Below, piece by piece: positions 1 to 64,000 of a stretch of DNA of 64,000 bases. Within the stretch, counting starts at the first letter, position 1; each line of letters opens with the position of its first letter. The position numbers and the translations under genes were made by a program. Under the pieces are notes generated by a model. It made no database searches. It had not been told where the DNA came from and saw only the letters and a program-made list of their open reading frames with translations. Source of the stretch: Patescibacteria group bacterium (lineage in GTDB: Bacteria > Patescibacteriota > Patescibacteriia > UBA9570); the NCBI GenBank assembly GCA_041660305.1, contig JBAZWO010000001.1:226268-290267 (forward strand), written 5' to 3'.

Positions 1-435
1 GGCTGTTTTATTACGATAGGGTAAGTTAACCGTAATAACATCGAATATTTCATTATTATGCAGCTGAGCAAACAAATTTGAACAGCGCGCGTCAATAATA
101 TTAGCTACGCCATGTTTACGGGCGTTTTGGTTAGTGGCTTGTATCGCCGCCGGATTAATATCCACGGCCACTACCTGTTTAGCACCTTGGTTAGCGGCCA
201 TTATTGCAATCACGCCACAACCAGTACCAATATCCAAAACCCGTTCACCCGGATTAATAACAAATTTTTGCACCAGTAACATAGAATCCTCGTACGGCCA
301 AAACACATTTGGATACACTATAAATTTCTTGCCCAAATATTCAACTAGCGTACCATCGGCTGGAACGGAACGAAATTGTTTTTGTTTTATTTTTTGCAAG
401 CGTGTAATGTTGGCTAATTGCTTTTGAGTTAACAT
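1..435 (-). CDS. Class I SAM-dependent methyltransferase, HemK/PrmC-like small-domain type (N-terminal 145 codons; 3' end lies beyond the window start)
   Basis: Absent from the ORF track because it is truncated. Reverse translation from ATG 435-433 gives MLTQKQLANI...VLDIGTGCGVIAIMAA (GxGxG motif I)...DVITVNLPY (NPPY-like motif IV). The + ORF 134..427 is its antisense shadow. Confidence 0.7.
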   Translation of the reverse strand, partial: MLTQKQLANITRLQKIKQKQFRSVPADGTLVEYLGKKFIVYPNVFWPYEDSMLLVQKFVINPGERVLDIGTGCGVIAIMAANQGAKQVVAVDINPAAIQATNQNARKHGVANIIDARCSNLFAQLHNNEIFDVITVNLPYRNKTA

Positions 436-452
436 AAAATAAAAATAAATAA

Positions 453-1172
453 TTAAATAACTTGCTGTGAAATATTTATAAACTGTTTTAAACGTTCCGT
501 TTTAGGATAACTAAGTATAATACTAGTACCTTCTTCAACCACACTGCCTTGATCAAGAAAAATAATCTTACTACTAATTTTACTAACCAAATGCAAGGCG
601 TGACTGACAAAAATTATCCCCACACCTTGACTGGCAATCTGTTTTAGATGACTAAGAATATGATAAGCTTGTTCAATATCCAGCGCCGAAGTAATTTCAT
701 CCAACAAAAGATAAGCCGGTTTTAATAATAAAGCGCGTACTAACGCAGTTCTTTGCCGTTCACCCATTGATATTTCGTTTGGATAGCGCTCTAGCAACGT
801 ATTTAGTTTGAATAACTCCAGCATGTTTGTAAAATGTTTTTCATCGATCATGCCTTTTAATGGTAAGGTAATATTTTGTTTAATAGTTAAATGTGGCCAA
901 AGACATAGTTGCTGAAATACCATAGTTAAACGCGGGTACGGAAAAATGATTCGTTCAGCAGTTTTAATTGGAAATTTATAATGATGTTCGTTAATGATTA
1001 ATGATCCGGCATTGGAAAAATCCACTAAAGCAATGGCGCGTAACAAAGTGGTTTTGCCAGCACCACTTGGACCAATGATAGAAACGATTTCGCCACGCTG
1101 TAATACCAAAGAAATGTCTTTAATAATTATTTTATCGCCTATTTTTTTGGTAAGATTTGTTGCTTGCAACAT
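453..1172 (-). CDS. ABC transporter ATP-binding protein (polar amino-acid type)
   Basis: Walker A GPSGAGKTT, signature-like ISMGERQR, Walker B LLLDEITSALD. In an operon with a permease and a binding protein. Confidence 0.9.
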   Translation of the reverse strand: MLQATNLTKKIGDKIIIKDISLVLQRGEIVSIIGPSGAGKTTLLRAIALVDFSNAGSLIINEHHYKFPIKTAERIIFPYPRLTMVFQQLCLWPHLTIKQNITLPLKGMIDEKHFTNMLELFKLNTLLERYPNEISMGERQRTALVRALLLKPAYLLLDEITSALDIEQAYHILSHLKQIASQGVGIIFVSHALHLVSKISSKIIFLDQGSVVEEGTSIILSYPKTERLKQFINISQQVI

Positions 1173-1185
1173 ATTATATGTTAGA

Positions 1186-1854
1186 TTATGTTACAGAAAA
1201 ACTTCTGGTATATTTATTTTTTAACCAATACGCTGTTAAATTAAGTGGTAAACAAATGGCACAAAAAAATATCGCCAACGTAGTATAAGTTTCCACCGGT
1301 TTGTAGATAATTGAATTAATTCTTTGCGTCACTCGAAAAATTTCTTCAACTGAAATTAAACTGGAAAATATCGTAGCTTGTAACATGGCTACCTGTAAAA
1401 AAAGTAACTGCGGTAAAACCGCCCGTAACATTAATGGCCATTTTATTTTAATAAAAATTTCTAATTCATTTAGTCCGCTTACTTTACCAATAATTAAATA
1501 TTGTTGTTGAAATTCAGCTAGCGCTTCTTTTATAATCGTCGCCACAAAAATAATATTAATAAACGATAAAGCCAGCACCGCCGTAATAAATGGTTTAATT
1601 ACAATTCCTAACATTTCCTGTAATGGAAAATGCAACCAAAATAAAATTACTAAAATTGGAATACTAGTGATCAGAAACCAAAATAACCCAACCACATAAC
1701 CAGCGCTTTTATACTGCTGAGCGTACCAACCGACACATAACCCAATAGTTAAACCTACTGTCCATACTATAACCACCATACTTAAACTTACCAGCAGACC
1801 AGACCATAAACCTGCTTTATATTGCATAATAATTTGAACAACAGTACCTAACAT
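1186..1854 (-). CDS. Amino-acid ABC transporter permease
   Basis: 222-aa polytopic membrane protein located between the ABC ATPase and the family-3 binding protein. Confidence 0.8.
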   Translation of the reverse strand: MLGTVVQIIMQYKAGLWSGLLVSLSMVVIVWTVGLTIGLCVGWYAQQYKSAGYVVGLFWFLITSIPILVILFWLHFPLQEMLGIVIKPFITAVLALSFINIIFVATIIKEALAEFQQQYLIIGKVSGLNELEIFIKIKWPLMLRAVLPQLLFLQVAMLQATIFSSLISVEEIFRVTQRINSIIYKPVETYTTLAIFFCAICLPLNLTAYWLKNKYTRSFSVT

Positions 1855-1860
1855 GTTTTA

Positions 1861-2730
1861 TTAATATGGTAATGCATACGGTTTAACTACCGGATAAAAC
1901 GAACCTGGATATTTTTCATATTTTTTAAGTAGTCTATCTATTTCACCATCATTTAATAGCTCCTCCAATGCATTATTAATCATCGAGTTAAAACCAGCTT
2001 GATTTTTTGGTACCCCCATGGTGTTGCCAAAATATCTAATGGGATTATTTTTGGCAATATTTTTTACCGATCCAGGATTATTAGCCAAGAATTCTTCCGC
2101 AATCGCCGGCTGAGCGAAAGTAACATCTGCCTTCTGGGTTATTACATTAAGTAATAATTGAGCAACCGGCGTATCCTGCGATAAAGATAAAACTTTTACA
2201 TTTGGGAAGCTGGTTTGCGCTATTAAAGCTGACATTTCTCCATCAATAGTTGTTATAGTAATATTCTTACTGCTTATATCGGAAAAATTATTAAAACGAT
2301 TATCATCAAAACGCGTGTACACACCAATCGTGCTGTAATATAACGGAATTGTAAAATCAATTCGCTTGGCTCTAGTAGCGCTTGGCCATAAATCAGTAAC
2401 AATTATATCATAACGTCCTGCTTCTAACCCTTCAATCATTGTCCCCCAATTAGCTTCTTCCACCCAATTGATTTTAAGCCCAAGATTTTTTCCGGCCGCT
2501 TCCAACACGTCATAAAAAATACCAGACAATTGCCCAGTGTTAGGATCCTTTATTAAGGCTGGTGGATCCACCACATAACCGGCTCTTATTTCCCCTTTAG
2601 TTAAAACCGCAGACCAGGTATCTTTAATATCTTTAGTTTGACTGGTTTTTTCGATAAAAATTCTAGTACCAATAAATGAACTGGTCAAAGCTAGAACTAT
2701 TACCAATAAAATTATTTTTATATTACCCAT
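1861..2730 (-). CDS. ABC transporter substrate-binding protein (family 3 / polar amino acid)
   Basis: N-terminal signal/TM segment and bilobed SBP-like sequence (DIIVTDLW, RIDFTIPLY). Operon context supports the call. Confidence 0.8.
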   Translation of the reverse strand: MGNIKIILLVIVLALTSSFIGTRIFIEKTSQTKDIKDTWSAVLTKGEIRAGYVVDPPALIKDPNTGQLSGIFYDVLEAAGKNLGLKINWVEEANWGTMIEGLEAGRYDIIVTDLWPSATRAKRIDFTIPLYYSTIGVYTRFDDNRFNNFSDISSKNITITTIDGEMSALIAQTSFPNVKVLSLSQDTPVAQLLLNVITQKADVTFAQPAIAEEFLANNPGSVKNIAKNNPIRYFGNTMGVPKNQAGFNSMINNALEELLNDGEIDRLLKKYEKYPGSFYPVVKPYALPY

Positions 2731-2803
2731 AAACCTTTGTTTATTAACTATGCTTACTTGAATGAATATAAATACAGTCCTTTATTTTACACAATGCCTT
2801 TAT

Positions 2804-2890
2804 AGCGACGGCGCAGGTACAAAAAATGCTAGTTTTACCTAGCATTCATTGCCTAACACCGTTGTGGATAAGTTTTGCTAGCGACGGCGC
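2804..2890. repeat. Intergenic repeat unit A1: two AGCGACGGCGC boxes flanking a small hairpin/T-run and a TGTGGATAA box
   Basis: AGCGACGGCGC at 2804-2814 and GCGACGGCGC at 2881-2890. Hairpin ATGCTAG/CTAGCAT at about 2826-2846. TGTGGATAA at 2863-2871. The right 38 nt are nearly identical to 6374-6411. Confidence 0.8.
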
Positions 2891-2897
2891 TGAAAAT

Positions 2898-2966
2898 GTC
2901 TAGAACTATGATTTTTGTGATTTTATGATGGACTATGAAAAATCAAACTAAATCATAGTTCAAGAC
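2898..2966 (-). terminator. Long hairpin immediately after the stop codon of the 2966..3988 gene
   Basis: 17-nt arms GTCTAGAACTATGATTT (2898-2914) and AAATCATAGTTCAAGAC (2950-2966), one mismatch. On the - strand it is followed by AUUUUC. Confidence 0.5.
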
Positions 2967-3988
2967 TATTTAAATTTCACCAAATAACTAGCCACATCGT
3001 TTTCATTAACAATAACCAAAATAGATTCATCTTTTGTTTTAACAAAGCCACTTAAATAACTATTGCTATTATAGATAGAGGTGATTGTCTCATTATGGCT
3101 GTCCGTAAGCACACTGTAAGTATTGTCTGCATTAGTAACAGCAATATATAAAGCCTGTTTTGTACCGTAAATATTATTAATAGCTAATTGATTATCCAAT
3201 ATTTTTACCCAAGCAGCTTGCGGTTTTTTTTGCCAAATTGATTGTATATTATTATTAACAGTAGAGGTAATGTAAATAGCTTGATTAGCAGCCGCAATGG
3301 CTACTGCCCCACTACTATCAGTTAAATAATTACCACTCATTTTGTGCCATGATTTACCATCAGCTGAACGATACACTGCATTATTTACAACCATATACAG
3401 CCTTTTTGCAGTAGCCGCTATACTAGAAATTTGTTTTTCTTCCGGCAAACCTTTTACAATGGTATCTATACTTTCCCAATTTGTTCCGTTATTTGTTTTC
3501 CAGATACTACCATTGGCCATAGCCGCATATAAAGCTCCTTGATAACGCGCTAAACTAACAAATTGTAACGCTCCATCTTGTGTAACATTATCTATATTAA
3601 CCACCTGTTCAAACACAGTCGGGTCAGTACGCGATAAACGCCAAATTTCAGCTGAAGCTACATCCCAAGATAAATCATCGGCTCCTGTATCCGTACTAAG
3701 AACAACATAATCATAGCCTTTAAAAGGTACGGCTGTGGTTAAATCAAAGCGAGTTAAATAATTATCCGTACGCTGATAGGTTAAATTCGTTTCCTGCCAG
3801 CTATCTTTTTGCGTTGGTTGATTAGCTTGATAAAATTTTTCGCCTGATAGTATCATAGCCTTACCATCAGCCAATGGAAAATAAGTAATTAAATCATTAA
3901 ATACGGGACTAACTTGTTCAGCGGCATTGCTAGATAGTGGTATGAACAATGCTAACACTATAATAATTTTTGATACGGTTTTTAGCAT
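2966..3988 (-). CDS. Secreted Asp-box (BNR-like) repeat beta-propeller-type protein
   Basis: Signal peptide, then SxDxGxxW-like motifs (YRSADGKSWHK, WKTNNGTNWES). Paralogous in style to 4013..5098 and 26450..27601. Confidence 0.5.
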   Translation of the reverse strand: MLKTVSKIIIVLALFIPLSSNAAEQVSPVFNDLITYFPLADGKAMILSGEKFYQANQPTQKDSWQETNLTYQRTDNYLTRFDLTTAVPFKGYDYVVLSTDTGADDLSWDVASAEIWRLSRTDPTVFEQVVNIDNVTQDGALQFVSLARYQGALYAAMANGSIWKTNNGTNWESIDTIVKGLPEEKQISSIAATAKRLYMVVNNAVYRSADGKSWHKMSGNYLTDSSGAVAIAAANQAIYITSTVNNNIQSIWQKKPQAAWVKILDNQLAINNIYGTKQALYIAVTNADNTYSVLTDSHNETITSIYNSNSYLSGFVKTKDESILVIVNENDVASYLVKFK

Positions 3989-4012
3989 ATTATTATAAAT
4001 AACATTAATGTT

Positions 4013-5098
4013 TTAAAACTTCACTGTTACCGCTTCCGAACCGTTATTAGTATTTAATAAAACCTGAAACTTATGATTTAAGTGCAATACTGTATTGCCT
4101 CTACCAACCTGCTCCCAAGCCATGGCTTTATTCCAAGTAGAATCTGTATATTGATAGAGAGCCGTGCTGAGATTGGCTAAATTAGCTGAATTATATTCGG
4201 TGAGTAATAGCACAGGTTTCGCACCATTTTTGGCTAGCACGTCTACATCATAGCTTTTGGTATCGGTCCAAGCAAAACTACCGGTTTTATTCCAAGTAGC
4301 TAAATCGGCCGTAGCCCAAACAGTAGTAGCCGTACTATTTGTTGTTCCTAATAATAATTGCTTATTACTTTTAGCTAACACCGTAAATACTTCATTGTCT
4401 TGCGCGGCTGGAAAAGAACTTGCTGTAGTAAATAATTTTCCATCAGTAGAAGTAACTAATTGATAATCGTTATTAACTTGTAACACAATATTAAGCGTAT
4501 TTTTAAATGGCGTAATAGCAATAGGTAGCACAATAGATTCATTAGTATAGGGTGTAGTTACAGATTGTTCCTGTAACACATCTTTTTTTAGCATCCAATG
4601 GCTTAATGTATTATCTACATTAGAACTATATACCTGAATTTTGCCTTGGTATCTAGTTAATACTGCCTTACCGTAATAACCACCGTCGATTGTACTTATT
4701 TTTTTCCAAACGCTAGCCGCATTAATATTTCCTTCCCATAATTCAATATTCTGTCCGTTTACACCAACTGATAATAAAACGTACATTTTATCACTAAACC
4801 GTTTTAAATCTAACACTGTAGCAGGAGTAGCTGTAATATCATGCTTCGTTAATTCCTGCCATTTGCCAAAACCAGCATAATTTACAAATAATTTAATATA
4901 ACGCTCGCTGTTATTATCGCCAGCACTATAATTGATCATCGCTAAACCACCGTGTGGAATTGGTACTGAAAAAATGGCGCCCGAATTAGTGGTATTCTCA
5001 AATTGATCGATTGCCATGGTGGTAGCTTGACTAGCCACTGGTATTAAGCCAAGGCTAACTACTAAACTTACTATAAGAATTGAAAGATGTTTTTTCAT
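4013..5098 (-). CDS. Secreted repeat protein, probably beta-propeller-like (paralog family of 2966..3988)
   Basis: Signal peptide MKKHLSILIVSLVVSLGLIPVASQA and weak Asp-box-like motifs (VTSTDGKLF, WATADLATWNK). Confidence 0.4.
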   Translation of the reverse strand: MKKHLSILIVSLVVSLGLIPVASQATTMAIDQFENTTNSGAIFSVPIPHGGLAMINYSAGDNNSERYIKLFVNYAGFGKWQELTKHDITATPATVLDLKRFSDKMYVLLSVGVNGQNIELWEGNINAASVWKKISTIDGGYYGKAVLTRYQGKIQVYSSNVDNTLSHWMLKKDVLQEQSVTTPYTNESIVLPIAITPFKNTLNIVLQVNNDYQLVTSTDGKLFTTASSFPAAQDNEVFTVLAKSNKQLLLGTTNSTATTVWATADLATWNKTGSFAWTDTKSYDVDVLAKNGAKPVLLLTEYNSANLANLSTALYQYTDSTWNKAMAWEQVGRGNTVLHLNHKFQVLLNTNNGSEAVTVKF

Positions 5099-5157
5099 GG
5101 GTATATAAAATAAAGTGATTAAGAATTAAAATTATTATTTGATAAATTAATTATAAT

Positions 5158-5220
5158 ATAAAAAGAGGGAGTTGAGCAGAGGCGACACTATAGAAAATTT
5201 ATGTAGTATCGTCTCTGCTC
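5158..5220 (-). terminator. Hairpin terminator candidate downstream of the high-GC M23 gene
   Basis: GAGCAGAGGCGA (5174-5185) pairs with TCGTCTCTGCTC (5209-5220). A U-rich tract follows on the - strand after a short spacer. Confidence 0.5.
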
Positions 5221-5260
5221 GAAGAAAAGAACGTAGGCAGGCTTTTTTTGATAGGCTTGA

Positions 5261-6202
5261 TTACCGGCAACCCTCGGAGTTGAAATTGAAGCTGTATCCA
5301 GGTTGACCAGTAAAATTGTATCCGGCAAACTGGTTGCCGCAAACACTGTCGCCACTACCTGGCCACTTGCTGATAGGCAAATTCTCCTGACCAGAGAATG
5401 TTCCGCCGCTGGTACTGGTTGCGCGCAGCATTTCGATGTGAACATGGGCACCTGTGGAGCTGCCAGTGTTGCCCAGATAGCCAACGCCGCGTCCTTTAGC
5501 GATCCACCAACCCGGTACAACCATTGAAGAATCACGCATGTGCGCCAGCCGGTAATAGTAACGCTTGCCACTACCAGCATTACCACATTCTGCGATAATT
5601 TGGTTCCCATAGCTGGAGCTGTACGAAGTGTACTTTACCCAGCAGCTAGCCGGGGACTCGAGCAATTTTCCGGTTGTACCATTGGCCCAGTCCGTGGAGT
5701 AGTAGATAGACCCTGTGTGCTTGTAACAGCCGTAGCCACAGGTCATGGTGAAGGTTCCGCCGTCCATGGGCAAACGCCAGTTCCAGGGAAAGCTGTCGTA
5801 GGTGTTGGTTCCGGTACCCTGTGTGCCCTTGATAGTACCCTGCGAATTGTTGATGAAATCCAGAATGTTGTCGCCGGCCGGAGAACGAGCTTCGATGATG
5901 TCTCCGGTATGATCGTCGATATAAGTGACCAGGTACTTTTCTTCCACCTGCTCGATGAAGCCCCAGGTGGACATGGCCTCATTGGCCGAGATTACATAGG
6001 GCAACATGTCACTGTAGATCACCAGCTCCGGATTCACACCGACAGACAAGGCAATCGTCTCGGCATCTTCGAGAGAAATCATCCCCTCGACATCGTTCTG
6101 CAACTCAGTCTGAAACTCAGACGAGCTCTGATCACCACATCCGAAGAACATGGTAACCACAACCATCACACCAACCAACGTTTTCAACGAACGATCGCGC
6201 AT
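5261..6202 (-). CDS. High-GC lipoprotein precursor with a PepSY-like region and a C-terminal M23 (LytM-type) metallopeptidase domain
   Basis: GGAGG lies 5 nt upstream of the second ATG (6202). N-terminus MRDRSLKTLVGVMVVVTMFFGCG has a lipobox-like FFGC. M23 hallmarks YYYRLAHM...GNTGSSTGAHVHIE (HxH). Line 5761-5820 has 35/60 G+C. Confidence 0.8.
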   Translation of the reverse strand: MRDRSLKTLVGVMVVVTMFFGCGDQSSSEFQTELQNDVEGMISLEDAETIALSVGVNPELVIYSDMLPYVISANEAMSTWGFIEQVEEKYLVTYIDDHTGDIIEARSPAGDNILDFINNSQGTIKGTQGTGTNTYDSFPWNWRLPMDGGTFTMTCGYGCYKHTGSIYYSTDWANGTTGKLLESPASCWVKYTSYSSSYGNQIIAECGNAGSGKRYYYRLAHMRDSSMVVPGWWIAKGRGVGYLGNTGSSTGAHVHIEMLRATSTSGGTFSGQENLPISKWPGSGDSVCGNQFAGYNFTGQPGYSFNFNSEGCR

Positions 6203-6324
6203 GATAACCTCCATTTTCAGGTTGCGCGGTGATACCGTTACCTCCGTTCAAACCATCTGAAAGTAAGTAACCGTACCAACATGAATAGCATAAATAATAT
6301 CGTTATTTTTGAGAAGGGGTTTTT

Positions 6325-6411
6325 GGCGACGGCGCAACAACAAAAAACACCAGTTTCATCTGGTATTTATTAGCTAACACTGTTGTGGATAAGTTTTGCT
6401 AGCGACGGCGC
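6325..6411. repeat. Intergenic repeat unit A2 (GCGACGGCGC-bounded)
   Basis: GGCGACGGCGC at 6325-6335 and AGCGACGGCGC at 6401-6411. Hairpin ACCAG/CTGGT plus T-run on the - strand. TGTGGATAA at 6384-6392. Confidence 0.8.
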
Positions 6412-6664
6412 TAAAAACAGCACTTTCGCTGCCCTCCTTTGCCCCTACCTCTCAATGGCCGTAGAGAATATTAGTAAGGACTTAGGAGGACAACCCCACA
6501 TTAAAAACAGTAAATAACCATTTTATCGTGGAAAAAATAATAGATCACTCACCATCTATTTATGCCGTCCAACCCACCGCAGATAAACAGATTGTAAATG
6601 AGCCATTTTGGCGAAAGTGCGCTACCATTTTGCAGATATCTTTTATTTTATTCAAGAGCATTTT

Positions 6665-6751
6665 AGCGACGGCGCTAGGCTAATTTTGAACATAATAATC
6701 AATTTTATCAGGGTTAACACCGTTGTGTATAACTTTTTGTAGCGACGGCGC
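6665..6751. repeat. Intergenic repeat unit A3 (GCGACGGCGC-bounded), abutting the ssb stop codon
   Basis: AGCGACGGCGC at 6665-6675 and 6741-6751. The box here is degenerate (TGTGTATAA). The last base overlaps the ssb TAG. Confidence 0.75.
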
Positions 6752-7116
6752 TAAAATGGCTCTTCGGTAATTTCTTGCACTGTTTCGGTTGGTTTAGAAC
6801 TTAATAACATTAATCGCTCAGCGATAATGTCGGTAAAATAGTGCATTTTACCATCTTTATCTTCAGCGTTACGATACACTACCCTACCTTCCACTAATAC
6901 CTTGTCTCCTTTGTGCACATACTGCTTCATAATTTCAGATAATTTTCCCCAACCTACAATGGAATGAAACTCGGCTTTTTCTTTAGTTTCTTTGCTAGGA
7001 TTTTTCCAAATCCGATTGGTAGCTAGATGAAAATTAGTTACAGTAGTTTTATTTACCGTCCGCTGTTCTGGATCTTTAGCCACATGACCAATTAATAAAA
7101 TACGATTTAAATCCAT
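6751..7116 (-). CDS. ssb: Single-stranded DNA-binding protein
   Basis: OB-fold N-terminus MDLNRILLIGHVAKDPEQR...FHSIVGWGKLSE and an acidic C-terminal tail ending EEPF. Confidence 0.9.
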   Translation of the reverse strand: MDLNRILLIGHVAKDPEQRTVNKTTVTNFHLATNRIWKNPSKETKEKAEFHSIVGWGKLSEIMKQYVHKGDKVLVEGRVVYRNAEDKDGKMHYFTDIIAERLMLLSSKPTETVQEITEEPF

Positions 7117-7155
7117 AGAAATAATAATTAAACAAATAAAATAATAGCAGTTGAG

Positions 7156-7185
7156 TAGATACTAATGAGCGCTCATTAGTATCTA
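7156..7185. promoter_or_regulatory. Perfect 30-bp palindrome in the ssb upstream region
   Basis: TAGATACTAATGAGC|GCTCATTAGTATCTA. It is followed by a 10-bp stem, GAACCATAAC (7198-7207) with GTTATGGTTC (7262-7271). Confidence 0.6.
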
Positions 7186-7353
7186 AATACAACTGTTGAA
7201 CCATAACCGAGGATGGAACCTAACCATTTATATAGGCAATTGAGCGCTCACCTACACATCTGTTATGGTTCACTGAATTGTTAATACTGCATCATTACTA
7301 CTATTGTGGCCGCGGCAATTATTTGTCACAACAATCGTGATGACACAGTGCTT

Positions 7354-7388
7354 AGAAAAATAAAAACGCCCAAAGTTGGTTGGACGTT
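7354..7388 (-). terminator. Rho-independent terminator of the 7456..7998 gene
   Basis: The - strand reads AACGUCCAA-loop-UUGGGCGUU followed by UUUUUAUUUUU. Confidence 0.7.
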
Positions 7389-7455
7389 CTTTACTTTTCA
7401 CATGTAGTATAGCAAATATTTTATTCTCGTCAAGTGCTGTGCAGCTACTTCTGTG

Positions 7456-7998
7456 CTACTCCAAATAACATTGGTACTCTTTATCTGCTGCTATAATTTG
7501 TTTTAATAATGCACGCATTTGTTCGGCTTTATTAACATTATGCTGCCGAGCTAACCACTCTAAATATTGCTCTAGGGCTGGGGTTAATCGTAATGTAAAT
7601 TTAATCGTTGGAGCTTCAGCAATAGACACTGTTCGATCGATGGTTAATAAAAACGCCTGCACAATTTGTTCTAAGGTACGTTCTGAATAACTTTTTACTA
7701 AAATAGAGCGCGGTATATTTTTTTTCGATAAATGCGCTAACATAGCCCGTGGTACATTGTGTTTAGAGTATAAACATAAAGTTGGTTTCTGGAGAATAAT
7801 AGCCTGCGCTAATAAATAATGCATTTCCGGAGTTGGCTGGGTAATTTCTAGAATAATTCCATGCACACGTTCTAAAGTATTAGAAGCAAACTCATGATAC
7901 GACACTATCCCAACCTGCTCATGTTGCCACACTACAATATTAGCTCTTTTTAACAAGTGTGTAACTGTTGCTAGCTGGTTAGAGACAAAGATAATCAT
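7456..7998 (-). CDS. Hypothetical protein with a C-terminal ribbon-helix-helix-like segment
   Basis: 180-aa ORF. The C-terminal IKFTLRLTPALEQYLEWLARQHNVNKAEQMRALLKQ resembles a CopG/RHH fold. I did not recognise the N-terminal domain. Confidence 0.35.
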   Translation of the reverse strand: MIIFVSNQLATVTHLLKRANIVVWQHEQVGIVSYHEFASNTLERVHGIILEITQPTPEMHYLLAQAIILQKPTLCLYSKHNVPRAMLAHLSKKNIPRSILVKSYSERTLEQIVQAFLLTIDRTVSIAEAPTIKFTLRLTPALEQYLEWLARQHNVNKAEQMRALLKQIIAADKEYQCYLE

Positions 7999-8002
7999 AT
8001 AT

Positions 8003-8962
8003 TTATAATTCTTTTTGCAACCATTGTTTAAAATCAGCTAGTGTGGTAGTAACTCCTAACCCAACCATAATTTTAGTAATAGTTGAAATTAGTGTTAATT
8101 GTTGAGCAATTATTATATTATTTGGTAATTTACCTGAATAATTCTTGGTACATAAAATTACTGGAATATTAGTAGGTAATGTTAAATGAGTTAATGTGGC
8201 TGGATTAATTAAGCCTGTTAACACTAAGGCTTTAACGTTACTAGCTACGTTAATAACTGGCTGAGTTGGTAATAAAGTAATCACTTGCACTGCTTCAACA
8301 AACTTTGGATACAATTGTGGCACCTGTTTAGTACGCTTCGATACAACTGATAATAAATTAACATTAAATTGTATTTGAGCCACTGGTAGTTCTGGCCAAC
8401 TAACAAACGGCTCAATACTAAATGATTTAGCATCTATAGCGCTAGTGGCTCGTACAATAATTGTGCCATAAGCTAAAAATACTCCGCTGCAATTTAACGT
8501 AGCCAACTGTATCCCTGTGATTAAATTAGTACGTAATTGCATTTCATTGGCTACTGGTTTATTTTTTTCTAGTTGTGTTGGCTTAGGTAAAACAGTGCCA
8601 GTAAAAATAATTGGTTTCCCTAAATTTTTCAACAAATGACTTAATAAATTAGCAATATACAGTGCTGCTGAACAATCGTGCAACACAACAAAACCATCAT
8701 AATTTTGATAGTGTTTAATAATAGCTTGACCAATACTACTAGCCAAACTCCAAGTTACAGCAACAGGCTCCACCTGATTGAGGATAATAAGATCTGCTTC
8801 GGCCATGAATTGCAGATCGAGATATTCGGTTAATAGGGTGGTAGCTCGTTTGGCAGAAAATGGTTCGGTAAATTGCACTCCGCCAGCATAGAGCACTAGG
8901 ACGCGCTGTTGTTTCGCGCTAAACATGGCTACATAGTAACGTATTAGTTTTATTTTGTCCAA
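8003..8962 (-). CDS. L-asparaginase/glutaminase-fold protein with both catalytic threonine motifs replaced
   Basis: Matches the asparaginase layout: DGFVVLHDCSAALYIANLL...GKPIIFTGT, GVFLAYGTIIVRA. It has YAGGVQF in place of TGGTI and HDCSA in place of HGTDT. It overlaps murF by 13 nt. Confidence 0.5.
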   Translation of the reverse strand: MDKIKLIRYYVAMFSAKQQRVLVLYAGGVQFTEPFSAKRATTLLTEYLDLQFMAEADLIILNQVEPVAVTWSLASSIGQAIIKHYQNYDGFVVLHDCSAALYIANLLSHLLKNLGKPIIFTGTVLPKPTQLEKNKPVANEMQLRTNLITGIQLATLNCSGVFLAYGTIIVRATSAIDAKSFSIEPFVSWPELPVAQIQFNVNLLSVVSKRTKQVPQLYPKFVEAVQVITLLPTQPVINVASNVKALVLTGLINPATLTHLTLPTNIPVILCTKNYSGKLPNNIIIAQQLTLISTITKIMVGLGVTTTLADFKQWLQKEL

Positions 8963-10257
8963 CTACCGTATTGGCGCGCCAATAATTTAGTAGCTTGCTC
9001 GGGATGTTCCATTAAGGCTTGGGCTATTTTTTCTAGGCGCATGGCTTGGGAGCCTTTCATTAAAACAATATCTTGTGGTGCTAATATATTAGTGAGCTTA
9101 CTAATTAACTCGGCTGGTGTTTTGCAAATAGCAATGGCTGTGGCTGGCAAACCGGCATCCAGTGCCGCTATGGCAATACTCTCCGCTTTATCACCTAACG
9201 TAAAGAGATAATCTATTTTTAATTCGGCTACTCGTTTACCAATTAACGTATGGGCGCGCTTTGATTGACTGCCTAATTCTTCCATATTACCTAAACAAGC
9301 TATTTTTTTACCAGTCGTAGTAAGTTGTGCTAACACATTAAGCGCCTCGCGCATAGCGGCTGGTGACGCGTTATAAGTATCATCTAATATTAATGTATTA
9401 TTAATTCCAGAAATTAAGCATAACCGACCCGGCGGAGCTTGATAACTTTGCAGTGCTTTTGTCATGTCTACAAAATTTAATTCGTATACCAACCCCACCG
9501 CAATGGCAAACATAGCCGCGTACACCGCTGGCAGACCAACCACATTCGGCACAAAACAAGGTACCGTATTGCCTTGATAACGAAGCTTAAATCTTAAACC
9601 GCTAACAACGTGAGACGTATTAGTTTTTGGCCATACCGAATAATCAATATCCAGCGCTTGTAAATCCGCTGGCTCGGCTTTAAGTGAAAATGATAAGGTG
9701 CGACACTTTAATTTTGGTACAACATCTTGCACATATGGTTCATCCAAATTTAAAATTGCCCAATTATTTTTAGTTAAATGTTTTAACATGATTAATTTTT
9801 CTTGGGCTAATTGGTCTACGTCTTTAAAAAAAGCTAAATGTGCCGGTTGATCACCAATACATGTAACCATGCCAATACGCGCCGGTGCTAATTGAGTTAA
9901 ATATTTAATATCACCTGGATGATCAGCTCCCATTTCTAATATTAATATTTTTGGATACGTTAATGGCAATAAGCCATAAACCAGACCACGCATAATTACG
10001 CCTAACCAACGTAATGGATTTTTTCCACCGGCCTTACTGCCAATAATAGTGAGCGGCACGCCTAATTCATTATTATAATTAAAGCTGCTCATGCGCACCG
10101 AATAATAATTAGATAATACTGCGGCTATGGCGGTTTTGGTAGAAGTTTTTCCAACACTACCAGTAATACCGATAATTTCTGGTTGCTGTCGCCATAACAC
10201 CAGTTTAGCCAACCAATAAAGCATGCTTTGTAATATTTTACTAATTACTTGTTTCAT
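8950..10257 (-). CDS. murF: UDP-N-acetylmuramoyl-tripeptide--D-alanyl-D-alanine ligase (Mur ligase family)
   Basis: P-loop GITGSVGKTSTK and three-domain Mur ligase length. Sits directly after ftsI in the dcw cluster. Confidence 0.8.
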   Translation of the reverse strand: MKQVISKILQSMLYWLAKLVLWRQQPEIIGITGSVGKTSTKTAIAAVLSNYYSVRMSSFNYNNELGVPLTIIGSKAGGKNPLRWLGVIMRGLVYGLLPLTYPKILILEMGADHPGDIKYLTQLAPARIGMVTCIGDQPAHLAFFKDVDQLAQEKLIMLKHLTKNNWAILNLDEPYVQDVVPKLKCRTLSFSLKAEPADLQALDIDYSVWPKTNTSHVVSGLRFKLRYQGNTVPCFVPNVVGLPAVYAAMFAIAVGLVYELNFVDMTKALQSYQAPPGRLCLISGINNTLILDDTYNASPAAMREALNVLAQLTTTGKKIACLGNMEELGSQSKRAHTLIGKRVAELKIDYLFTLGDKAESIAIAALDAGLPATAIAICKTPAELISKLTNILAPQDIVLMKGSQAMRLEKIAQALMEHPEQATKLLARQYGSWTK

Positions 10258-11998
10258 CTGGCGGTAATTGATAATAATTTACTAAATATTGGGCAATGTC
10301 TTTCCATAATGGTACTACTGAACCTTCGGCCCATTCGGTACTTGGTTCACTTAACTTAGTTAACAATATAAATTGCGGATTATTCACAGGAAAACCAAGA
10401 AAAGTATCATTATGTCGATATTGATCATAACCACTATTAGTTGCTATTTGCGCTGTGCCGGTTTTTCCACCCATTAAATAACCGGCCATTTGCGCATTTT
10501 TATGTTCTTTATTTACCACACTAATTAACATTGCTCCAATTAAACGAGCCGTATTAGCTGATACTACTTGGCGTACCGCTGTTGGTTGGGTAATAATTTC
10601 GGTTTTTTCGCTGGTAATTTGTTTTTGCACTACATACGGTTTCATTAATAAACCCTGGTTAGCCAAAGCTGCATAAGCCGAAATTAATTGAATAGGTGTT
10701 ACGGTAATACCCTGACCAAATGAAGCGTTGGCCGAATAAATATCGCGCAATTCGGCTAACTGAGAAATATCACCGGCTTGTTCACCAGCTAAATCAATAC
10801 CGGTTAATTCACCAAAACCAAAATTATTAATATATTGATATAATGTTTCGTTGCCTAATAATTGGGCTACATGAATTGAACCAGTGTTGAGTGATTTTTC
10901 TAATACTTGCGTCATGGTTTGTGTACCATAGGCTTTGCCGTCGGAATTACGAATTGGTTTCGGCCAACCATTTACTTTTACCTGCCCCGCGTCTTGATAA
11001 GTTGAATTCGGCATAATTAAGCCACGATCAATCCCAGCTGCTAACGTGAATGTTTTAAATACTGAACCAGCTTCATAAGGCTTGCCAACCGCCGCATTAA
11101 TAAAAACATCAATATCAGTAACCTGATTATAATTATTTGGATCAAAACTAGGATAGTTACACATGGCTAAAATAGCCCCAGTAGCCGGATTAAGAACAAT
11201 AACCGTACCACCCTTGGCTGCAAATTTTTCAGCACTGGCTTGTAATTTTTCACAAGCAAAAAATTGTAAATTTTTATCGATAGTTAACACTAAGTCATTG
11301 CCACTAATCGCTGGCGTAATGGCAGCATCACCTAATGTTAATACTTGTCCTAAACCGCCTCTTTCCGCATTAAGTTGCCCATTTTTACCATGTAATACAG
11401 TATTATAGTAACTCTCCAAACCATATTGTCCTACTCGTTCATTATCAGCATAGCCAAAGTAACCAGTTAAGTGTGCTGTATAAGCACTATCTGGATAATA
11501 ACGCCAATCTTCATAACTAAACTTAATAGCTGATTGAACATCTGGCAAAGCAACGCTTTTAATAGCATCTACTACTTCGGTTGGTACGCGCTTTTTTAAA
11601 GTTTCGTTTGGATCATTAGTTTTGTTTAAATGTGCTAGTAACTCTTCCACCGGTTCTTGTAATAATGGCGATAATGCTTGTGCTAAAGCCGGCGCATCCT
11701 TCACGTGTACTGGTTCAGCATGTACTTCTGCCAACGTTTTATTCACCACAATCATGTATTGTTGATTCAGACTATATTTATCCTGTACATAAATTTCTCC
11801 ACGCCGTGGATAGATTTCTTCGTAGATTTTTCTGCTATCACTAGCTAAGGCCACATAATAACCATGATCTAATAACTGTAAATCAGCTAAACGGAGAATA
11901 ATAATACCAGCTAATAACATAAACCCCCAGCGCACTAGGTCAACTCGCTGCCAAGATAATTTAAATTTGGTACGTTGCGCTGGTTTGTGCCATTTCAT
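10241..11998 (-). CDS. ftsI: Penicillin-binding protein, class B transpeptidase (FtsI/PBP2 type)
   Basis: N-terminal TM segment and the SxxK (SVFK), SxN (SLN) and KTG (GKTGTA) motifs. dcw context. Confidence 0.9.
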   Translation of the reverse strand: MKWHKPAQRTKFKLSWQRVDLVRWGFMLLAGIIILRLADLQLLDHGYYVALASDSRKIYEEIYPRRGEIYVQDKYSLNQQYMIVVNKTLAEVHAEPVHVKDAPALAQALSPLLQEPVEELLAHLNKTNDPNETLKKRVPTEVVDAIKSVALPDVQSAIKFSYEDWRYYPDSAYTAHLTGYFGYADNERVGQYGLESYYNTVLHGKNGQLNAERGGLGQVLTLGDAAITPAISGNDLVLTIDKNLQFFACEKLQASAEKFAAKGGTVIVLNPATGAILAMCNYPSFDPNNYNQVTDIDVFINAAVGKPYEAGSVFKTFTLAAGIDRGLIMPNSTYQDAGQVKVNGWPKPIRNSDGKAYGTQTMTQVLEKSLNTGSIHVAQLLGNETLYQYINNFGFGELTGIDLAGEQAGDISQLAELRDIYSANASFGQGITVTPIQLISAYAALANQGLLMKPYVVQKQITSEKTEIITQPTAVRQVVSANTARLIGAMLISVVNKEHKNAQMAGYLMGGKTGTAQIATNSGYDQYRHNDTFLGFPVNNPQFILLTKLSEPSTEWAEGSVVPLWKDIAQYLVNYYQLPPDETSN

Positions 11999-12351
11999 TG
12001 TAGTAATGCCACAGCAGCATTGGTAGCTGGCAAATATTCAACTTTAGTAGTAGGGATCAGCTGACTTTGCTCACGAGCTACTAAACTAAGTCGTTGTAAT
12101 GATAACGCTTCAGCAGTATCTAACTGTAAATTTTGTTGTTGTGCCTGTAATACAGCTACTTCTTTCAGTAAGGAGTTTAAATGAAAAGTGCTGGCTGTAC
12201 CAGAATTAACTAAGCGCATATAACTAAAGCTCATTCCTAATAATACAACTAATAACACGCCGTTGGTAACAAAATAATTACGTATTTTAAACGGTTGTGT
12301 TTGTTTACGATGTTGTAATTTTTTATTAGTTAAACAAGTGAGTTTGGTCAT
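11995..12351 (-). CDS. ftsL: Cell-division protein FtsL-like (bitopic, coiled coil)
   Basis: 118 aa with a single TM segment and a heptad-like region. Sits between rsmH and ftsI. Confidence 0.6.
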   Translation of the reverse strand: MTKLTCLTNKKLQHRKQTQPFKIRNYFVTNGVLLVVLLGMSFSYMRLVNSGTASTFHLNSLLKEVAVLQAQQQNLQLDTAEALSLQRLSLVAREQSQLIPTTKVEYLPATNAAVALLQ

Positions 12352-13283
12352 ATTTTTTCTATCACCCGTAGTAAGGCACTGTGGGCTTGGGCATTACGGT
12401 TTATTTCTGCAACCGTAGGTTTAATAGGACGGGTAGTAATTAAACGGACACTAGCCTGCTGTGTACAGATACAAACTGGTACATCAGGCGCACAAATACA
12501 ATTACGAGCGGCTGCTTTAAATGTCTGTTTTACTATCCTATCTTCTAGCGAGTGAAACGTAATTACCGCTAATCGTCCACCAGGAGATAAGATAGAAATA
12601 ATATCTTGTAAAATAGCTGGCAACCAATCTAATTCTTGATTAACCGCTATGCGCAAAGCTTGAAACGTTCGTGCTGCCAAATGATGCACTGACTTTACCG
12701 AACCATGTTTTACTAGCCATAAACAATCTAATAAATCTTGTACTATGCGAAACCGTTTGGTTTTACGCCACTGTACAATCGTTCTAGCCAACACCCTAGC
12801 TTGTGGTTCTTCGCCGTATTCACGCAGTATTCTACATAATTCTCGCTCAGCCGTGTCATTTAACAGTGTGCTGGCTAAAATAATTTGGCGCTGATCCATC
12901 CGCATATCTAATACATCATTTGGCTGTTGAAAAGAAAAGCCTCTGTTTGGTGCATGTAATTGCCACAACGACACCCCTAAATCCAGTAAAGCTGCCTCTA
13001 TTTTAGTAATGTATTTGGTAACATTACGAATGTTATCATGTTTGACAATGAGCTGATTCGACTGATATTGCTTACCAAGTGTTTGCTGCACTTGTTGTAT
13101 CGCGGCCGCATCTTGATCGAAGCCTATTAACTGACCACCTGGCATAATTTGCTGCAAAATAGCAGCCGCATGACCACCACCGCCTAACGTACCATCCAAT
13201 ACTGTTAGGCCTGGCTTTAGTTGCAATGCCTCTAGCACTTCGTGAAGTAATACGGGCACATGATAAACAGCTGGTTGCGACAT
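12348..13283 (-). CDS. rsmH: 16S rRNA (cytosine1402-N4)-methyltransferase
   Basis: YHVPVLLHEVLEAL, DGTLGGGGHA and FHSLEDRIVK motifs. Follows mraZ. Confidence 0.9.
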   Translation of the reverse strand: MSQPAVYHVPVLLHEVLEALQLKPGLTVLDGTLGGGGHAAAILQQIMPGGQLIGFDQDAAAIQQVQQTLGKQYQSNQLIVKHDNIRNVTKYITKIEAALLDLGVSLWQLHAPNRGFSFQQPNDVLDMRMDQRQIILASTLLNDTAERELCRILREYGEEPQARVLARTIVQWRKTKRFRIVQDLLDCLWLVKHGSVKSVHHLAARTFQALRIAVNQELDWLPAILQDIISILSPGGRLAVITFHSLEDRIVKQTFKAAARNCICAPDVPVCICTQQASVRLITTRPIKPTVAEINRNAQAHSALLRVIEKI

Positions 13284-13368
13284 AGTTTTCTAGAAAAATT
13301 GATCTAGGTTTAAAGATCAACAGCGTGAGATGAGCGAGCATGTTCACCCCACCTTGTTGTATCTTCAA

Positions 13369-13800
13369 TTACACTCCTAATTCCCCCAATGCCTCAGCAA
13401 TATCGCCACTATCTTTTTCTGTAGCTGTTTTATAATTCTGCCAAGCCGTTTCATCCCAAATTTCTAAACGATTAAACAACCCAGCAATTACCACTTTTTT
13501 ATTAAGCGTAGCGTATTCACGTAAATATTCCGGCACAATCACTCGGCCTTGTTTATCCATTTCACAATCCATCGCCCCAGCTAACATTAACCGAGCAAAA
13601 GCTCGCGTATTGGCTTTAGAAATCGGTAAATTAGCTAGTTTTTCCGCCAATTTTTTCCACTCTTCAAACGTATAGACAAATAAACAATGATCTAATCCGC
13701 GCGTTACTACCGCGCCGGTTTTTAAAACATCACGAAACTTAATTGGTATAGCCAACCGGTTCTTATCATCAATTGTATGCGCATATTCCCCAATAAACAT
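13369..13800 (-). CDS. mraZ: Transcriptional regulator MraZ
   Basis: MFIGEYAHTIDDKNRLAIPIKFR and a second DKQGRVIVPEYLR repeat (double SpoVT/AbrB-like). Confidence 0.9.
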   Translation of the reverse strand: MFIGEYAHTIDDKNRLAIPIKFRDVLKTGAVVTRGLDHCLFVYTFEEWKKLAEKLANLPISKANTRAFARLMLAGAMDCEMDKQGRVIVPEYLREYATLNKKVVIAGLFNRLEIWDETAWQNYKTATEKDSGDIAEALGELGV

Positions 13801-13834
13801 TATTTTATCTATTATTAGTTAATAAAAAAAATTG

Positions 13835-13874
13835 TTATCCACAGTTTAGCTATCTTATCCCCACATTTATCCAC
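13835..13874 (-). promoter_or_regulatory. Direct repeats GTGGATAA / GTGGGGATAA / GTGGATAA upstream of mraZ (candidate MraZ operator; the sequence equals a DnaA-box TTATCCACA)
   Basis: + strand TTATCCACA 13835-13843, TTATCCCCACA 13855-13865, TTATCCAC 13867-13874. Two of the GTGG cores are 10 nt apart. An 8-bp IR, AGTGGTAT/ATACCACT, lies at 13887-13905. Confidence 0.5.
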
Positions 13875-13927
13875 TTTTTAGCACTGTAGTGGTATTATAT
13901 ACCACTTTTATTTATATGTAAACCACA

Positions 13928-14100
13928 TACCTCTATCCCCAACCCTTTCCCCTAATAACCTACCTCACCTCCCAACCTCCTCTCCTCAAAGGAGAGGAGG
14001 AGAAAAAATTTTATTACAAAATTCCCCTCTCCTGAGAGGAGAGGGGTGCCCGGAGGGCGGGGTGAGGTAGGTTGCTCGGAGAGAGGGGGTTGGGGATGAG
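13928..14100. repeat. Nested pyrimidine/purine palindromic element, copy B1
   Basis: Starts TACCTCTATCCCCAACCCTTTCCCCTAA and ends GGGGGTTGGGGATGAG. Inner hairpins CCTCTCCTCaaaGGAGAGG and CCCCTCTCCtgagaGGAGAGGGG. CCTACCTCACC pairs with GGTGAGGTAGG. Ends 3 nt from the kinase stop codon. Confidence 0.85.
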
Positions 14101-14103
14101 ATG

Positions 14104-15768
14104 TTATTTCTTCAATTTCGTAACCGGCAAATGTATATTAAAAGCACTACCTTTACCTAAAGCTGAAACAAAATCAATATACCCATGATGTTTTTCAATA
14201 ATATTATGTACAATATATAAGCCCAAACCAGAACCAGTCGGTTCTAAACTAGTAGCTTCTTTACCACGATAAAATTTAACAAAGATTTTTTCTTGTGTTT
14301 CCGGAGACATGCCAATACCCATATCTTTAATACTTAACACTACTTCTTTCTTTTTGTTAATTAAATTAATAGTAACCGTACTACCAGCCGCAGAATATTT
14401 TACAGCGTTTTCAATTAAATTTTGAATCGCTAGCTTCATTTTTTGTGGATCAATCGCTAATAACGGCAGCTCTGTTGGTGGTGTGTAATTTAGTTTAATC
14501 TGTTTACGTTGAGCTGTAATATTACAGCTATCTAAGACTTGCTGGACTAATTCTACTAAAGACCGATCAATAAATTGGTACATAAACTTACCCTCTTCAA
14601 TTTCGGAAATATCTAATAAATTATTTACAATTTCAATTACTTCATTATTTCGTTCGTAACCTTTTTTTAATAAATCTTTTTGTTTGTTTTGTAAGGGGCC
14701 ACCATCACCATCTAATAACAATTTAAATAACCATTTTAAAGTAGATAACGGTGTACGTAATTGATGCGCTGCTACGGAAATAAAATCTGATTTCACTTCA
14801 TCTAAATCACGTTCCCGCGTAATATCATGTAACACCACCAAACAACCTAATTTACGACGACTAACATCATGAATTGGAATTACCGTAACTTGCAACACAG
14901 TACGATTACCAGTAGCCGGAGTAATTATAATATCTTCAGTTTGTGTCCGTTTTTTAGTAAGAGCTTGGTTAATATATAGTATCACTGGATGTAAAGACCG
15001 TTCAAAATAATGTAAATGTAAAAAATTAGTAAACTGATATTTAGTATTTAATTGTAGTATTTTATGTGCATAAGGATTAATGATTAATACTTTGCCAACT
15101 GGATCTAATAAAATAATCCCGTCCATTAAACTATTAATTAAGGTAATAACTTTATCACGCTCGGCTATTACTTCTTGTTCCCGTGATCGAATAATATTAC
15201 TAATAAACGAAGCAAAAAAAGCCGTAAAAATAAAGATTAACACTACTGTAGAGGTATTGTGTAGTGTCACACTAAAATTACGAAAAAAACCCGGATCATA
15301 TCCATAGCGCCAAATATGTGGTATCGCGCCATAATACTCTAACGCTATCACTCCGACATATAATGAAACTGTAAATAATGTTAATAAAATAGTTTCAATT
15401 TCCGTTAACAAAATAATGGCCATAAAAATACTAGTGAAATAAAACAAAAACGATAAACTTTCTACACCACCAGTAGCATAAAGCATAATCGTAACTAATA
15501 ACTGATCTAACACTACTTGCAAAATACTAGTAATGTGCAAAGCTCGCTCGGATAACTGTTTTGGATCTTTACGTAAATAAAAATAAAAAATACTGTTATA
15601 ACCATAAGATACAGCTAGCAATAAAAATATTTTTAAATCAAACCGTGCCACCCCAATGGCTTTCTGAATCAAACCTAATACCACAATACCAGCATGCATA
15701 AACCACCGACTAGTTACAATATACTGCAAGGTTTTAATGCGCTTTAATTTAGTATCTTGGGAAATCAT
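14104..15768 (-). CDS. Sensor histidine kinase (multi-TM N-terminus, PAS-like, HisKA, HATPase_c)
   Basis: H-box SVAAHQLRTPLS, N-box NLIENAVKYS, G-box GSGLGLYIV. About 6 predicted TM helices. Confidence 0.85.
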   Translation of the reverse strand: MISQDTKLKRIKTLQYIVTSRWFMHAGIVVLGLIQKAIGVARFDLKIFLLLAVSYGYNSIFYFYLRKDPKQLSERALHITSILQVVLDQLLVTIMLYATGGVESLSFLFYFTSIFMAIILLTEIETILLTLFTVSLYVGVIALEYYGAIPHIWRYGYDPGFFRNFSVTLHNTSTVVLIFIFTAFFASFISNIIRSREQEVIAERDKVITLINSLMDGIILLDPVGKVLIINPYAHKILQLNTKYQFTNFLHLHYFERSLHPVILYINQALTKKRTQTEDIIITPATGNRTVLQVTVIPIHDVSRRKLGCLVVLHDITRERDLDEVKSDFISVAAHQLRTPLSTLKWLFKLLLDGDGGPLQNKQKDLLKKGYERNNEVIEIVNNLLDISEIEEGKFMYQFIDRSLVELVQQVLDSCNITAQRKQIKLNYTPPTELPLLAIDPQKMKLAIQNLIENAVKYSAAGSTVTINLINKKKEVVLSIKDMGIGMSPETQEKIFVKFYRGKEATSLEPTGSGLGLYIVHNIIEKHHGYIDFVSALGKGSAFNIHLPVTKLKK

Positions 15769-16139
15769 AAAGTAATATTAGGTAATGCTGAATAATGTGG
15801 TGTAATATATCCGACCCTGCCTGGTAAACCTACTAATTGCTGCTTATCACTCAATGGTTGGGTAATTTCTGTAAGTTGACAGGCTTGACTATATGTTAAA
15901 GCATTAAAAATAACTACTAAACAACGAATTAATGAAAATGATTTGGCCTGATTAACTAATATAATATGCTGAATTGGTTGATGCTGAATAATAGTATGTA
16001 ATACTAATAACAATTGATCAATGCGCGGTTGCTTTAACATTATCTGTTTGGCGTTAGCTAAATTATTTGGAACTCCAAACCAAAATTCCACTTGATTATT
16101 TGTTGCCGGATTACAATAAAGATAGTTTTGTGTAGTCAT
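15765..16139 (-). CDS. Hypothetical protein
   Basis: 124-aa ORF, coupled to both neighbours by 4-nt and 1-nt overlaps. No motif recognised. Confidence 0.4.
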   Translation of the reverse strand: MTTQNYLYCNPATNNQVEFWFGVPNNLANAKQIMLKQPRIDQLLLVLHTIIQHQPIQHIILVNQAKSFSLIRCLVVIFNALTYSQACQLTEITQPLSDKQQLVGLPGRVGYITPHYSALPNITL

Positions 16140-16789
16140 TAACTTAATAGCTGATGTACGGCTGTTATCATACCACTAAAAGATGCTCTTTGCCTACTAG
16201 CTTGGCTTGGTAATCTTACACTATTTGGCAACACTCCAGGTGTTAAATAATTAACTGTAATATATGTCTGTGCCAACAACTTAGCCCATGATTTGGTTAA
16301 AATAATCACGCCTGTTTTAGCAATAAAATACGGTACGGTATAACGCTTGGCCGCTAATTGCTCTGCACCGGCACAGCTAATATTAATAATCCGGCCAGCT
16401 TGGCTTTTTTTTAATAACGGTACTGCCTGTTTGGTACATAACGCTACCGAAAATAAATTCGATGCTAACACTGTTTGCCAGTCTTGTAACGTAAGTTTAG
16501 ATAATAATTGATAACTACCTAACTCCCCTACATTATTAATGAGGACGTCTAATTTACCGTATTGTTTTTTTATGCTGTTAAATAATTGTTTAACTTCTGC
16601 TTCTTTAGTAAGATCGGCTGATAATATTATCGACTGTGGGGTATAATGTTTTACTTGTGTTAACACTTGCTGTGCTGCTACAACACTAGTGCGATAATGA
16701 ACAATAATAGTATAACCCTGTTTAGCCAGCGCCAGCGCTAATGTTTTACCTAGCCCTTTAGCACTACCCGTAATTAACGCTACTGGCAT
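16139..16789 (-). CDS. Short-chain dehydrogenase/reductase (SDR)
   Basis: TGSAKGLGK (TGxxxGxG), NNVG, YFIAK (YxxxK). Confidence 0.8.
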   Translation of the reverse strand: MPVALITGSAKGLGKTLALALAKQGYTIIVHYRTSVVAAQQVLTQVKHYTPQSIILSADLTKEAEVKQLFNSIKKQYGKLDVLINNVGELGSYQLLSKLTLQDWQTVLASNLFSVALCTKQAVPLLKKSQAGRIINISCAGAEQLAAKRYTVPYFIAKTGVIILTKSWAKLLAQTYITVNYLTPGVLPNSVRLPSQASRQRASFSGMITAVHQLLS

Positions 16790-16792
16790 ATA

Positions 16793-19087
16793 TTATTTTG
16801 CCCCATAATCCACAATTGGCACTGCTCCATTGTTATCGGATATGCCATAACCACGATTTAACTTAGCAGTTTGACCATCTGGATTAACTATTTTTACCTG
16901 ATAATAACCGGTTTTCATGTCACCAAAAGGAATTACTACACTTAATTCAGTGCTGGAATTAACATAGGTTTTATTAGCTTTGTGTGAACCAAAATATACT
17001 ACTGTACCATAGCGAAAATTACTGCCTAATACTTGTAAGGCTTTTGTTTCGCCAGACTGTCCGGTATATATGTTTTCATTAGGATTAACTGCTGTAATAC
17101 CAGGTGCCGGATCGGCATACGGTGCCACTCCTTTTACATCAATAATTCTAATTTGATCATTGCGATTATCGGCCACTAACAATTTATTCTTTCCGGCAAT
17201 CATGCCCATCGGACCACTAAATTCCGCTTGTTTAGCCGTACCATTGCGATAGCCAATATTGCCAGATCCACTCACTAATTTAGTTACTTTTAAATTTAAA
17301 TCTAATAATCGTACGCGTTGACTGCCGGCTTCTGTAACATAAAGCTTTTTACCGCGCCGGGCGATAGTATCGGGATACGAAAACCGACTAGAACTAAATA
17401 ACCCTTCGGCATAACCAGCTAAGCCATTACCGGCTACTGTAGTTACTTTACCATTAGCTAAATTAAGCCGCCGAACCACATGATTATCACGATCGGTAAT
17501 ATATAATTTAGTCACGTCTTTATTTGCTACCATAGACCAGGGTGTATTAAACCGTGCCGCTTCCCCTACTCCATTTACTAAGCCAGATTGTTGTGGTTTT
17601 CCGGCCACTAATGCTGTAACACCAGTAGCGATATTCACTTTGCGGATTACTTCGTTGCCGGCGTCGGCTACATATAAATATTTCTCATCGGCTGACAACA
17701 CAATCCCGGCCGGTTGATTGAAATAAGCACAGCCAGATTTTGCTGCTGTAAACTCATCCAAACACGCTTTTCCTTCCGCGTAACCATTGTTTTTATTGCC
17801 ATTGCCATTAATCATGCCAGCGCCCGTTAAATAAGAAACGTAACCAGTGGCTACATCCACTACTCGAATACGATGGTTCCAACGATCAGCTACATATAAT
17901 GTGGTACCGGCTTTGTTCACTGCTAAACTAGCTGGCGAAGAAAACCGGGCTCGATCTGGCCTACCTTCACGATAATTATCTACACTACTAGCTGTAATAT
18001 AATGTAATTCTTTGGTTTTCCGATTAATTTTTTTAATTTTATTATTCTCAATAAAATAAACCCACTGTCCGGTTTTCACCATAGCTACTGGCCGACCTAA
18101 TAATTGTTTGGCATCATTATTTTGAAAACGTTCCGCCCCGGCATAAATTTCATTATCATTGGAATCTGCCACGCTAAATCGATGAATTGTACCGATACCA
18201 TAATTAGCTACATAAAGCTGTTCATTTAAATACGTTAGCCCGGCTGGAAAATTAATCGACACCATGTTCACATCGGAAGCTAATAACGACACAGTGCAAG
18301 TAGTTAAATCTATCTGACGCACATAATCATCAAAGCCGTTGCCATCACTAACAAATAATTTATCTGATCCATTACTAGTAATGCCCCAAATGTTATTAAA
18401 TTTTGCCTCTGTACAAGTACCGTCTTTGTTACCACTCACACCGGTACCGGCTAAAACAGATTTTGTTCCAGTAGTTAAATTAACCTGTACAATCTGATAA
18501 GAGCCGCTGTTGGCAATATAAGCGCTGTTATCAATAATAGTTAGTTTCTTTGGTGCATTTAAATCGCTCACTATTGTAGTAACATTACCGCCCGTGCTGG
18601 CTACTTTTTTTAAAGCGTTATTACCGGTATCTAAAAACAACACAGCGTTACCATATAAGGCCACGCCTTCTGGTTTGTTTAAATTATTAGCTAACACCGT
18701 AGCCGTTCCGGCCTGAATTTTTTCAATGGCATTGTTATCTTTATCTGCCACAAATAAATCACCGGCGCTATTAATAGCCACTCCGGCCGGATATGCTAAT
18801 TCCCCGGTACCACTACCATAAGAACCAGTACCATACACCGTAGATGCCGTACCAGCCGTATCAATCTTTCTAATCACGTTATTATAAGTATCCGCAATAA
18901 AAAAATTACCAGCGCTATCATGCGTAATATCTTCAGGAAAATCAAGGTACATTTCAGCTCGGTTATACCCATCGCCCCAATACACTTGGCTAACCCAGGT
19001 AGTAGTATCGCCATAGGTGGCCAATGTAGCTATAGGCGAGCCCAATACTAAACTTATTACCAAATAGCGCGCAAATTTTGTTACCAT
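16793..19087 (-). CDS. Secreted NHL-repeat beta-propeller protein with a C-terminal IPT/TIG-like domain
   Basis: Signal peptide and many NHL-like units (PAGVAINSAGDLFVADKDNNAIEKI and similar). The C-terminus is Ig-like (ITAVNPN...LQVLGSNF...YFG). Confidence 0.75.
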   Translation of the reverse strand: MVTKFARYLVISLVLGSPIATLATYGDTTTWVSQVYWGDGYNRAEMYLDFPEDITHDSAGNFFIADTYNNVIRKIDTAGTASTVYGTGSYGSGTGELAYPAGVAINSAGDLFVADKDNNAIEKIQAGTATVLANNLNKPEGVALYGNAVLFLDTGNNALKKVASTGGNVTTIVSDLNAPKKLTIIDNSAYIANSGSYQIVQVNLTTGTKSVLAGTGVSGNKDGTCTEAKFNNIWGITSNGSDKLFVSDGNGFDDYVRQIDLTTCTVSLLASDVNMVSINFPAGLTYLNEQLYVANYGIGTIHRFSVADSNDNEIYAGAERFQNNDAKQLLGRPVAMVKTGQWVYFIENNKIKKINRKTKELHYITASSVDNYREGRPDRARFSSPASLAVNKAGTTLYVADRWNHRIRVVDVATGYVSYLTGAGMINGNGNKNNGYAEGKACLDEFTAAKSGCAYFNQPAGIVLSADEKYLYVADAGNEVIRKVNIATGVTALVAGKPQQSGLVNGVGEAARFNTPWSMVANKDVTKLYITDRDNHVVRRLNLANGKVTTVAGNGLAGYAEGLFSSSRFSYPDTIARRGKKLYVTEAGSQRVRLLDLNLKVTKLVSGSGNIGYRNGTAKQAEFSGPMGMIAGKNKLLVADNRNDQIRIIDVKGVAPYADPAPGITAVNPNENIYTGQSGETKALQVLGSNFRYGTVVYFGSHKANKTYVNSSTELSVVIPFGDMKTGYYQVKIVNPDGQTAKLNRGYGISDNNGAVPIVDYGAK

Positions 19088-19166
19088 ATAAATCCTCCGG
19101 TTAATAGATTAATAAATTAAAATTGATACTTATATAATACGATATTTATTACTTGTGAACAAGGTA

Positions 19167-19271
19167 CTACCTCTATCCCCAACCCTTTCCCCTAATCAGG
19201 GGAAAGGGAGTAATGCAATTTTAATTTTTCCCCCTCTCCTGGATAGGAGAGGGGGTTAGGGGGAGAGGTAG
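19167..19271. repeat. Nested pyrimidine/purine palindromic element, copy B2
   Basis: CTACCTCTATCCCCAACCCTTTCCCCTAA...; hairpins CCCTTTCCCCtaatcaGGGGAAAGGG and CCCCCTCTCCtggataGGAGAGGGGG; right end GGGGGAGAGGTAG. Confidence 0.85.
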
Positions 19272-19284
19272 TTTTAATCTATAA

Positions 19285-21300
19285 TCATTCCAGGCTTAAT
19301 TCAAATTGTCCAACTTGTGACCAATCTGTTTCAGACAGTACCGTGATATTGTAAGCACTAATAATATAAAGATAATCGTTAATGTATAATGCACGCTTAC
19401 TGTTTATATCACTTAAGGCTTTCTTTAGCTCTAGTTTATTATTTGCATACGAGAAGACATAACCACCTTTGGTGCCAGGAATAAAAAATACTTGCTGTTT
19501 ACTATCTAGTAAGAAACCATGGTGATTAGTTAATAAATCAGAGCTGTATTCACTTAAATTATAATGATCAGCTTCCACTGGATTAGCTGGATCCGTAACA
19601 TCAAATAATGACAACTTTACCGCCCCAGCCTCTTTACCTACGCCTAACACCAGCGTATCCGTAATAGGATGTAAATACGAAGAATAACCAGGAATTTTTA
19701 ATTCCCCTACTTTTTTTGGTGCCGCTGGATTGGTTAAATCGAACACAAAAAACGGATCGGTTTGTTTGAAGGTAACTAAATAACCCTTGTTGCCAAGAAA
19801 CCGTGCCGAATAAATTTTTTCATCATTACCTAAATTTTCCACACTACCTAATTGCTGTAAATTAGTATCCAACACATATAAATCATTAGTTTGTTCTATC
19901 TGGCCACTTGGTAAATCAAACAGATCATTAACATTACTACCACCAATTGTTGTGGCTAAACGTAAATTGCCTTGATACTCATCTAGCGAAAATTGATTGA
20001 GTAAAGTACCTGGTACATTGGCTGTAGCCGTAATGGTTAAATCAGTTAACTGCACTTTTGTAAGGGCTGTAGTAACTAATTCACGCTGATGAGCGGTAAA
20101 AAAATCCTGCCCTCGATTGGTTAATTCCGTTTCTAGCGTTAAGCGCTCAGCACTGGATAAACTATTGGTATATTTATTTAAAATCGTGCCTAATTCCATC
20201 ATTTTAGTAGCCGCCGACAAATCATATCCAGCTACTTGCTGTAAATGTTTTGTAACATCATCTGGCAACAAATCTATCACTGTTGCGTTTAAAAAATCCA
20301 CTATTAACATTGCCATATCTGCTGGAAAGGCCGTGGTTAAATATAAATTATCGGCTGATTGATACAAAACAATGTTATTTGGTGAACCAACGAACGATAA
20401 CTTTTTTTGTGTTTCACCCGTGCTAGGATTTATTTTTAACACCGTAAACGTAGTATCAGTCTCTGTAGCCACTATTGGATGATAAATATCAAAACAATTA
20501 ACCTCTATATTTTTTTCAGCCAGTGTAGCTGGTGTAAACGGACAAGGCTTGCTTTCATTAATCACCGAGCGAGTAATTAAATAAAGCGTGTTATTAGCTA
20601 ACCGAGCTGATTCATATTCTGTCTGCTCGGCCAACTTCATTTGCCACACTTGTTTTGGCGTAGCTGGATTGGCTACATCGTAAGCCGTAATCACTTGATT
20701 AGACAATACAATTAAGGTGTTATCATTTAATAATAAATTACCACTATCTGTTATCGTGCTAGCTAATACTGGGTTAGTAGGTGGCAATGTTGTAATTACT
20801 TTAGTAGCGTTTTCGCCAGTTACGCTGCGTTGATAATAAGGATAAGTAGAATATAATTCTGATAAAAATAAATTTGTCCCATCGGTTTTTACCATATCCG
20901 GTTCATCCACGCCAGTTACTTGCACGTTCGTTTCCGATACTCGTTCTACGGTTTGTTTAACTTGTTCTGCGGAACCAAGGGCCAGGTCATCTGTAGTTGC
21001 GCCAGTACTAGTAGTATTGGCATCAAACGTAACAGATTCAGCAAAAGATGACTGAACATCAAATGAACTAGCAGCATTGATAGCAGTCGCTTTAGCTAAA
21101 TAAGCCTTAAAATCATCAATCGAAGTAAACGCAGTTAATTGTGTATTAGTTTCAGTTAACGCAGTTGCGCTATTATTATTGTTACTATTAATAGTATTGT
21201 CAGCCGGCTTAATTTTATAAAAATACAATACTGCTAAATTAGAAAATGTTAACAATAACACCCCACCAATAAGCAGGGTGATAAGTAATTTGTGTTTCAT
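19285..21300 (-). CDS. Secreted beta-propeller-domain protein (resembles the Beta_propel/PF09826 family)
   Basis: N-terminal TM/signal segment and the motif SETNVQVTGVDEPDMVKTDG, which I recognise as typical of that family. Confidence 0.55.
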   Translation of the reverse strand: MKHKLLITLLIGGVLLLTFSNLAVLYFYKIKPADNTINSNNNNSATALTETNTQLTAFTSIDDFKAYLAKATAINAASSFDVQSSFAESVTFDANTTSTGATTDDLALGSAEQVKQTVERVSETNVQVTGVDEPDMVKTDGTNLFLSELYSTYPYYQRSVTGENATKVITTLPPTNPVLASTITDSGNLLLNDNTLIVLSNQVITAYDVANPATPKQVWQMKLAEQTEYESARLANNTLYLITRSVINESKPCPFTPATLAEKNIEVNCFDIYHPIVATETDTTFTVLKINPSTGETQKKLSFVGSPNNIVLYQSADNLYLTTAFPADMAMLIVDFLNATVIDLLPDDVTKHLQQVAGYDLSAATKMMELGTILNKYTNSLSSAERLTLETELTNRGQDFFTAHQRELVTTALTKVQLTDLTITATANVPGTLLNQFSLDEYQGNLRLATTIGGSNVNDLFDLPSGQIEQTNDLYVLDTNLQQLGSVENLGNDEKIYSARFLGNKGYLVTFKQTDPFFVFDLTNPAAPKKVGELKIPGYSSYLHPITDTLVLGVGKEAGAVKLSLFDVTDPANPVEADHYNLSEYSSDLLTNHHGFLLDSKQQVFFIPGTKGGYVFSYANNKLELKKALSDINSKRALYINDYLYIISAYNITVLSETDWSQVGQFELSLE

Positions 21301-21333
21301 ATAAAAAAATTAAGCCTAAAATTAAAATGCTAA

Positions 21334-22314
21334 TTAATTTGACACACAAAATACCTTGGCCGTATCGGCACAATCTACTTGGGTGGGGTGATTACCCTTG
21401 GCTGTAATAGCAGGACTGGTCGACCAACTGGCATCGTATAATTTATCATTATCACTCTGTAATACAGCGTGATCGGTTTCTAATGTAGCGGTAAACACAT
21501 AAGCTGTTTTATCACTCGATACGTAATATACATAATCGCTATTGCCTATTGGTGGATAAGTAATGTTCGTCAGGTACTTATCTAATACCTTCCCTAATTC
21601 TTCCCAGCTACTGGCCGAAGGATATGTGCCTGTGTCGCTGTAGTACAATTCTACGGCACTTTGTAATTGTTTCAAATCAGAAACTTGTTTGGTATCACGC
21701 GCTGTTACTACCGCTGGAAATTTACTTGGATTGCTATTTGTAATATTGTTTGTACTAGTACTATTATTAGCTGTGCTAGTGCCGTCAGTTAATTGTTGTT
21801 TAATATCACCAAATAAATCGTTTACCAGCTCATCAATATTTTTAATGCCAACAATTTTCCAAGTGCGCTGCTGGGTTTGTTGTAGTTGTAATATTATTGT
21901 GCGCTCTGCACCAGTAATAGTGCAATAAGCAAAACTATCTGCTTGTGTGCACACTAACTTTTTTCTTAATAACACATCTGACCAAGTGATATTATTAAAC
22001 GATGACAACAAGCCAGTTTGCGAACTATTAGTTTGCAATGAAGTAGTGATTAATTTTGGTAACAATTTTTCCGCTAACCCACCTAATATTGGCGCCTTAT
22101 CAGACACCTGTTTTATTACTACCGTAGTAATCTGTTCAGCTAACACATCCACATCTACATATTGTTTTACCGTTTCCACATCTTGCCGCTGATACGCCTG
22201 CTTTAATTGCCACAACGAATATTCCGGCCGACCCATGATAATATAAATCAAGGCTCCGGCGCTTAAAGCTAACACTAATAAAATGCTGCCTAAAATAATA
22301 AGTAGTTTTTTCAT
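21334..22314 (-). CDS. Membrane-anchored protein with a C-terminal pilin/pseudopilin-like domain
   Basis: N-terminal TM segment. The C-terminal ARDTKQVSDLKQLQSAVELYYSDTGTYPS resembles the conserved stretch after the pilin N-terminal helix. Confidence 0.4.
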   Translation of the reverse strand: MKKLLIILGSILLVLALSAGALIYIIMGRPEYSLWQLKQAYQRQDVETVKQYVDVDVLAEQITTVVIKQVSDKAPILGGLAEKLLPKLITTSLQTNSSQTGLLSSFNNITWSDVLLRKKLVCTQADSFAYCTITGAERTIILQLQQTQQRTWKIVGIKNIDELVNDLFGDIKQQLTDGTSTANNSTSTNNITNSNPSKFPAVVTARDTKQVSDLKQLQSAVELYYSDTGTYPSASSWEELGKVLDKYLTNITYPPIGNSDYVYYVSSDKTAYVFTATLETDHAVLQSDNDKLYDASWSTSPAITAKGNHPTQVDCADTAKVFCVSN

Positions 22315-22327
22315 AAAATTAAATAAT

Positions 22328-23176
22328 TTAGGCGGCCATTGCTTGAGCTTCTGGCTGAGCTTGCCTTTGTATATTCTCTAAGCTTACTAATAATCCATAT
22401 GCTTCGCTTTGTAATGCCATTGAAGCTGGATATTGTTTTTGTAATACTTCTGTACTACTAGATAAATCACTATAATCATTTGGTCTTAATAATTCACTTA
22501 AAACTTGAGGTTCTGCTGTGATTAAATCTGACAACTCATTCATAGCTACTCGCGCTTCAGGAGCTGTTTTAGCTAACTTAATTTCATTACAATAATTTTT
22601 AAATAAATATTCTTGAAATGAACTAGCTGAATTTTCTTTTTTCATAATAAATTCAGCTATACGACCTTTTAACTTTAAATAATTAGCTAATAAATCCACA
22701 CTCACATCTTTAATAAAACGCGGATCTTGATTCATTCTTTTTATTTCTTCAATTCGTTGATCTAAATAGTCATTAGCTTGCTGCCAAGATTCTATACTTT
22801 TAATTCGTGCTATGGAATCCATTTCTTTTATATTATCAAATAAACTAGCTGGTGTTGTTGGTAATTTAATAGTTGCGGCCTCCATTCTTGCCCTTCTGGG
22901 GGTTTCTTCTGGGATTTCATTTTTTCGTGCACCAGATTGCCTAGCTGAGTCTTCCACTGGATAAGATCGTGTTGGTTCTACTCGTTCCGTTTGCGCTGTA
23001 GCTAATTCCGGTTTAGACCGAACAGTTGGAACTTCAGGTTGTGGAACAATGCGTAATGACTCACGAGACGATAGCTGTCGTTCCGTTTGTGCTGTTACTT
23101 GTTCTGTTGCAGCTTCAGGATCTACTTCTTGTTCTTGCCGTCTTGTAATGACAGTCATTTCTCTTAGGTTTTGCAT
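22328..23176 (-). CDS. Hypothetical protein (disordered, charged N-terminus)
   Basis: 282-aa ORF with no recognisable motif. Confidence 0.4.
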   Translation of the reverse strand: MQNLREMTVITRRQEQEVDPEAATEQVTAQTERQLSSRESLRIVPQPEVPTVRSKPELATAQTERVEPTRSYPVEDSARQSGARKNEIPEETPRRARMEAATIKLPTTPASLFDNIKEMDSIARIKSIESWQQANDYLDQRIEEIKRMNQDPRFIKDVSVDLLANYLKLKGRIAEFIMKKENSASSFQEYLFKNYCNEIKLAKTAPEARVAMNELSDLITAEPQVLSELLRPNDYSDLSSSTEVLQKQYPASMALQSEAYGLLVSLENIQRQAQPEAQAMAA

Positions 23177-23234
23177 AATTTTATTTAAAAAATGATTAAT
23201 TTATTTGATTGAAAGTATTATTTAATATACCAAA

Positions 23235-24164
23235 TTATTTTACATTTGTCAAATAATTTTTTAGGTGGCTCATGGACGCAAACCGTTTAGTTTTATCAAC
23301 TTGCGTCATTATCTTAATCGCCTGTTGCAATATCATTTCCTGATTATTTTTCGGTTGGGGAAATAAATAATATTTTAACGTTTCCCCACTGGCTACGGCT
23401 TGAGCGATTTCTTTAGACGTGCGCTCACGTTCTTTACCATCTTGGCCTATTTCATAACGCGCACTAATTAAATGACCATAGGTTAACGTGGCAATTAAAG
23501 CGCCGAGTGAATAAATATCTGCTCGAGCATCGACGGGTTCACCGGTAACGTGTTCGAACGAAATAAATTGCATAGTACCCGTAATTAACGCTGGCTTACG
23601 AAACGGTTTATTTAAAGCTGTATTTAAAATTGGCCGTTGCGCCGCGCCCCAATCTACAATGTATAGTTCCCGTTGCTGATTGAGCATTAAGTTGCTGGCT
23701 TTAATATCACAGTGTACTACTCCCCGAGCATGGACTTGTTCAAAAATAATCGCTGCTCGTTTGAGTAACTCTAGCGCATCACTAATTAATAAACGCTGTT
23801 GCTGATGTTGTTTACGCCATTGTGCCAAATCAATACCGTTAATCTGCTCCAAAATAATGGCAATGTATTCTTGTTCATCATTAATCGGCAAACGCGTTAC
23901 CCCATAATATTTTGGCACACCGGTAACCCCTAATAAACAATGTAACGTATTAGCTTCGTGTAACAAATCACTTTTGGTATCCACGCCCAAGGCTAAACTA
24001 TACCCCTTGGCCAACGGATGTGATAACTTAATAGCTATCGGCTGCTGAGTAGCTATTAATTTTCCGGCCACAATATTACCTTGGTGACCGGGATGAATAA
24101 TCTGGTCGGGATAAATAATAACCTGTTCTCCATTGGCACAGGTTGTTGTATATGTTTTAGACAT
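23235..24164 (-). CDS. Serine/threonine protein kinase-like protein
   Basis: IAIKL (VAIK-like), HCDIKASNLML (HRD-type catalytic loop) and DWG in place of DFG. Confidence 0.7.
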   Translation of the reverse strand: MSKTYTTTCANGEQVIIYPDQIIHPGHQGNIVAGKLIATQQPIAIKLSHPLAKGYSLALGVDTKSDLLHEANTLHCLLGVTGVPKYYGVTRLPINDEQEYIAIILEQINGIDLAQWRKQHQQQRLLISDALELLKRAAIIFEQVHARGVVHCDIKASNLMLNQQRELYIVDWGAAQRPILNTALNKPFRKPALITGTMQFISFEHVTGEPVDARADIYSLGALIATLTYGHLISARYEIGQDGKERERTSKEIAQAVASGETLKYYLFPQPKNNQEMILQQAIKIMTQVDKTKRFASMSHLKNYLTNVK

Positions 24165-24201
24165 AACTATATTAATAGTAAATCACAAATTACTCCCGAC
24201 G

Positions 24202-24762
24202 TTAAGCTAATCTAACCCCCGGGTTAAACCCGGGGGTTAGATAAAGAAGTTTTTTTCGCTGCTTATAATCTGGTATTGTTTTTGCCACTAACTGCCAAAA
24301 ATTTTTTCCATGATTCATTTCTGGCACATGGCACAATTCATGTACAATAATATAATCCGCTAATTCGGTTGGCAATTTTATAAGGCGATAATTAAAATTA
24401 AGGTTACCATGCCTTGAACAACTCCCCCAGCGGGTGTGTTGATTACGAATGGCTATTTTTTTATAAGTGAAATGATAATACTGATTAAAAAACGTTAACC
24501 GGTCTTGCACTAATTTACGCGCTACTGCTTTATGCTTTAAATAATCAGCCTGATTTCCGGAATGTAATAACGGTAACGGCCGGCTAGTTTGTTGAGCAAT
24601 TTTTTGCTTAATCCAAGCTTGGTGAGTAGCGATGAATAGCTTAATTCTCCAATTACCAATACGATACGGTACCGTAACCACACACCGACCGGTAGGATAA
24701 ACCGTAATGCGCATACGCTTAACTTGTTTACTGCGTTTTATTTCCATAAAATTTTGAATCAC
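24202..24762 (-). CDS. YgjP/DUF45-type (M48-like, SprT-like) metallopeptidase
   Basis: HELCHVPEMNHGKNFW (HExxH...H). The track start is GTG and a later ATG is possible. The 3' end runs through the GC palindrome CTAACCCCCGGGTT/AACCCGGGGGTTAG. Confidence 0.75.
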   Translation of the reverse strand: MIQNFMEIKRSKQVKRMRITVYPTGRCVVTVPYRIGNWRIKLFIATHQAWIKQKIAQQTSRPLPLLHSGNQADYLKHKAVARKLVQDRLTFFNQYYHFTYKKIAIRNQHTRWGSCSRHGNLNFNYRLIKLPTELADYIIVHELCHVPEMNHGKNFWQLVAKTIPDYKQRKKLLYLTPGFNPGVRLA

Positions 24763-24906
24763 AGATAATTCTGATAAATGCTGATGACACTGATAAATAC
24801 AAATTTAATTAATTGCATTATCTGCCCGCCTAGCTCGCCTCGATTCGGCGAAGCGGGCCGGCGAGGCTGGTGTCATCATGAATTATATCAGTGTAATCTG
24901 TGATTC
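24756..24906. repeat. About 150-bp imperfect palindrome with AT-rich CTGAT-motif arms and a GC-rich core
   Basis: The ends are GAATCACAGAT...TGATGACAC (24756-24790) and GTGTCATCA...ATCTGTGATTC (24870-24906). The core is GCCTCG...CGAGGC. Arm motifs recur at 62038-62090. Confidence 0.7.
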
Positions 24907-24916
24907 TACAATTTAA

Positions 24917-26365
24917 TTAACGTAGTGATTCCAAATCCAACGTCTCCGTAATATTTAATTGCTCCACAAACTCTTGATCGTGACTGACTAAAATAATAGC
25001 GCCATTAAATTTGTTGAGCGCTTTGGCAATAACCGGTAAATGCCGAAAATTAATGTGATTTGTGGGTTCATCCAGAATTAATAAGCCTGGTTTTTGCAAC
25101 ATAAAACGGGCATAACAGAGCAGTCCCTTTTGCCCTTCGGATAACGAACCAATGGGATGATGCAACAACTCTGAATTAAGTAAAAAGTGAGCCGCCGCGG
25201 CATAGAGATCTTGATCGATTTCTTTTAATTGTACAGCTCGCAACGCGGCAAAAGCGGTTTGATCGAACACTAATCCGGAAAAATCTTGGCGATAATATCC
25301 TACTCGCACATCTTCGCCAATCACTAAGCCAGCTTCTTTCTGACTAGCTAACTTTTCTAGTAACGTAGTTTTACCAATGCCGTTTGGCCCAGTAATCCGT
25401 AAACATTCTCCACGGCGTAACACAATATCTACCGTTTTGCGCATCGGTTTATCGTGTTGCATCATGGTTACCGCTTGAATCCGCACTACCGGATTAGCCA
25501 CCTCTTGCGCCTGAATAATAAATGGCCGAATGGTTTTATCTTCTTGGCGCACGTTCACTACTTCTGATTCAGCTTCTTCAATTTGTTCTTTCATTTTACT
25601 GGCTAATTTGCGCATCTTGCCGCCTTTATGGGAAAAAAAGTTCACTTTCTCTTTGCGGTCGATAATCTGTTTCTGCAAACGAGCATTTTGCCGTTGTTCA
25701 CGTTCTATTTGAGCGCTAATTTCTTCTACTACAACAAAATAATTCCCCACATATTGCTGTACTTTATGAGTAAACACATCTAAATGTAGCACGCCTTCGG
25801 TAAACGTATTTAAAAAGCCGGCGTCATGCGAAATCACCAGCACGGTTTTAGGATATTCCAATAAAAATTGCGTCAGATGATCAATCCCTTGTGTATCTAA
25901 ATTATTCGTCGGCTCATCTAATAATAAAATATCCGGATTCTGAATCAGCGCCTGCGCTAATAACAACCTGGCCTGTTGACCACCGGATAACTGTTTTAAT
26001 GTTCTATCTAATGGCACGTTTAAATGCACTACATCTAGAACCTGCGTAATTCTACGATCCAAATCGTACATTTTTTTATCGAACGCTGTAGCAAAATAAT
26101 CGCGTACGGTTAATACTAAATAATCACGCGCCAACACTTGTTTGGCAATGCCAATAGTAGCGCCTGGCTTAATATGAATATTACCTGTTTCCGGTTTTAG
26201 TTCGCCGGTAATCATTTTAAATATAGTGCTCTTGCCGGCGCCATTTTGACCCATGATGGTAATTTTAGCCTGTTCCCGAACCGAAAAATCCGCTTCATTT
26301 AAAATGATCTTCTTACTACTATATTGATAGGATGCTTGATTAAAACGAATGGCGATATCACTCAT
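24917..26365 (-). CDS. ABC-F family ATPase (two ABC domains, no TM)
   Basis: Two Walker A motifs (GQNGAGKST, GPNGIGKTT) and two signatures (LSGGQQ, LSEGQK), with a charged linker. I prefer the internal ATG at 26365 (MSDIAIRF) over the track start at 26431. Confidence 0.85.
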   Translation of the reverse strand: MSDIAIRFNQASYQYSSKKIILNEADFSVREQAKITIMGQNGAGKSTIFKMITGELKPETGNIHIKPGATIGIAKQVLARDYLVLTVRDYFATAFDKKMYDLDRRITQVLDVVHLNVPLDRTLKQLSGGQQARLLLAQALIQNPDILLLDEPTNNLDTQGIDHLTQFLLEYPKTVLVISHDAGFLNTFTEGVLHLDVFTHKVQQYVGNYFVVVEEISAQIEREQRQNARLQKQIIDRKEKVNFFSHKGGKMRKLASKMKEQIEEAESEVVNVRQEDKTIRPFIIQAQEVANPVVRIQAVTMMQHDKPMRKTVDIVLRRGECLRITGPNGIGKTTLLEKLASQKEAGLVIGEDVRVGYYRQDFSGLVFDQTAFAALRAVQLKEIDQDLYAAAAHFLLNSELLHHPIGSLSEGQKGLLCYARFMLQKPGLLILDEPTNHINFRHLPVIAKALNKFNGAIILVSHDQEFVEQLNITETLDLESLR

Positions 26366-26449
26366 AAAAAATAAGCCTGGATAATACCCAGACAGCTGTA
26401 TTAGAGTAATGGATTTTAGGAAGGGAGTCAAATTGCTGGAAAGCTCACT

Positions 26450-27601
26450 CTATTTAAAAGTAAACGCCTTGGCAGTACTGCCATATACATAAAATGTATT
26501 CTTACCAATTAAAATAGCGTCCACATATTTCGGACCAGCACTAGGATCGCCTAAATAAGCTTCTGAAATACGCTCTACTTGGTTGGTGTTTTGGCCAATT
26601 CTAAACATGTAACCGCTAGGATACGTGGAAAAATATAAATATTTCGCCTTATCATCCTTGGTTTTTCTGGCGAAAATAGTAACTGCTTCTTCGCTGGTTA
26701 TGCCTATATCGATTTCTTCCCAACCATATAACGTAGGCTCTTGGCTACGAAACAGTTTAGTAAAATTTGTACTGGTAAACATATTCGTACCAAATGTAGC
26801 CATGTACAAATAACCGTTAAACTCAACTAAATTAGTACCGTAACCATTTAGCCAAATGTTAAATGGTAACTTTGTCCAATGTTCGCCATCACTGGTACGA
26901 TACAGGCTGGCATTACCAGTAACAATATATAAATAGGGCATTTTGCCCCCAGAGCTATTAGTATGATTAATTACCGCCGCGCTAACTATGCCCGGCGCTT
27001 GCATATATTCAGAAAATTTCTGCACCGTCCACTCCCCTGTTTTGCCGGTATCCGATACAAACATTCTGGCGCCACTACCACCGTCATCAATGTCATTTTC
27101 AGTAAACGCGTAAATTTTATTATTGAACGACAAAATATGATTAATCACATCGTTGTTTTTTGAATCTAACCCATCGGCAATCACCCTCTGCCAACTCTCC
27201 CCGTTACTAGAGCGGTACACATTAGCGCCGGAGCCTATGTTAGCGGCCGCTACATAAATGTGCTTATTATCGTTATTATTAGTCCACACCGTAGCACTAG
27301 TAATATCGCTATCGCCATCATAACCAAACGAACCATTGGTTTGTTCCCACTTAATGCCATCACTCGAGTTCACCAGGCCAAATGCCCGGCCACCATCTAC
27401 GCTTTTACCAGACCCAGAAAACGCGTAAAATTTATCATTAAATTTTTGGATTAACGTAAAAAAACAGCTCACGTTTCCGGTAATATCCAACGGTACATTT
27501 TTCCAAGTAAACACATTGTCGGTAGCCGCTTGGCTAAGCAACGGCATAAATAAAAACAAACTCATTAAACTAACTTTTAGTAAATAATTACGTTGTTTCA
27601 T
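26450..27601 (-). CDS. Secreted Asp-box (BNR-like) repeat beta-propeller-type protein
   Basis: Signal peptide, then YRSSNGESWQRV, YRTSDGEHWTKL and NSSDGIKWEQT. Confidence 0.55.
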   Translation of the reverse strand: MKQRNYLLKVSLMSLFLFMPLLSQAATDNVFTWKNVPLDITGNVSCFFTLIQKFNDKFYAFSGSGKSVDGGRAFGLVNSSDGIKWEQTNGSFGYDGDSDITSATVWTNNNDNKHIYVAAANIGSGANVYRSSNGESWQRVIADGLDSKNNDVINHILSFNNKIYAFTENDIDDGGSGARMFVSDTGKTGEWTVQKFSEYMQAPGIVSAAVINHTNSSGGKMPYLYIVTGNASLYRTSDGEHWTKLPFNIWLNGYGTNLVEFNGYLYMATFGTNMFTSTNFTKLFRSQEPTLYGWEEIDIGITSEEAVTIFARKTKDDKAKYLYFSTYPSGYMFRIGQNTNQVERISEAYLGDPSAGPKYVDAILIGKNTFYVYGSTAKAFTFK

Positions 27602-27763
27602 AAGCCTTATTTAACCAAAAAAATATCTTTTGGTCAAAAAAAATCAGGCTTATAGCGCTGGGTTATCCAGTAATCTACAAAAGTAGAAATTGAATATTGG
27701 TATGTTAAAATTCGAAAAATGTCCGCAATGTGATTCCAATGAAGTATATATAAATGTGCTCTA

Positions 27764-28291
27764 TTAAATTTTATTTAGTTCGGTTTCGGCTCGTTTAGCA
27801 AAATCTATCAGCCTGGCCACTTCTTTTGTCGTTAAACTGCGCGGCTTGGTATCTTTAATACAAAATACTCCAATATTTACACCGTCCTTACTATACAATG
27901 AAGCACCAGCGTAAAAACGGATATACGGTTTGTCTATAACCATGGGGTTGTTTTTAAAACGATCATCTTTTAAGGTGTCCTCAACAAAAAATAAAACTCT
28001 AGACATCATCGCGTGTGCGCAAAAAGAAATTTCACGGGGAGCTTCATTAATATCTAAACCTTGGCAGGATTTATACCATTCTCGCTTATCATCAATGATT
28101 GTGATGGTGGATATTGGAACATTAAGTGCTTTGGTTGCTTCGCGAGTAATAATATCAAATCGTTCTTCTGGCTTGGTATCTAAAATACCAAGTTCCATTA
28201 TTTTTTTAAGTCGTTCTTTTTCGTTTTCTGGAATTGGCGCTGATTGCATACTGTTTGTTTTAATAAATAAATTTGTATTAGTAACTATCAT
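27764..28291 (-). CDS. Stand-alone GAF-domain protein
   Basis: PENEKERLKKIMELGILDTKPEERFD...SFCAHAM...DDRFKNNP...IRFYAGASL matches the common GAF pattern. The true start may be the internal M (MQSAP). Confidence 0.75.
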   Translation of the reverse strand: MIVTNTNLFIKTNSMQSAPIPENEKERLKKIMELGILDTKPEERFDIITREATKALNVPISTITIIDDKREWYKSCQGLDINEAPREISFCAHAMMSRVLFFVEDTLKDDRFKNNPMVIDKPYIRFYAGASLYSKDGVNIGVFCIKDTKPRSLTTKEVARLIDFAKRAETELNKI

Positions 28292-28403
28292 TTCGCTTAA
28301 ACACCTATATTATAGCACATCTCTAGCCAAGCTTTATAATTGACGTAAAAATATTTGCAGTTAATATTAATTTTGTATGCCTAATCATTCTAAAAAAAAT
28401 AAT

Positions 28404-29384
28404 TTAAAATTTTACCGCATTAAAAAAGTAACCAATAATCATAATTCCAATGGTGGTAACCACCACAAAAGCGGTTAATAATTGCCAGTTCATGGCTTTT
28501 TTAAGAATGAGCAAACCCGGAATAGATAACGTAACGGTGCCAGTCATGAACGCTAACGCCGTACCTAATGGCACACCTTTATTTGTCAGCGCTTCTATCA
28601 CTGGAATAACGCTAACAGAGTTGGCATATAGAGGCAACCCCATTACTGTGGCCAGTGGCACTGTCCACCAGTGCTGAACGGCTAAATAGGTTTCTACAAT
28701 ATCTCTGGGCACAAACCCATGAATAATAGCGCCTAAACCAACGCCCAACACCACATACGGAAAAATGCTTTTGGATATATGAAGCGCATCCTGCCACCAA
28801 ATAGCTAATCTTTTTTTCAGCGGTATAGTTTTACCTTTATTTTCTTTCAGCGCTGATTGCTGGGTTTTGAATTGCAAAAAAGCCGGATTCACATGCTTAT
28901 CCATATTTAATTTTTGCATGACCATTCCAGCTAAAACACTAATAATGATGCCTAAAATATTATATGTTAATGTCATTTTAATACCAAAGATAGAAGGAAA
29001 AATAAACAATGAAGCTTCATTTACTAACGGCGAGGCGATTAAAAATGCAAAGGTTACGCCCAAGGGTATGCCGGCACTCACAAAACCAATAAATAATGGA
29101 ATAGAAGAACACGAACAAAACGGAGTAACTACGCCTAATAACGCCGCCAATACATAATCCAAACCATACCACTGACGCTTCGTTAAAATATCTCGCACTT
29201 TTTCAATGGGAAAATAGTAGCGAGTAATGGCCATAATGAAATTAATCACTACCAGTAATAAACCAATTTTGATGACATCGTAAATAAAAAAATTAATGGC
29301 CGCGCCCCAATATTGATTAGTAATATTCAGCCATTGATAGGTAATCAAATCGGCCAAAAGCTGAATGGGTTTAAATATATCCAT
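28404..29384 (-). CDS. ArsP/YraQ-type permease (PF03773-like)
   Basis: Polytopic membrane protein with the characteristic VTPFCSCSSIPLFIGF motif. Confidence 0.7.
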   Translation of the reverse strand: MDIFKPIQLLADLITYQWLNITNQYWGAAINFFIYDVIKIGLLLVVINFIMAITRYYFPIEKVRDILTKRQWYGLDYVLAALLGVVTPFCSCSSIPLFIGFVSAGIPLGVTFAFLIASPLVNEASLFIFPSIFGIKMTLTYNILGIIISVLAGMVMQKLNMDKHVNPAFLQFKTQQSALKENKGKTIPLKKRLAIWWQDALHISKSIFPYVVLGVGLGAIIHGFVPRDIVETYLAVQHWWTVPLATVMGLPLYANSVSVIPVIEALTNKGVPLGTALAFMTGTVTLSIPGLLILKKAMNWQLLTAFVVVTTIGIMIIGYFFNAVKF

Positions 29385-29619
29385 TTAAAGCTTCTTTTAT
29401 TTCTTTAATATTATGACCACCGGTTAATGCTACTTTTCCGTTCACAACCAACGCAGGGGTCGTCAATATTCCCATTTCAATTATTTTAGTAACGTCAGTA
29501 ATATATTCTACTGCCGCATTAATATGTAATTCTTTTGCCGCTGTTTTAGTTGATTCGTACAAACTTTTGCACTTGGCACAACCGGAACCGAACACTTGAA
29601 TGTTTATGTTATTGTTCAT
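29371..29619 (-). CDS. Small thioredoxin-fold protein (redox-active disulfide protein 2 type)
   Basis: 82 aa with GSGCAKCKSL (CxxC) and TPALVVNGKV. It overlaps the permease gene, as is usual for this gene pair. Confidence 0.75.
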   Translation of the reverse strand: MNNNINIQVFGSGCAKCKSLYESTKTAAKELHINAAVEYITDVTKIIEMGILTTPALVVNGKVALTGGHNIKEIKEALNGYI

Positions 29620-29716
29620 AAATAAGTTGAGTACTTAAGGTTGATATGGTTTTAGCTTTTATTTAATTTTAATCTAGTATAGCTCAAAAATACACTAAAA
29701 TAAAGGCTGTAACTAT

Positions 29717-29850
29717 GGTTTCACCCCGTTCAGCTACATAGCCTACTATAATTTTTACCATTGTAAACCTTTTTGTAAACTTAATTGTAAACTGCGTCAC
29801 CAATTTAAAAAACACGCCCTAAGGCAGCGATGAAGGTGCTACTTTAACAA
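29717..29850 (-). pseudogene. Remnant of a Fic locus: 3'-terminal codons fused directly to the Fic upstream region (almost the whole CDS is deleted)
   Basis: 29717-29744 GGTTTCACCCCGTTCAGCTACATAGCCT matches 42627-42654, the Fic C-terminus (24/28 by eye). 29761-29792 carries the same triple TTGTAAAC array as 43653-43684. The downstream CCTAAGGC is also shared. Confidence 0.65.
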
Positions 29851-29962
29851 ACTCATCAAAAATACAATCGGATAAAGCACTTTGGCAATACCATTAAATG
29901 ATACTGGTGTTTTAAATACAACGGGATCTTTTTTATATAAAGCAGTGTCCAATTATAAATTA

Positions 29963-32281
29963 TCACTCTTCCCTTGATTTTAAGCCCTCTACCAGATCTA
30001 ATTTTTCAATTTTATTTCGAGCGTTTAACAACACGATACCAATAATGCTAATAAGTAAAATTAATGAATATAAATAACTACTAAAATAAATATTGTTAAT
30101 CATTTCAAATGAGTCAGTTGAAAATGCATTATTTACGGTAAGTAATACTAAGTTGCCAAATAAAAAACCAAATGGAATAGCAATTGACATTTGCCATAAT
30201 AATTCTTTTGCATACGCTAACAATATTTCTTTAGTGCCATAACCCATAACTTTCAATACCACAAACTCATAATTTCTGGATAGTAAGTTAACACTAGAAA
30301 TAGAATAAAGCACGGCAACACCCAAAACAATGGCGAAAAAAATAAGAATATAAATATATACTTTGAAAACATCCAACATTTTAATGAGATTTTTTTCGTC
30401 TTCCGATTTAGAAATAACTGATAGTACCTCTGGCTGTTTCTCGATATTCGACTTCACTATTTCAGAATTACTATTAATCTTAGCAAACACAGCATTGTAA
30501 TAGATAGTGGGCAGGCGAAATTTCTCTTTAGCAAAGTTAAAAGTTCCTAAAGCATAAAAACCAGTCGTTTGATTGGTAATATCTGAGATAGTAACCGTAG
30601 CATCGATAGTTTTATCGGATGTAGAGATTTGTATAGAATCGCCAACCTCAACATTGAGCATTCTGGCGAAGTAGCGCGGGATAGCAATTCCATTTTTAAT
30701 GTTTGCCGCATTACCAGAAATATTATTAATTTGATGAGTTGAATAAAAATCATCAGATAGAAACAGCGTGATATTTTTACTACTCGTACCATTCTCTATT
30801 TTAACAGGTAAAAGCAGCGTTTTTTTAGATTCCTTAATATTTTGATTATTGAGAAAAGACATCTCTTGAGTATAAGGAGTGTTATCAAGATAAATAGCCA
30901 AATCGTATTGAGCAACTTTTGCATAATAACCAGTAATAATTTCATTAAATGTATCCATAAAACCAAATGAAAATACCGCCAAAGTAATAGTGGCGATCAT
31001 ACCCAACACTGCAGCCCAAAATCTTCCATAGTTGCGTAAAGCTGTCTTCATGGCATAGCGGCTATTGAATGACAATCGACGCCACAAGAAAGTTTTTTGC
31101 ACAAAAATATCTTTACCATTTTTTGGTTTCTCCGCATGCATTGCCTCGGCTGGATTAATAGACAACACTTCTCGAATAGCAAGGCAGTTTGCGCTGACGC
31201 AAACGAACAAAGATACAATTGCCGGAATAAACCAATAATGATAAATAATCTGATAATGAAATTCAGGGACTTCAAACATTTCTTTGAATAAATTTAAAAT
31301 CACAGGACCAATAGAGAAGGAAAGGACAATGCCTAGAATAATGCCAACACCAGCTACAATACACGCATATTTTGTATACATCCAAAAAATATCTCTATCT
31401 TTTAGTCCTAATGCCTTCATAATGCCAATTTGTCTTCGATCGTGCAAAATATTTCTTTTTTGAACGACCAAAATGACAATTCCAGCAATAAAAAAGAATA
31501 CAATAGGGAAAATATAAGAGAAGGTGCTTAATTGCTGTAGATCATCCTTGTAGAAACTATAACTAAGAAAGTCTTCACGCTGAATTTCCTCACTAATTTT
31601 AGTTTGTCCGATAGCTATTTTTATTTTTGAGATAACCGTTTTTTGATCCCGCTTGCCATTAAAAGTAATCAAAATCTCATTAAAATTATCATGTTTTCCA
31701 AAAAAATTTGGTCGTACAACAACCGCTCCAAAATCTTTTGGATCTGCCATTGGCGTAATGATATTCTTAGCTAAGTAGACATATTCCGGTGAAGCTATTA
31801 ACCCAGAAATTTTGAGATCATATTCTTTACTGGCAAGCGTAAACTGAATCTTGTCGCCAGTTTTTAAACTATTAGCCTCAGCATATTTTTTGAGTAACGC
31901 ACATTCATTATCATCATTTGGTAGTTTGCCATCGTAAAGATATGGAATATTTATTTTTGGAGTAAGTGATGGTAGAGAAATGACTCGGAGTGTTACTTCA
32001 TCATTTTTACCATCTGCCACCATGCGGCCGGCTACTTCTTTAATGCCTTCAATTTCTTTAATCTTTTGTATATCCTCTGCTGTAAATGATAGACCATAGA
32101 AAACATAATCAGCCAATGAATAATCAGTATAATATTTTTCCGAAGCGATTTGATAATTTTGAGTAATGGTTTTTAATACGACGTAAAATCCAACAGCTAC
32201 CATAACGATTACAACAACTGACAAAAAAGAACCTAGCTGATTCTTTATTTGGCGATATAAAATTTTATTTGGCGTTTTCAT
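29963..32281 (-). CDS. FtsX/MacB-type ABC transporter permease (two FtsX modules)
   Basis: 772 aa with large extracytoplasmic loops and two 4-TM modules. Adjacent to a MacB/LolD-type ATPase. Confidence 0.8.
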   Translation of the reverse strand: MKTPNKILYRQIKNQLGSFLSVVVIVMVAVGFYVVLKTITQNYQIASEKYYTDYSLADYVFYGLSFTAEDIQKIKEIEGIKEVAGRMVADGKNDEVTLRVISLPSLTPKINIPYLYDGKLPNDDNECALLKKYAEANSLKTGDKIQFTLASKEYDLKISGLIASPEYVYLAKNIITPMADPKDFGAVVVRPNFFGKHDNFNEILITFNGKRDQKTVISKIKIAIGQTKISEEIQREDFLSYSFYKDDLQQLSTFSYIFPIVFFFIAGIVILVVQKRNILHDRRQIGIMKALGLKDRDIFWMYTKYACIVAGVGIILGIVLSFSIGPVILNLFKEMFEVPEFHYQIIYHYWFIPAIVSLFVCVSANCLAIREVLSINPAEAMHAEKPKNGKDIFVQKTFLWRRLSFNSRYAMKTALRNYGRFWAAVLGMIATITLAVFSFGFMDTFNEIITGYYAKVAQYDLAIYLDNTPYTQEMSFLNNQNIKESKKTLLLPVKIENGTSSKNITLFLSDDFYSTHQINNISGNAANIKNGIAIPRYFARMLNVEVGDSIQISTSDKTIDATVTISDITNQTTGFYALGTFNFAKEKFRLPTIYYNAVFAKINSNSEIVKSNIEKQPEVLSVISKSEDEKNLIKMLDVFKVYIYILIFFAIVLGVAVLYSISSVNLLSRNYEFVVLKVMGYGTKEILLAYAKELLWQMSIAIPFGFLFGNLVLLTVNNAFSTDSFEMINNIYFSSYLYSLILLISIIGIVLLNARNKIEKLDLVEGLKSREE

Positions 32282-32282
32282 T

Positions 32283-32987
32283 TTACCATTTTACCTTAGT
32301 AGGCTTTAACGGTTCTTTATTCTTATAAATTTCGACTACTTGGCCACTTTTCATTTTGATTACAAAATCGGCTATTTTAGCAATATCTTGATTATGGGTA
32401 ATAACAATGACTGATGTTATTCCATCTTCATGAATATGGTGTAAAACTTCTAATACATTGATGCCCGTTTTATAATCTAAAGCACCGGTTGGTTCATCAC
32501 AAAGTAATACTTCAGGATTTTTTGCCAGAGCTCGAGCAATCGAAATGCGTTGTTGTTCTCCGCCAGACAGTTCGCTTGGATAATGGTGCAAACGATGATC
32601 TAATTTCACTAACTGCAAAGTTTGTTTTGCTTGAATTTTCGGAAATTTCGCAATTTCTGTTGAAAATTCTACATTTTCTAATGCTGTTAAATTGGGCAGG
32701 AGATTATAAGACTGAAACACGAATCCAATATGTTTCTTCCTGTAATTCGTTAGCTCTTTGCGATTATAATTTGTAATTTTTTTATTTTTAAATAATACTT
32801 CACCAGCAGTCGGCTGATCCATGCCTCCTAATATATTTAACAAAGTACTCTTGCCTGAACCACTAGCACCCAAGATTACTATGAATTGGCCTTGAGGAAT
32901 TTCTAAATTAATATGGTCTAACGCTACCACCTTTGCTTCCTTCTCGCCAAAAATTTTAGTTACATTTTTTATTGTGTATAAAACCAT
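32283..32987 (-). CDS. ABC transporter ATP-binding protein (MacB/LolD type)
   Basis: [31 protein letters not shown]. Confidence 0.9.
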
Positions 32988-33289
32988 TTTTCTATTATAG
33001 CTAACTTAATTTACAATAACAATAGTTAGATCTTCCTCATTTCTATTTTCCCATAAAGAGGATCTTGACTAAAAAAATTTATTACTAATTGCATTATAAT
33101 TTTTCAATTTAACAATTTTAATTTTCCCAAAAATTTTTCTTGGATCAAAAATAACAAACAAAATAATTAGCAAAATTATCATTATAATACTAGCATCAAT
33201 ACCAAACCAGCCACCGGTAATAAAATTGTTACCAATTAAATCAGTATAATAAATTGATTGGGTAGCATGTTCACCATACACTGGCAAAC

Positions 33290-33931
33290 CTAAAAAATAC
33301 CACATTGTAAATTCCAACCAATATGTGCACCAATGACCAACCAAAGATTATGCCATTTCAACATTACTAATGCTAAAATTGCTGCCCAAATAGTATGACT
33401 TAAAATTCCTAAAACATTAAAACCGGCACTTGGTATATGAATAAGACCAAACATGATAGAGGTAGTTAAAAGCGCTGTAATACGACTATAACTTTTTGCA
33501 AAGAGATGTAAAAAATAACCTCGAAAAATAATTTCTTCTACTGTACTTCTGATTAAAGTTGCAACCATAAGAAGAAGCAAAGGCATTGTTGCCCAGGTAT
33601 TTAATTGTATATTTGCCAAACCAAAAAAATACAAAATTAAAGTCACAAAAATAACAATCGCTGTACTGGCAAAAAAACCAATTAAAATATTAAGTGCTAT
33701 TTTTTTGCTAGAAAACCCCATTTGGGAAAGTGGCTCTTTTTCAAATTTTTTCCAAAAAATAACTGCCACTAAAGCACCATAAATAAAACTAAACAAAGCT
33801 ACTTCTGCTGGTACTTGATTGGTTCTTAAAACTAGCCTGGCTATTACAAAAATAATCGGTAAAGATAGAAGCCAAACAATTAAAAATGTAATAATTTTAC
33901 GTATTGGTGTTTTAATAAAAATATGAAACAT
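33290..33931 (-). CDS. CPBP (CAAX-type) intramembrane glutamic protease; probably continues into ORF 33069..33344 through a homopolymer frameshift
   Basis: EEIIFRGY, FGLIH and HIGWN motifs. The stop lies in a T6 run (A6 on the + strand, 33292-33297). One extra T would extend the frame into another TM-rich 85 aa. Confidence 0.75.
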   Translation of the reverse strand: MFHIFIKTPIRKIITFLIVWLLSLPIIFVIARLVLRTNQVPAEVALFSFIYGALVAVIFWKKFEKEPLSQMGFSSKKIALNILIGFFASTAIVIFVTLILYFFGLANIQLNTWATMPLLLLMVATLIRSTVEEIIFRGYFLHLFAKSYSRITALLTTSIMFGLIHIPSAGFNVLGILSHTIWAAILALVMLKWHNLWLVIGAHIGWNLQCGIF

Positions 33932-34025
33932 TTGATAATTATTTTATTTCATCAAAAATTGTATTTACCGACTCAACAACTAACTCTGGTTGGTCTAAAT
34001 GCATTTTTTGAAAAGTTATGTTTGA

Positions 34026-34075
34026 CTGACTACTTACGATGAAATTCGAACTTATTTTACCAACAATTTTAAGAT
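34026..34075. repeat. Copy of the CTGACTACTTACGAYGAAATTCGAAC repeat (P motif)
   Basis: 34026-34051 matches 45805-45831 and 43777-43802. The similarity continues for about 25 nt (CTTATTTTACCAACAATTTTAAG). Confidence 0.7.
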
Positions 34076-34087
34076 TTGAATATGCTA

Positions 34088-35239
34088 CTATTCTCCGACA
34101 ACTATTAGCTTTGGTATTCCCTTAGCCAAATCTGTTTCTGGATTAGTGAGATCGTGAATCGCTGAAACAAGTAAATCAGCGTTATACCGATACTGTTCGC
34201 CGTAGTGCGTGCCAGGATCATGGGTAATAAAATTATCACCATCATAACCTATAATTATGATCATGTGATAATACGGACCGCCGTTTTTATAATGTGGATT
34301 GTTGAGCGCCTTACCCAATACTGGCACTATTACTGGTTTACCGGCATTGAGTAATTGTTTAATGTGAATAACACTCACGTCATCCGACACTACGGCTGGT
34401 ATACCAATATAATCACGCGCCGTGCGAGCCGTAAGTTCGGCCGAAGTATCTTCATCAAAACCATATGCTTGCCTCTCCCAATTTACGATATTAATAATCT
34501 CCTGATCAGCTTGATCGGGCGTTAACACTGTACCGAGATAGTAGTGGCTAAGCATGACTAAAATAGCTTCCTCACAAGCTTCATTATATGGCGCTCCCCA
34601 ATTATTCAATGGCGCTTGAACTGTAAATGGTACGTTAAGCATTACCCGTCCGGCATAATTATAACTATACTCATCCACTAAGCTTTGCTGTTTGGTAAAT
34701 AACTTAACTTCACCATTAACTGCGCCCCAAACATTAACGGCGGTTCTATTATAAAATCGTTTTGTTTGACCGGGTAGCAGTAAAGTATTTTTTTTAATGC
34801 GCAATTGATTATTTCCTCCATCAGTAACCGACCAGCCCCGTAAAGATTGTGGTAATTGACCTAAGTTTTTTATAGTCACAAATTCTTTTGCATCTGGTTT
34901 ATTACTACGCTGGTGTAAAGCAATAATTTCAATATTTGGCTGTATACTAAGAAATTGCTGATTACTGATCCCTATGCCTTGATCAATTATTACTTGCCAG
35001 GCTTCTTCCGGAGTATGACTAGCGTAAGGATTGCCCAGCGCCTGTAAAATAGCTAAGGCATGTTTGGGTCGTCCGAGATAATATCGCCGCTGATCCAATG
35101 GATTAACATACCAGGCCTCACCGTGCGCCTCAACTTGCAGAAAAATATGGCCGGCGGTTTGCGCTCTGGTAGTAATTGGAAACATAGTCACTAGACTAAC
35201 GATAATATATAACCAAACGATATTGTAGTTTTTGTGCAT
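34088..35239 (-). CDS. Secreted protein with a lamin-tail-like domain and a C39-like (Peptidase_C39_2-type) cysteine peptidase domain
   Basis: Signal peptide. LTD-like FVTIKNLGQLPQSLRGWSVTD. C39-like pattern QAPLNNWGAPYNEACEEAILVM...HMIIIIGYDGDNFITHDPG. Confidence 0.6.
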   Translation of the reverse strand: MHKNYNIVWLYIIVSLVTMFPITTRAQTAGHIFLQVEAHGEAWYVNPLDQRRYYLGRPKHALAILQALGNPYASHTPEEAWQVIIDQGIGISNQQFLSIQPNIEIIALHQRSNKPDAKEFVTIKNLGQLPQSLRGWSVTDGGNNQLRIKKNTLLLPGQTKRFYNRTAVNVWGAVNGEVKLFTKQQSLVDEYSYNYAGRVMLNVPFTVQAPLNNWGAPYNEACEEAILVMLSHYYLGTVLTPDQADQEIINIVNWERQAYGFDEDTSAELTARTARDYIGIPAVVSDDVSVIHIKQLLNAGKPVIVPVLGKALNNPHYKNGGPYYHMIIIIGYDGDNFITHDPGTHYGEQYRYNADLLVSAIHDLTNPETDLAKGIPKLIVVGE

Positions 35240-35257
35240 TATTTTTTTACAGATTAT

Positions 35258-35773
35258 TTACTCTATGAGTGAAAAAGTTTGTATAATATCATTCACTTCT
35301 TTTTGAATATTAACATTTTGCTCTGCCATATCAGGATAACCTGCATAATCACCGCTGCCTGAATAATAATAACTATAAGTCGAATTTTCTGTTAAGTATG
35401 TCTGCGGATAGTCTATCACGGCCGAATCAGTCTTATCTTCATTTTTTACGATTTGAATTTGAATATAGCGTGCAGAATCATTTTCTGCCGTTAATCGAAC
35501 AGTTTTGTAGATTTTTGAACCTGATTCTACCTTTTCTTGAACAGCTCCCCAATTAGTAGGAAATACCAAAGAAAATCCATACGTTGAGTTTTTATATTCC
35601 CCCAAACTAGATACTGGCTCTGTCGTACTTTCCTCTGGCGCTGGAGTGGTGGTATTAGTGTTAGTTGGCGCTGTATTCACAGGTAAATTAGTATTTTGCT
35701 CTGTAGTGCATCCAGCTCCAATCAGGGTAACTAATCCTACCAGGCCGGTAATGAGATACGTTTTTTTGTGCAT
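35258..35773 (-). CDS. Lipoprotein, paralog family 1 of 3
   Basis: I prefer the start MHKKTYLITGLVGLVTLIGAGCT at 35773. It shares a near-identical domain with 35790..37250. Confidence 0.7.
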   Translation of the reverse strand: MHKKTYLITGLVGLVTLIGAGCTTEQNTNLPVNTAPTNTNTTTPAPEESTTEPVSSLGEYKNSTYGFSLVFPTNWGAVQEKVESGSKIYKTVRLTAENDSARYIQIQIVKNEDKTDSAVIDYPQTYLTENSTYSYYYSGSGDYAGYPDMAEQNVNIQKEVNDIIQTFSLIE

Positions 35774-35789
35774 AGATATGTTACTTACT

Positions 35790-37250
35790 TTATTGATTCC
35801 TAAATTTATCTGCAAAACTATTAACCAGCGCAGTTAAGTCTTTCCTAGTTTCCTCACTTGTAACTGGATTATAGCTAGCACTAAACCAATACCGGCTACC
35901 AGCTGAAGCACCTTGGATAATATATGCCTCATGACCCTGTGTATTATCACCCCTACTATAATTATATTTCACTGCGTTATAACCATTAATATCCAGTATC
36001 TCATAATCATCATAGTTATTGATATCAGTTCCTTCTACGCCATCTGCTGGAAAATAGATCTTTTCAGCATAAGTTTTGGCCCAAGCCACTAGATCACTTT
36101 TATCCTCAGAAGCTTTATATTCAGTGATACTAATTCCAGTAGTACTCGTAGCGGCTTTAGGATCGCTAGATTCAATCGATAACATAACTGCCTCTAGTGT
36201 GTCCACGCCTTCTAATTCTACATTATCCATTGCATCATTTAAACTATATTTCCCCGGATACTCAATGATAAAATTATCACTATCATAAGTGATTAAACCA
36301 GTATTCAATTTTAAGCTTGGTTCAACCACTTTTTTCACTTCGTCACAGCCAATAGGTTGTTTGGAGCCATCAGCACGTCCGCTGCCACATGAACTTTCAA
36401 ACAGAAGCCAATCTTTATTAAGCATTTTTGGATAGTTGCCTTCACCTGCCGCACATATATCAAAGTCTCTCTTGAATTGGTCAGCAGAAGTGTAACCAGC
36501 TTTGTTGGGTAATAGAGTAACCACAAAAGTGTCAGCTTTTTGGATTGCGTCTAAGTACTGAAAACTGTAGATTATTTTTGTTGTACCGCTAAATTTTGCA
36601 ACCAATTCATCGAAGTATAGGAGGGCGATACCGGCTTCTTGTTCGGTCCCGCATTCATCTGCGTTGGCTTTTAACTGCTCGGCAGTATAATCAAATGGGG
36701 CTGTCGTTTTTGAAACTGACGCATTAACGCCAGTAGTTGAATAAGACAGGGGTTCAGTTGATTCGTCTGTCAGAGAAAATGTTTTGCTGATTTCCTTTAC
36801 TTCTTTTTGAATATCAAAATATTTTTGTTCTTCCATATCAGGATAACCAGCATAATCACCGCTGCCTGAATAATAATAACTATAAGTCGAATTTTCTGTT
36901 AAGTATGTTTGCGGATAATCTATTACAGCCGGATCAGTCTTATCTTCACTTTTTACGACCTGAATTTTAATAAATCGAGCCGAGTCGTCTTCTGCTGATA
37001 ATTGAATAGAAGCGTTGATTTTTCCACCATTTTCTTGTCTTTCTTTTATTGTTCCCCAACTTTCAGGAAATACCAAAGAGAATCCATACGCTGAGTTTTT
37101 ATATTTGTATTGATTTGTTTCAGAAACTGATGTGTCTGCTCCTGTTTCTGTGGCAAGGCTGGTGTTGGTAGTTTGTTCTGTAGTGCATCCGGCTCCAAGC
37201 AGGATAAATAATCCTACCAGGCCGGTGATGAGATACGTTTTTTTGTTCAT
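35790..37250 (-). CDS. Lipoprotein, paralog family 2 of 3
   Basis: MNKKTYLITGLVGLFILLGAGCT. Nucleotides 36834-36957 match 35327-35450 with about 7 mismatches in 124 nt. Confidence 0.7.
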   Translation of the reverse strand: MNKKTYLITGLVGLFILLGAGCTTEQTTNTSLATETGADTSVSETNQYKYKNSAYGFSLVFPESWGTIKERQENGGKINASIQLSAEDDSARFIKIQVVKSEDKTDPAVIDYPQTYLTENSTYSYYYSGSGDYAGYPDMEEQKYFDIQKEVKEISKTFSLTDESTEPLSYSTTGVNASVSKTTAPFDYTAEQLKANADECGTEQEAGIALLYFDELVAKFSGTTKIIYSFQYLDAIQKADTFVVTLLPNKAGYTSADQFKRDFDICAAGEGNYPKMLNKDWLLFESSCGSGRADGSKQPIGCDEVKKVVEPSLKLNTGLITYDSDNFIIEYPGKYSLNDAMDNVELEGVDTLEAVMLSIESSDPKAATSTTGISITEYKASEDKSDLVAWAKTYAEKIYFPADGVEGTDINNYDDYEILDINGYNAVKYNYSRGDNTQGHEAYIIQGASAGSRYWFSASYNPVTSEETRKDLTALVNSFADKFRNQ

Positions 37251-37303
37251 AGATGTATTTAGTTTAATTGTCTTATTGTAGAGTCTGCTTAATTGTTGAT
37301 TGA

Positions 37304-38620
37304 CTATTCTGCTATAGAATGTGAGTATTCTATGCCATACATCATATCATTCAACAAGTCTGTTTTTGATCGAAACGATTGTTCGTCAGTATCATTTACA
37401 ATTATCGTAAGATAATACTGTCGTGGTTCAGTATCACCAAGCATAGTATCTTTAAAAGGAATAATATAATGACTAAAATAGCGTGTAGTGGATGTGCCAT
37501 CTACTGTTGTATGTTCTATTTCACCTTCATACTTCATTGCTGGCATGCCATCTACACTCACAGATTGAACACTAAATTGATTCTCTTTGAGCGAGGTATC
37601 ATTCGGAGAAGTATACGGCCAATATGGATTATCTAATGCGGATTTATTGTAACCTTCTTTGTTCATAAAATTAATACACGAAAAGCACGGAGGTGCTATT
37701 TCTCCTCCCCGGTCTGCTGTGTAAGCATAATCTTTTGAATAGATTGTAAAACTGGGTGTACGTGGTTCCGCAGTAGCAAATTCTATATCATATGCCTCTC
37801 CGGTTATTTGTGCCTGTTCATCGTCATATAAATCTTCATGTTTTTTGTGTAAAGATATAGCACCCCATTTTCCATCTGCGCAGAGTGTAAACGGAACACC
37901 GGGTATTCCTATACGTCGGAGATTAGTACTGGCTGCTGAACAGGGAGTTTCTGGATCACGTTGAGCGGTTAGTTTTGCAGCAGCAACCAGGGAATGATCG
38001 ACTGTATTCTCTCTGTTCATTCGTTCAATAACGATATAACCGGTTTTCTGATTTCCCACAAATGGCATTTCTTTTGGAGCAGTAATATAGTCAAACTCCT
38101 TTTGGCGAAAATAATCCTGTAAATCTCCAATAATTGGACTAATATACACATACTCTTGATTCAACGCATCATTGGCTCTTAGAATACCAAGAGTATACAC
38201 CTCATTTTCTTTCAAAGTAGGTAAAGCGTCCAGAATCGAGCTTGGAAAGTACAGTGAATGCGTATACCCTGTTCGCATATTGCGTTCATAATCATCAATC
38301 ATAAAATGGTAATCATATGCATTCAAAGTACCGATATTTTTTTCAGAAACGAGTAATACCATGTCGCCGACATGGGTTGGAGATTCACTTTCTATAGCAC
38401 CTTTCTTACTCGGACTAAGCTGCTCAGGATAGGTTGGCTGAATAGGAGGATCCACTTTTACTGCTTGCGCCATAATAGTACCGACCTCTGTAGAGAAAGA
38501 TATTTCATTCTGGGGGGAGTTAGTTTGTGATGTGGTTGTCTGTTCTGATTTAGTGCATCCGGCTCCAAGCAGGCTAACTAATCCTACCAGGCCGGTGATG
38601 AGATACGTTTTTTTGTTCAT
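37304..38620 (-). CDS. Lipoprotein, paralog family 3 of 3
   Basis: MNKKTYLITGLVGLVSLLGAGCT. The 5' end and leader (38563-38640) are nearly identical to 37183-37262. Confidence 0.7.
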   Translation of the reverse strand: MNKKTYLITGLVGLVSLLGAGCTKSEQTTTSQTNSPQNEISFSTEVGTIMAQAVKVDPPIQPTYPEQLSPSKKGAIESESPTHVGDMVLLVSEKNIGTLNAYDYHFMIDDYERNMRTGYTHSLYFPSSILDALPTLKENEVYTLGILRANDALNQEYVYISPIIGDLQDYFRQKEFDYITAPKEMPFVGNQKTGYIVIERMNRENTVDHSLVAAAKLTAQRDPETPCSAASTNLRRIGIPGVPFTLCADGKWGAISLHKKHEDLYDDEQAQITGEAYDIEFATAEPRTPSFTIYSKDYAYTADRGGEIAPPCFSCINFMNKEGYNKSALDNPYWPYTSPNDTSLKENQFSVQSVSVDGMPAMKYEGEIEHTTVDGTSTTRYFSHYIIPFKDTMLGDTEPRQYYLTIIVNDTDEQSFRSKTDLLNDMMYGIEYSHSIAE

Positions 38621-38644
38621 AGATGTATTAGGTTAGTGCGCTTG

Positions 38645-38965
38645 TTATTGCGTCTGCTTAATTGTTGTAATAACCGCTTGGACAAATGGATTGCCGTGTT
38701 TCAGTTTGGGAAAAATTTTTTTCCCGGCCCGTTCCTTTTGTAATAGATTGGCATGTTCTAAAATTTTGATATGTTGCGATGCTAACGGTAGGGAAATCTT
38801 CAAAATGTGTGCAATATCGCCAACAGTCAGTTCAGGCTGTTCCACCAGCAGGCGGAAAATTCGGTAACGATTCACATCACTTAGTACTTTAAAGGCCGCG
38901 GCCATGTTTTTATCGATTTTACTGAATACTTTACGATTTTTTAGAATAGCTTTTTGGTTGAGCAT
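38645..38965 (-). CDS. ArsR/SmtB-family winged-helix regulator (no cysteines)
   Basis: FKVLSDVNRYRIFRLLVEQPELTVGDIAHILKISLPLASQHIKILEHANLL. Lacks metal-sensing Cys motifs. Divergent from the high-GC cassette array. Confidence 0.8.
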   Translation of the reverse strand: MLNQKAILKNRKVFSKIDKNMAAAFKVLSDVNRYRIFRLLVEQPELTVGDIAHILKISLPLASQHIKILEHANLLQKERAGKKIFPKLKHGNPFVQAVITTIKQTQ

Positions 38966-39071
38966 ATAATAAATTATTAAAAATATTAGTTAAATACTTG
39001 TTTATATGTTTATATATATACCATCACGATTAATCCGTCAATAGCTATTCGTCCATTACCAGAAAAAATAC

Positions 39072-39101
39072 TTGACTTTATTTAGCAGGCGTGGTTACTA
39101 T
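39072..39101 (+). promoter_or_regulatory. Sigma-70-like promoter in front of leader copy 1
   Basis: TTGACT (39072-39077), an 18-nt spacer, then TACTAT (39096-39101). The same TACTAT precedes leader copy 2 (39783-39788). Confidence 0.6.
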
Positions 39102-39254
39102 GTGGTTCGCTCTTTGAAAAAAAAGATGCATTCAAGTCTAAATTATAAATTTTAATAATCTATATTTTAGATCTGAGTGCATCGCTTCGCTAATATTTAG
39201 CAAAGTACAGATGCGTCAGGCAAAGGCCCACTTTGGGCAAAAAAGGAGAGGACG
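39102..39254 (+). promoter_or_regulatory. Conserved cassette leader, copy 1 (153 nt, structured)
   Basis: GTGGTTCGCTCTTTGAAA... Hairpin 1 39125-39183, hairpin 2 39185-39205, hairpin 3 39226-39238, SD GGAG 39245-39248. Line 39121-39180 has 13/60 G+C. Confidence 0.8.
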
Positions 39255-39593
39255 ATGAAGAACTCATTGTTGGTTAGTTTTTCGATGTTGGTGTTTGGTT
39301 GTTTCATGGGGTGCCTGCCGGATGTTCCTTTGGAGGAAGGAAGTCCAACTCCAGATGCTGAAGTCGGGTGTTATACCGACGACGACAGAGACGGATACAT
39401 CTCCGCCGCATGCGGGTACGGGACGGAGAGTCCCGACTGCGACGATGGCGACCCCAACGTGAACCCCGGCGTCACAGAGATCTGCGGCGACGGAATTGAC
39501 AATAACTGCGGGGGAATGATTGATGAGGATTGCCCTAGCCCCGCCGTCGTTGACGAAATTTCTTTAGGGGAGGAGATCAACGAAGGGCTTTGA
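39255..39593 (+). CDS. High-GC small lipoprotein precursor with one Cys-rich MopE-like (putative metal-binding) repeat
   Basis: SD plus ATG. MKNSLLVSFSMLVFGCFMGC, then DDDRDGY...DCDDGDPNVNPGVTEICGDGIDNNCGGMIDE. Confidence 0.75.
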   Translation: MKNSLLVSFSMLVFGCFMGCLPDVPLEEGSPTPDAEVGCYTDDDRDGYISAACGYGTESPDCDDGDPNVNPGVTEICGDGIDNNCGGMIDEDCPSPAVVDEISLGEEINEGL

Positions 39594-39788
39594 GCCTTTC
39601 GTGAAAAAAGCGAGCAAGCGCTCGCGTCTCATAAGAGATAGCTCTGGATACTCCAGAGGCGGAATGAGAATAATGAGACTTACTTGCAAATGCAAAATCT
39701 TGTTCTTCGTTCTTGTGCACGTAAACTTTGTTGCGTGCAGAAGAACAGAAATAACCCAATCAAGGGTTGTTTCTATCACGGTTACTAT

Positions 39789-39941
39789 GTGTTTCGCTCT
39801 TTGAAATAAAGATGCATTCAAGTCTAAATTATAAATTTTAATAATCTATATTTTAGATCTGAGTGCATCGCTTTACTGAATTTTTGGTAAAGTACGGATG
39901 CATCAGGCAGGAGCCCGATTATTGGGCCAAAAGGAGATGGG
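39789..39941 (+). promoter_or_regulatory. Conserved cassette leader, copy 2
   Basis: Identical to copy 1 through hairpin 1. Hairpin 2 has a diverged sequence but keeps its pairing. Hairpin 3 is GCCCGATTATTGGGC. Confidence 0.8.
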
Positions 39942-40628
39942 ATGAGAAATTTACTAGTCGCGGTTCTTGGTTTTTTGTTTCTTGTTGCCGGATTTTTTTT
40001 CATCGGCTGCGGGCCGATGGAAGAAGATGACGATTGTTCGGCTGCGTATAGCAGCGCTACGCCAGTGACGGACGACTGGCGGCCGGAGACAGAGGTCATC
40101 CTAGATGATGTCCTCTGGATTAGCCAGGCACCGCCGTCTTTGGATTGTGGCCCCACCACACTGGAGATGGCGTGGGCGTTTTTGGATGGAGAAATTCCAA
40201 CGTACGATCCAGGCGTCATTGATATAATGGCATGGATGGATGAACACGTCGATACATATGATAACGGGGGTCTGACAAATATGGTTGAGTTGGCGTACAC
40301 CAGCTTGTGGTATTTACAGCTCCCAGCGGAGGCATTCGGAGATGATCTCTGTATATCGATCGGCGGGTTGGAGGGGTTATACAATGAACTCCTGCTTGGA
40401 AAGCCAGTAGGATTCTCAAGCTATGGGCAAGAGGCTAATGCCTCAACGGCCGAAATGACGGCCGATGGAACAGGCCATGCTATGCTCCTTGTGGGCATGA
40501 CACCCACTGAAATCGTGGTGCACGACTCTAGTCAAAGCTCTGATTTTGGAGCTTATCGCCGCTTCAGTATCGAGAGTTTCGACCGAGTTGGTTGGAATTC
40601 TCACGGCGGGGTGAGGTTTATGCCGTAG
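39942..40628 (+). CDS. High-GC lipoprotein precursor with a C39-like papain-fold cysteine peptidase domain
   Basis: MRNLLVAVLGFLFLVAGFFFIGCG. SQAPPSLDCGPTTLEMAWAFLDG fits Q...CG..(L)xM, and GHAMLLVGMTPTEIVVHDS fits His...Asp. Confidence 0.65.
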   Translation: MRNLLVAVLGFLFLVAGFFFIGCGPMEEDDDCSAAYSSATPVTDDWRPETEVILDDVLWISQAPPSLDCGPTTLEMAWAFLDGEIPTYDPGVIDIMAWMDEHVDTYDNGGLTNMVELAYTSLWYLQLPAEAFGDDLCISIGGLEGLYNELLLGKPVGFSSYGQEANASTAEMTADGTGHAMLLVGMTPTEIVVHDSSQSSDFGAYRRFSIESFDRVGWNSHGGVRFMP

Positions 40629-40664
40629 TCCCAAAGCTCTCGTCAACCTTGACGAGGCAGAATC

Positions 40665-40880
40665 AAAACGCTGGAGCTCTGAAAGTCTAAACACTTTCAT
40701 CTCCACTAATTTCTAGGGCACAGAAAAGTGGTTCGCTCTTTAAAAATAAAGATGCATTCAAGTCTAAGTTATAGATTTTAATAATCTATATCTTAGATCT
40801 GAGTGCATCGCTTCGCTAATATTTAGCAAAGTACAGATGCATCAGGCAGAGGCCCAATCATTGGGTCAAAAGGAGAAGAG
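40665..40880 (+). promoter_or_regulatory. Conserved cassette leader, copy 3 (core 40728-40880) with a 63-nt 5' extension shared with copy 4
   Basis: The extension AAAACGCTGGAGCTCTGAAAGTCTAAACACTTTCATCTCCACTAATTTCTAGGGCACAGAAAA contains the hairpin GGAG..GAAAGT/ACTTTC..CTCC. Confidence 0.8.
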
Positions 40881-41498
40881 ATGAGAAATTTATTTGGTTT
40901 TTGTTTTGTTGTTAGTTTTTTATTTTTTTTCGGTTGTTTGGAGGACGTCCCCACGGGTTGTGAGGATTCCACTACACCGTGCCCGATGGAGGTGCCAACA
41001 CCCCTGCCCGGGTGTGTGGCGTCCCCGATCTCAGGGGACGAGCTCCTGAGTTTCTTCCCTGAGTGGGAAGGAACCGCGAAGTTTGTATCGATATATGAAG
41101 AATGTTCCGGAGACTGCTCCGGGACTTTCACTTTCCAGTCGGGAGTGTTCCCAGGTCAAACGGATGGAAATGCCTCTATAAGCATGGAGGGCTCGTTCGG
41201 AGACATGTCTTCTTGCGATGGGGGCTACCTGCCGTTAACCGCAACTTTTGATAGTTGTGGAGGTATGATGGCGAAAGGAGATTTCGGGGCTTTTGGGACC
41301 ATTTATTTAGAGGGTCAGTTTGCTGAAGAGGAGACCACTTTAGAGTGGTCTAGTAATGGGTGGGGGGATGGGGAGGATATTAATTTCCTCTACCTCCGCA
41401 TAGATTACGAAGACGATTGGATCGTCTCGACCACCACGAGACAAGATCAAAATGACGAGGTAGTGTGGGAGGAGTCATGGGACTCCGGCTGTAATTAA
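40881..41498 (+). CDS. High-GC lipoprotein precursor, unknown function
   Basis: SD plus ATG. MRNLFGFCFVVSFLFFFGC. Cys-containing 205-aa product with no recognised domain. Confidence 0.6.
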   Translation: MRNLFGFCFVVSFLFFFGCLEDVPTGCEDSTTPCPMEVPTPLPGCVASPISGDELLSFFPEWEGTAKFVSIYEECSGDCSGTFTFQSGVFPGQTDGNASISMEGSFGDMSSCDGGYLPLTATFDSCGGMMAKGDFGAFGTIYLEGQFAEEETTLEWSSNGWGDGEDINFLYLRIDYEDDWIVSTTTRQDQNDEVVWEESWDSGCN

Positions 41499-41638
41499 AA
41501 AACCCCACAACGCTTTTGTCTCCGTTTGAGCGATCGGCGGTATAGCCGATAACAAATGGAGAGCCGCCGCGGCGGAGCAGACTGCCGCAACAAACCATAT
41601 TTTTTCTGTCACCTGCGAAGGTAGGGAAAAATTGGTTA

Positions 41639-41850
41639 AAAAACGATGGAGCTCTGAAAGTTTAAACACTTTCATCTCCACTAATTTCTAGGGCACAGAA
41701 AAGTGGTTTGCTCTTTGAAATAAAGATGCATTCAAGTCTAAGTTATAAATTTTAATAATCTATATTTTAGATCTGAGTGCATCGCTTCGCTAATATTTAG
41801 CAAAGTACAGATGCATCAGGCAAAGGCCCACTTTAGGCAAAAAGGAGAAG
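41639..41850 (+). promoter_or_regulatory. Conserved cassette leader, copy 4 (core 41703-41850) with the shared 5' extension
   Basis: Near-identical to copy 3 in the extension and to copy 1 in the core. Confidence 0.8.
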
Positions 41851-42480
41851 ATGATGAAAAATGTAGCACTGGTCGTTGGCTTTCTGCTGGTTGCCGGAAT
41901 GGTGTTCTTTTTCTTCGGTTGTGGCGCTTACGGAGAGGATGACGATTCCACTGATTCCACCGCTACGCCAGGTGAGTGTGTTGAGGGGGAGACGGAGGAG
42001 TTAGCAGATCTGTGGCATCCGGATAGGGACACCGATGGCTTCGGTGCGGAGGACGGGGTAATCCTCTCCTGTACCCAACCTGTCGGTTACGTCGCCGACA
42101 ACACCGACTGCGATGACGCCGACGCCACGGTCTATCCCGGCGCGACCGAGGTCTGTGACGGGAAGGACAACGACTGCGATGGCGCGATCGATGAAGGCTT
42201 CGATACGGACGCAGACGCAGACGGATACACCGTCTGCACTGACTGCGACGACGATGACCCGGCTGTTGGCGACCCACCTACCTGGTATGAGGACGCCGAC
42301 GACGACGGGTACACACAACCTTTTAATGGGGTCAAGTCGTGTACCCGGCCCGAGGAAGGCTGGGTGATTGGGTCTGAAGAAGCCGACTGCAACAAGGGTG
42401 ACGCCAGCGTCTACCCTGGCGCCCCTGAGATCTACGACGGGAAGGACAATGACTGCGACGGCGAAATTGATGAGGGTTGA
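41851..42480 (+). CDS. High-GC lipoprotein precursor with tandem Cys-rich MopE-like (putative metal-binding) repeats
   Basis: MMKNVALVVGFLLVAGMVFFFFGCG. Repeats DCDDADATVYPGATEVCDGKDNDCDGAIDEG and DCNKGDASVYPGAPEIYDGKDNDCDGEIDEG. Line 42121-42180 has 39/60 G+C. Confidence 0.75.
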   Translation: MMKNVALVVGFLLVAGMVFFFFGCGAYGEDDDSTDSTATPGECVEGETEELADLWHPDRDTDGFGAEDGVILSCTQPVGYVADNTDCDDADATVYPGATEVCDGKDNDCDGAIDEGFDTDADADGYTVCTDCDDDDPAVGDPPTWYEDADDDGYTQPFNGVKSCTRPEEGWVIGSEEADCNKGDASVYPGAPEIYDGKDNDCDGEIDEG

Positions 42481-42514
42481 TGTCTACGTAAAGTAGGTAT
42501 TAGCTCTCGTAGCT

Positions 42515-42551
42515 CTCGCTTAGAACATAGTGTTCCAAGCGAGATTTTTTT
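42515..42551 (+). terminator. Rho-independent terminator closing the cassette array
   Basis: CTCGCTTAGAACAtagTGTTCCAAGCGAG followed by ATTTTTTT. Confidence 0.8.
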
Positions 42552-42599
42552 AAAATAATATCGGTCGTATAATCCTACTAAATAAAGCTTTCCGTATAG

Positions 42600-43622
42600 T
42601 TACAACAAAACATAATATCGTCCTTTAGTTTCACCTCGTTCAGCCGCATAGCCTTTTTGGACTAAGGCACTTAATAAGCGGTGGGCATACTGGCGAGATA
42701 CATGAAACTCTCGTTCAATATCACTAGCCGTTAATTGTTGCCGTTGCTGTAGTAATGCATAAGCAACTTGCTCTTTATTGGATAATCTTTGAGCAACATT
42801 TACGTGTTGAATAGCTTGCTCTGCTTTAGTTAAAGCGCTTTGTAAGGAATACCGAACTCCAGCTGTAAAATATTCTAACCAAGTTGTTTTATCTCCACTA
42901 TCGGCAGTATGTAAGCTATCTGAATATTCTTTACGATTCACATCATACCAATCATCCAACACGAAATATTTATTAATTTCGTAGTTATGCTGTAATAAAA
43001 TTAAAGCGGTTAATAATCTACATGTCCGGCCGTTACCATCAATAAAAGGATGTAGATAAACAAATTCGTGATGAAATATTCCGGCCGTTAAAATTGTTGG
43101 CACGTTAGCAGTGTCTTCTAACCATGAAAATAATTGTTGCAACGCTATTATAATTTTTACCGCTGAATGATAAGGCGGTTCATGTTTTACATGAAGTATA
43201 AGTTTCCCATTAACTTGCCTGCGTTTGCCAACTACAATACGTTTATTACGAATCGTGCCGGCAATATCATTATTTACTCCAACTAATAATTGTTGATGCA
43301 CGCTTAATAAATATTCAAGGTTAAGTGATTTTTTTACATCTTGGGATAAATTACGTAAAATATCAAAATAGTTACGCACTTCTTTTTCATCACGATTCAC
43401 TGGCACGCGTTCATCTAGCAACAAATTCGTTACTTCCGGTAACGATAATGAATTTCCTTCAATACTATTGGAGATATAAGCCGATTGAATTAAATTATCA
43501 CGTTCTAAGTTGAGCTGTAGTTTCTTTGGCAAACGCAAACTTTCCAACCGACCATACAAACGCTCTATTTTCGTTAAATTCTGTAATAACGTAGAAGTTA
43601 ACGTATAATTTGGTTTGAACAT
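42600..43622 (-). CDS. Fic-family protein (AMPylase-type) with a C-terminal winged-helix domain
   Basis: Fic motif HPFIDGNGRTCR. C-terminal wHTH-like LTASDIEREFHVSRQYAHRLLSALVQKGY. Confidence 0.9.
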   Translation of the reverse strand: MFKPNYTLTSTLLQNLTKIERLYGRLESLRLPKKLQLNLERDNLIQSAYISNSIEGNSLSLPEVTNLLLDERVPVNRDEKEVRNYFDILRNLSQDVKKSLNLEYLLSVHQQLLVGVNNDIAGTIRNKRIVVGKRRQVNGKLILHVKHEPPYHSAVKIIIALQQLFSWLEDTANVPTILTAGIFHHEFVYLHPFIDGNGRTCRLLTALILLQHNYEINKYFVLDDWYDVNRKEYSDSLHTADSGDKTTWLEYFTAGVRYSLQSALTKAEQAIQHVNVAQRLSNKEQVAYALLQQRQQLTASDIEREFHVSRQYAHRLLSALVQKGYAAERGETKGRYYVLL

Positions 43623-43652
43623 ATAATCTAACTATAGCACAAAAATAAATAA

Positions 43653-43684
43653 TTGTAAACCTTTTTGTAAACTTAATCGTAAAC
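43653..43684 (-). promoter_or_regulatory. Three direct TTGTAAAC repeats at a 12-nt period upstream of Fic (candidate operator)
   Basis: TTGTAAAC 43653-43660, TTGTAAAC 43665-43672, TCGTAAAC 43677-43684. They start 31 nt upstream of the Fic start codon. Confidence 0.5.
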
Positions 43685-43705
43685 TATATGTCAGATTTAA
43701 AAGCG

Positions 43706-43873
43706 CTCCTAAGGCTATAGCTCTGAGCGAGTTCGAACTAATGAGCGGAAGCGAATTGTGAGAACGAGTCGAAGAGCCGACTACTTACGACGAAATTCGA
43801 ACATTTTTTACTCAATACCCGAATGCCAATTAAGCGCGGCGGAAGGAGGGGTGCGGGGAGGAATTCCGCCGCG
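43706..43873. repeat. Composite repeat R' (L-like segment, P motif, purine mirror loop closed by a GC stem)
   Basis: L-like segment 43706-43777 (...GAGCGAG...AGTCGAAGAGC). P motif CGACTACTTACGACGAAATTCGAAC 43778-43802. Hairpin CGCGGCGG (43835-43842) with CCGCCGCG (43866-43873), 10 nt downstream of the racemase stop. Confidence 0.7.
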
Positions 43874-43882
43874 AGCCGCGCG

Positions 43883-44584
43883 TTAGACTCTGTAATCTAA
43901 ATACTTTTTGATAGTTTCCTCTGCTAGAGCCTCACTGGAATCAATTATTGTAAAACCTTTCATAGTTTTTACTATTTTAGTTATGTCGGTGCATGCAATG
44001 ATAATAGTATCGATTTCCTCTTCTTTTAAATATTTTGATAATTTTTTAGTGATAGTTGAAAGTTTATCGTTTTTCTCGCCATTTTTAACACTTTGGATTA
44101 AGTTATTAACCTCTTTTTGCCATTCTTCTTTAAGAACTATTTCTATGTTTTGTTTTTTTATTCCTTTTTGATAAATGTTCGCATCAATTGTTGTTCTTGC
44201 GGCAAAAAGAGCCACTCTTTGGGACGTTTTATTCAGTTTTTTTATGGTTGAATCAATAATGTTTAAAAGAGGTGTTTTTATACAATTTTGCAGATTATCA
44301 AAATATTTGTGTGCTGAATTGCATGGTATTGATATGAAATCAACGCCTGTACTTTCTAGTTTCTGAAGTCCTTTGCGAATGGTTGATTCCATTTCTTTGT
44401 CATCTATTGTTTGATTTACGTAAAAAGGTGTTGGCAATGAATATATTATAATATGTGGAAAATCGATATCATTGCGTGCACCATATTGCTTTTGACATTG
44501 TTCAATTACAAGATCAAGAAATGGAGAAGTTGATTTTGGTCCCATTCCAGCGAGAATTCCGATGATTATTTTTTTATTGGGCAT
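43883..44584 (-). CDS. Aspartate/glutamate racemase-family protein
   Basis: GILAGMGPKST and IPCNSAHKYF (first catalytic-Cys motif), plus IIACTD (second Cys). Confidence 0.8.
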   Translation of the reverse strand: MPNKKIIIGILAGMGPKSTSPFLDLVIEQCQKQYGARNDIDFPHIIIYSLPTPFYVNQTIDDKEMESTIRKGLQKLESTGVDFISIPCNSAHKYFDNLQNCIKTPLLNIIDSTIKKLNKTSQRVALFAARTTIDANIYQKGIKKQNIEIVLKEEWQKEVNNLIQSVKNGEKNDKLSTITKKLSKYLKEEEIDTIIIACTDITKIVKTMKGFTIIDSSEALAEETIKKYLDYRV

Positions 44585-44846
44585 ATCTGTATTTAGATTA
44601 TGGCGCTCTACAGTTGTTTTTTACTTTACTTAAATTTCAGTTTTGTTTTTCCACAACGTTCAATTGACAAGATATGTTAAAAGTATATACTAGCTCTAAA
44701 TCCTATGCAATATAGCTTTACCAGCCAAAATAATAATAATCAAAATAACCACTTCCAACGGCTGGCCATGTTTTAATAACATATAAATCTCTAACTTACT
44801 TAAAGATGCAAACCAGCCAAACAGCTGGATTTTTTAATTTTATTAA

Positions 44847-45080
44847 CTAACTTATTCTATTTATGAAACAAGTTACAAAACAACTCGTAAAATGGATGAA
44901 CGTCATATGGACAAGTCCGCTTATGAAATATATCTTGATTTGGCCAAAGAGAAACTAATTCCGCAAACCGCTGGTGCTGGTTTTGGCTTACAGCGCTTAC
45001 TGCGCTATTTAACGGGTATTCGCACCATGGAACAAGTTGTATTATTTCCACGCTCACCTCGCGAACCAATTATCTTTTAA
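44847..45080 (+). pseudogene. C-terminal fragment of a class II aminoacyl-tRNA-synthetase-like gene (AsnRS/AspRS/AsnA-like motif 3)
   Basis: The open frame ends ...YLDLAKEKLIPQTAGAGFGLQRLLRYLTGIRTMEQVVLFPRSPR (motif 3 GxGxGxxR and FPR). There is no catalytic core upstream, and a stop lies at 44844-44846. Confidence 0.65.
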
Positions 45081-45096
45081 CGAAATATCTTAACTT

Positions 45097-45705
45097 ATGT
45101 CTATATTCATTTCTTTATTCATTATTGGCTTTACAGCCGCGGCTCTACCTGGTGCCGTACAAACTACAGTGTTTTTATCTACGCTTCAAGGCAAAACAAA
45201 AGAAGGAATTAAAGTAGCTCTCGGGGCCGCACTCATGGATGGAATTTATCTTTTTCTGGCCTATTATGGAATAGTTGAATTTATCACCAAATTTACAGCT
45301 ATTAAAATAATTATCGGGCTATTTGGTTTTGGTTATATGCTGTGGTTGGGCATTACTGGATTAAAGGCTGGGTTACATAAAAATACAGAAAAAAATGATA
45401 AAATTATTCATCGCGGTTTCTTTAGCGGCGTCTTACTTGTATTATTACATATTCCTACCCTGCTCTACTTTATTGGTGTGGCAGGTAGTGTGTTTCATGA
45501 TCGTATTTCCCTGCTTACCGTTGTGCTGGGCGGATTCAGTCTATTCGTTGGTGCAATTCTATGTTTTTTGGTTGTAGTCTTAATTGCTTGGTTAAGCAAA
45601 CATTACGGTAAAGCAGGATTGATTAAATGCTTACACCTTGCCTCTGCAACAGTGTTAATTGCTTTTGCAATAAAATTATTGGTTGATCTTATAAAATTAA
45701 TGTAA
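45097..45705 (+). CDS. LysE/RhtB-family amino-acid exporter
   Basis: 202 aa, about 6 TM helices. The N-terminus FIIGFTAAALPGAVQ is typical of the family. Confidence 0.7.
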   Translation: MSIFISLFIIGFTAAALPGAVQTTVFLSTLQGKTKEGIKVALGAALMDGIYLFLAYYGIVEFITKFTAIKIIIGLFGFGYMLWLGITGLKAGLHKNTEKNDKIIHRGFFSGVLLVLLHIPTLLYFIGVAGSVFHDRISLLTVVLGGFSLFVGAILCFLVVVLIAWLSKHYGKAGLIKCLHLASATVLIAFAIKLLVDLIKLM

Positions 45706-45744
45706 CTAAAAAAATCCCCTTGCAGTGTGTTGTGGAAAAAGAAC

Positions 45745-45927
45745 GATCAAACAAGGGCTACAGCCCTGAGCGAGGAAGGAACGCAGTGAGTGACGAGTCG
45801 AAGGGCTGACTACTTACGACGAAATTCGAACTTATTATACCCAAAATTCAAGTGAAACAGAATAGGGCGCGGCGGGCAAAAAGGAAGGGGGTTTCGGGGG
45901 AAGGAATTTTTGCCCGTTTTTTCTCTT
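45745..45927. repeat. Composite repeat R (L segment, P motif, terminator hairpin)
   Basis: L segment 45745-45806 is about 80% identical by eye to 47442-47505. P motif 45807-45831. Hairpin CGGGCAAAAA (45873-45882) with TTTTTGCCCG (45907-45916), then T6. The loop is the mirror repeat GGAAGGGGG..GGGGGAAGG. Confidence 0.8.
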
Positions 45928-45948
45928 GATGAATCAGCAAGTTTATTT

Positions 45949-46632
45949 TTAATCTTTAAATGTATATCTATTAGTAAATATCAAAAATCCTAACCAGGCA
46001 TTGCCAAGGCCTATCCCAGCGTAACCAAGAGTGGCAAATTTAGCTGGAGTGAACAAGGCTGTTCCAATTATTAAACCACCCATAATAAATAATCCTCCTA
46101 TTAATTTAGGAAATATTCTAGAGCGCATAATGTAACTCCCCCACAGTGCGTACGTTATAATCAGGAGAAAAAAACCAATGATAATGATTATTGGTGCCAT
46201 GCCTAATAAATTATTTTGAAAAATAACTTCAAATAAATTTTCTGAATGTTGATTTGTTTGTTGAACGGGATCATATTTAGCAAGAATTGTATTTGTAAAA
46301 CCATCAACGAATAACAAGCCACCGTATAAAGCTTGTGTAAAAAGAACGAGTACAAAAGCAAACAACAAACCTTTTTTATAGTTATTTTTTGCTATCGTAA
46401 AAAAAGTAGCGATAATCGGAAAAATGAGTAATAATGAACAAACTCCACCAAGAACATGCGCTTCTGCATGAGCAGAACTTCTGACAATAATACTGGCTGC
46501 ATCACGACCACCATGCAAGAAAAATTGGTAAAAAGGCAGAATGATACCAGGTATGATTCCTATCACGGCAAGATAGCGAATGATTTTATTAATGAGAGTC
46601 TCTTGATTAAGAATGTTATTTTTTGAAGTCAT
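45949..46632 (-). CDS. Polytopic membrane protein, unknown function
   Basis: 227 aa with about 6 hydrophobic helices. Downstream of marR in the same orientation. Confidence 0.5.
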   Translation of the reverse strand: MTSKNNILNQETLINKIIRYLAVIGIIPGIILPFYQFFLHGGRDAASIIVRSSAHAEAHVLGGVCSLLLIFPIIATFFTIAKNNYKKGLLFAFVLVLFTQALYGGLLFVDGFTNTILAKYDPVQQTNQHSENLFEVIFQNNLLGMAPIIIIIGFFLLIITYALWGSYIMRSRIFPKLIGGLFIMGGLIIGTALFTPAKFATLGYAGIGLGNAWLGFLIFTNRYTFKD

Positions 46633-46803
46633 AAAAAATATCTATTTATTCTGTTTATATAATTTATATACATTCATTACAAGAAAAGTATTATATGTTG
46701 GCAGGCGGTTGTTATTTTGTGTGTTTAGAATGAATCATTTTTATGAGTTTATATACTGGCCAAAAGATGAGTAAGGGAAGTAATAGGATATGCATAATTG
46801 TAA

Positions 46804-47229
46804 TTATTTTTGATTAAACATTTTATCAAATAATCCTAATAATATATCTTGTTCATTTACACTTAATGGCTTAAGCAATTCTTGATAGAGTTCTGAGTGT
46901 TTCTTTTTCATCAGGCGGTAAATTTTTTCTCCTACTGGAGCCATAGTAATGTAGATTACTCTTCGATCTTGTGTTGAATTAATACGTTTTACCAAACGTT
47001 TTGTAACAAGTTTATCAACAATAATTGACGCATTGCTTATTGAAAGCTGAAGAGCATTAGCTATATCATTCATCTTTTTCTCTCCATGTTGTCCAATAAA
47101 ATAGATAATACGAAATTCCTGAATATTTATATCATAAGGCACAAGGTTGAGGATGGCAGACTCATTTTTACTTAAATAAGAGAATAGAGCATGTATATAG
47201 TAATCGAGCTTGTTTGTAGTAGTATTCAT
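46804..47229 (-). CDS. MarR-family transcriptional regulator
   Basis: 141 aa with a winged HTH (KMNDIANALQLSISNASIIVDKLVTKRLVKRINSTQDRR). Confidence 0.85.
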   Translation of the reverse strand: MNTTTNKLDYYIHALFSYLSKNESAILNLVPYDINIQEFRIIYFIGQHGEKKMNDIANALQLSISNASIIVDKLVTKRLVKRINSTQDRRVIYITMAPVGEKIYRLMKKKHSELYQELLKPLSVNEQDILLGLFDKMFNQK

Positions 47230-47282
47230 ATACTTTAAATTTTAAACTATTTAAAGTATAAACCTTTTTACAATTTTGTCAA
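47229..47282 (-). promoter_or_regulatory. marR promoter with an overlapping perfect 11-bp inverted repeat (candidate MarR operator)
   Basis: On the - strand: TTGACA (47282-47277), a 16-nt spacer, then TATACT (47260-47255). IR TATACTTTAAA (47229-47239) with TTTAAAGTATA (47250-47260). Confidence 0.65.
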
Positions 47283-47317
47283 GAGCTAGCGACTATCATT
47301 GTTCTAATGCACGAGAA

Positions 47318-47349
47318 AAGAGAAAAAACGGGCAAAAATTCCTTCCCCC
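47318..47349. repeat. Inverted copy of a 32-nt segment of repeat R
   Basis: AAGAGAAAAAACGGGCAAAAATTCCTTCCCCC is the exact reverse complement of 45896-45927, checked base by base. Confidence 0.9.
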
Positions 47350-47441
47350 TTTACTTCTTTCAACCGCTCAAAACGAACACCTTCTAGCCAACAGCTTGAG
47401 TTTTTCTTTATCGCCATTGATTAAAGCTTCTTTTTTGGCAC

Positions 47442-47505
47442 GATCAAACAAGGGGCTATAGCCCCGAGCGAAAAACGAACACAGTGAGTTTTTCAGTCGA
47501 AGGGC
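47442..47505. repeat. L segment of the composite repeat, immediately 3' of tRNA-Gln
   Basis: GATCAAACAAGGGGCTATAGCCCCGAGCGAAAAACGAACACAGTGAGTTTTTCAGTCGAAGGGC. It contains the palindrome GGGGCTATAGCCCC and the stem GAAAAAC/GTTTTTC. Confidence 0.75.
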
Positions 47506-47575
47506 TGGGTCGGTAGGATTCGAACCTACGATGACGGGGCCAGAACCCGTTGCCTTACCACTTGGCTACGACCCA
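47505..47575 (-). tRNA. tRNA-Gln (anticodon CUG), CCA not encoded
   Basis: Manual fold. Acceptor UGGGUCG/CGACCCA with U1-A72. D arm GCCA-AGUGGUA-AGGC. Anticodon stem ACGGG/CCCGU with loop UUCUGGC. T arm GUAGG-UUCGAAU-CCUAC. Discriminator G. Confidence 0.85.
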
Positions 47576-47631
47576 ATAGCTTCAGTAATATAACGTCTTT
47601 TATTAAGCCTGTAAAGACTAGAAACAAAAAC

Positions 47632-48930
47632 TTAAGAACCAAGTGGCAAACGACAAGTAAAAGTAGTACCCTCCCCTAAAGTAGAAGCTACTTTGATATC
47701 ACCATTATGTTGTTCCATAATATTTTTTACAATAAACAAACCTAAACCAGAACCTTCTGTTTGCGTTTTTTTGGATTGTTCAGAACGAAAAAATTTGGTA
47801 AATAATTTATCTTGATCCTCTCTAGTCATACCAATACCAGTATCTTGTACCCTAATTTCTACCGTCTGTTGTGCTTTTTTATTAATTAATAAACTAATCT
47901 TTCCATTGGCTGGGGTAAATTTTATAGCATTACTAATTAAATTAGTAAATACGATAGCAATTTTTTTACGATCTGCATTAATCATAATAACACCACCCTG
48001 TTCGGTATTTGTATGAAGCTTAATTTGTTTACGCTCACATAATAATTTCAAATCAACCAGCACTTCATTCACTAGTTCTACTAAATTAAAATCACTGTAA
48101 CTATACTCCATTTTCCCTTCTTCAATACTAGAAGCATCTAACAAATCATTCACTAACTTAATCATATGCTCGTTAGTATGAAAAGCTTTAGTTAAAAATG
48201 AACGTTGTTCTTCTGGTTTGGTAAAATCACCATCTAAAACCATTTTTAGTATCCATTTAATTACCGATAATGGCGTGCGTAATTGATGTGAAGCCACCGA
48301 AACAAATTCTGATTTTAAAGCATCAATATGTTTTTGCCGATCTTCCATGGCAATACTTTCTAGCGCAATGGTCATAGAATTGGCGTACACTTGTAAAAAT
48401 TCCATATCGGCTAAACTTAAATGTTCATAAGGATGATTAATACCACCAATTAACACACCATATTTTTTATCACGCACCATCAACGGTAGTACCGCTAACG
48501 AAGTTACTCCTAATAATTCTGCTAGTTGTTTTTGTGCTGGTACCGCCACAACACTATTAAGCACAAACAAAGCTGTATTACTATGATACACTTGTTTAAC
48601 TAAAGTATGTTGCCGCACCTTGGCTAAAGCTGGAATAGATTGATAACCATACTCAATACCAACTTTAAATGGTGGCCGATTCAATAAAATTAAGGCTATT
48701 GAAAAATTTAAATCCACTACTAACCCTTTGGCAAAAGCTTCTAAAATTTCCGGCTGCCCATAACAACAGCGTGTTTGATTAATAATGGTTTGGAGCACAC
48801 GCAACTGATTAACTTGCTGATTTAAGCGATCATTGGTTTCAGCTAAAGCCAAATCTTTTTGAATTAGTAAGCTAGCTATACGTTGTTGCTCTTGCAACAC
48901 ATCTGTTATCGGCTCCATAACTTGCTTCAT
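47632..48930 (-). CDS. Cytoplasmic sensor histidine kinase with a GAF-like input domain
   Basis: H-box SVASHQLRTPLS, N-box NLISNAIKFT, G-box GSGLGLFIV. No TM helices. Confidence 0.85.
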   Translation of the reverse strand: MKQVMEPITDVLQEQQRIASLLIQKDLALAETNDRLNQQVNQLRVLQTIINQTRCCYGQPEILEAFAKGLVVDLNFSIALILLNRPPFKVGIEYGYQSIPALAKVRQHTLVKQVYHSNTALFVLNSVVAVPAQKQLAELLGVTSLAVLPLMVRDKKYGVLIGGINHPYEHLSLADMEFLQVYANSMTIALESIAMEDRQKHIDALKSEFVSVASHQLRTPLSVIKWILKMVLDGDFTKPEEQRSFLTKAFHTNEHMIKLVNDLLDASSIEEGKMEYSYSDFNLVELVNEVLVDLKLLCERKQIKLHTNTEQGGVIMINADRKKIAIVFTNLISNAIKFTPANGKISLLINKKAQQTVEIRVQDTGIGMTREDQDKLFTKFFRSEQSKKTQTEGSGLGLFIVKNIMEQHNGDIKVASTLGEGTTFTCRLPLGS

Positions 48931-48941
48931 ATAAATTAAGC

Positions 48942-50150
48942 TTATTCACCAAAGCCTAAAATAACTACCGTTTCATTACAAAACTCTGAATGCCGCGCCA
49001 AAGATTGTTGCTCATCACAAAAATCAATCGGCGCTTGTTCACCGTAAGTATAAAAACCAATCATTTGTACATCACGGCCTAATACTTCACGAATAGCGGC
49101 AATTTCTACTTTAGCATCTTGTGCCAACACTTTATTACGAGCAATACAATTAAAAATAATTGCCGTGGTAATTTTTTTGCCACCACGTTGTTGAATACCT
49201 ACTAAGCATTGCTGCGCTGCTAAACGCGCCGCCGCAATAGCTTCATCCTTTCCCCCAATCATTAAACGAATTTCGGCCTGTTTTGGCACAGTAGCTGCGC
49301 AGGTAATGGCTCCCTTATTATCCACACTAAATGGGGCACGTAATAAATATTCTTGTGCCGTATCATTTACTTTAATACCTAATGGATAGGTAATGGCTAT
49401 ACGCGCAAACGGCGAAGTAGTAATATCAACTACTTGTTTACCAAATAATTCCTCATAAATGTTTATGGCTGGCTGATCATCTATTTCTAAAATAGTTGCT
49501 CCTTGTACTTTAGTTACTCGATGTAATCTACCAATCGGCTTCCAACCATGTCGTACACCAATGCCAAATTTTACATCACCAGACATTAACGTGCCTACTA
49601 CTGCTCCAGAATGTACTTGTTGATTAAAATATTGATAAGTTTCTTTAAATAAAAAATCATCACCGGCCGCTCCGCCGGCCATTAAAAATTGTGTACCAAA
49701 CACGGTTTGCACGCCTCGCACAATGTCTGCACCATCTCCTTTCAAGCCATCCGGTAGCACCATAGCTACTTTTCCTTGGGTAGTTTGCTGAATTAATGAT
49801 TCGGCAAATTGTTTCCCAGCCAAAAACGCGTTTTTTTCAATAGCTAAACCAGCTCCAATATTAAACGTTACCGTATCAGCCGCTAATAACATCACTACTA
49901 CCGATTTATTACTTGGTCCAGTAGTAATAATCTCTCCAGCTGAAGAGCAACCAACTAATGGTACTTCCCCTGTAACTGAACGAACTCCAGCCAACATAGC
50001 TACTTGATTAAATACTACCGAAGAAAACACTATGACTAAATTAGCGGTTTTACCATGTAAGCCAGTCAAGGCCTCTTGTGCTGCCTGTTGGCCAGCTCTG
50101 TGAGCATTAATATTTTTTGAGTGCCCCACACTAGAAAAAAAGTAAGCCAT
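48942..50150 (-). CDS. FIST-domain signal-transduction protein (FIST_N + FIST_C)
   Basis: 402 aa. The overall pattern is typical of FIST proteins (...LVIVFSS..., GCSSAGEI, GFYTYGEQAP). Directly upstream of the kinase. Confidence 0.65.
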   Translation of the reverse strand: MAYFFSSVGHSKNINAHRAGQQAAQEALTGLHGKTANLVIVFSSVVFNQVAMLAGVRSVTGEVPLVGCSSAGEIITTGPSNKSVVVMLLAADTVTFNIGAGLAIEKNAFLAGKQFAESLIQQTTQGKVAMVLPDGLKGDGADIVRGVQTVFGTQFLMAGGAAGDDFLFKETYQYFNQQVHSGAVVGTLMSGDVKFGIGVRHGWKPIGRLHRVTKVQGATILEIDDQPAINIYEELFGKQVVDITTSPFARIAITYPLGIKVNDTAQEYLLRAPFSVDNKGAITCAATVPKQAEIRLMIGGKDEAIAAARLAAQQCLVGIQQRGGKKITTAIIFNCIARNKVLAQDAKVEIAAIREVLGRDVQMIGFYTYGEQAPIDFCDEQQSLARHSEFCNETVVILGFGE

Positions 50151-50158
50151 AGTAAAAA

Positions 50159-51712
50159 TTATTTTACTGACACACTATTAAAAGTAGCTGCTGCCAAATT
50201 CCAAACATTATCCGCTTCTGGTGCTGCTACCATGGTTAAATTATCCGAAGAAATGTTATTCATGGTAGTAATATCTACAGTATACTGTTCCCCTACGGTG
50301 CATTGTAATACAAATACTTGCTGAGTAACCTGCTGTATAGCTTGTTCAATAATACGTAAATTTTCTGCGGTCATTAAACGTTCACGATGAAAATCATAGC
50401 GCACACCTAACATTAAAATATTAGGTTTATAAACATTAACTACTTTAGCTACCGATAATGTCATAGCTAAAGCATGATTAACTTGCTTAACTGCCGTAAT
50501 AATGGCTGACCAATGTTGTTTTATATTAGCTAATTTAGTACTATCAGGTTCCTGTTTAGTATTAATGGTTATTTGTGCTGGTAATGGTTTATTAAATACT
50601 GAAGCTGTTATAACTGGTTTAGCTGGCGAATTAACTATAGAATTAACTGCCGGTTGAGCTGTACACCAACTTAACCCAGCTACTTCTAAGGGCAGCGCGG
50701 CCACTGGTAAATCTGCTAACCGATAAGGCACTGTTAATAATAAATCAATCAGTGCCACCATTTCTTTGGTAGTGGTACGTTGCATTAACGTTACTAAACG
50801 TTGCTGTGTCTCTGCATGAATGTCTAGTTCTGCAAAATGTGTAATTGATTGATCAATAGTATATAACATACCTTGACGCAACACTTCTAACAAAGTCTGC
50901 TGTAATTCTTTTAACTGTGCTCCCGCTTGGAGTGCACTGTGTAAGCTTTGTAAATATTGTTGCGCTTGACGCTGTAATAAACACTCAGCTAATGCTATGG
51001 CGCTACCTAAATCTGCCCGCGGAATAATTAGTTCAGCCTGAGCCATGGTAATACGCTCACCTTCTAAAGTTAATACCTGCCCTAATAAACTTTCTGCATC
51101 ACGCATAGCCCCACCAGCACGCTGTGCAATCCGTTCTAATACTTCTTCATCTACTAATTTTTGCTCGGCCACACAAATAGTACGCAAACGTTGTACTATA
51201 GTATTTAAAGGAATAACATGAAAATCAAAACGCTGACAACGTGATACTACTGTAGCTGGCACCCGATGCACTTCGGTAGTAGCTAAAATAAAAATCACAT
51301 GCTCGGGTGGTTCTTCTAATATTTTTAGTAAGGCATTAAACGCCGACCCAGATAACATATGCACCTCATCAATAATAAATACTTTGTATTTTAACTGACT
51401 AGGTACCACATACGCATTTTGAATAATATTTTCTCGCACATTATCTACCCCAGTGTGACTAGCCGCATCAATTTCAATAATATCTAACACCGAACTATTA
51501 ACTGGTAGTTTTTCTAAGCCGGCACTATTAATCGCTTTAGCAAATAAACGTGCCATAGTGGTTTTACCAACGCCCCGTGGACCAGAAAATAAATAGGCGT
51601 GGGCTATATTCCCTTGTTTAATTTCATTAGTTAACGTGGTAACAATATGTTGTTGATCCACTACTTCAGCAAACGATGTAGGACGATATTTTCGATACAG
51701 CGCCAGTGTCAT
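50159..51712 (-). CDS. dnaX: DNA polymerase III subunit gamma/tau
   Basis: YRPTSFAEVVDQQH, GPRGVGKTT, DEVHMLS, and SRCQRF (sensor 1 region). Confidence 0.9.
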   Translation of the reverse strand: MTLALYRKYRPTSFAEVVDQQHIVTTLTNEIKQGNIAHAYLFSGPRGVGKTTMARLFAKAINSAGLEKLPVNSSVLDIIEIDAASHTGVDNVRENIIQNAYVVPSQLKYKVFIIDEVHMLSGSAFNALLKILEEPPEHVIFILATTEVHRVPATVVSRCQRFDFHVIPLNTIVQRLRTICVAEQKLVDEEVLERIAQRAGGAMRDAESLLGQVLTLEGERITMAQAELIIPRADLGSAIALAECLLQRQAQQYLQSLHSALQAGAQLKELQQTLLEVLRQGMLYTIDQSITHFAELDIHAETQQRLVTLMQRTTTKEMVALIDLLLTVPYRLADLPVAALPLEVAGLSWCTAQPAVNSIVNSPAKPVITASVFNKPLPAQITINTKQEPDSTKLANIKQHWSAIITAVKQVNHALAMTLSVAKVVNVYKPNILMLGVRYDFHRERLMTAENLRIIEQAIQQVTQQVFVLQCTVGEQYTVDITTMNNISSDNLTMVAAPEADNVWNLAAATFNSVSVK

Positions 51713-51717
51713 GCGTT

Positions 51718-52374
51718 TTAACTAGTTAATTCAGCTTCTGCACCATTACTTAACTCGCTAGCCACTCCGCTAGTTAATTCTGCGTCACTACCGTCGGTTA
51801 ACAATGTTGCGTTAGTATTATTACTGTGAATAACATTTTCTACCGCTGCCCAGGTACTATTACCGTCTTTTGGTGTTAAAATGACTACTTCATTACCCGG
51901 CTGTCCTTTAAAATAAGTAACCGAAGCCATAATTACCCGATACGAACGTTGTTCTACTACTACATGATAATCACCGGTGGTTTGATTTTGTTCTAATACA
52001 CCTACTAAACGTTTCCGTTCTACTGGGCCAATTTGTTTATAAACAAACGAACCATCTTGACGAACAGTTAATTTTAATAAATCCCCCTCTACTAATTTAG
52101 ATTTGGATACATAATTAGCCGGAATAGCAAATATTTTTCCTTCTGCCGAAACCATGTTTTGGCCGTTAAATACCCCTTCAATAACTTGCACATTACCTTC
52201 AAATTGTTCTTTTTGTTGCTGCTCTTTTCCGTCTTCAGCTGTAGTAGTGATATCCAAACCACTTGGCTTATAATTTAGGCTAATTTCAGATAAAATTCTC
52301 CGCGCTTGACTAAGTTGTGTAGCCGCGTTATCTAACGCTTGTTGCATTAAAATAATTTTGTTTTCTTGTTCCAT
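51718..52374 (-). CDS. Hypothetical protein
   Basis: 218-aa ORF between dnaX and the VirD4-like ATPase. No motif recognised. Confidence 0.4.
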   Translation of the reverse strand: MEQENKIILMQQALDNAATQLSQARRILSEISLNYKPSGLDITTTAEDGKEQQQKEQFEGNVQVIEGVFNGQNMVSAEGKIFAIPANYVSKSKLVEGDLLKLTVRQDGSFVYKQIGPVERKRLVGVLEQNQTTGDYHVVVEQRSYRVIMASVTYFKGQPGNEVVILTPKDGNSTWAAVENVIHSNNTNATLLTDGSDAELTSGVASELSNGAEAELTS

Positions 52375-52409
52375 AGAACCAGCATTATAACATAAACTAG
52401 CAAATCAAG

Positions 52410-54977
52410 CTAGAAAAACGCGTCTGGACCAGTTAGTTCAGCTCCGCCTGCTAAATTATTCAGTTTTCCTCGTTCAATTACTTCAGCTTCAACGATGGCC
52501 CGATCTCGACCATGTTTTAAGCGTGATAATTGCTTAATTTGTTCAGCTAATTTTACATTACCAGCTGGTGGCATAACTGTGCGCATATTAAACGGCCGAC
52601 AAGTAGTATTATCAATTAATAATTTAATATTAGCTGTGTATTTATCTACGTTAATAACATCGTTTTCATTAAACACTGGTGCTAATTCTTTTGCGATCAT
52701 CTCGGCATCTTCTACACCAATGCGGAAGGCTATTTTGGTGCCAACGTTACCAAAGACAGCATCACGAATTTGCGTATTGTTATCTTTTACTAACTGATTA
52801 ATATATTGATGAGCTAAAATCATATTCAAACGATATTTACGCGCTTCAGACAAAATTGTAGCAATGGAATCGGTAGTGTAGTTTTGAAACTCATCAACAT
52901 AGGTGTAAAAATCTTTACGTTGCTCTTGTGGCATACTAGCCCGCGCCATGGCCGCCATCTGAATTTTAGACACCATAATTAAACCAAGTAATGAACTATT
53001 AACTTCGCCAATGGATCCTTTGGACAAATTCACTAATAATATTTTCCGATTATCCATGATTTCCCGCACATTAAAGCCTGAACGAGCCTGCCCAACGATA
53101 TTGCGCATCATATCGTTAGTTAAAAACCGGCCAATTTTGGAAATAACGTACGATAACATGTCGGCCGCTTGTTGCCCAGCTTGTGATTGCTCATATTCTT
53201 GTTGCCAGAAATTCTTTACCATTAAGTTTTTTACTTTTTTTAACTTATCTTTACGAAATTTAGCATCGGTAAACATGCGTGGAATTTCAATTAAGGTAGC
53301 GCCTGATTCTTTATCTTCCATTAAAGCCAACATAGCGTTACGCATGTAATGTTCAAACATTGGACCAATCATTTCCTGACCGAATAACTTATAAAAAATT
53401 GCTACCATTTCTTGCACGGCAAAATCTTTTTGCTCATTAGTTTCGTATTCCAACATGTTCAAACCCACTGGCCGTTCAATATCGCTCGGTGAGAACACTA
53501 CTACATCATCGGCTCGTTCTTTTGGTATCCGCTCTAACACATCTTGTACTAAATCGCCGTGTGGATCAATCACACACACACCTTCACCATTTTTAATATC
53601 TTGCACGGCCAAACTGGACAACAATACCGATTTACCAGAACCGGTTTGCCCAATAACATATAAGTGCCGCTGACGATCAGCTCGTTTTATTTTCACTGGT
53701 GTAACCATGCCCCGATACTCCACTTCTCCTAAAGTAACGCCTTCTTTTGGCATATTAAATGGCGGCGCAGCTTTTTTGGCTAATAACCAACGAATGTTTG
53801 GTGTTTCGGTGGTTGGTAATGGCATGTGATACAAAGTGGTTATTTCCTTGGTATTCAAAATAAAACTTCCTTTTTCATCAAACGTTCGATAAATAAAATG
53901 CTGAATTTCTTTTTTACTGGTAGTTGGTTTAGTGGCAATAAATTCATTAGCATAGAGTGTACCGGAATATTGAGCAAACGAACCAAGAATGGATTGCATT
54001 TTATTTTCCGCGATTGCTTTATTAGCAGCCGATACAATAATCCTAATATTTACATCAAAGCCTGGACTAGCGGCTTTTTCCTCAAAACCTTTCACCATTT
54101 CTTCTTCCATTGGTGATAAACGATATTCTCGCTCGGTACGTAAATCTATGCCTTGCTCACGTTTAGCTCGATTTTTCATGTACATGTATTTAAAACTAAT
54201 CCAAAATCGATAAAAAACATTGCCAAATAATTCGGCTTTAGCCTGCTCATATTTTTTACCTTGTTGCATTACTTGAGCAATGCGCGCTGGTTTACGCGCC
54301 CAATTAGTTAATGCTGGCCGAATAACAAATTGAATCGCCGCTCCTTCATGTTTTTCAAATTTCGATAATACATTGGTTAATGAGTTTAACGGATCTACTT
54401 CTAATTTATTGTAAATCAAAATAGGATATTCATATGGTTTTTTTAATTTAATTCGAGAACTAACCACTACACCATTGGGTTCAAAAATATTATAGTCATC
54501 CACTTGTTCAATAACCGCGCTATTATATTGAGCATGAAACTGTTGCTCAAAAAAACGCCGTAAATAAAACGGCACCGCCGCATAAAATGTGATTAATTGA
54601 TCTTTATCAGCTACTAATTCTAAACTAATATGATCATTTCGCCCTAATAGCCATTGTTCAAATTTGCGATACGGCCGAATAGAAGCCACGGCCGAATAAA
54701 ATGCCTCAATAATACCTATCCGCGCTTCTTCGGTTGGTTTGCGGTAGGAATCGTTCTGACTTTGTTGTTCTTTTAAATCTTCTTTCGAAACACGAATAAA
54801 TAAAATTACTTTACGAAAACTCTCTTTTTCTTCAATCCAACGATGAATTAAACGCCGGGCTATCATCAGCCAACCTACCAACAAAATTGTACTAACTAAA
54901 CCGTAAGTTAAGCTAGCCACTAACGGATCAGCTAAATACCCCAGACCTAATTTTAATAATTCAAAAATAAACCCCAT
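52410..54977 (-). CDS. Membrane-anchored VirD4/TraG/TraD-like (type IV coupling protein-like) P-loop ATPase
   Basis: N-terminal TM helices, Walker A GQTGSGKS, Walker B-like YVDEFQNY. The C-terminal half resembles TraD/VirD4. I did not recognise the roughly 430-aa N-terminal region. Confidence 0.6.
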   Translation of the reverse strand: MGFIFELLKLGLGYLADPLVASLTYGLVSTILLVGWLMIARRLIHRWIEEKESFRKVILFIRVSKEDLKEQQSQNDSYRKPTEEARIGIIEAFYSAVASIRPYRKFEQWLLGRNDHISLELVADKDQLITFYAAVPFYLRRFFEQQFHAQYNSAVIEQVDDYNIFEPNGVVVSSRIKLKKPYEYPILIYNKLEVDPLNSLTNVLSKFEKHEGAAIQFVIRPALTNWARKPARIAQVMQQGKKYEQAKAELFGNVFYRFWISFKYMYMKNRAKREQGIDLRTEREYRLSPMEEEMVKGFEEKAASPGFDVNIRIIVSAANKAIAENKMQSILGSFAQYSGTLYANEFIATKPTTSKKEIQHFIYRTFDEKGSFILNTKEITTLYHMPLPTTETPNIRWLLAKKAAPPFNMPKEGVTLGEVEYRGMVTPVKIKRADRQRHLYVIGQTGSGKSVLLSSLAVQDIKNGEGVCVIDPHGDLVQDVLERIPKERADDVVVFSPSDIERPVGLNMLEYETNEQKDFAVQEMVAIFYKLFGQEMIGPMFEHYMRNAMLALMEDKESGATLIEIPRMFTDAKFRKDKLKKVKNLMVKNFWQQEYEQSQAGQQAADMLSYVISKIGRFLTNDMMRNIVGQARSGFNVREIMDNRKILLVNLSKGSIGEVNSSLLGLIMVSKIQMAAMARASMPQEQRKDFYTYVDEFQNYTTDSIATILSEARKYRLNMILAHQYINQLVKDNNTQIRDAVFGNVGTKIAFRIGVEDAEMIAKELAPVFNENDVINVDKYTANIKLLIDNTTCRPFNMRTVMPPAGNVKLAEQIKQLSRLKHGRDRAIVEAEVIERGKLNNLAGGAELTGPDAFF

Positions 54978-54987
54978 GTTAAATAAA

Positions 54988-55575
54988 TTATTTTGAATGT
55001 TTACGTCTAGTATAATTTAGTAATTCTTCCGCTTTAATCTTAGCAGATTGTTCCAAAAAAAACCTATTTACTCCAGGAATTATCTTCAACCAAGCTCGAA
55101 TTAAACCTAATACCTTTTTTACCGTAAACGTAAACTTATCTACCATGTCCACAATTCTTTTAGCCACCTCTTCGCCTCTTTTTTTAAATTTGGCCTGCTG
55201 TTGCGGCGTCATTTTTTCAAACATTGGCTCTAAATCTTTAGCCATGATCTGTTCAATATCTTTTAGTTCCTGCGTTTTTTCATTAGTAACCACCACAGCA
55301 TCTTTAGCAGTAGAGCGTTTAATTACATAAGGCGATTCTTCTGGACGATCTTCTTGAACTTGCTTGTATTTTTCTAAAGCTTGCTCTACTGGACGTATTT
55401 GCTCTGGAGCAGCTGGAACTTCCGGCTGTAAAGTTTGCACTGGCTCCACTTTTGCTAGTTTTTCCGAAGATTCTGTAGCAGATTGATCAAGCTGTTTTTC
55501 TAATTGCTGCACGGTATGCAACAAATTTTCACTAGCCCCCTCCTTGGTTGTATGACTGATTTTATTGCTGGCCAT
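54988..55575 (-). CDS. Hypothetical charged protein
   Basis: The track ORF starts at a TTG (55584). The ATG at 55575 (MASNKISH) is more plausible. No motif recognised. Confidence 0.4.
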   Translation of the reverse strand: MASNKISHTTKEGASENLLHTVQQLEKQLDQSATESSEKLAKVEPVQTLQPEVPAAPEQIRPVEQALEKYKQVQEDRPEESPYVIKRSTAKDAVVVTNEKTQELKDIEQIMAKDLEPMFEKMTPQQQAKFKKRGEEVAKRIVDMVDKFTFTVKKVLGLIRAWLKIIPGVNRFFLEQSAKIKAEELLNYTRRKHSK

Positions 55576-55615
55576 TTGTAACAAATTATACCATATTTTT
55601 TAAATAAATTCAATT

Positions 55616-55690
55616 TGGTGCCCTCGAGAGGAATCGAACCTCTATTGCAAGTTCCGGAAACTTATGTCCTATCCATTGAACGACGAGGGC
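55616..55690 (-). tRNA. tRNA-Arg (anticodon CCG), CCA encoded
   Basis: Manual fold. Acceptor GCCCUCG/CGAGGGC. D arm GUUC-AAUGGAUA-GGAC. Anticodon stem UAAGU/ACUUG with loop UUCCGGA. T arm AGAGG-UUCGAUU-CCUCU. Ends A-CCA. Confidence 0.85.
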
Positions 55691-55745
55691 TTGCTTTCAG
55701 CATCATATCGAGAATTACTATTTCAAGCAACTATCCTACTAAGCC

Positions 55746-55771
55746 AAGAGGCGCTTGGTTAAGCGCCTCTT
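55746..55771. terminator. Strong hairpin between the RRM gene and tRNA-Arg
   Basis: AAGAGGCGCTTggttAAGCGCCTCTT. The U-rich flank is clearer on the + strand than on the - strand. Confidence 0.55.
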
Positions 55772-55799
55772 TAGAATATATTGCTAATTGAATAACAAT

Positions 55800-56108
55800 T
55801 TAGTAATCGCGACCACCACCATTGCCACCGCGGTTAAAACCACCACTGCGTGGGCGATCTTCTTTTGGTCTAGCTTCGTTTACCTTCAAACGACGACCAT
55901 CTAATTCTTGACCATCCCACATTTGAATAGCAGCTTGTGCAGCTTCATCTGTAGTTAGTTCTACGAAACCAAATCCTTTAGAACGACCAGTCATACGATC
56001 CATAATGATCGTAGCTGATTCTACTGGACCAGCCTGTTCAAAGGCTGCTTTTAAACCGTCTTGGGTAGTATTATATGAAATACCACCTACATATAGCTTT
56101 TTCGCCAT
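55800..56108 (-). CDS. RRM-type RNA-binding protein with a C-terminal RGG tail
   Basis: RNP2 KLYVGGISY, RNP1 KGFGFVEL, tail RSGGFNRGGNGGGRDY. Confidence 0.9.
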   Translation of the reverse strand: MAKKLYVGGISYNTTQDGLKAAFEQAGPVESATIIMDRMTGRSKGFGFVELTTDEAAQAAIQMWDGQELDGRRLKVNEARPKEDRPRSGGFNRGGNGGGRDY

Positions 56109-56356
56109 AAATCCTTACCTAACTAATAATTAACTTGTAGAACATCGCGTTTTTGTTAACACGCATCTACAGTACTTAACTATACTACTTAACTATATTT
56201 TTGGCAATAGGGACGACTATAAAATCAAAATAGTTATCTGATGTAATCACTTCATAACTAGCATTATCATAGCTACTTTTTTAGATGATCGTTAACGATT
56301 AATCATAAATAGAGTGCATTGCGCTCACCTAAATTATATTTTTACTATACGAAAAT

Positions 56357-58153
56357 TCAAACAAGCAACCCGAATAATTTAACAAATAACCAAGAAATAA
56401 TTAAAAATAAAACTGAAAAAACCGGAATAAAAACAAACTTCATTTTATCTTTTGGCTGCAATGACCAGGTTGAATAATCAGCTTTTTTTAACTGTTCAAA
56501 TAATCGTTTATCTTCTGGTTTTATTCTAATAATTATAAAACCTATTATTATAGCGGCCATTGGCACACAACCAGAAAAAAACAAACTAATAAGCGCGGAT
56601 ATAACTTCTGGTGAATTAATCAGTTTGTTAAATATAATGAAAAACAAGAAAAAGTTAACTAATAAATATGGTATAAAAATGATAAATAAAATAGTAGCCG
56701 CTATTTTTTTCTTTAAATACCCTTGTTGTTTGAATGTTGTAATGATTGGTTCAACATTTAAATTTTTATTTTTTGTACCAACAAAAATAATCGTTACTAA
56801 CAAACCAAATAAAGACAGTAAATTAGCCAAGCCAATTAACCCAAGCTTAATGGGTTGTCTTCTTAAATATTTGAAGCTTATCAAGCCAGCTAAAATTCCG
56901 GCTAACATTGAACTTAGTGTTAGAAAAACACTTATTACAAAACCTGAATTGTTTATAAAAAAAGTAGCAATATATGTTTTAGCAGGCGCTCGCGTTCTTA
57001 ACCATAAATCATCGGTAAAAAATTTTGCCGGTGCATTAATATCTATTTTAGTGTATTTAATGTTGATATCTACTCCATTATAAAAATTTTTTAAATCGCC
57101 AGCTGAATCAATATTACCGTTAATGTAATAGTTAGTTGTTGTGTAATATTTTATGTCTTGAAAAATTTTTGGAGTAACATGGCCAATTACTTTAATTGAT
57201 GCTGGAATAGTTTTGCTGCCATAAACACTGGTTGGTAGTAATGGAAAATAGAGTTCTTTTGTGGGAAAGGTTACAAACACTCCTTTTTGATTAATAGGGT
57301 TAGATTTTATATTCGTGGCTGTAATTATTGCTGGATTATTTTGAACAACCAACATTAATTCCTGCAACACCGTGCTGCCCTGTGAAGATTTTAAATAATC
57401 TATTGAATTTTTAGCTATATTAAATCCAGGATACTTTTTTTTCATGCTAAGCACTACCTTATAAAAATTAGGGTAGTGAAAATAATTTTCCAGATTATTT
57501 TTAAAATCTTCAACTGAAATTATTTTTTTCGAAGTTTTTATCCATGAAACCACAAATGAATACTCTTGACCAATATAATTATCTAACACTGGAATTGCGC
57601 CATCTTCAATTTTTAAACCTTTATCTTTTAAATAATTATACAAACCATCGGCTGTTTTGGCAGTGATAATTTCGGTAGTAACACCTTCTTTTTCTAAATG
57701 TTCATAAACTTTAATATCATTTTTAGGTGCATCAAGAGCGCCACCAAAGTGCAGCAAGTTATCATTTACATAAAAAGGTATGGTATATAATTGCGTTGTT
57801 TGTAATAAATTATAACCCGCAGAAAGCTTAGCCTGGGCTGTCTTAGAAACATCGTCTCCATGTAATTCTGGTAAATATTTTACCACATCAATAACTACTT
57901 TATTTGGATCAGCCGGAACAGGAAAAAACCAAACCATATCATTGCTGCTTTCTTCATAACCAATACTAATAATCATTTTTTGCAGTCCATTCTCATAATT
58001 AATAAATGCCTGCTGACTGCTTTCATTGGCATAATCCCATTGATCTGAATAAGGTTTGGATTCTATTAATGCTCCATCTGCTAAAACTTGTTTTGGAATA
58101 AAAATAAATACACTCAGAACTAAAAAAAACCGTGTCATAAATATTTCTTTCAT
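56357..58153 (-). CDS. Large membrane protein with an N-terminal extracytoplasmic domain (possibly DUF2330-like)
   Basis: Signal/TM segment. QQAFINYENGLQKMIISI...MVWFFPVPADP resembles the DUF2330 pattern as I remember it. The C-terminal half has multiple TM helices. Confidence 0.4.
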   Translation of the reverse strand: MKEIFMTRFFLVLSVFIFIPKQVLADGALIESKPYSDQWDYANESSQQAFINYENGLQKMIISIGYEESSNDMVWFFPVPADPNKVVIDVVKYLPELHGDDVSKTAQAKLSAGYNLLQTTQLYTIPFYVNDNLLHFGGALDAPKNDIKVYEHLEKEGVTTEIITAKTADGLYNYLKDKGLKIEDGAIPVLDNYIGQEYSFVVSWIKTSKKIISVEDFKNNLENYFHYPNFYKVVLSMKKKYPGFNIAKNSIDYLKSSQGSTVLQELMLVVQNNPAIITATNIKSNPINQKGVFVTFPTKELYFPLLPTSVYGSKTIPASIKVIGHVTPKIFQDIKYYTTTNYYINGNIDSAGDLKNFYNGVDINIKYTKIDINAPAKFFTDDLWLRTRAPAKTYIATFFINNSGFVISVFLTLSSMLAGILAGLISFKYLRRQPIKLGLIGLANLLSLFGLLVTIIFVGTKNKNLNVEPIITTFKQQGYLKKKIAATILFIIFIPYLLVNFFLFFIIFNKLINSPEVISALISLFFSGCVPMAAIIIGFIIIRIKPEDKRLFEQLKKADYSTWSLQPKDKMKFVFIPVFSVLFLIISWLFVKLFGLLV

Positions 58154-58189
58154 AATAACATTTTATTATTCATTTATTTTTATATTTTA

Positions 58190-60682
58190 CTATTTTTTTA
58201 GCAAGAACCAATGATAAAACATTATTTTTACTAGCTGTACCAAAATTAAATAAATAAACACTAACCCCCCTAGTGCTAATAACATGGCTAACGATAACGA
58301 AGCAAATTGCATCCACTTACCTACTATAATATAAGGAATAACCCAGCCAATTACCACTGCCAGCAATGTACTAATAAATAATAACCGACTAGGCGAGCTT
58401 TGTAAAAATGGAATTTTTCTGGTGCGAATAACATAGATAACCAGTGTTTGTGTGGCTAAAGATTCCATGAACCAAGCGGTTTGAAATTGTGGGATAGACG
58501 GCTGAAACCAAAACCACATTACACCAAAAGTTAAAAAATCAAACAATGAACTAACCGGGCCAAACACAACCATGTATTTACGAATAAATTTCATGTCCCA
58601 CTTTAATGGTTTTTTAATATCTTGTGCATCCACTTTATCGGTAGACAACGTAAACTGTGAAATATCGTATAACAGATTATTTAATAAAATTTGTGAGGGT
58701 AGCATTGGAAAAAACGGTAAAAATAATGATAACCCCGTCATGGAAAACATGTTACCAAAATTGGAACTCAATCCCATCATGATATATTTCATGGTATTTT
58801 GAAACGTTTTCCGCCCTTCTACCACACCATCTTTTAGCACCAATAAACTTTTCTTTAATAAAATTACATCGGCGGTTTCTTTAGCCACGTCCACCGCGTT
58901 ATTTACCGAAATTCCCACATCGGCCGCTTTCAGAGCCGGCGCATCGTTAATACCGTCGCCAATATACGCCACTACATTGTTGGCCTGTTTTAAATTAATA
59001 ATAATCCGCTCTTTTTGAGCCGGATTAATACGCGCAAAAACAGTAGTTTCACTAACCACTGTTTGTAATTGAATATCATTTAATGCATCAACGTCTTTAC
59101 CTAACATAATCTTTTGCACAGATAATCCAATGTCGCTGCAAATTTTCTTGGTGAGCAACTCGTTATCGCCGGTAATTATTTTTACCGCAATGCCTAGCTC
59201 CTGTAATTCCTGTACCGCTTTAGCGGCCGTATCTTTCGGCGGATCATAAAACGCCACAAAGCCCATGAATGTTAAATCGTGTTCTTCTGTTTTACTATAA
59301 CTACCCGTTTGCGCTTGAATGTTGCGATAAGCCACCCCTAACACCCTAAAACCATCTTGGCTTAAATTGTTAAATTGTTCGTGTAGAATTTTAACCGTAG
59401 CATTATCCAACACCTTAACTTGCTCTCCTTTTTTATAAGTGGTACAGACAGAAAAAATATCTTCCGGTGCGCCTTTGGTTAATAATAGGTGCTTTTGTTG
59501 GCATTGCACCACAATGGAAGAGCGGCGGCGCACAAAATCAAACGGAATTTCGTCTATTTTTTTATATAGCTTAACATTTAAATGTTTGAATAATTTAATA
59601 GCGCTATCTAGCGGCGTACTAATGCCGGTGTGAAACAAGCTGGTAAGATACGCGTATAACAAAACCGGTTCGGATGTATTACCAAATCCATCAATATGCT
59701 TAACCAACGCGATTCTATCTTCCGTTAACGTGCCGGTTTTATCGGTACATAATACATTAGTGCTACCTAAATTTTGAATAGCGGATAATTTTTTTACAAT
59801 CACGTCTTTTTTAGACATGCGCAGAGAACCATGGCTTAAACCAAGTGCAATCACAATTGGCAATAATTCCGGAGTTAGCCCAATGGCTACGGCTAACGCA
59901 AAAATAAACGATTCCATTATGCCCTGCTGTTTAAAAGCATTCACCGCAAACACTACAATAACCAACACAAAAATTACCCGCAAAATAAGATAACTGAATT
60001 TTTTAATGCCTTTTTCAAAATCCGTTTCGGATTTATCAGTAGATAACCGTTGGGCAATATCGCCAAATTGTGTGCGGCTACCAGTTAAGGCTATTTCTAC
60101 CGTGGCATAACCAGTTACTACGCTGCTGCCCATGACTACGCTATCATTGCGTTCGGCTACCGGCTTTAAATTAACTAAAGCATTATTATTAATTACAGCC
60201 GCTTTTTCCACTGGAAACGATTCTCCGGTTAACGCCGATTGATTCACAAAAAAATCATCCGCTTCCCTAACCCAACCATCCGCCGGTACCACATCACCGG
60301 CACTTAACAAAATAATATCGCCCGGCACAATGGCTTTGATGGGAATTTCTAGCTCTTTCCCATCACGCCGCACCGTAGCGGTAACAGTAACTTTAGCAAT
60401 CAAACTAGCTACCGCTTTTTCGGATTTACTTGTATTCACAAAATCTAATAACGCCGACACAAACACCATTACTAAAATAATAGCCGCGTCTATCCGTTCA
60501 CCCATGAACATGGAAATAACCGAAGCGCCAATTAAAATAAGTAGCAATGGATTGGCAAATGTTTTAAAAAACGCCGCCGCCGGCTTCATTTTTTTACGTT
60601 TAGCCAAGGTATTTTCGCCATACTGCTCTAAACGTTGCTGTACTTCAGCACTAGTTAAGCCAGAATATTGTTCTTTAGCCAT
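58190..60682 (-). CDS. mgtA: P-type ATPase, MgtA-like (Mg2+-importing type)
   Basis: DKTGTLT, TGDN, GDGINDAPALKAADVGI. TM4 TPELLPIVI resembles the MgtA PEMLP motif rather than the Ca-ATPase PEGLP. I prefer the start MAKEQY at 60682. Confidence 0.75.
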   Translation of the reverse strand: MAKEQYSGLTSAEVQQRLEQYGENTLAKRKKMKPAAAFFKTFANPLLLILIGASVISMFMGERIDAAIILVMVFVSALLDFVNTSKSEKAVASLIAKVTVTATVRRDGKELEIPIKAIVPGDIILLSAGDVVPADGWVREADDFFVNQSALTGESFPVEKAAVINNNALVNLKPVAERNDSVVMGSSVVTGYATVEIALTGSRTQFGDIAQRLSTDKSETDFEKGIKKFSYLILRVIFVLVIVVFAVNAFKQQGIMESFIFALAVAIGLTPELLPIVIALGLSHGSLRMSKKDVIVKKLSAIQNLGSTNVLCTDKTGTLTEDRIALVKHIDGFGNTSEPVLLYAYLTSLFHTGISTPLDSAIKLFKHLNVKLYKKIDEIPFDFVRRRSSIVVQCQQKHLLLTKGAPEDIFSVCTTYKKGEQVKVLDNATVKILHEQFNNLSQDGFRVLGVAYRNIQAQTGSYSKTEEHDLTFMGFVAFYDPPKDTAAKAVQELQELGIAVKIITGDNELLTKKICSDIGLSVQKIMLGKDVDALNDIQLQTVVSETTVFARINPAQKERIIINLKQANNVVAYIGDGINDAPALKAADVGISVNNAVDVAKETADVILLKKSLLVLKDGVVEGRKTFQNTMKYIMMGLSSNFGNMFSMTGLSLFLPFFPMLPSQILLNNLLYDISQFTLSTDKVDAQDIKKPLKWDMKFIRKYMVVFGPVSSLFDFLTFGVMWFWFQPSIPQFQTAWFMESLATQTLVIYVIRTRKIPFLQSSPSRLLFISTLLAVVIGWVIPYIIVGKWMQFASLSLAMLLALGGLVFIYLILVQLVKIMFYHWFLLKK

Positions 60683-60730
60683 AATTACTCTATATTTTAC
60701 CACAAAAATGGCTTGCTGTCAAAAAAAATT

Positions 60731-60881
60731 CTACCTCTATCCCCGACCCTTTCCCCTAAACATCCTACCTCACTCCCCCTACCCCCTCTCTCCTCTGAGG
60801 AGAGAGGGGGAATTAAATATTAATTTTATTTTCTCCCTTCTTCCCTGTGGCCGCGGGGAAGAAGAACTGGAGATGAAGTAG
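60731..60881. repeat. Nested pyrimidine/purine palindromic element, copy B3 (in the divergent mgtA / DHS-like promoter region)
   Basis: CTACCTCTATCCCCGACCCTTTCCCCTAA...CCTACCTCAC. Hairpins CCCCCTCTCTCCTCTgaGGAGAGAGGGGG and CTTCTTCCC..GGGGAAGAAG. Confidence 0.8.
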
Positions 60882-60928
60882 AAAGTTTAGTATTGTTATA
60901 AAAACATATATCATATAAAATAAGCTTT

Positions 60929-62035
60929 ATGAAACAATCCACATTAAAAAAACTATCTCCTAACTTACGCAAGCACATTGTCATGCAAACTGGTGCCAGC
61001 ACTAAACTAGGCACGCTTACTAGTAAAGTTAAAAAGAGCGGCACGCCGGTGGCCACGTTCGCGGAACAAACCTTAAACCACTGCAATGCCGGCAGCACGT
61101 TGCAAGCAGCGTTGTGGTTAAAAGAACATTTAAAAAATGGTGGAAAATTGGTAGTAACTATTTCTGGAGCGTTGAGCTCGTTTCAAGTGGGTGTAATGTT
61201 AGCTGAATTGATTCGCCAAAATAAAGTGCACTTAATTTCCGCCACCGGTGCTAACCACGAAGAATCCTATTACCGCTACGTGGCTCATTCGCACTATGCT
61301 TACATTCCGCGTTACACAGAATTAACTCCGGAACAAGAAGCCGAATTGCGCGATGCCGGTTTACGCCGCATTACCGATACGTTTTTACCAGAAGACGAAA
61401 GCGTGCGCATTATGGAACCTCATTTATTAAAAATGTGGCAAACGGCGCAAAAAAATAATGAGCGCTATTTTCCACACGAGTATTTCCGCCGGCTTTTTTC
61501 TGAAAAACTCATTCAGCCAGATGCCCAGGCTAATCCGGCTGATTGTTGGACACTAGCCGCTTACGAAAAAAACATTCCTATTGTAGTACCCGGTTTTGAA
61601 GATTCCACCATGGGCAACATTTTTGCCAGCTATACCTATGCCGGAAAATACCGCCAAGATAAAACAGTAGTGCTAGATCCTAAAATAATGAAAACCGGCA
61701 TAGAATATTTTACTTGGCTATACGATTGGTACATGGCCGAATCTAAAAAACACCCCATTGCCTTTTTGCAATTAGGTGGTGGTATTGCCGCTGATTTCCC
61801 TATTTGCGTTGTGCCGTCTTTGAAACACGATTTAGGCCTGCATAATAAAGTGCGCGATTGGGCCGGTTTTATCGAAATCGGCTCATCGCCTATGTCGTTC
61901 GGCTCTTATTCCGGCGCCGGCGGTAAAGAAAAAATCACTTGGGATAAATTATCCACTAAGAGTTATTACCAAATTATTCAAAGCGATGTAACCGTAGTAT
62001 TCCCCTGGATGGCGGCTATACTATTGGGATTGTAG
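60929..62035 (+). CDS. Deoxyhypusine synthase-like protein
   Basis: VVTISGALSSFQVGVMLAELIRQNKVHLISATGANHEES and ...LQLGGGIAADFPI match the DHS-family layout as I remember it. Confidence 0.65.
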   Translation: MKQSTLKKLSPNLRKHIVMQTGASTKLGTLTSKVKKSGTPVATFAEQTLNHCNAGSTLQAALWLKEHLKNGGKLVVTISGALSSFQVGVMLAELIRQNKVHLISATGANHEESYYRYVAHSHYAYIPRYTELTPEQEAELRDAGLRRITDTFLPEDESVRIMEPHLLKMWQTAQKNNERYFPHEYFRRLFSEKLIQPDAQANPADCWTLAAYEKNIPIVVPGFEDSTMGNIFASYTYAGKYRQDKTVVLDPKIMKTGIEYFTWLYDWYMAESKKHPIAFLQLGGGIAADFPICVVPSLKHDLGLHNKVRDWAGFIEIGSSPMSFGSYSGAGGKEKITWDKLSTKSYYQIIQSDVTVVFPWMAAILLGL

Positions 62036-62037
62036 AA

Positions 62038-62090
62038 ACACTGATGACACAGATTAATTCTGATGTCACTGATAAAATACAAAATTCACG
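62038..62090. repeat. CTGAT-motif repeat related to the arms of the 24756-24906 palindrome
   Basis: CTGATGACACAGATTAATTCTGATGTCACTGATAAAATACAAAATT shares CACAGAT(T)AATTCTGAT and CACTGATAAA(A)TACAAA(A)TT with 24759-24807. Confidence 0.6.
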
Positions 62091-62102
62091 TTAAATATGC
62101 TC

Positions 62103-63491
62103 CTATTTTTTGAATTCCTCCAAAACACGCCTTAATTTTGCAATAACGCCGGCGGCTAAAAACCCGCTTTCCTTTACTATTCCTTCTAATGAAGCGGCAA
62201 TAGCTTTTTTATCGCCCTGCCGAGCTGTTTTTTCTTCTGCTAATTGCCGTTGAGCGCTGTTGAGTTCTGTTGTTAATGTATTATTATCAACCTTTAATGT
62301 ATCATTATCAGTATTAGCGGCTCTTAAATCATTGCTTATTCTTGTACGATCTGTCCGTAAAATTCCTAGCTGTTCTACGGCGTCTTGCAATCGTGCTTCT
62401 AAACCTGTTTTCAGATCTATTTTATCGCGTTTTGCTTGTTCAAGAGCCTCAACAAGATTTTCTCTAGTCATTAAGTTTGGCGGCAATTCCGTTATGCCGG
62501 CAACCGGCCGTTCGGCATATTTTCGAAATTCTTTTACCCGCTTATTAAAATCGGCCTGTGCTACCGCTGAAGTTTCACCACCGGGTGCAACCGCGAATAC
62601 ATTACCGTCTCTGGCTGTTTCAAACTTCCAACTTAGCTTTTCAAATGCTGGAAAATATGATTTAGATAATACGCCTTTTTGATGCAGCCCATAATTATCT
62701 ATGCGGTCATGTACATTTGGATCAATGGCATTTTTCACCGCTCTGGCCGCTAGAGCATCCTTAATCATTGCTGGATCTACTAAAACACTTCCTTCACGAA
62801 CATACCACACTATATCACGATTAACGTTATTCATAGAAAAGTGTTCATTTAAACTCGGTCTACCATTTTCTTTCACGCCTTCATAAACAACGGCTAATGG
62901 TTCAAAACTATCATTCTGAACCTGTGATACAAGTGTATCACCGAACACGGCTAGATTCTTAATCACTCGCATGGCTAATGAATCAGCGTGTTCATTTGTT
63001 AATAAATCTTTTACCGTTTTTTGTCCTATTATGTTTCCTTCTGCCCGCACACTAGCTAACTCGTTTAAACAAGTATATATTTCTTGTAAAACTGATTGTA
63101 ACTGTTCCAAAGTAGCATCTTGTAAAGTGTCGCGGATAATACGTTCATGCAAACCGGCCGTAACCCGCCCTACTCGCACATTTTTAGTTAATTTTTCTAC
63201 TTCTTTTTTATTTTCTCCACTCCTATAACTATTACTTTGTACTTCATCGATATATTTTTGTCTTGTCTCTCCTGACTCAACTTGTACTAAATTCTGCGTC
63301 GTCCAACGTTCATAATGCCCATTCACGGCCTGCACAATAGCGCTCAATTCATGTTCTCTAGGATCCGTTTCGACCTCTGTTTCACCAGCTAGACCATCTT
63401 GCTCTTGTTGATGTTCTTGTCCCAAACCACCTTCACTACCCCCCCCTCTTAGGTTTGTTTCCAAATGTGATCCTCTTGGTTCTTGTGCCAT
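62103..63491 (-). CDS. Hypothetical protein (disordered N-terminus, C-terminal coiled coil)
   Basis: 462-aa ORF. The last ~100 aa have heptad character. No catalytic motif recognised. Confidence 0.4.
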   Translation of the reverse strand: MAQEPRGSHLETNLRGGGSEGGLGQEHQQEQDGLAGETEVETDPREHELSAIVQAVNGHYERWTTQNLVQVESGETRQKYIDEVQSNSYRSGENKKEVEKLTKNVRVGRVTAGLHERIIRDTLQDATLEQLQSVLQEIYTCLNELASVRAEGNIIGQKTVKDLLTNEHADSLAMRVIKNLAVFGDTLVSQVQNDSFEPLAVVYEGVKENGRPSLNEHFSMNNVNRDIVWYVREGSVLVDPAMIKDALAARAVKNAIDPNVHDRIDNYGLHQKGVLSKSYFPAFEKLSWKFETARDGNVFAVAPGGETSAVAQADFNKRVKEFRKYAERPVAGITELPPNLMTRENLVEALEQAKRDKIDLKTGLEARLQDAVEQLGILRTDRTRISNDLRAANTDNDTLKVDNNTLTTELNSAQRQLAEEKTARQGDKKAIAASLEGIVKESGFLAAGVIAKLRRVLEEFKK

Positions 63492-63628
63492 AAAATAATA
63501 ATAATAATAATAATTAAGGAAATAATACTCTAATTATACCTAATTTTTGGTTTTTGTCAAGGTTTTTTGTAAGTTTTTTTTCAAAGCGACGCCACAATGG
63601 TGTTTCCGTGGCTGGCGGATTTTAAGCT

Positions 63629-64000
63629 CTATTCCAATGCTTGTAATAAAGCTTTATTAAAGTAAATAGTGTATTTTTTCACTTTGAATTTCTTTAACAC
63701 TTTTTTCTTTTCTAAAAAATCAAAATATTGTGCTACTGTTTTACGATTCATATGTAAAACTTTACTAGCATGTTTTTGATTATAAAATGGATTAGAGACT
63801 AAATAATCAATCATACTATATAATGAAGCGCGTTTTGCTTTAGTAGTTAGCATTATTTTAAGCTCTGCTTCGATGTTTTTTAATTGTAATAGTCTATTAA
63901 TTGTATCAAGTGCTTGTGTTTCAACCGCTTGTAAAATAAAAAGGATCCAGTTTTTCCATTGCCGCTGTTCGGTAATTTCACGCAATAAATGATAATACTC
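63629..64000 (-). CDS. C-terminal part of a second Fic-family-like protein (the gene continues beyond the window end)
   Basis: The frame stays open to position 64000 (EYYHLLREITEQRQWKNWILFILQAV...), matching the region after the Fic core plus a wHTH (KVLHMNRKTVAQYFDFLEKKKVL). The Fic motif itself would lie outside the window. Confidence 0.55.
   Translation of the reverse strand, partial: EYYHLLREITEQRQWKNWILFILQAVETQALDTINRLLQLKNIEAELKIMLTTKAKRASLYSMIDYLVSNPFYNQKHASKVLHMNRKTVAQYFDFLEKKKVLKKFKVKKYTIYFNKALLQALE

What the first reader, a model, noticed from the sequence alone, without database searches (positions are those of the whole stretch)
39102..39254. The cassette leader is a conserved multi-hairpin element with compensatory substitutions: candidate new cis-regulatory RNA or sense-strand hairpin site
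Hairpin 1 (copy 1, 39125-39183):
- GATGCATTCAAGTCTAA pairs with TTAGATCTGAGTGCATC over 17 positions, with one A.C mismatch.
- Pairing continues inward to a 5-nt loop (39152-39156), giving about 27 paired positions.
- Between copies, pair 39142/39166 is A-T in copies 1 and 2, G.T in copy 4 (41742/41766) and G-C in copy 3 (40768/40792). This is a full covariation series.
- In copy 3, A to G at 40774 repairs the A.C mismatch with C40786.
- Two pairs are G.T (39136/39172 and 39131/39177). These work only on the + (sense) strand, which points to a transcript or top-strand structure.

Hairpin 2 (39185-39205): its sequence differs in copy 2 (39871-39892) but the stem is kept. G39189-C39201 becomes A39875-T39888, and the C.A mismatch becomes T-A.

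Hairpin 3 (GCCCA/TGGGC, 39226-39238): the stem is kept while loop length and sequence vary (CTT, TTA, TCA), and copies 2 and 3 gain a pair. It sits 4-6 nt before the SD.

Possible switch: GAGTGCATC (39175-39183) can pair with the 5' GATGCATTC or with a second GATGC (39210-39214) beyond hairpin 2.

An alternative reading is a DNA operator. TTGAAA (39115-39120), then 18-19 nt, then TAAATT would place a promoter inside hairpin 1.
Basis: seen in the sequence. Interest (0 to 1): 0.75.

Follow-up and report, generated by a model that had tools for sequence, protein, structure and literature searches.

The report
Repeated hairpin leader before lipoprotein genes
Four near-identical, hairpin-rich stretches of about 155 bases each sit directly in front of one of four unrelated surface-lipoprotein genes in a foreign-looking island of a Patescibacteria genome; they most likely form an mRNA leader that hides the ribosome-binding site, but the element is known from one lineage only and the covariation evidence is thin.

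Summary
Four direct copies of a ~155-nt block (39102, 39789, 40728, 41703) each end at the SD and ATG of a lipoprotein gene. Hairpin 1 folds far better than shuffles (z about -7.5).

- Nothing in Rfam matches.
- 38 of 47 predicted pairs never vary, and the two double changes are matched by 54 of 500 shuffles.
- Strand bias is mixed.
- The "A-T, G.T, G-C series" is confounded by a mosaic of left and right leader halves.
- Outside this strain I found one diverged homolog (L127), which has no above-chance structure.

New points:
- A conserved 5' CUCUUU pairs with the SD (p 0.82-0.89 in three copies).
- The 3' arm of hairpin 1 can pair over 10 bp with a downstream GAUGCRUCAG, which leaves the SD free.
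- One sigma-70-like promoter precedes copy 1 and one strong terminator follows gene 4.
- The genes have foreign codon usage, and close relatives lack the array.
- No recombinase lies within the 64 kb.

Best reading (0.45): an orphan leader / intercistronic RNA that occludes the SD, possibly opened by cleavage in hairpin 1. Rivals are a promoter-operator, a cassette junction, or a duplication relic. Interest is modest.

The parts
39072..39101 (+). Sigma-70-like promoter P1 (TTGACT-18-TACTAT). It ends exactly where the conserved block of copy 1 begins.
   Evidence: This is a consensus match only: 6 promoter-like sites were found in the region against 5.1 expected.
39102..39254 (+). Leader copy 1. 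It runs up to the ATG at 39255 of a 112-aa MopE-motif lipoprotein.
39110..39115 (+). CUCUUU, invariant in all four copies (also at 39797-39802, 40736-40741 and 41711-41716). It is predicted to pair with the SD.
39125..39183 (+). Hairpin 1: a 59-nt imperfect palindrome with 24 consensus pairs and the loop TTAAT. The other copies lie at 39811-39869, 40751-40809 and 41725-41783. Copies are 95-100% identical.
39184..39206 (+). Hairpin 2. In copy 2 (39870-39893) it is rewritten at 6-7 positions but the stem is kept.
39210..39219 (+). Box 3, GAUGCRUCAG, a partial direct repeat of the 5' arm of hairpin 1. It can pair over 10 bp with the 3' arm (39173-39183). The other copies lie at 39897-39906, 40836-40845 and 41810-41819.
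39226..39238 (+). Hairpin 3. The stem is kept in copies 1-3 and weakened in copy 4 by a G-to-A change.
39243..39248 (+). Shine-Dalgarno AAGGAG of copy 1. The other copies lie at 39931-39936, 40870-40875 and 41842-41847.
39789..39941 (+). Leader copy 2, before the 228-aa C39-like lipoprotein gene (39942-40628).
40728..40880 (+). Leader copy 3, before the 205-aa orphan lipoprotein gene (40881-41498). A 63-81-nt flank shared with copy 4 precedes it (40665-40745 / 41640-41720, with a hairpin at 40673-40704).
   Evidence: (family D3).
41703..41853 (+). Leader copy 4, before the 208/209-aa MopE-motif lipoprotein gene (41851 or 41854 to 42480).
42515..42551 (+). The only convincing plus-strand intrinsic terminator of the array: a 29-nt GC-containing hairpin followed by A and T7.
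   Evidence: One search flagged no plus-strand terminator between the genes.
39076..39089 (.). Left copy of a 14-nt inverted repeat, CTTTATTTAG(C/T)AGG. The right copy is at 42574-42587. The pair brackets the whole island.
   Evidence: pair I9; 2 of 1000 shuffles.

Best explanation
The block is a cis-acting mRNA leader. It serves as the 5' UTR of the first gene and as an intercistronic element for the other three, in a horizontally acquired four-gene lipoprotein operon of a Patescibacteria bacterium.

The operon is probably transcribed from P1 (39072-39101) to the single terminator (42515-42551). Each leader folds into a closed multi-branch structure. A conserved 5' CUCUUU pairs with the AAGGAG of the SD. 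Hairpins 1, 2 and 3 sit inside that closing helix. In this default state translation of each cistron is held down.

The long, almost invariant 24-pair hairpin 1 is the likely handle for a duplex-recognising factor. My preferred candidate is an RNase III-type cut. Such a cut would detach the anti-SD strand and free the SD. It would also let the remaining 3' arm pair with box 3, forming a 10-bp helix near the new 5' end around hairpin 2.

Shown: the repeats, the predicted folds, the complementarities, and the promoter-like and terminator-like sites. Inferred: transcription through hairpin 1, SD occlusion in vivo, and the cleavage step.
For: - The four copies end at the SD and ATG in the same register.
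- Whole-leader folds have z of -4.0 to -7.5. They are 4-12 kcal/mol more stable on the sense strand in every copy.
- RNAalifold keeps all five helices.
- SD bases are paired with the 5' CUCU at p 0.82-0.89 in copies 1, 2 and 4.
- GCTCTTT is invariant, although it lies outside any hairpin.
- Each 5' block paired with its own SD region gives the best of the 24 possible assignments.
- Hairpin 2 of copy 2 carries 6-7 changes: G-C to A-U, C.A to U-A and two new wobbles. The stem survives only on the plus strand.
- Without the 5' arm, the 3' arm and box 3 form a 10-bp helix in all four copies and the SD becomes unpaired. The one variable base of box 3 gives U.G or U-A.
- One promoter-like site ends at the block start, and the only strong terminator follows gene 4.
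- The candidate internal promoter varies at its -35 G, its spacer and its -10. The -10 change is the base that covaries in the stem.
- RNase III cleavage that unmasks an occluded RBS has precedent in adhE and lambda cIII (PMC5371410).
Against: - The covariation is not significant: 2 double changes, matched by 54 of 500 shuffles, and 38 of 47 pairs invariant.
- Hairpin 1 is nearly as stable on the minus strand, and slightly more stable there with DNA parameters in three of the four copies.
- Hairpin 2 of copies 1, 3 and 4 is more stable on the minus strand.
- In copy 3 the SD core is paired with only p about 0.2.
- The margin in the own versus non-own duplex test is 0.4 kcal/mol.
- Hairpin 1 is conserved in sequence, loop and mismatches included. 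Selection on structure alone does not predict this; sequence-specific recognition at the DNA level would.
- The only remote homolog (L127) lacks the 5' block, and its leader folds no better than shuffles (z +0.25).
- There are no transcript data, and no RNase III gene lies in the window.
- The promoter and terminator calls are consensus matches at background frequency.
Confidence: 0.45

Rival explanations
1. DNA-level module. Each leader carries its own promoter (-35 TTGAAA at 39114-39119, -10 TAAATT inside the 5' arm). Hairpin 1 is a palindromic operator for a dimeric regulator. Transcripts start near the hairpin loop, so only hairpins 2 and 3 and the helix between the 3' arm and box 3 exist as RNA.
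For: - One search finds TTGAAA-18-TAAATT in copy 2.
- Hairpin 1 is conserved as sequence on both arms, in the loop and at the mismatches. That fits protein recognition of DNA.
- A symmetric operator mimics pair covariation.
- Copies 3 and 4 have no recognisable promoter upstream of the block, so they need either an internal promoter or read-through.
- With DNA parameters neither strand is clearly favoured.
- An ArsR-family regulator is transcribed divergently next to copy 1. The motif AAATACTTG from its own upstream region recurs over the -35 of P1 (family D13).
Against: - The hexamers and their spacing are not conserved. The -35 G is lost in copy 3. The spacer is 19 in copy 1, 18 in copies 2 and 4, and about 19-20 in copy 3 by eye. 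The -10 is TAAGTT in copies 3 and 4.
- Promoter-like sites occur at background frequency.
- This reading does not explain the invariant GCTCTTT or its complementarity to the SD.
- A 59-bp palindrome is far longer than usual operators.
- The ArsR gene is conserved across Patescibacteria that lack the array.
Confidence: 0.2
2. Cassette junction or recombination substrate. The conserved core is where gene cassettes are joined or exchanged, by homologous recombination or by an unlinked site-specific recombinase. Each leader is then a composite of the 3' end of one cassette and the 5' end of the next. Any expression role is secondary.
For: - The mosaic groups the left flank, through column 41, as (c1,c2)(c3,c4). 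The part from column 123 into the first codons groups as (c1,c4)(c2,c3).
- Cassettes 2 and 3 share both a 5' type and an 81-nt 3' flank, yet encode unrelated proteins (family D3).
- The cargo is unrelated and partly orphan, with GC3 of 0.53-0.66 against 0.29 +/- 0.07 for the host genes.
- The array is missing in close relatives.
- A 14-nt inverted repeat brackets the island.
- Precedent: the recombination sites of the Mycoplasma vpma/vsp families lie in the conserved 5' UTR (PMC2268961).
Against: - No tyrosine or serine recombinase, transposase or integrase was found among the ORFs of at least 90 aa that were scanned (about 58 of the 75 listed; the rest are mostly nested or overlapping frames).
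- There is no attC signature: no RYYYAAC/GTTRRRY boxes and no extrahelical bases.
- The repeat is 5' of each gene, includes the SD, and none follows the last gene.
- Three independent assemblies show the same order without a single difference.
- No other context was found for the cassette-2 protein cluster or the cassette-4 hit.
- Ordinary unequal crossing-over or gene conversion explains the mosaic.
Confidence: 0.12
3. Relic without a dedicated function. The leader, the SD and the signal peptide were copied together by tandem duplication of a lipoprotein gene's 5' end, and gene conversion kept them alike. The palindrome is an inherited feature. One possibility is a minus-strand terminator, since the hairpin is followed by T8 or TTTATTT on the minus strand.
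For: - The copies lie only in this one array.
- Identity declines smoothly from hairpin 1 (95-100%) to hairpin 3-ATG (76-88%) to the signal-peptide codons (57-64%).
- The covariation is not significant.
- On the minus strand, hairpin 1 is followed by a T-rich run in all copies.
Against: - The contrast between the signal peptides at about 60% and hairpin 1 at 95-100% needs either selection or very local conversion.
- Copies 1 and 2 are identical for 66 nt. They then differ at 6-7 of the next ~15-28 positions, all stem-preserving. That points to constraint on hairpin 2.
- Part of the leader sequence survives in L127, whose protein is only 57% identical.
Confidence: 0.15

Closest known systems
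RNase III-activated leaders (E. coli adhE, lambda cIII) and the intercistronic RNase III sites of the phage T7 early mRNA
   Same: A long irregular hairpin lies in a 5' UTR or between cistrons. The RBS is occluded by base pairing until cleavage frees it (PMC5371410). In T7, similar hairpins recur between successive genes of one transcript (my own knowledge).
   Different: No cleavage, transcript or RNase III gene has been observed here. There is no sequence similarity. In this leader the anti-SD lies 5' of the hairpin and pairs over about 130 nt.
Mycoplasma variable-lipoprotein families (vpma of M. agalactiae, vsp of M. bovis)
   Same: Both are clustered lipoprotein genes. The 5' UTR and signal-peptide region are conserved, and the mature parts are unrelated (PMC2268961). 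Both organisms are small-genome, surface-dependent bacteria.
   Different: The vpma loci have one promoter, genes in both orientations, and an adjacent Xer1 recombinase that inverts DNA at sites within -1 to -72. Here all genes point the same way, no recombinase is nearby, and three assemblies are invariant.
Correia repeat enclosed elements (CREE) of Neisseria
   Same: Both are repeats of about 100-155 bp with long inverted repeats next to genes. A CREE can create promoters and, once transcribed, can bind RNase III and be cut or protected by it (PMC2649163).
   Different: As I recall, CREE are dispersed, mobile, found in either orientation and at variable distance from genes. This block has four copies, one orientation, a fixed register with the SD and ATG, and an asymmetric body beyond the palindrome.
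Integron attC sites and chromosomal cassette arrays
   Same: Both show near-identical imperfect palindromes between unrelated genes of foreign composition. Both have composite junctions.
   Different: attC lies 3' of the cassette and has R''/R' core sites and extrahelical bases. It is recombined by a linked IntI, and the last cassette also ends in an attC. None of this is seen here.
SD-sequestering RNA thermometers (fourU, ROSE)
   Same: A U-rich strand pairs with the SD through a helix containing G.U pairs and mismatches.
   Different: Those elements are short local hairpins. Here the partner is 130 nt away and encloses three further hairpins. Temperature dependence is untested.

Membership tests
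Any Rfam 15 family | A covariance-model score at or above the family's gathering threshold | tested here: not met
   The best hits are microRNA-precursor models at 17-21 bits against thresholds of 54-90, with E of about 1 or worse (1.1 to 10). These are generic long-hairpin matches.
Riboswitch-type aptamer | Junctions and loops conserved while stems covary, and occurrence across many genomes | tested here: not met
   The pattern is the opposite: the stem and loop of hairpin 1 are invariant and the junction columns vary. The element was found in one lineage only.
Integron attC | R'' RYYYAAC and R' GTTRRRY core sites flanking the palindrome | tested here: not met
   The arms are GATGCATTCAAGTCTAA / TTAGATCTGAGTGCATC. 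I saw no AAC...GTT cores when reading the block. No pattern search was run for this.
Integron attC | Extrahelical bases in the folded strand | tested here: not met
   The fold has symmetric 1x1 internal loops only.
Integron attC | A linked integron integrase and an attC 3' of every cassette | tested here: not met
   No recombinase domain was found among the scanned ORFs of the 64 kb. No copy follows gene 4.
Mycoplasma vpma/vsp-type switch | 5' UTR and signal peptide conserved across a lipoprotein gene cluster | tested here: met
Mycoplasma vpma/vsp-type switch | An adjacent tyrosine recombinase, and inverted gene orientations that allow promoter capture | tested here: not met
   All four genes lie on the plus strand. 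No recombinase was found.
MITE / Correia-like repeat | Many dispersed copies in both orientations with terminal inverted repeats at the element's ends | tested here: not met
   Only four copies lie in the 64 kb, all in one orientation and one register. The palindrome is internal to the block. The rest of the genome could not be searched.
RNase III processing site | A double-stranded RNA stem of about two helical turns or more within a transcript | tested here: inconclusive
   A 24-pair stem interrupted by three 1x1 loops is predicted. Whether it is transcribed is inferred from P1 only.
RNase III processing site | Cleavage observed in vivo or in vitro | not testable with these tools
   No transcript or biochemical data are available.

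The most novel reading that the evidence does not exclude
The leader is the junction module of a recombinase-independent, or remotely encoded, gene-cassette system in a CPR bacterium. Foreign coding segments are slotted between a conserved 5' module and a conserved 3' flank. The 5' module provides translation control, an SD and a lipoprotein signal peptide. The result is a variable surface-lipoprotein array inside an island bounded by inverted repeats. In effect it would be an integron-like expression platform whose recombination site lies 5' of the gene.
Probability: 0.06. Interest if true: 0.8.

Novelty: new member of a known kind. Interest (0 to 1): 0.33.

Why it matters
If the model holds, this would be a first worked example of post-transcriptional control in Patescibacteria. 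That group has no genetic systems and almost no characterised regulatory RNAs. The example would involve surface lipoproteins, which are plausible mediators of contact with a host cell. It would also show a horizontally acquired operon in which every cistron carries the same translational lock.

As it stands, the element is an orphan found in one population. It is a reasonable candidate for a reporter or structure-probing experiment. It is not evidence for a new class of RNA.

Tried and rejected
- Genome-contig scan with GATGCAYTCARRTCTAA. The pattern was too degenerate.
- Two-arm pattern in metagenome and viral contigs: 0 hits.
- Second metagenome scan with the motif shared by the window and L127: 6 hits, all unrelated contexts.
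- blastn against phages and plasmids: nothing.
- The covariance model found no further copy in the window or in six related loci (L122, L124-L128). There was one 16-bit hit inside a coding region at 54205-54363.
- Assemblies L120 and L121 are 100% identical to the window, so they add no diversity.
- Synteny through the ArsR neighbour: relatives keep the ArsR gene and the downstream lipoprotein gene but not the array.
- Orthologous MopE-motif lipoprotein genes in L125, L126, L128 and L135 have unrelated leaders.
- Leader peptide. A 15-codon uORF starts in box 3 and ends in the AUGA overlapping the main start in copies 1-3. I rejected it because the frame is lost in copy 4, I saw no SD ahead of it, and the changes are non-synonymous but keep the stem.
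- A 9-codon ORF inside hairpin 1 was rejected for similar reasons: no SD, and only non-synonymous changes.
- A -10 box TAATAT in hairpin 2 was rejected because copy 2 loses it while keeping the stem.
- attC, MITE and riboswitch readings are covered in the membership table.
- Cassette 2 as a recent paralog of the native C39-like gene was rejected: identity is only 23%.

Full report
**What is there**

Between a divergently transcribed ArsR-family gene (38645-38965, minus strand) and a convergent Fic-family gene (42600-43622, minus strand) lie four plus-strand genes:
- 39255-39593: 112 aa, with a MopE-type metal-binding motif.
- 39942-40628: 228 aa, C39-like peptidase.
- 40881-41498: 205 aa, no Pfam match.
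- 41851-42480: 209 aa, two MopE motifs.

All four begin with an F-rich signal peptide that ends in a lipobox-like xGC. Each is preceded by one copy of the same block of about 155 nt (family D1; alignments). The block runs into the SD and the ATG in the same register in every copy. The window holds no other copy.

**Check of the observation**

The only slip is TTGAAA, which lies at 39114-39119.
- Hairpin 1 (59 nt) folds to -22.5 kcal/mol, against -6.3 +/- 2.2 for shuffles (z -7.5).
- Whole leaders give z of -4.0 to -7.5.
- RNAalifold keeps five helices: a long-range closing helix, hairpin 1, hairpin 2, a 3-bp mini-stem and hairpin 3.

**How strong the structural evidence is**

The evidence is weaker than the finding suggests.
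- Of 47 consensus pairs, 38 never vary.
- Two pairs change on both sides: 39142/39166, and G39189-C39201 against A39875-T39888. 54 of 500 column shuffles do as well.
- The wobble argument for the sense strand is mixed. Hairpin 1 has two G.U pairs and one A.C mismatch on the plus strand, and the mirror image on the minus strand. The energies are -22.5 against -20.5 as RNA. With DNA parameters the minus strand is marginally better in three of the four copies.
- Hairpin 2 of copies 1, 3 and 4 is more stable on the minus strand (-8.6 against -5.6).

The evidence that does favour the plus strand:
- Hairpin 2 of copy 2 is rewritten at 6-7 positions. It remains a full hairpin only on the plus strand (-7.4 against -3.0).
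- The whole leader is 4-12 kcal/mol more stable on the plus strand in all four copies.

**A confound: the leaders are mosaics**

Upstream of the block, and at alignment column 41, the copies group as (c1,c2)(c3,c4). Copies 3 and 4 share 81 nt at 95% identity there (family D3). From column 123 into the first codons they group as (c1,c4)(c2,c3).

Copy 4 therefore looks like a type-B left half joined to a type-I right half. Its G.T at 41742/41766 may be a recombination junction rather than an intermediate in a covariation series.

**New features**

1. GCTCTTT near the 5' end of the block is invariant. Its CUCUUU pairs with the AAGGAG of the SD with probability 0.82-0.89 in copies 1, 2 and 4. In copy 3 the probability is about 0.2, and CUCUUU pairs just downstream of the SD instead. 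Pairing each 5' block with its own SD region gives the best of the 24 possible assignments, but only by 0.4 kcal/mol.
2. CUGAGUGCAUC, the 3' arm of hairpin 1, pairs over 10 bp with one bulge to GAUGCRUCAG ('box 3', 39210-39219). Box 3 is a partial direct repeat of the 5' arm. An RNA that lacks the 5' arm adopts this helix in all four copies and leaves the SD unpaired (-17 kcal/mol, z -3.9).
3. Identity peaks sharply at hairpin 1:
   - hairpin 1, including loop and mismatches: 95-100%
   - hairpin 3 to ATG: 76-88%
   - signal-peptide codons: 57-64%

   This is the reverse of the riboswitch pattern. It points to recognition of a specific duplex by a protein or nuclease, at either the RNA or the DNA level.

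**Transcription context (inferred)**

- A sigma-70-like site, TTGACT-18-TACTAT, ends at 39101, exactly where copy 1 begins.
- Copy 2 keeps the TACTAT. Copies 3 and 4 have no recognisable promoter upstream.
- No plus-strand terminator was flagged between the genes.
- A strong terminator follows gene 4 at 42515-42551.

This suggests one operon in which the block is the 5' UTR once and an intercistronic element three times. Promoter-like sites in this AT-rich stretch occur at background frequency (6 found, 5.1 expected), so this is an inference. The internal candidate promoter (TTGAAA, then TAAATT) differs among the copies. The -35 G is lost in copy 3. The spacer is 19 in copy 1, 18 in copies 2 and 4, and about 19-20 in copy 3 by eye. 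The -10 is TAAGTT in copies 3 and 4.

**Origin and distribution**

- The source is a Patescibacteria MAG. Two other assemblies of the same population (L120 from NCBI, L121 from ENA) are 100% identical over 7.5 kb.
- The cassette genes have GC3 of 0.53-0.66, against 0.29 +/- 0.07 for 48 other genes in the window. The spacers inside the array are 43-46% GC.
- Cassette 2 has no homolog among 5.8 billion clusters apart from itself. Cassette 3 has one weak hit among 1.84 billion representatives.
- The ArsR neighbour is conserved at about 70% identity across Patescibacteria.
- In the closest relatives (L124 at 88-89% nucleotide identity, L122 at 76%), synteny stops at about 39023-39042 and the array is absent.
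- A 14-nt inverted repeat, CTTTATTTAG(C/T)AGG at 39076-39089 and 42574-42587, brackets the island. Only 2 of 1000 shuffles of the boundary zones produce such a repeat.
- No recombinase, integrase or transposase domain was found among the ORFs scanned in the 64 kb.

**Homologs of the leader**

- Rfam: nothing.
- Metagenome, viral, phage and plasmid collections: nothing.
- My genome-contig scan used too loose a pattern and returned only chance hits.
- Through homologs of cassette 4 I found one informative locus, L127. Its protein is 57% identical over 95% of its length, and the contig has 46% GC.
  - Its 93-nt leader aligns with the 3' arm of hairpin 1, hairpin 2 and GTACA. The score is 29, against 15 +/- 2.3 for shuffles with a maximum of 25.
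  - That leader lacks the 5' block. It has only a shorter hairpin and folds no better than shuffles (z +0.25).
- Other Patescibacteria orthologs (L125, L126, L128, L135) carry unrelated leaders with long hairpins of their own. The leaders of L126 and L128 have no Rfam match either.

**Interpretation**

I favour, at 0.45, an orphan cis-acting leader RNA that occludes the SD through the long-range CUCUUU:AAGGAG helix. Hairpin 1 would be the recognition element. An RNase III-type cut in it would detach the anti-SD strand, free the SD and leave a 5'-proximal helix between the 3' arm and box 3. This works like adhE or lambda cIII (PMC5371410). It also resembles the repeated intercistronic RNase III hairpins of the phage T7 early mRNA (my own knowledge).

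The rivals are:
- a promoter-operator module (0.2);
- a cassette junction or recombination substrate, in the manner of the vpma/vsp 5' UTR sites or integron attC, but without a recombinase or attC features (0.12; PMC2268961);
- a duplication and gene-conversion relic, possibly an antisense terminator (0.15).

These readings are not mutually exclusive.

**Verdict**

It is confined to one horizontally acquired array in one population. Its covariation support is not significant, and its kind, an SD-occluding or processed leader, is well known. Interest is modest.

Noticed in passing
L125:9885-10003, L126 (same sequence), L128:307-425: Orthologous MopE-motif lipoprotein genes in other Patescibacteria carry a different conserved leader. 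It has a hairpin of about 60 nt (GAAAGU...GCGGGGUUUYACUUUC) with one-sided wobble changes between L125 and L128, and a covarying pair in an outer enclosing helix. L126 and L128 have no Rfam match. The motif GTTTGGTGGATGAGG recurs upstream of two consecutive genes in L125.
   Followed up: partly
window 39076-39089 and 42574-42587: A 14-nt inverted repeat, CTTTATTTAG(C/T)AGG, brackets the whole GC-rich lipoprotein island. Only 2 of 1000 shuffles of the boundary zones give such a repeat. I saw no target-site duplication and found no transposase.
   Followed up: partly
window 38992-39000 and 39066-39074: AAATACTTG lies in the region upstream of the ArsR gene, a stretch conserved in the relatives L124, L122 and L125. 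The same motif recurs over the -35 of promoter P1. It may be a shared operator for the divergent promoters.
   Followed up: partly
window 39211-39258, 39898-39945, 40837-40884: A 15-codon uORF starts in box 3 and stops in the AUGA that overlaps the main start codon in copies 1-3. The frame is lost in copy 4. The changes are non-synonymous.
   Followed up: partly
window 45745-45810 and 47440-47517; L122:1-67: A GC-rich repeat of about 65 nt (GATCAAACAAGGGCTACAGCCC...AGTCGAAGGGCTG) occurs twice in the window. One copy abuts tRNA-Gln (47502-47576, minus strand). It also occurs in a related genome.
   Followed up: no
window 35258-38620 (minus strand): Three native lipoprotein paralogs have near-identical signal peptides (...KKTYLITGLVGL...GAGCT). 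The assemblies L120 and L121 both break in this region.
   Followed up: no
window 5261-6214 (minus strand): An M23 peptidase gene has GC3 of 0.63, far above the window mean of 0.29. It is a second compositionally foreign gene.
   Followed up: no
window 39117-39124; 39993-40000; 40923-40930: Homopolymer tracts: A8 in leader 1, and T8 in the signal-peptide codons of cassettes 2 and 3. These are possible slippage sites. The three assemblies show no length variation.
   Followed up: partly
window 40673-40704 and 41648-41679: A conserved hairpin, GGAGCUCUGAAAGU...ACUUUCAUCUCC followed by ACUAAUUUCU, lies in the shared 3' flank of cassettes 2 and 3. It may be a weak terminator or a 3' stabiliser.
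   Followed up: no
window 54205-54363 (minus strand): A weak hit of the leader covariance model (16.4 bits, E 0.02) falls inside the gene for a T4SS coupling-protein-like protein. It is probably chance.
   Followed up: no
window 55800-56108 (minus strand): A 102-aa bacterial RRM_1 RNA-binding protein is encoded next to tRNA-Arg.
   Followed up: no
L135:5960-6000: Another Patescibacteria MopE-motif lipoprotein gene (gene 60% GC in a 46% GC locus) has a leader hairpin followed by UUUUGUU just before its SD. This resembles a transcription attenuator.
   Followed up: no
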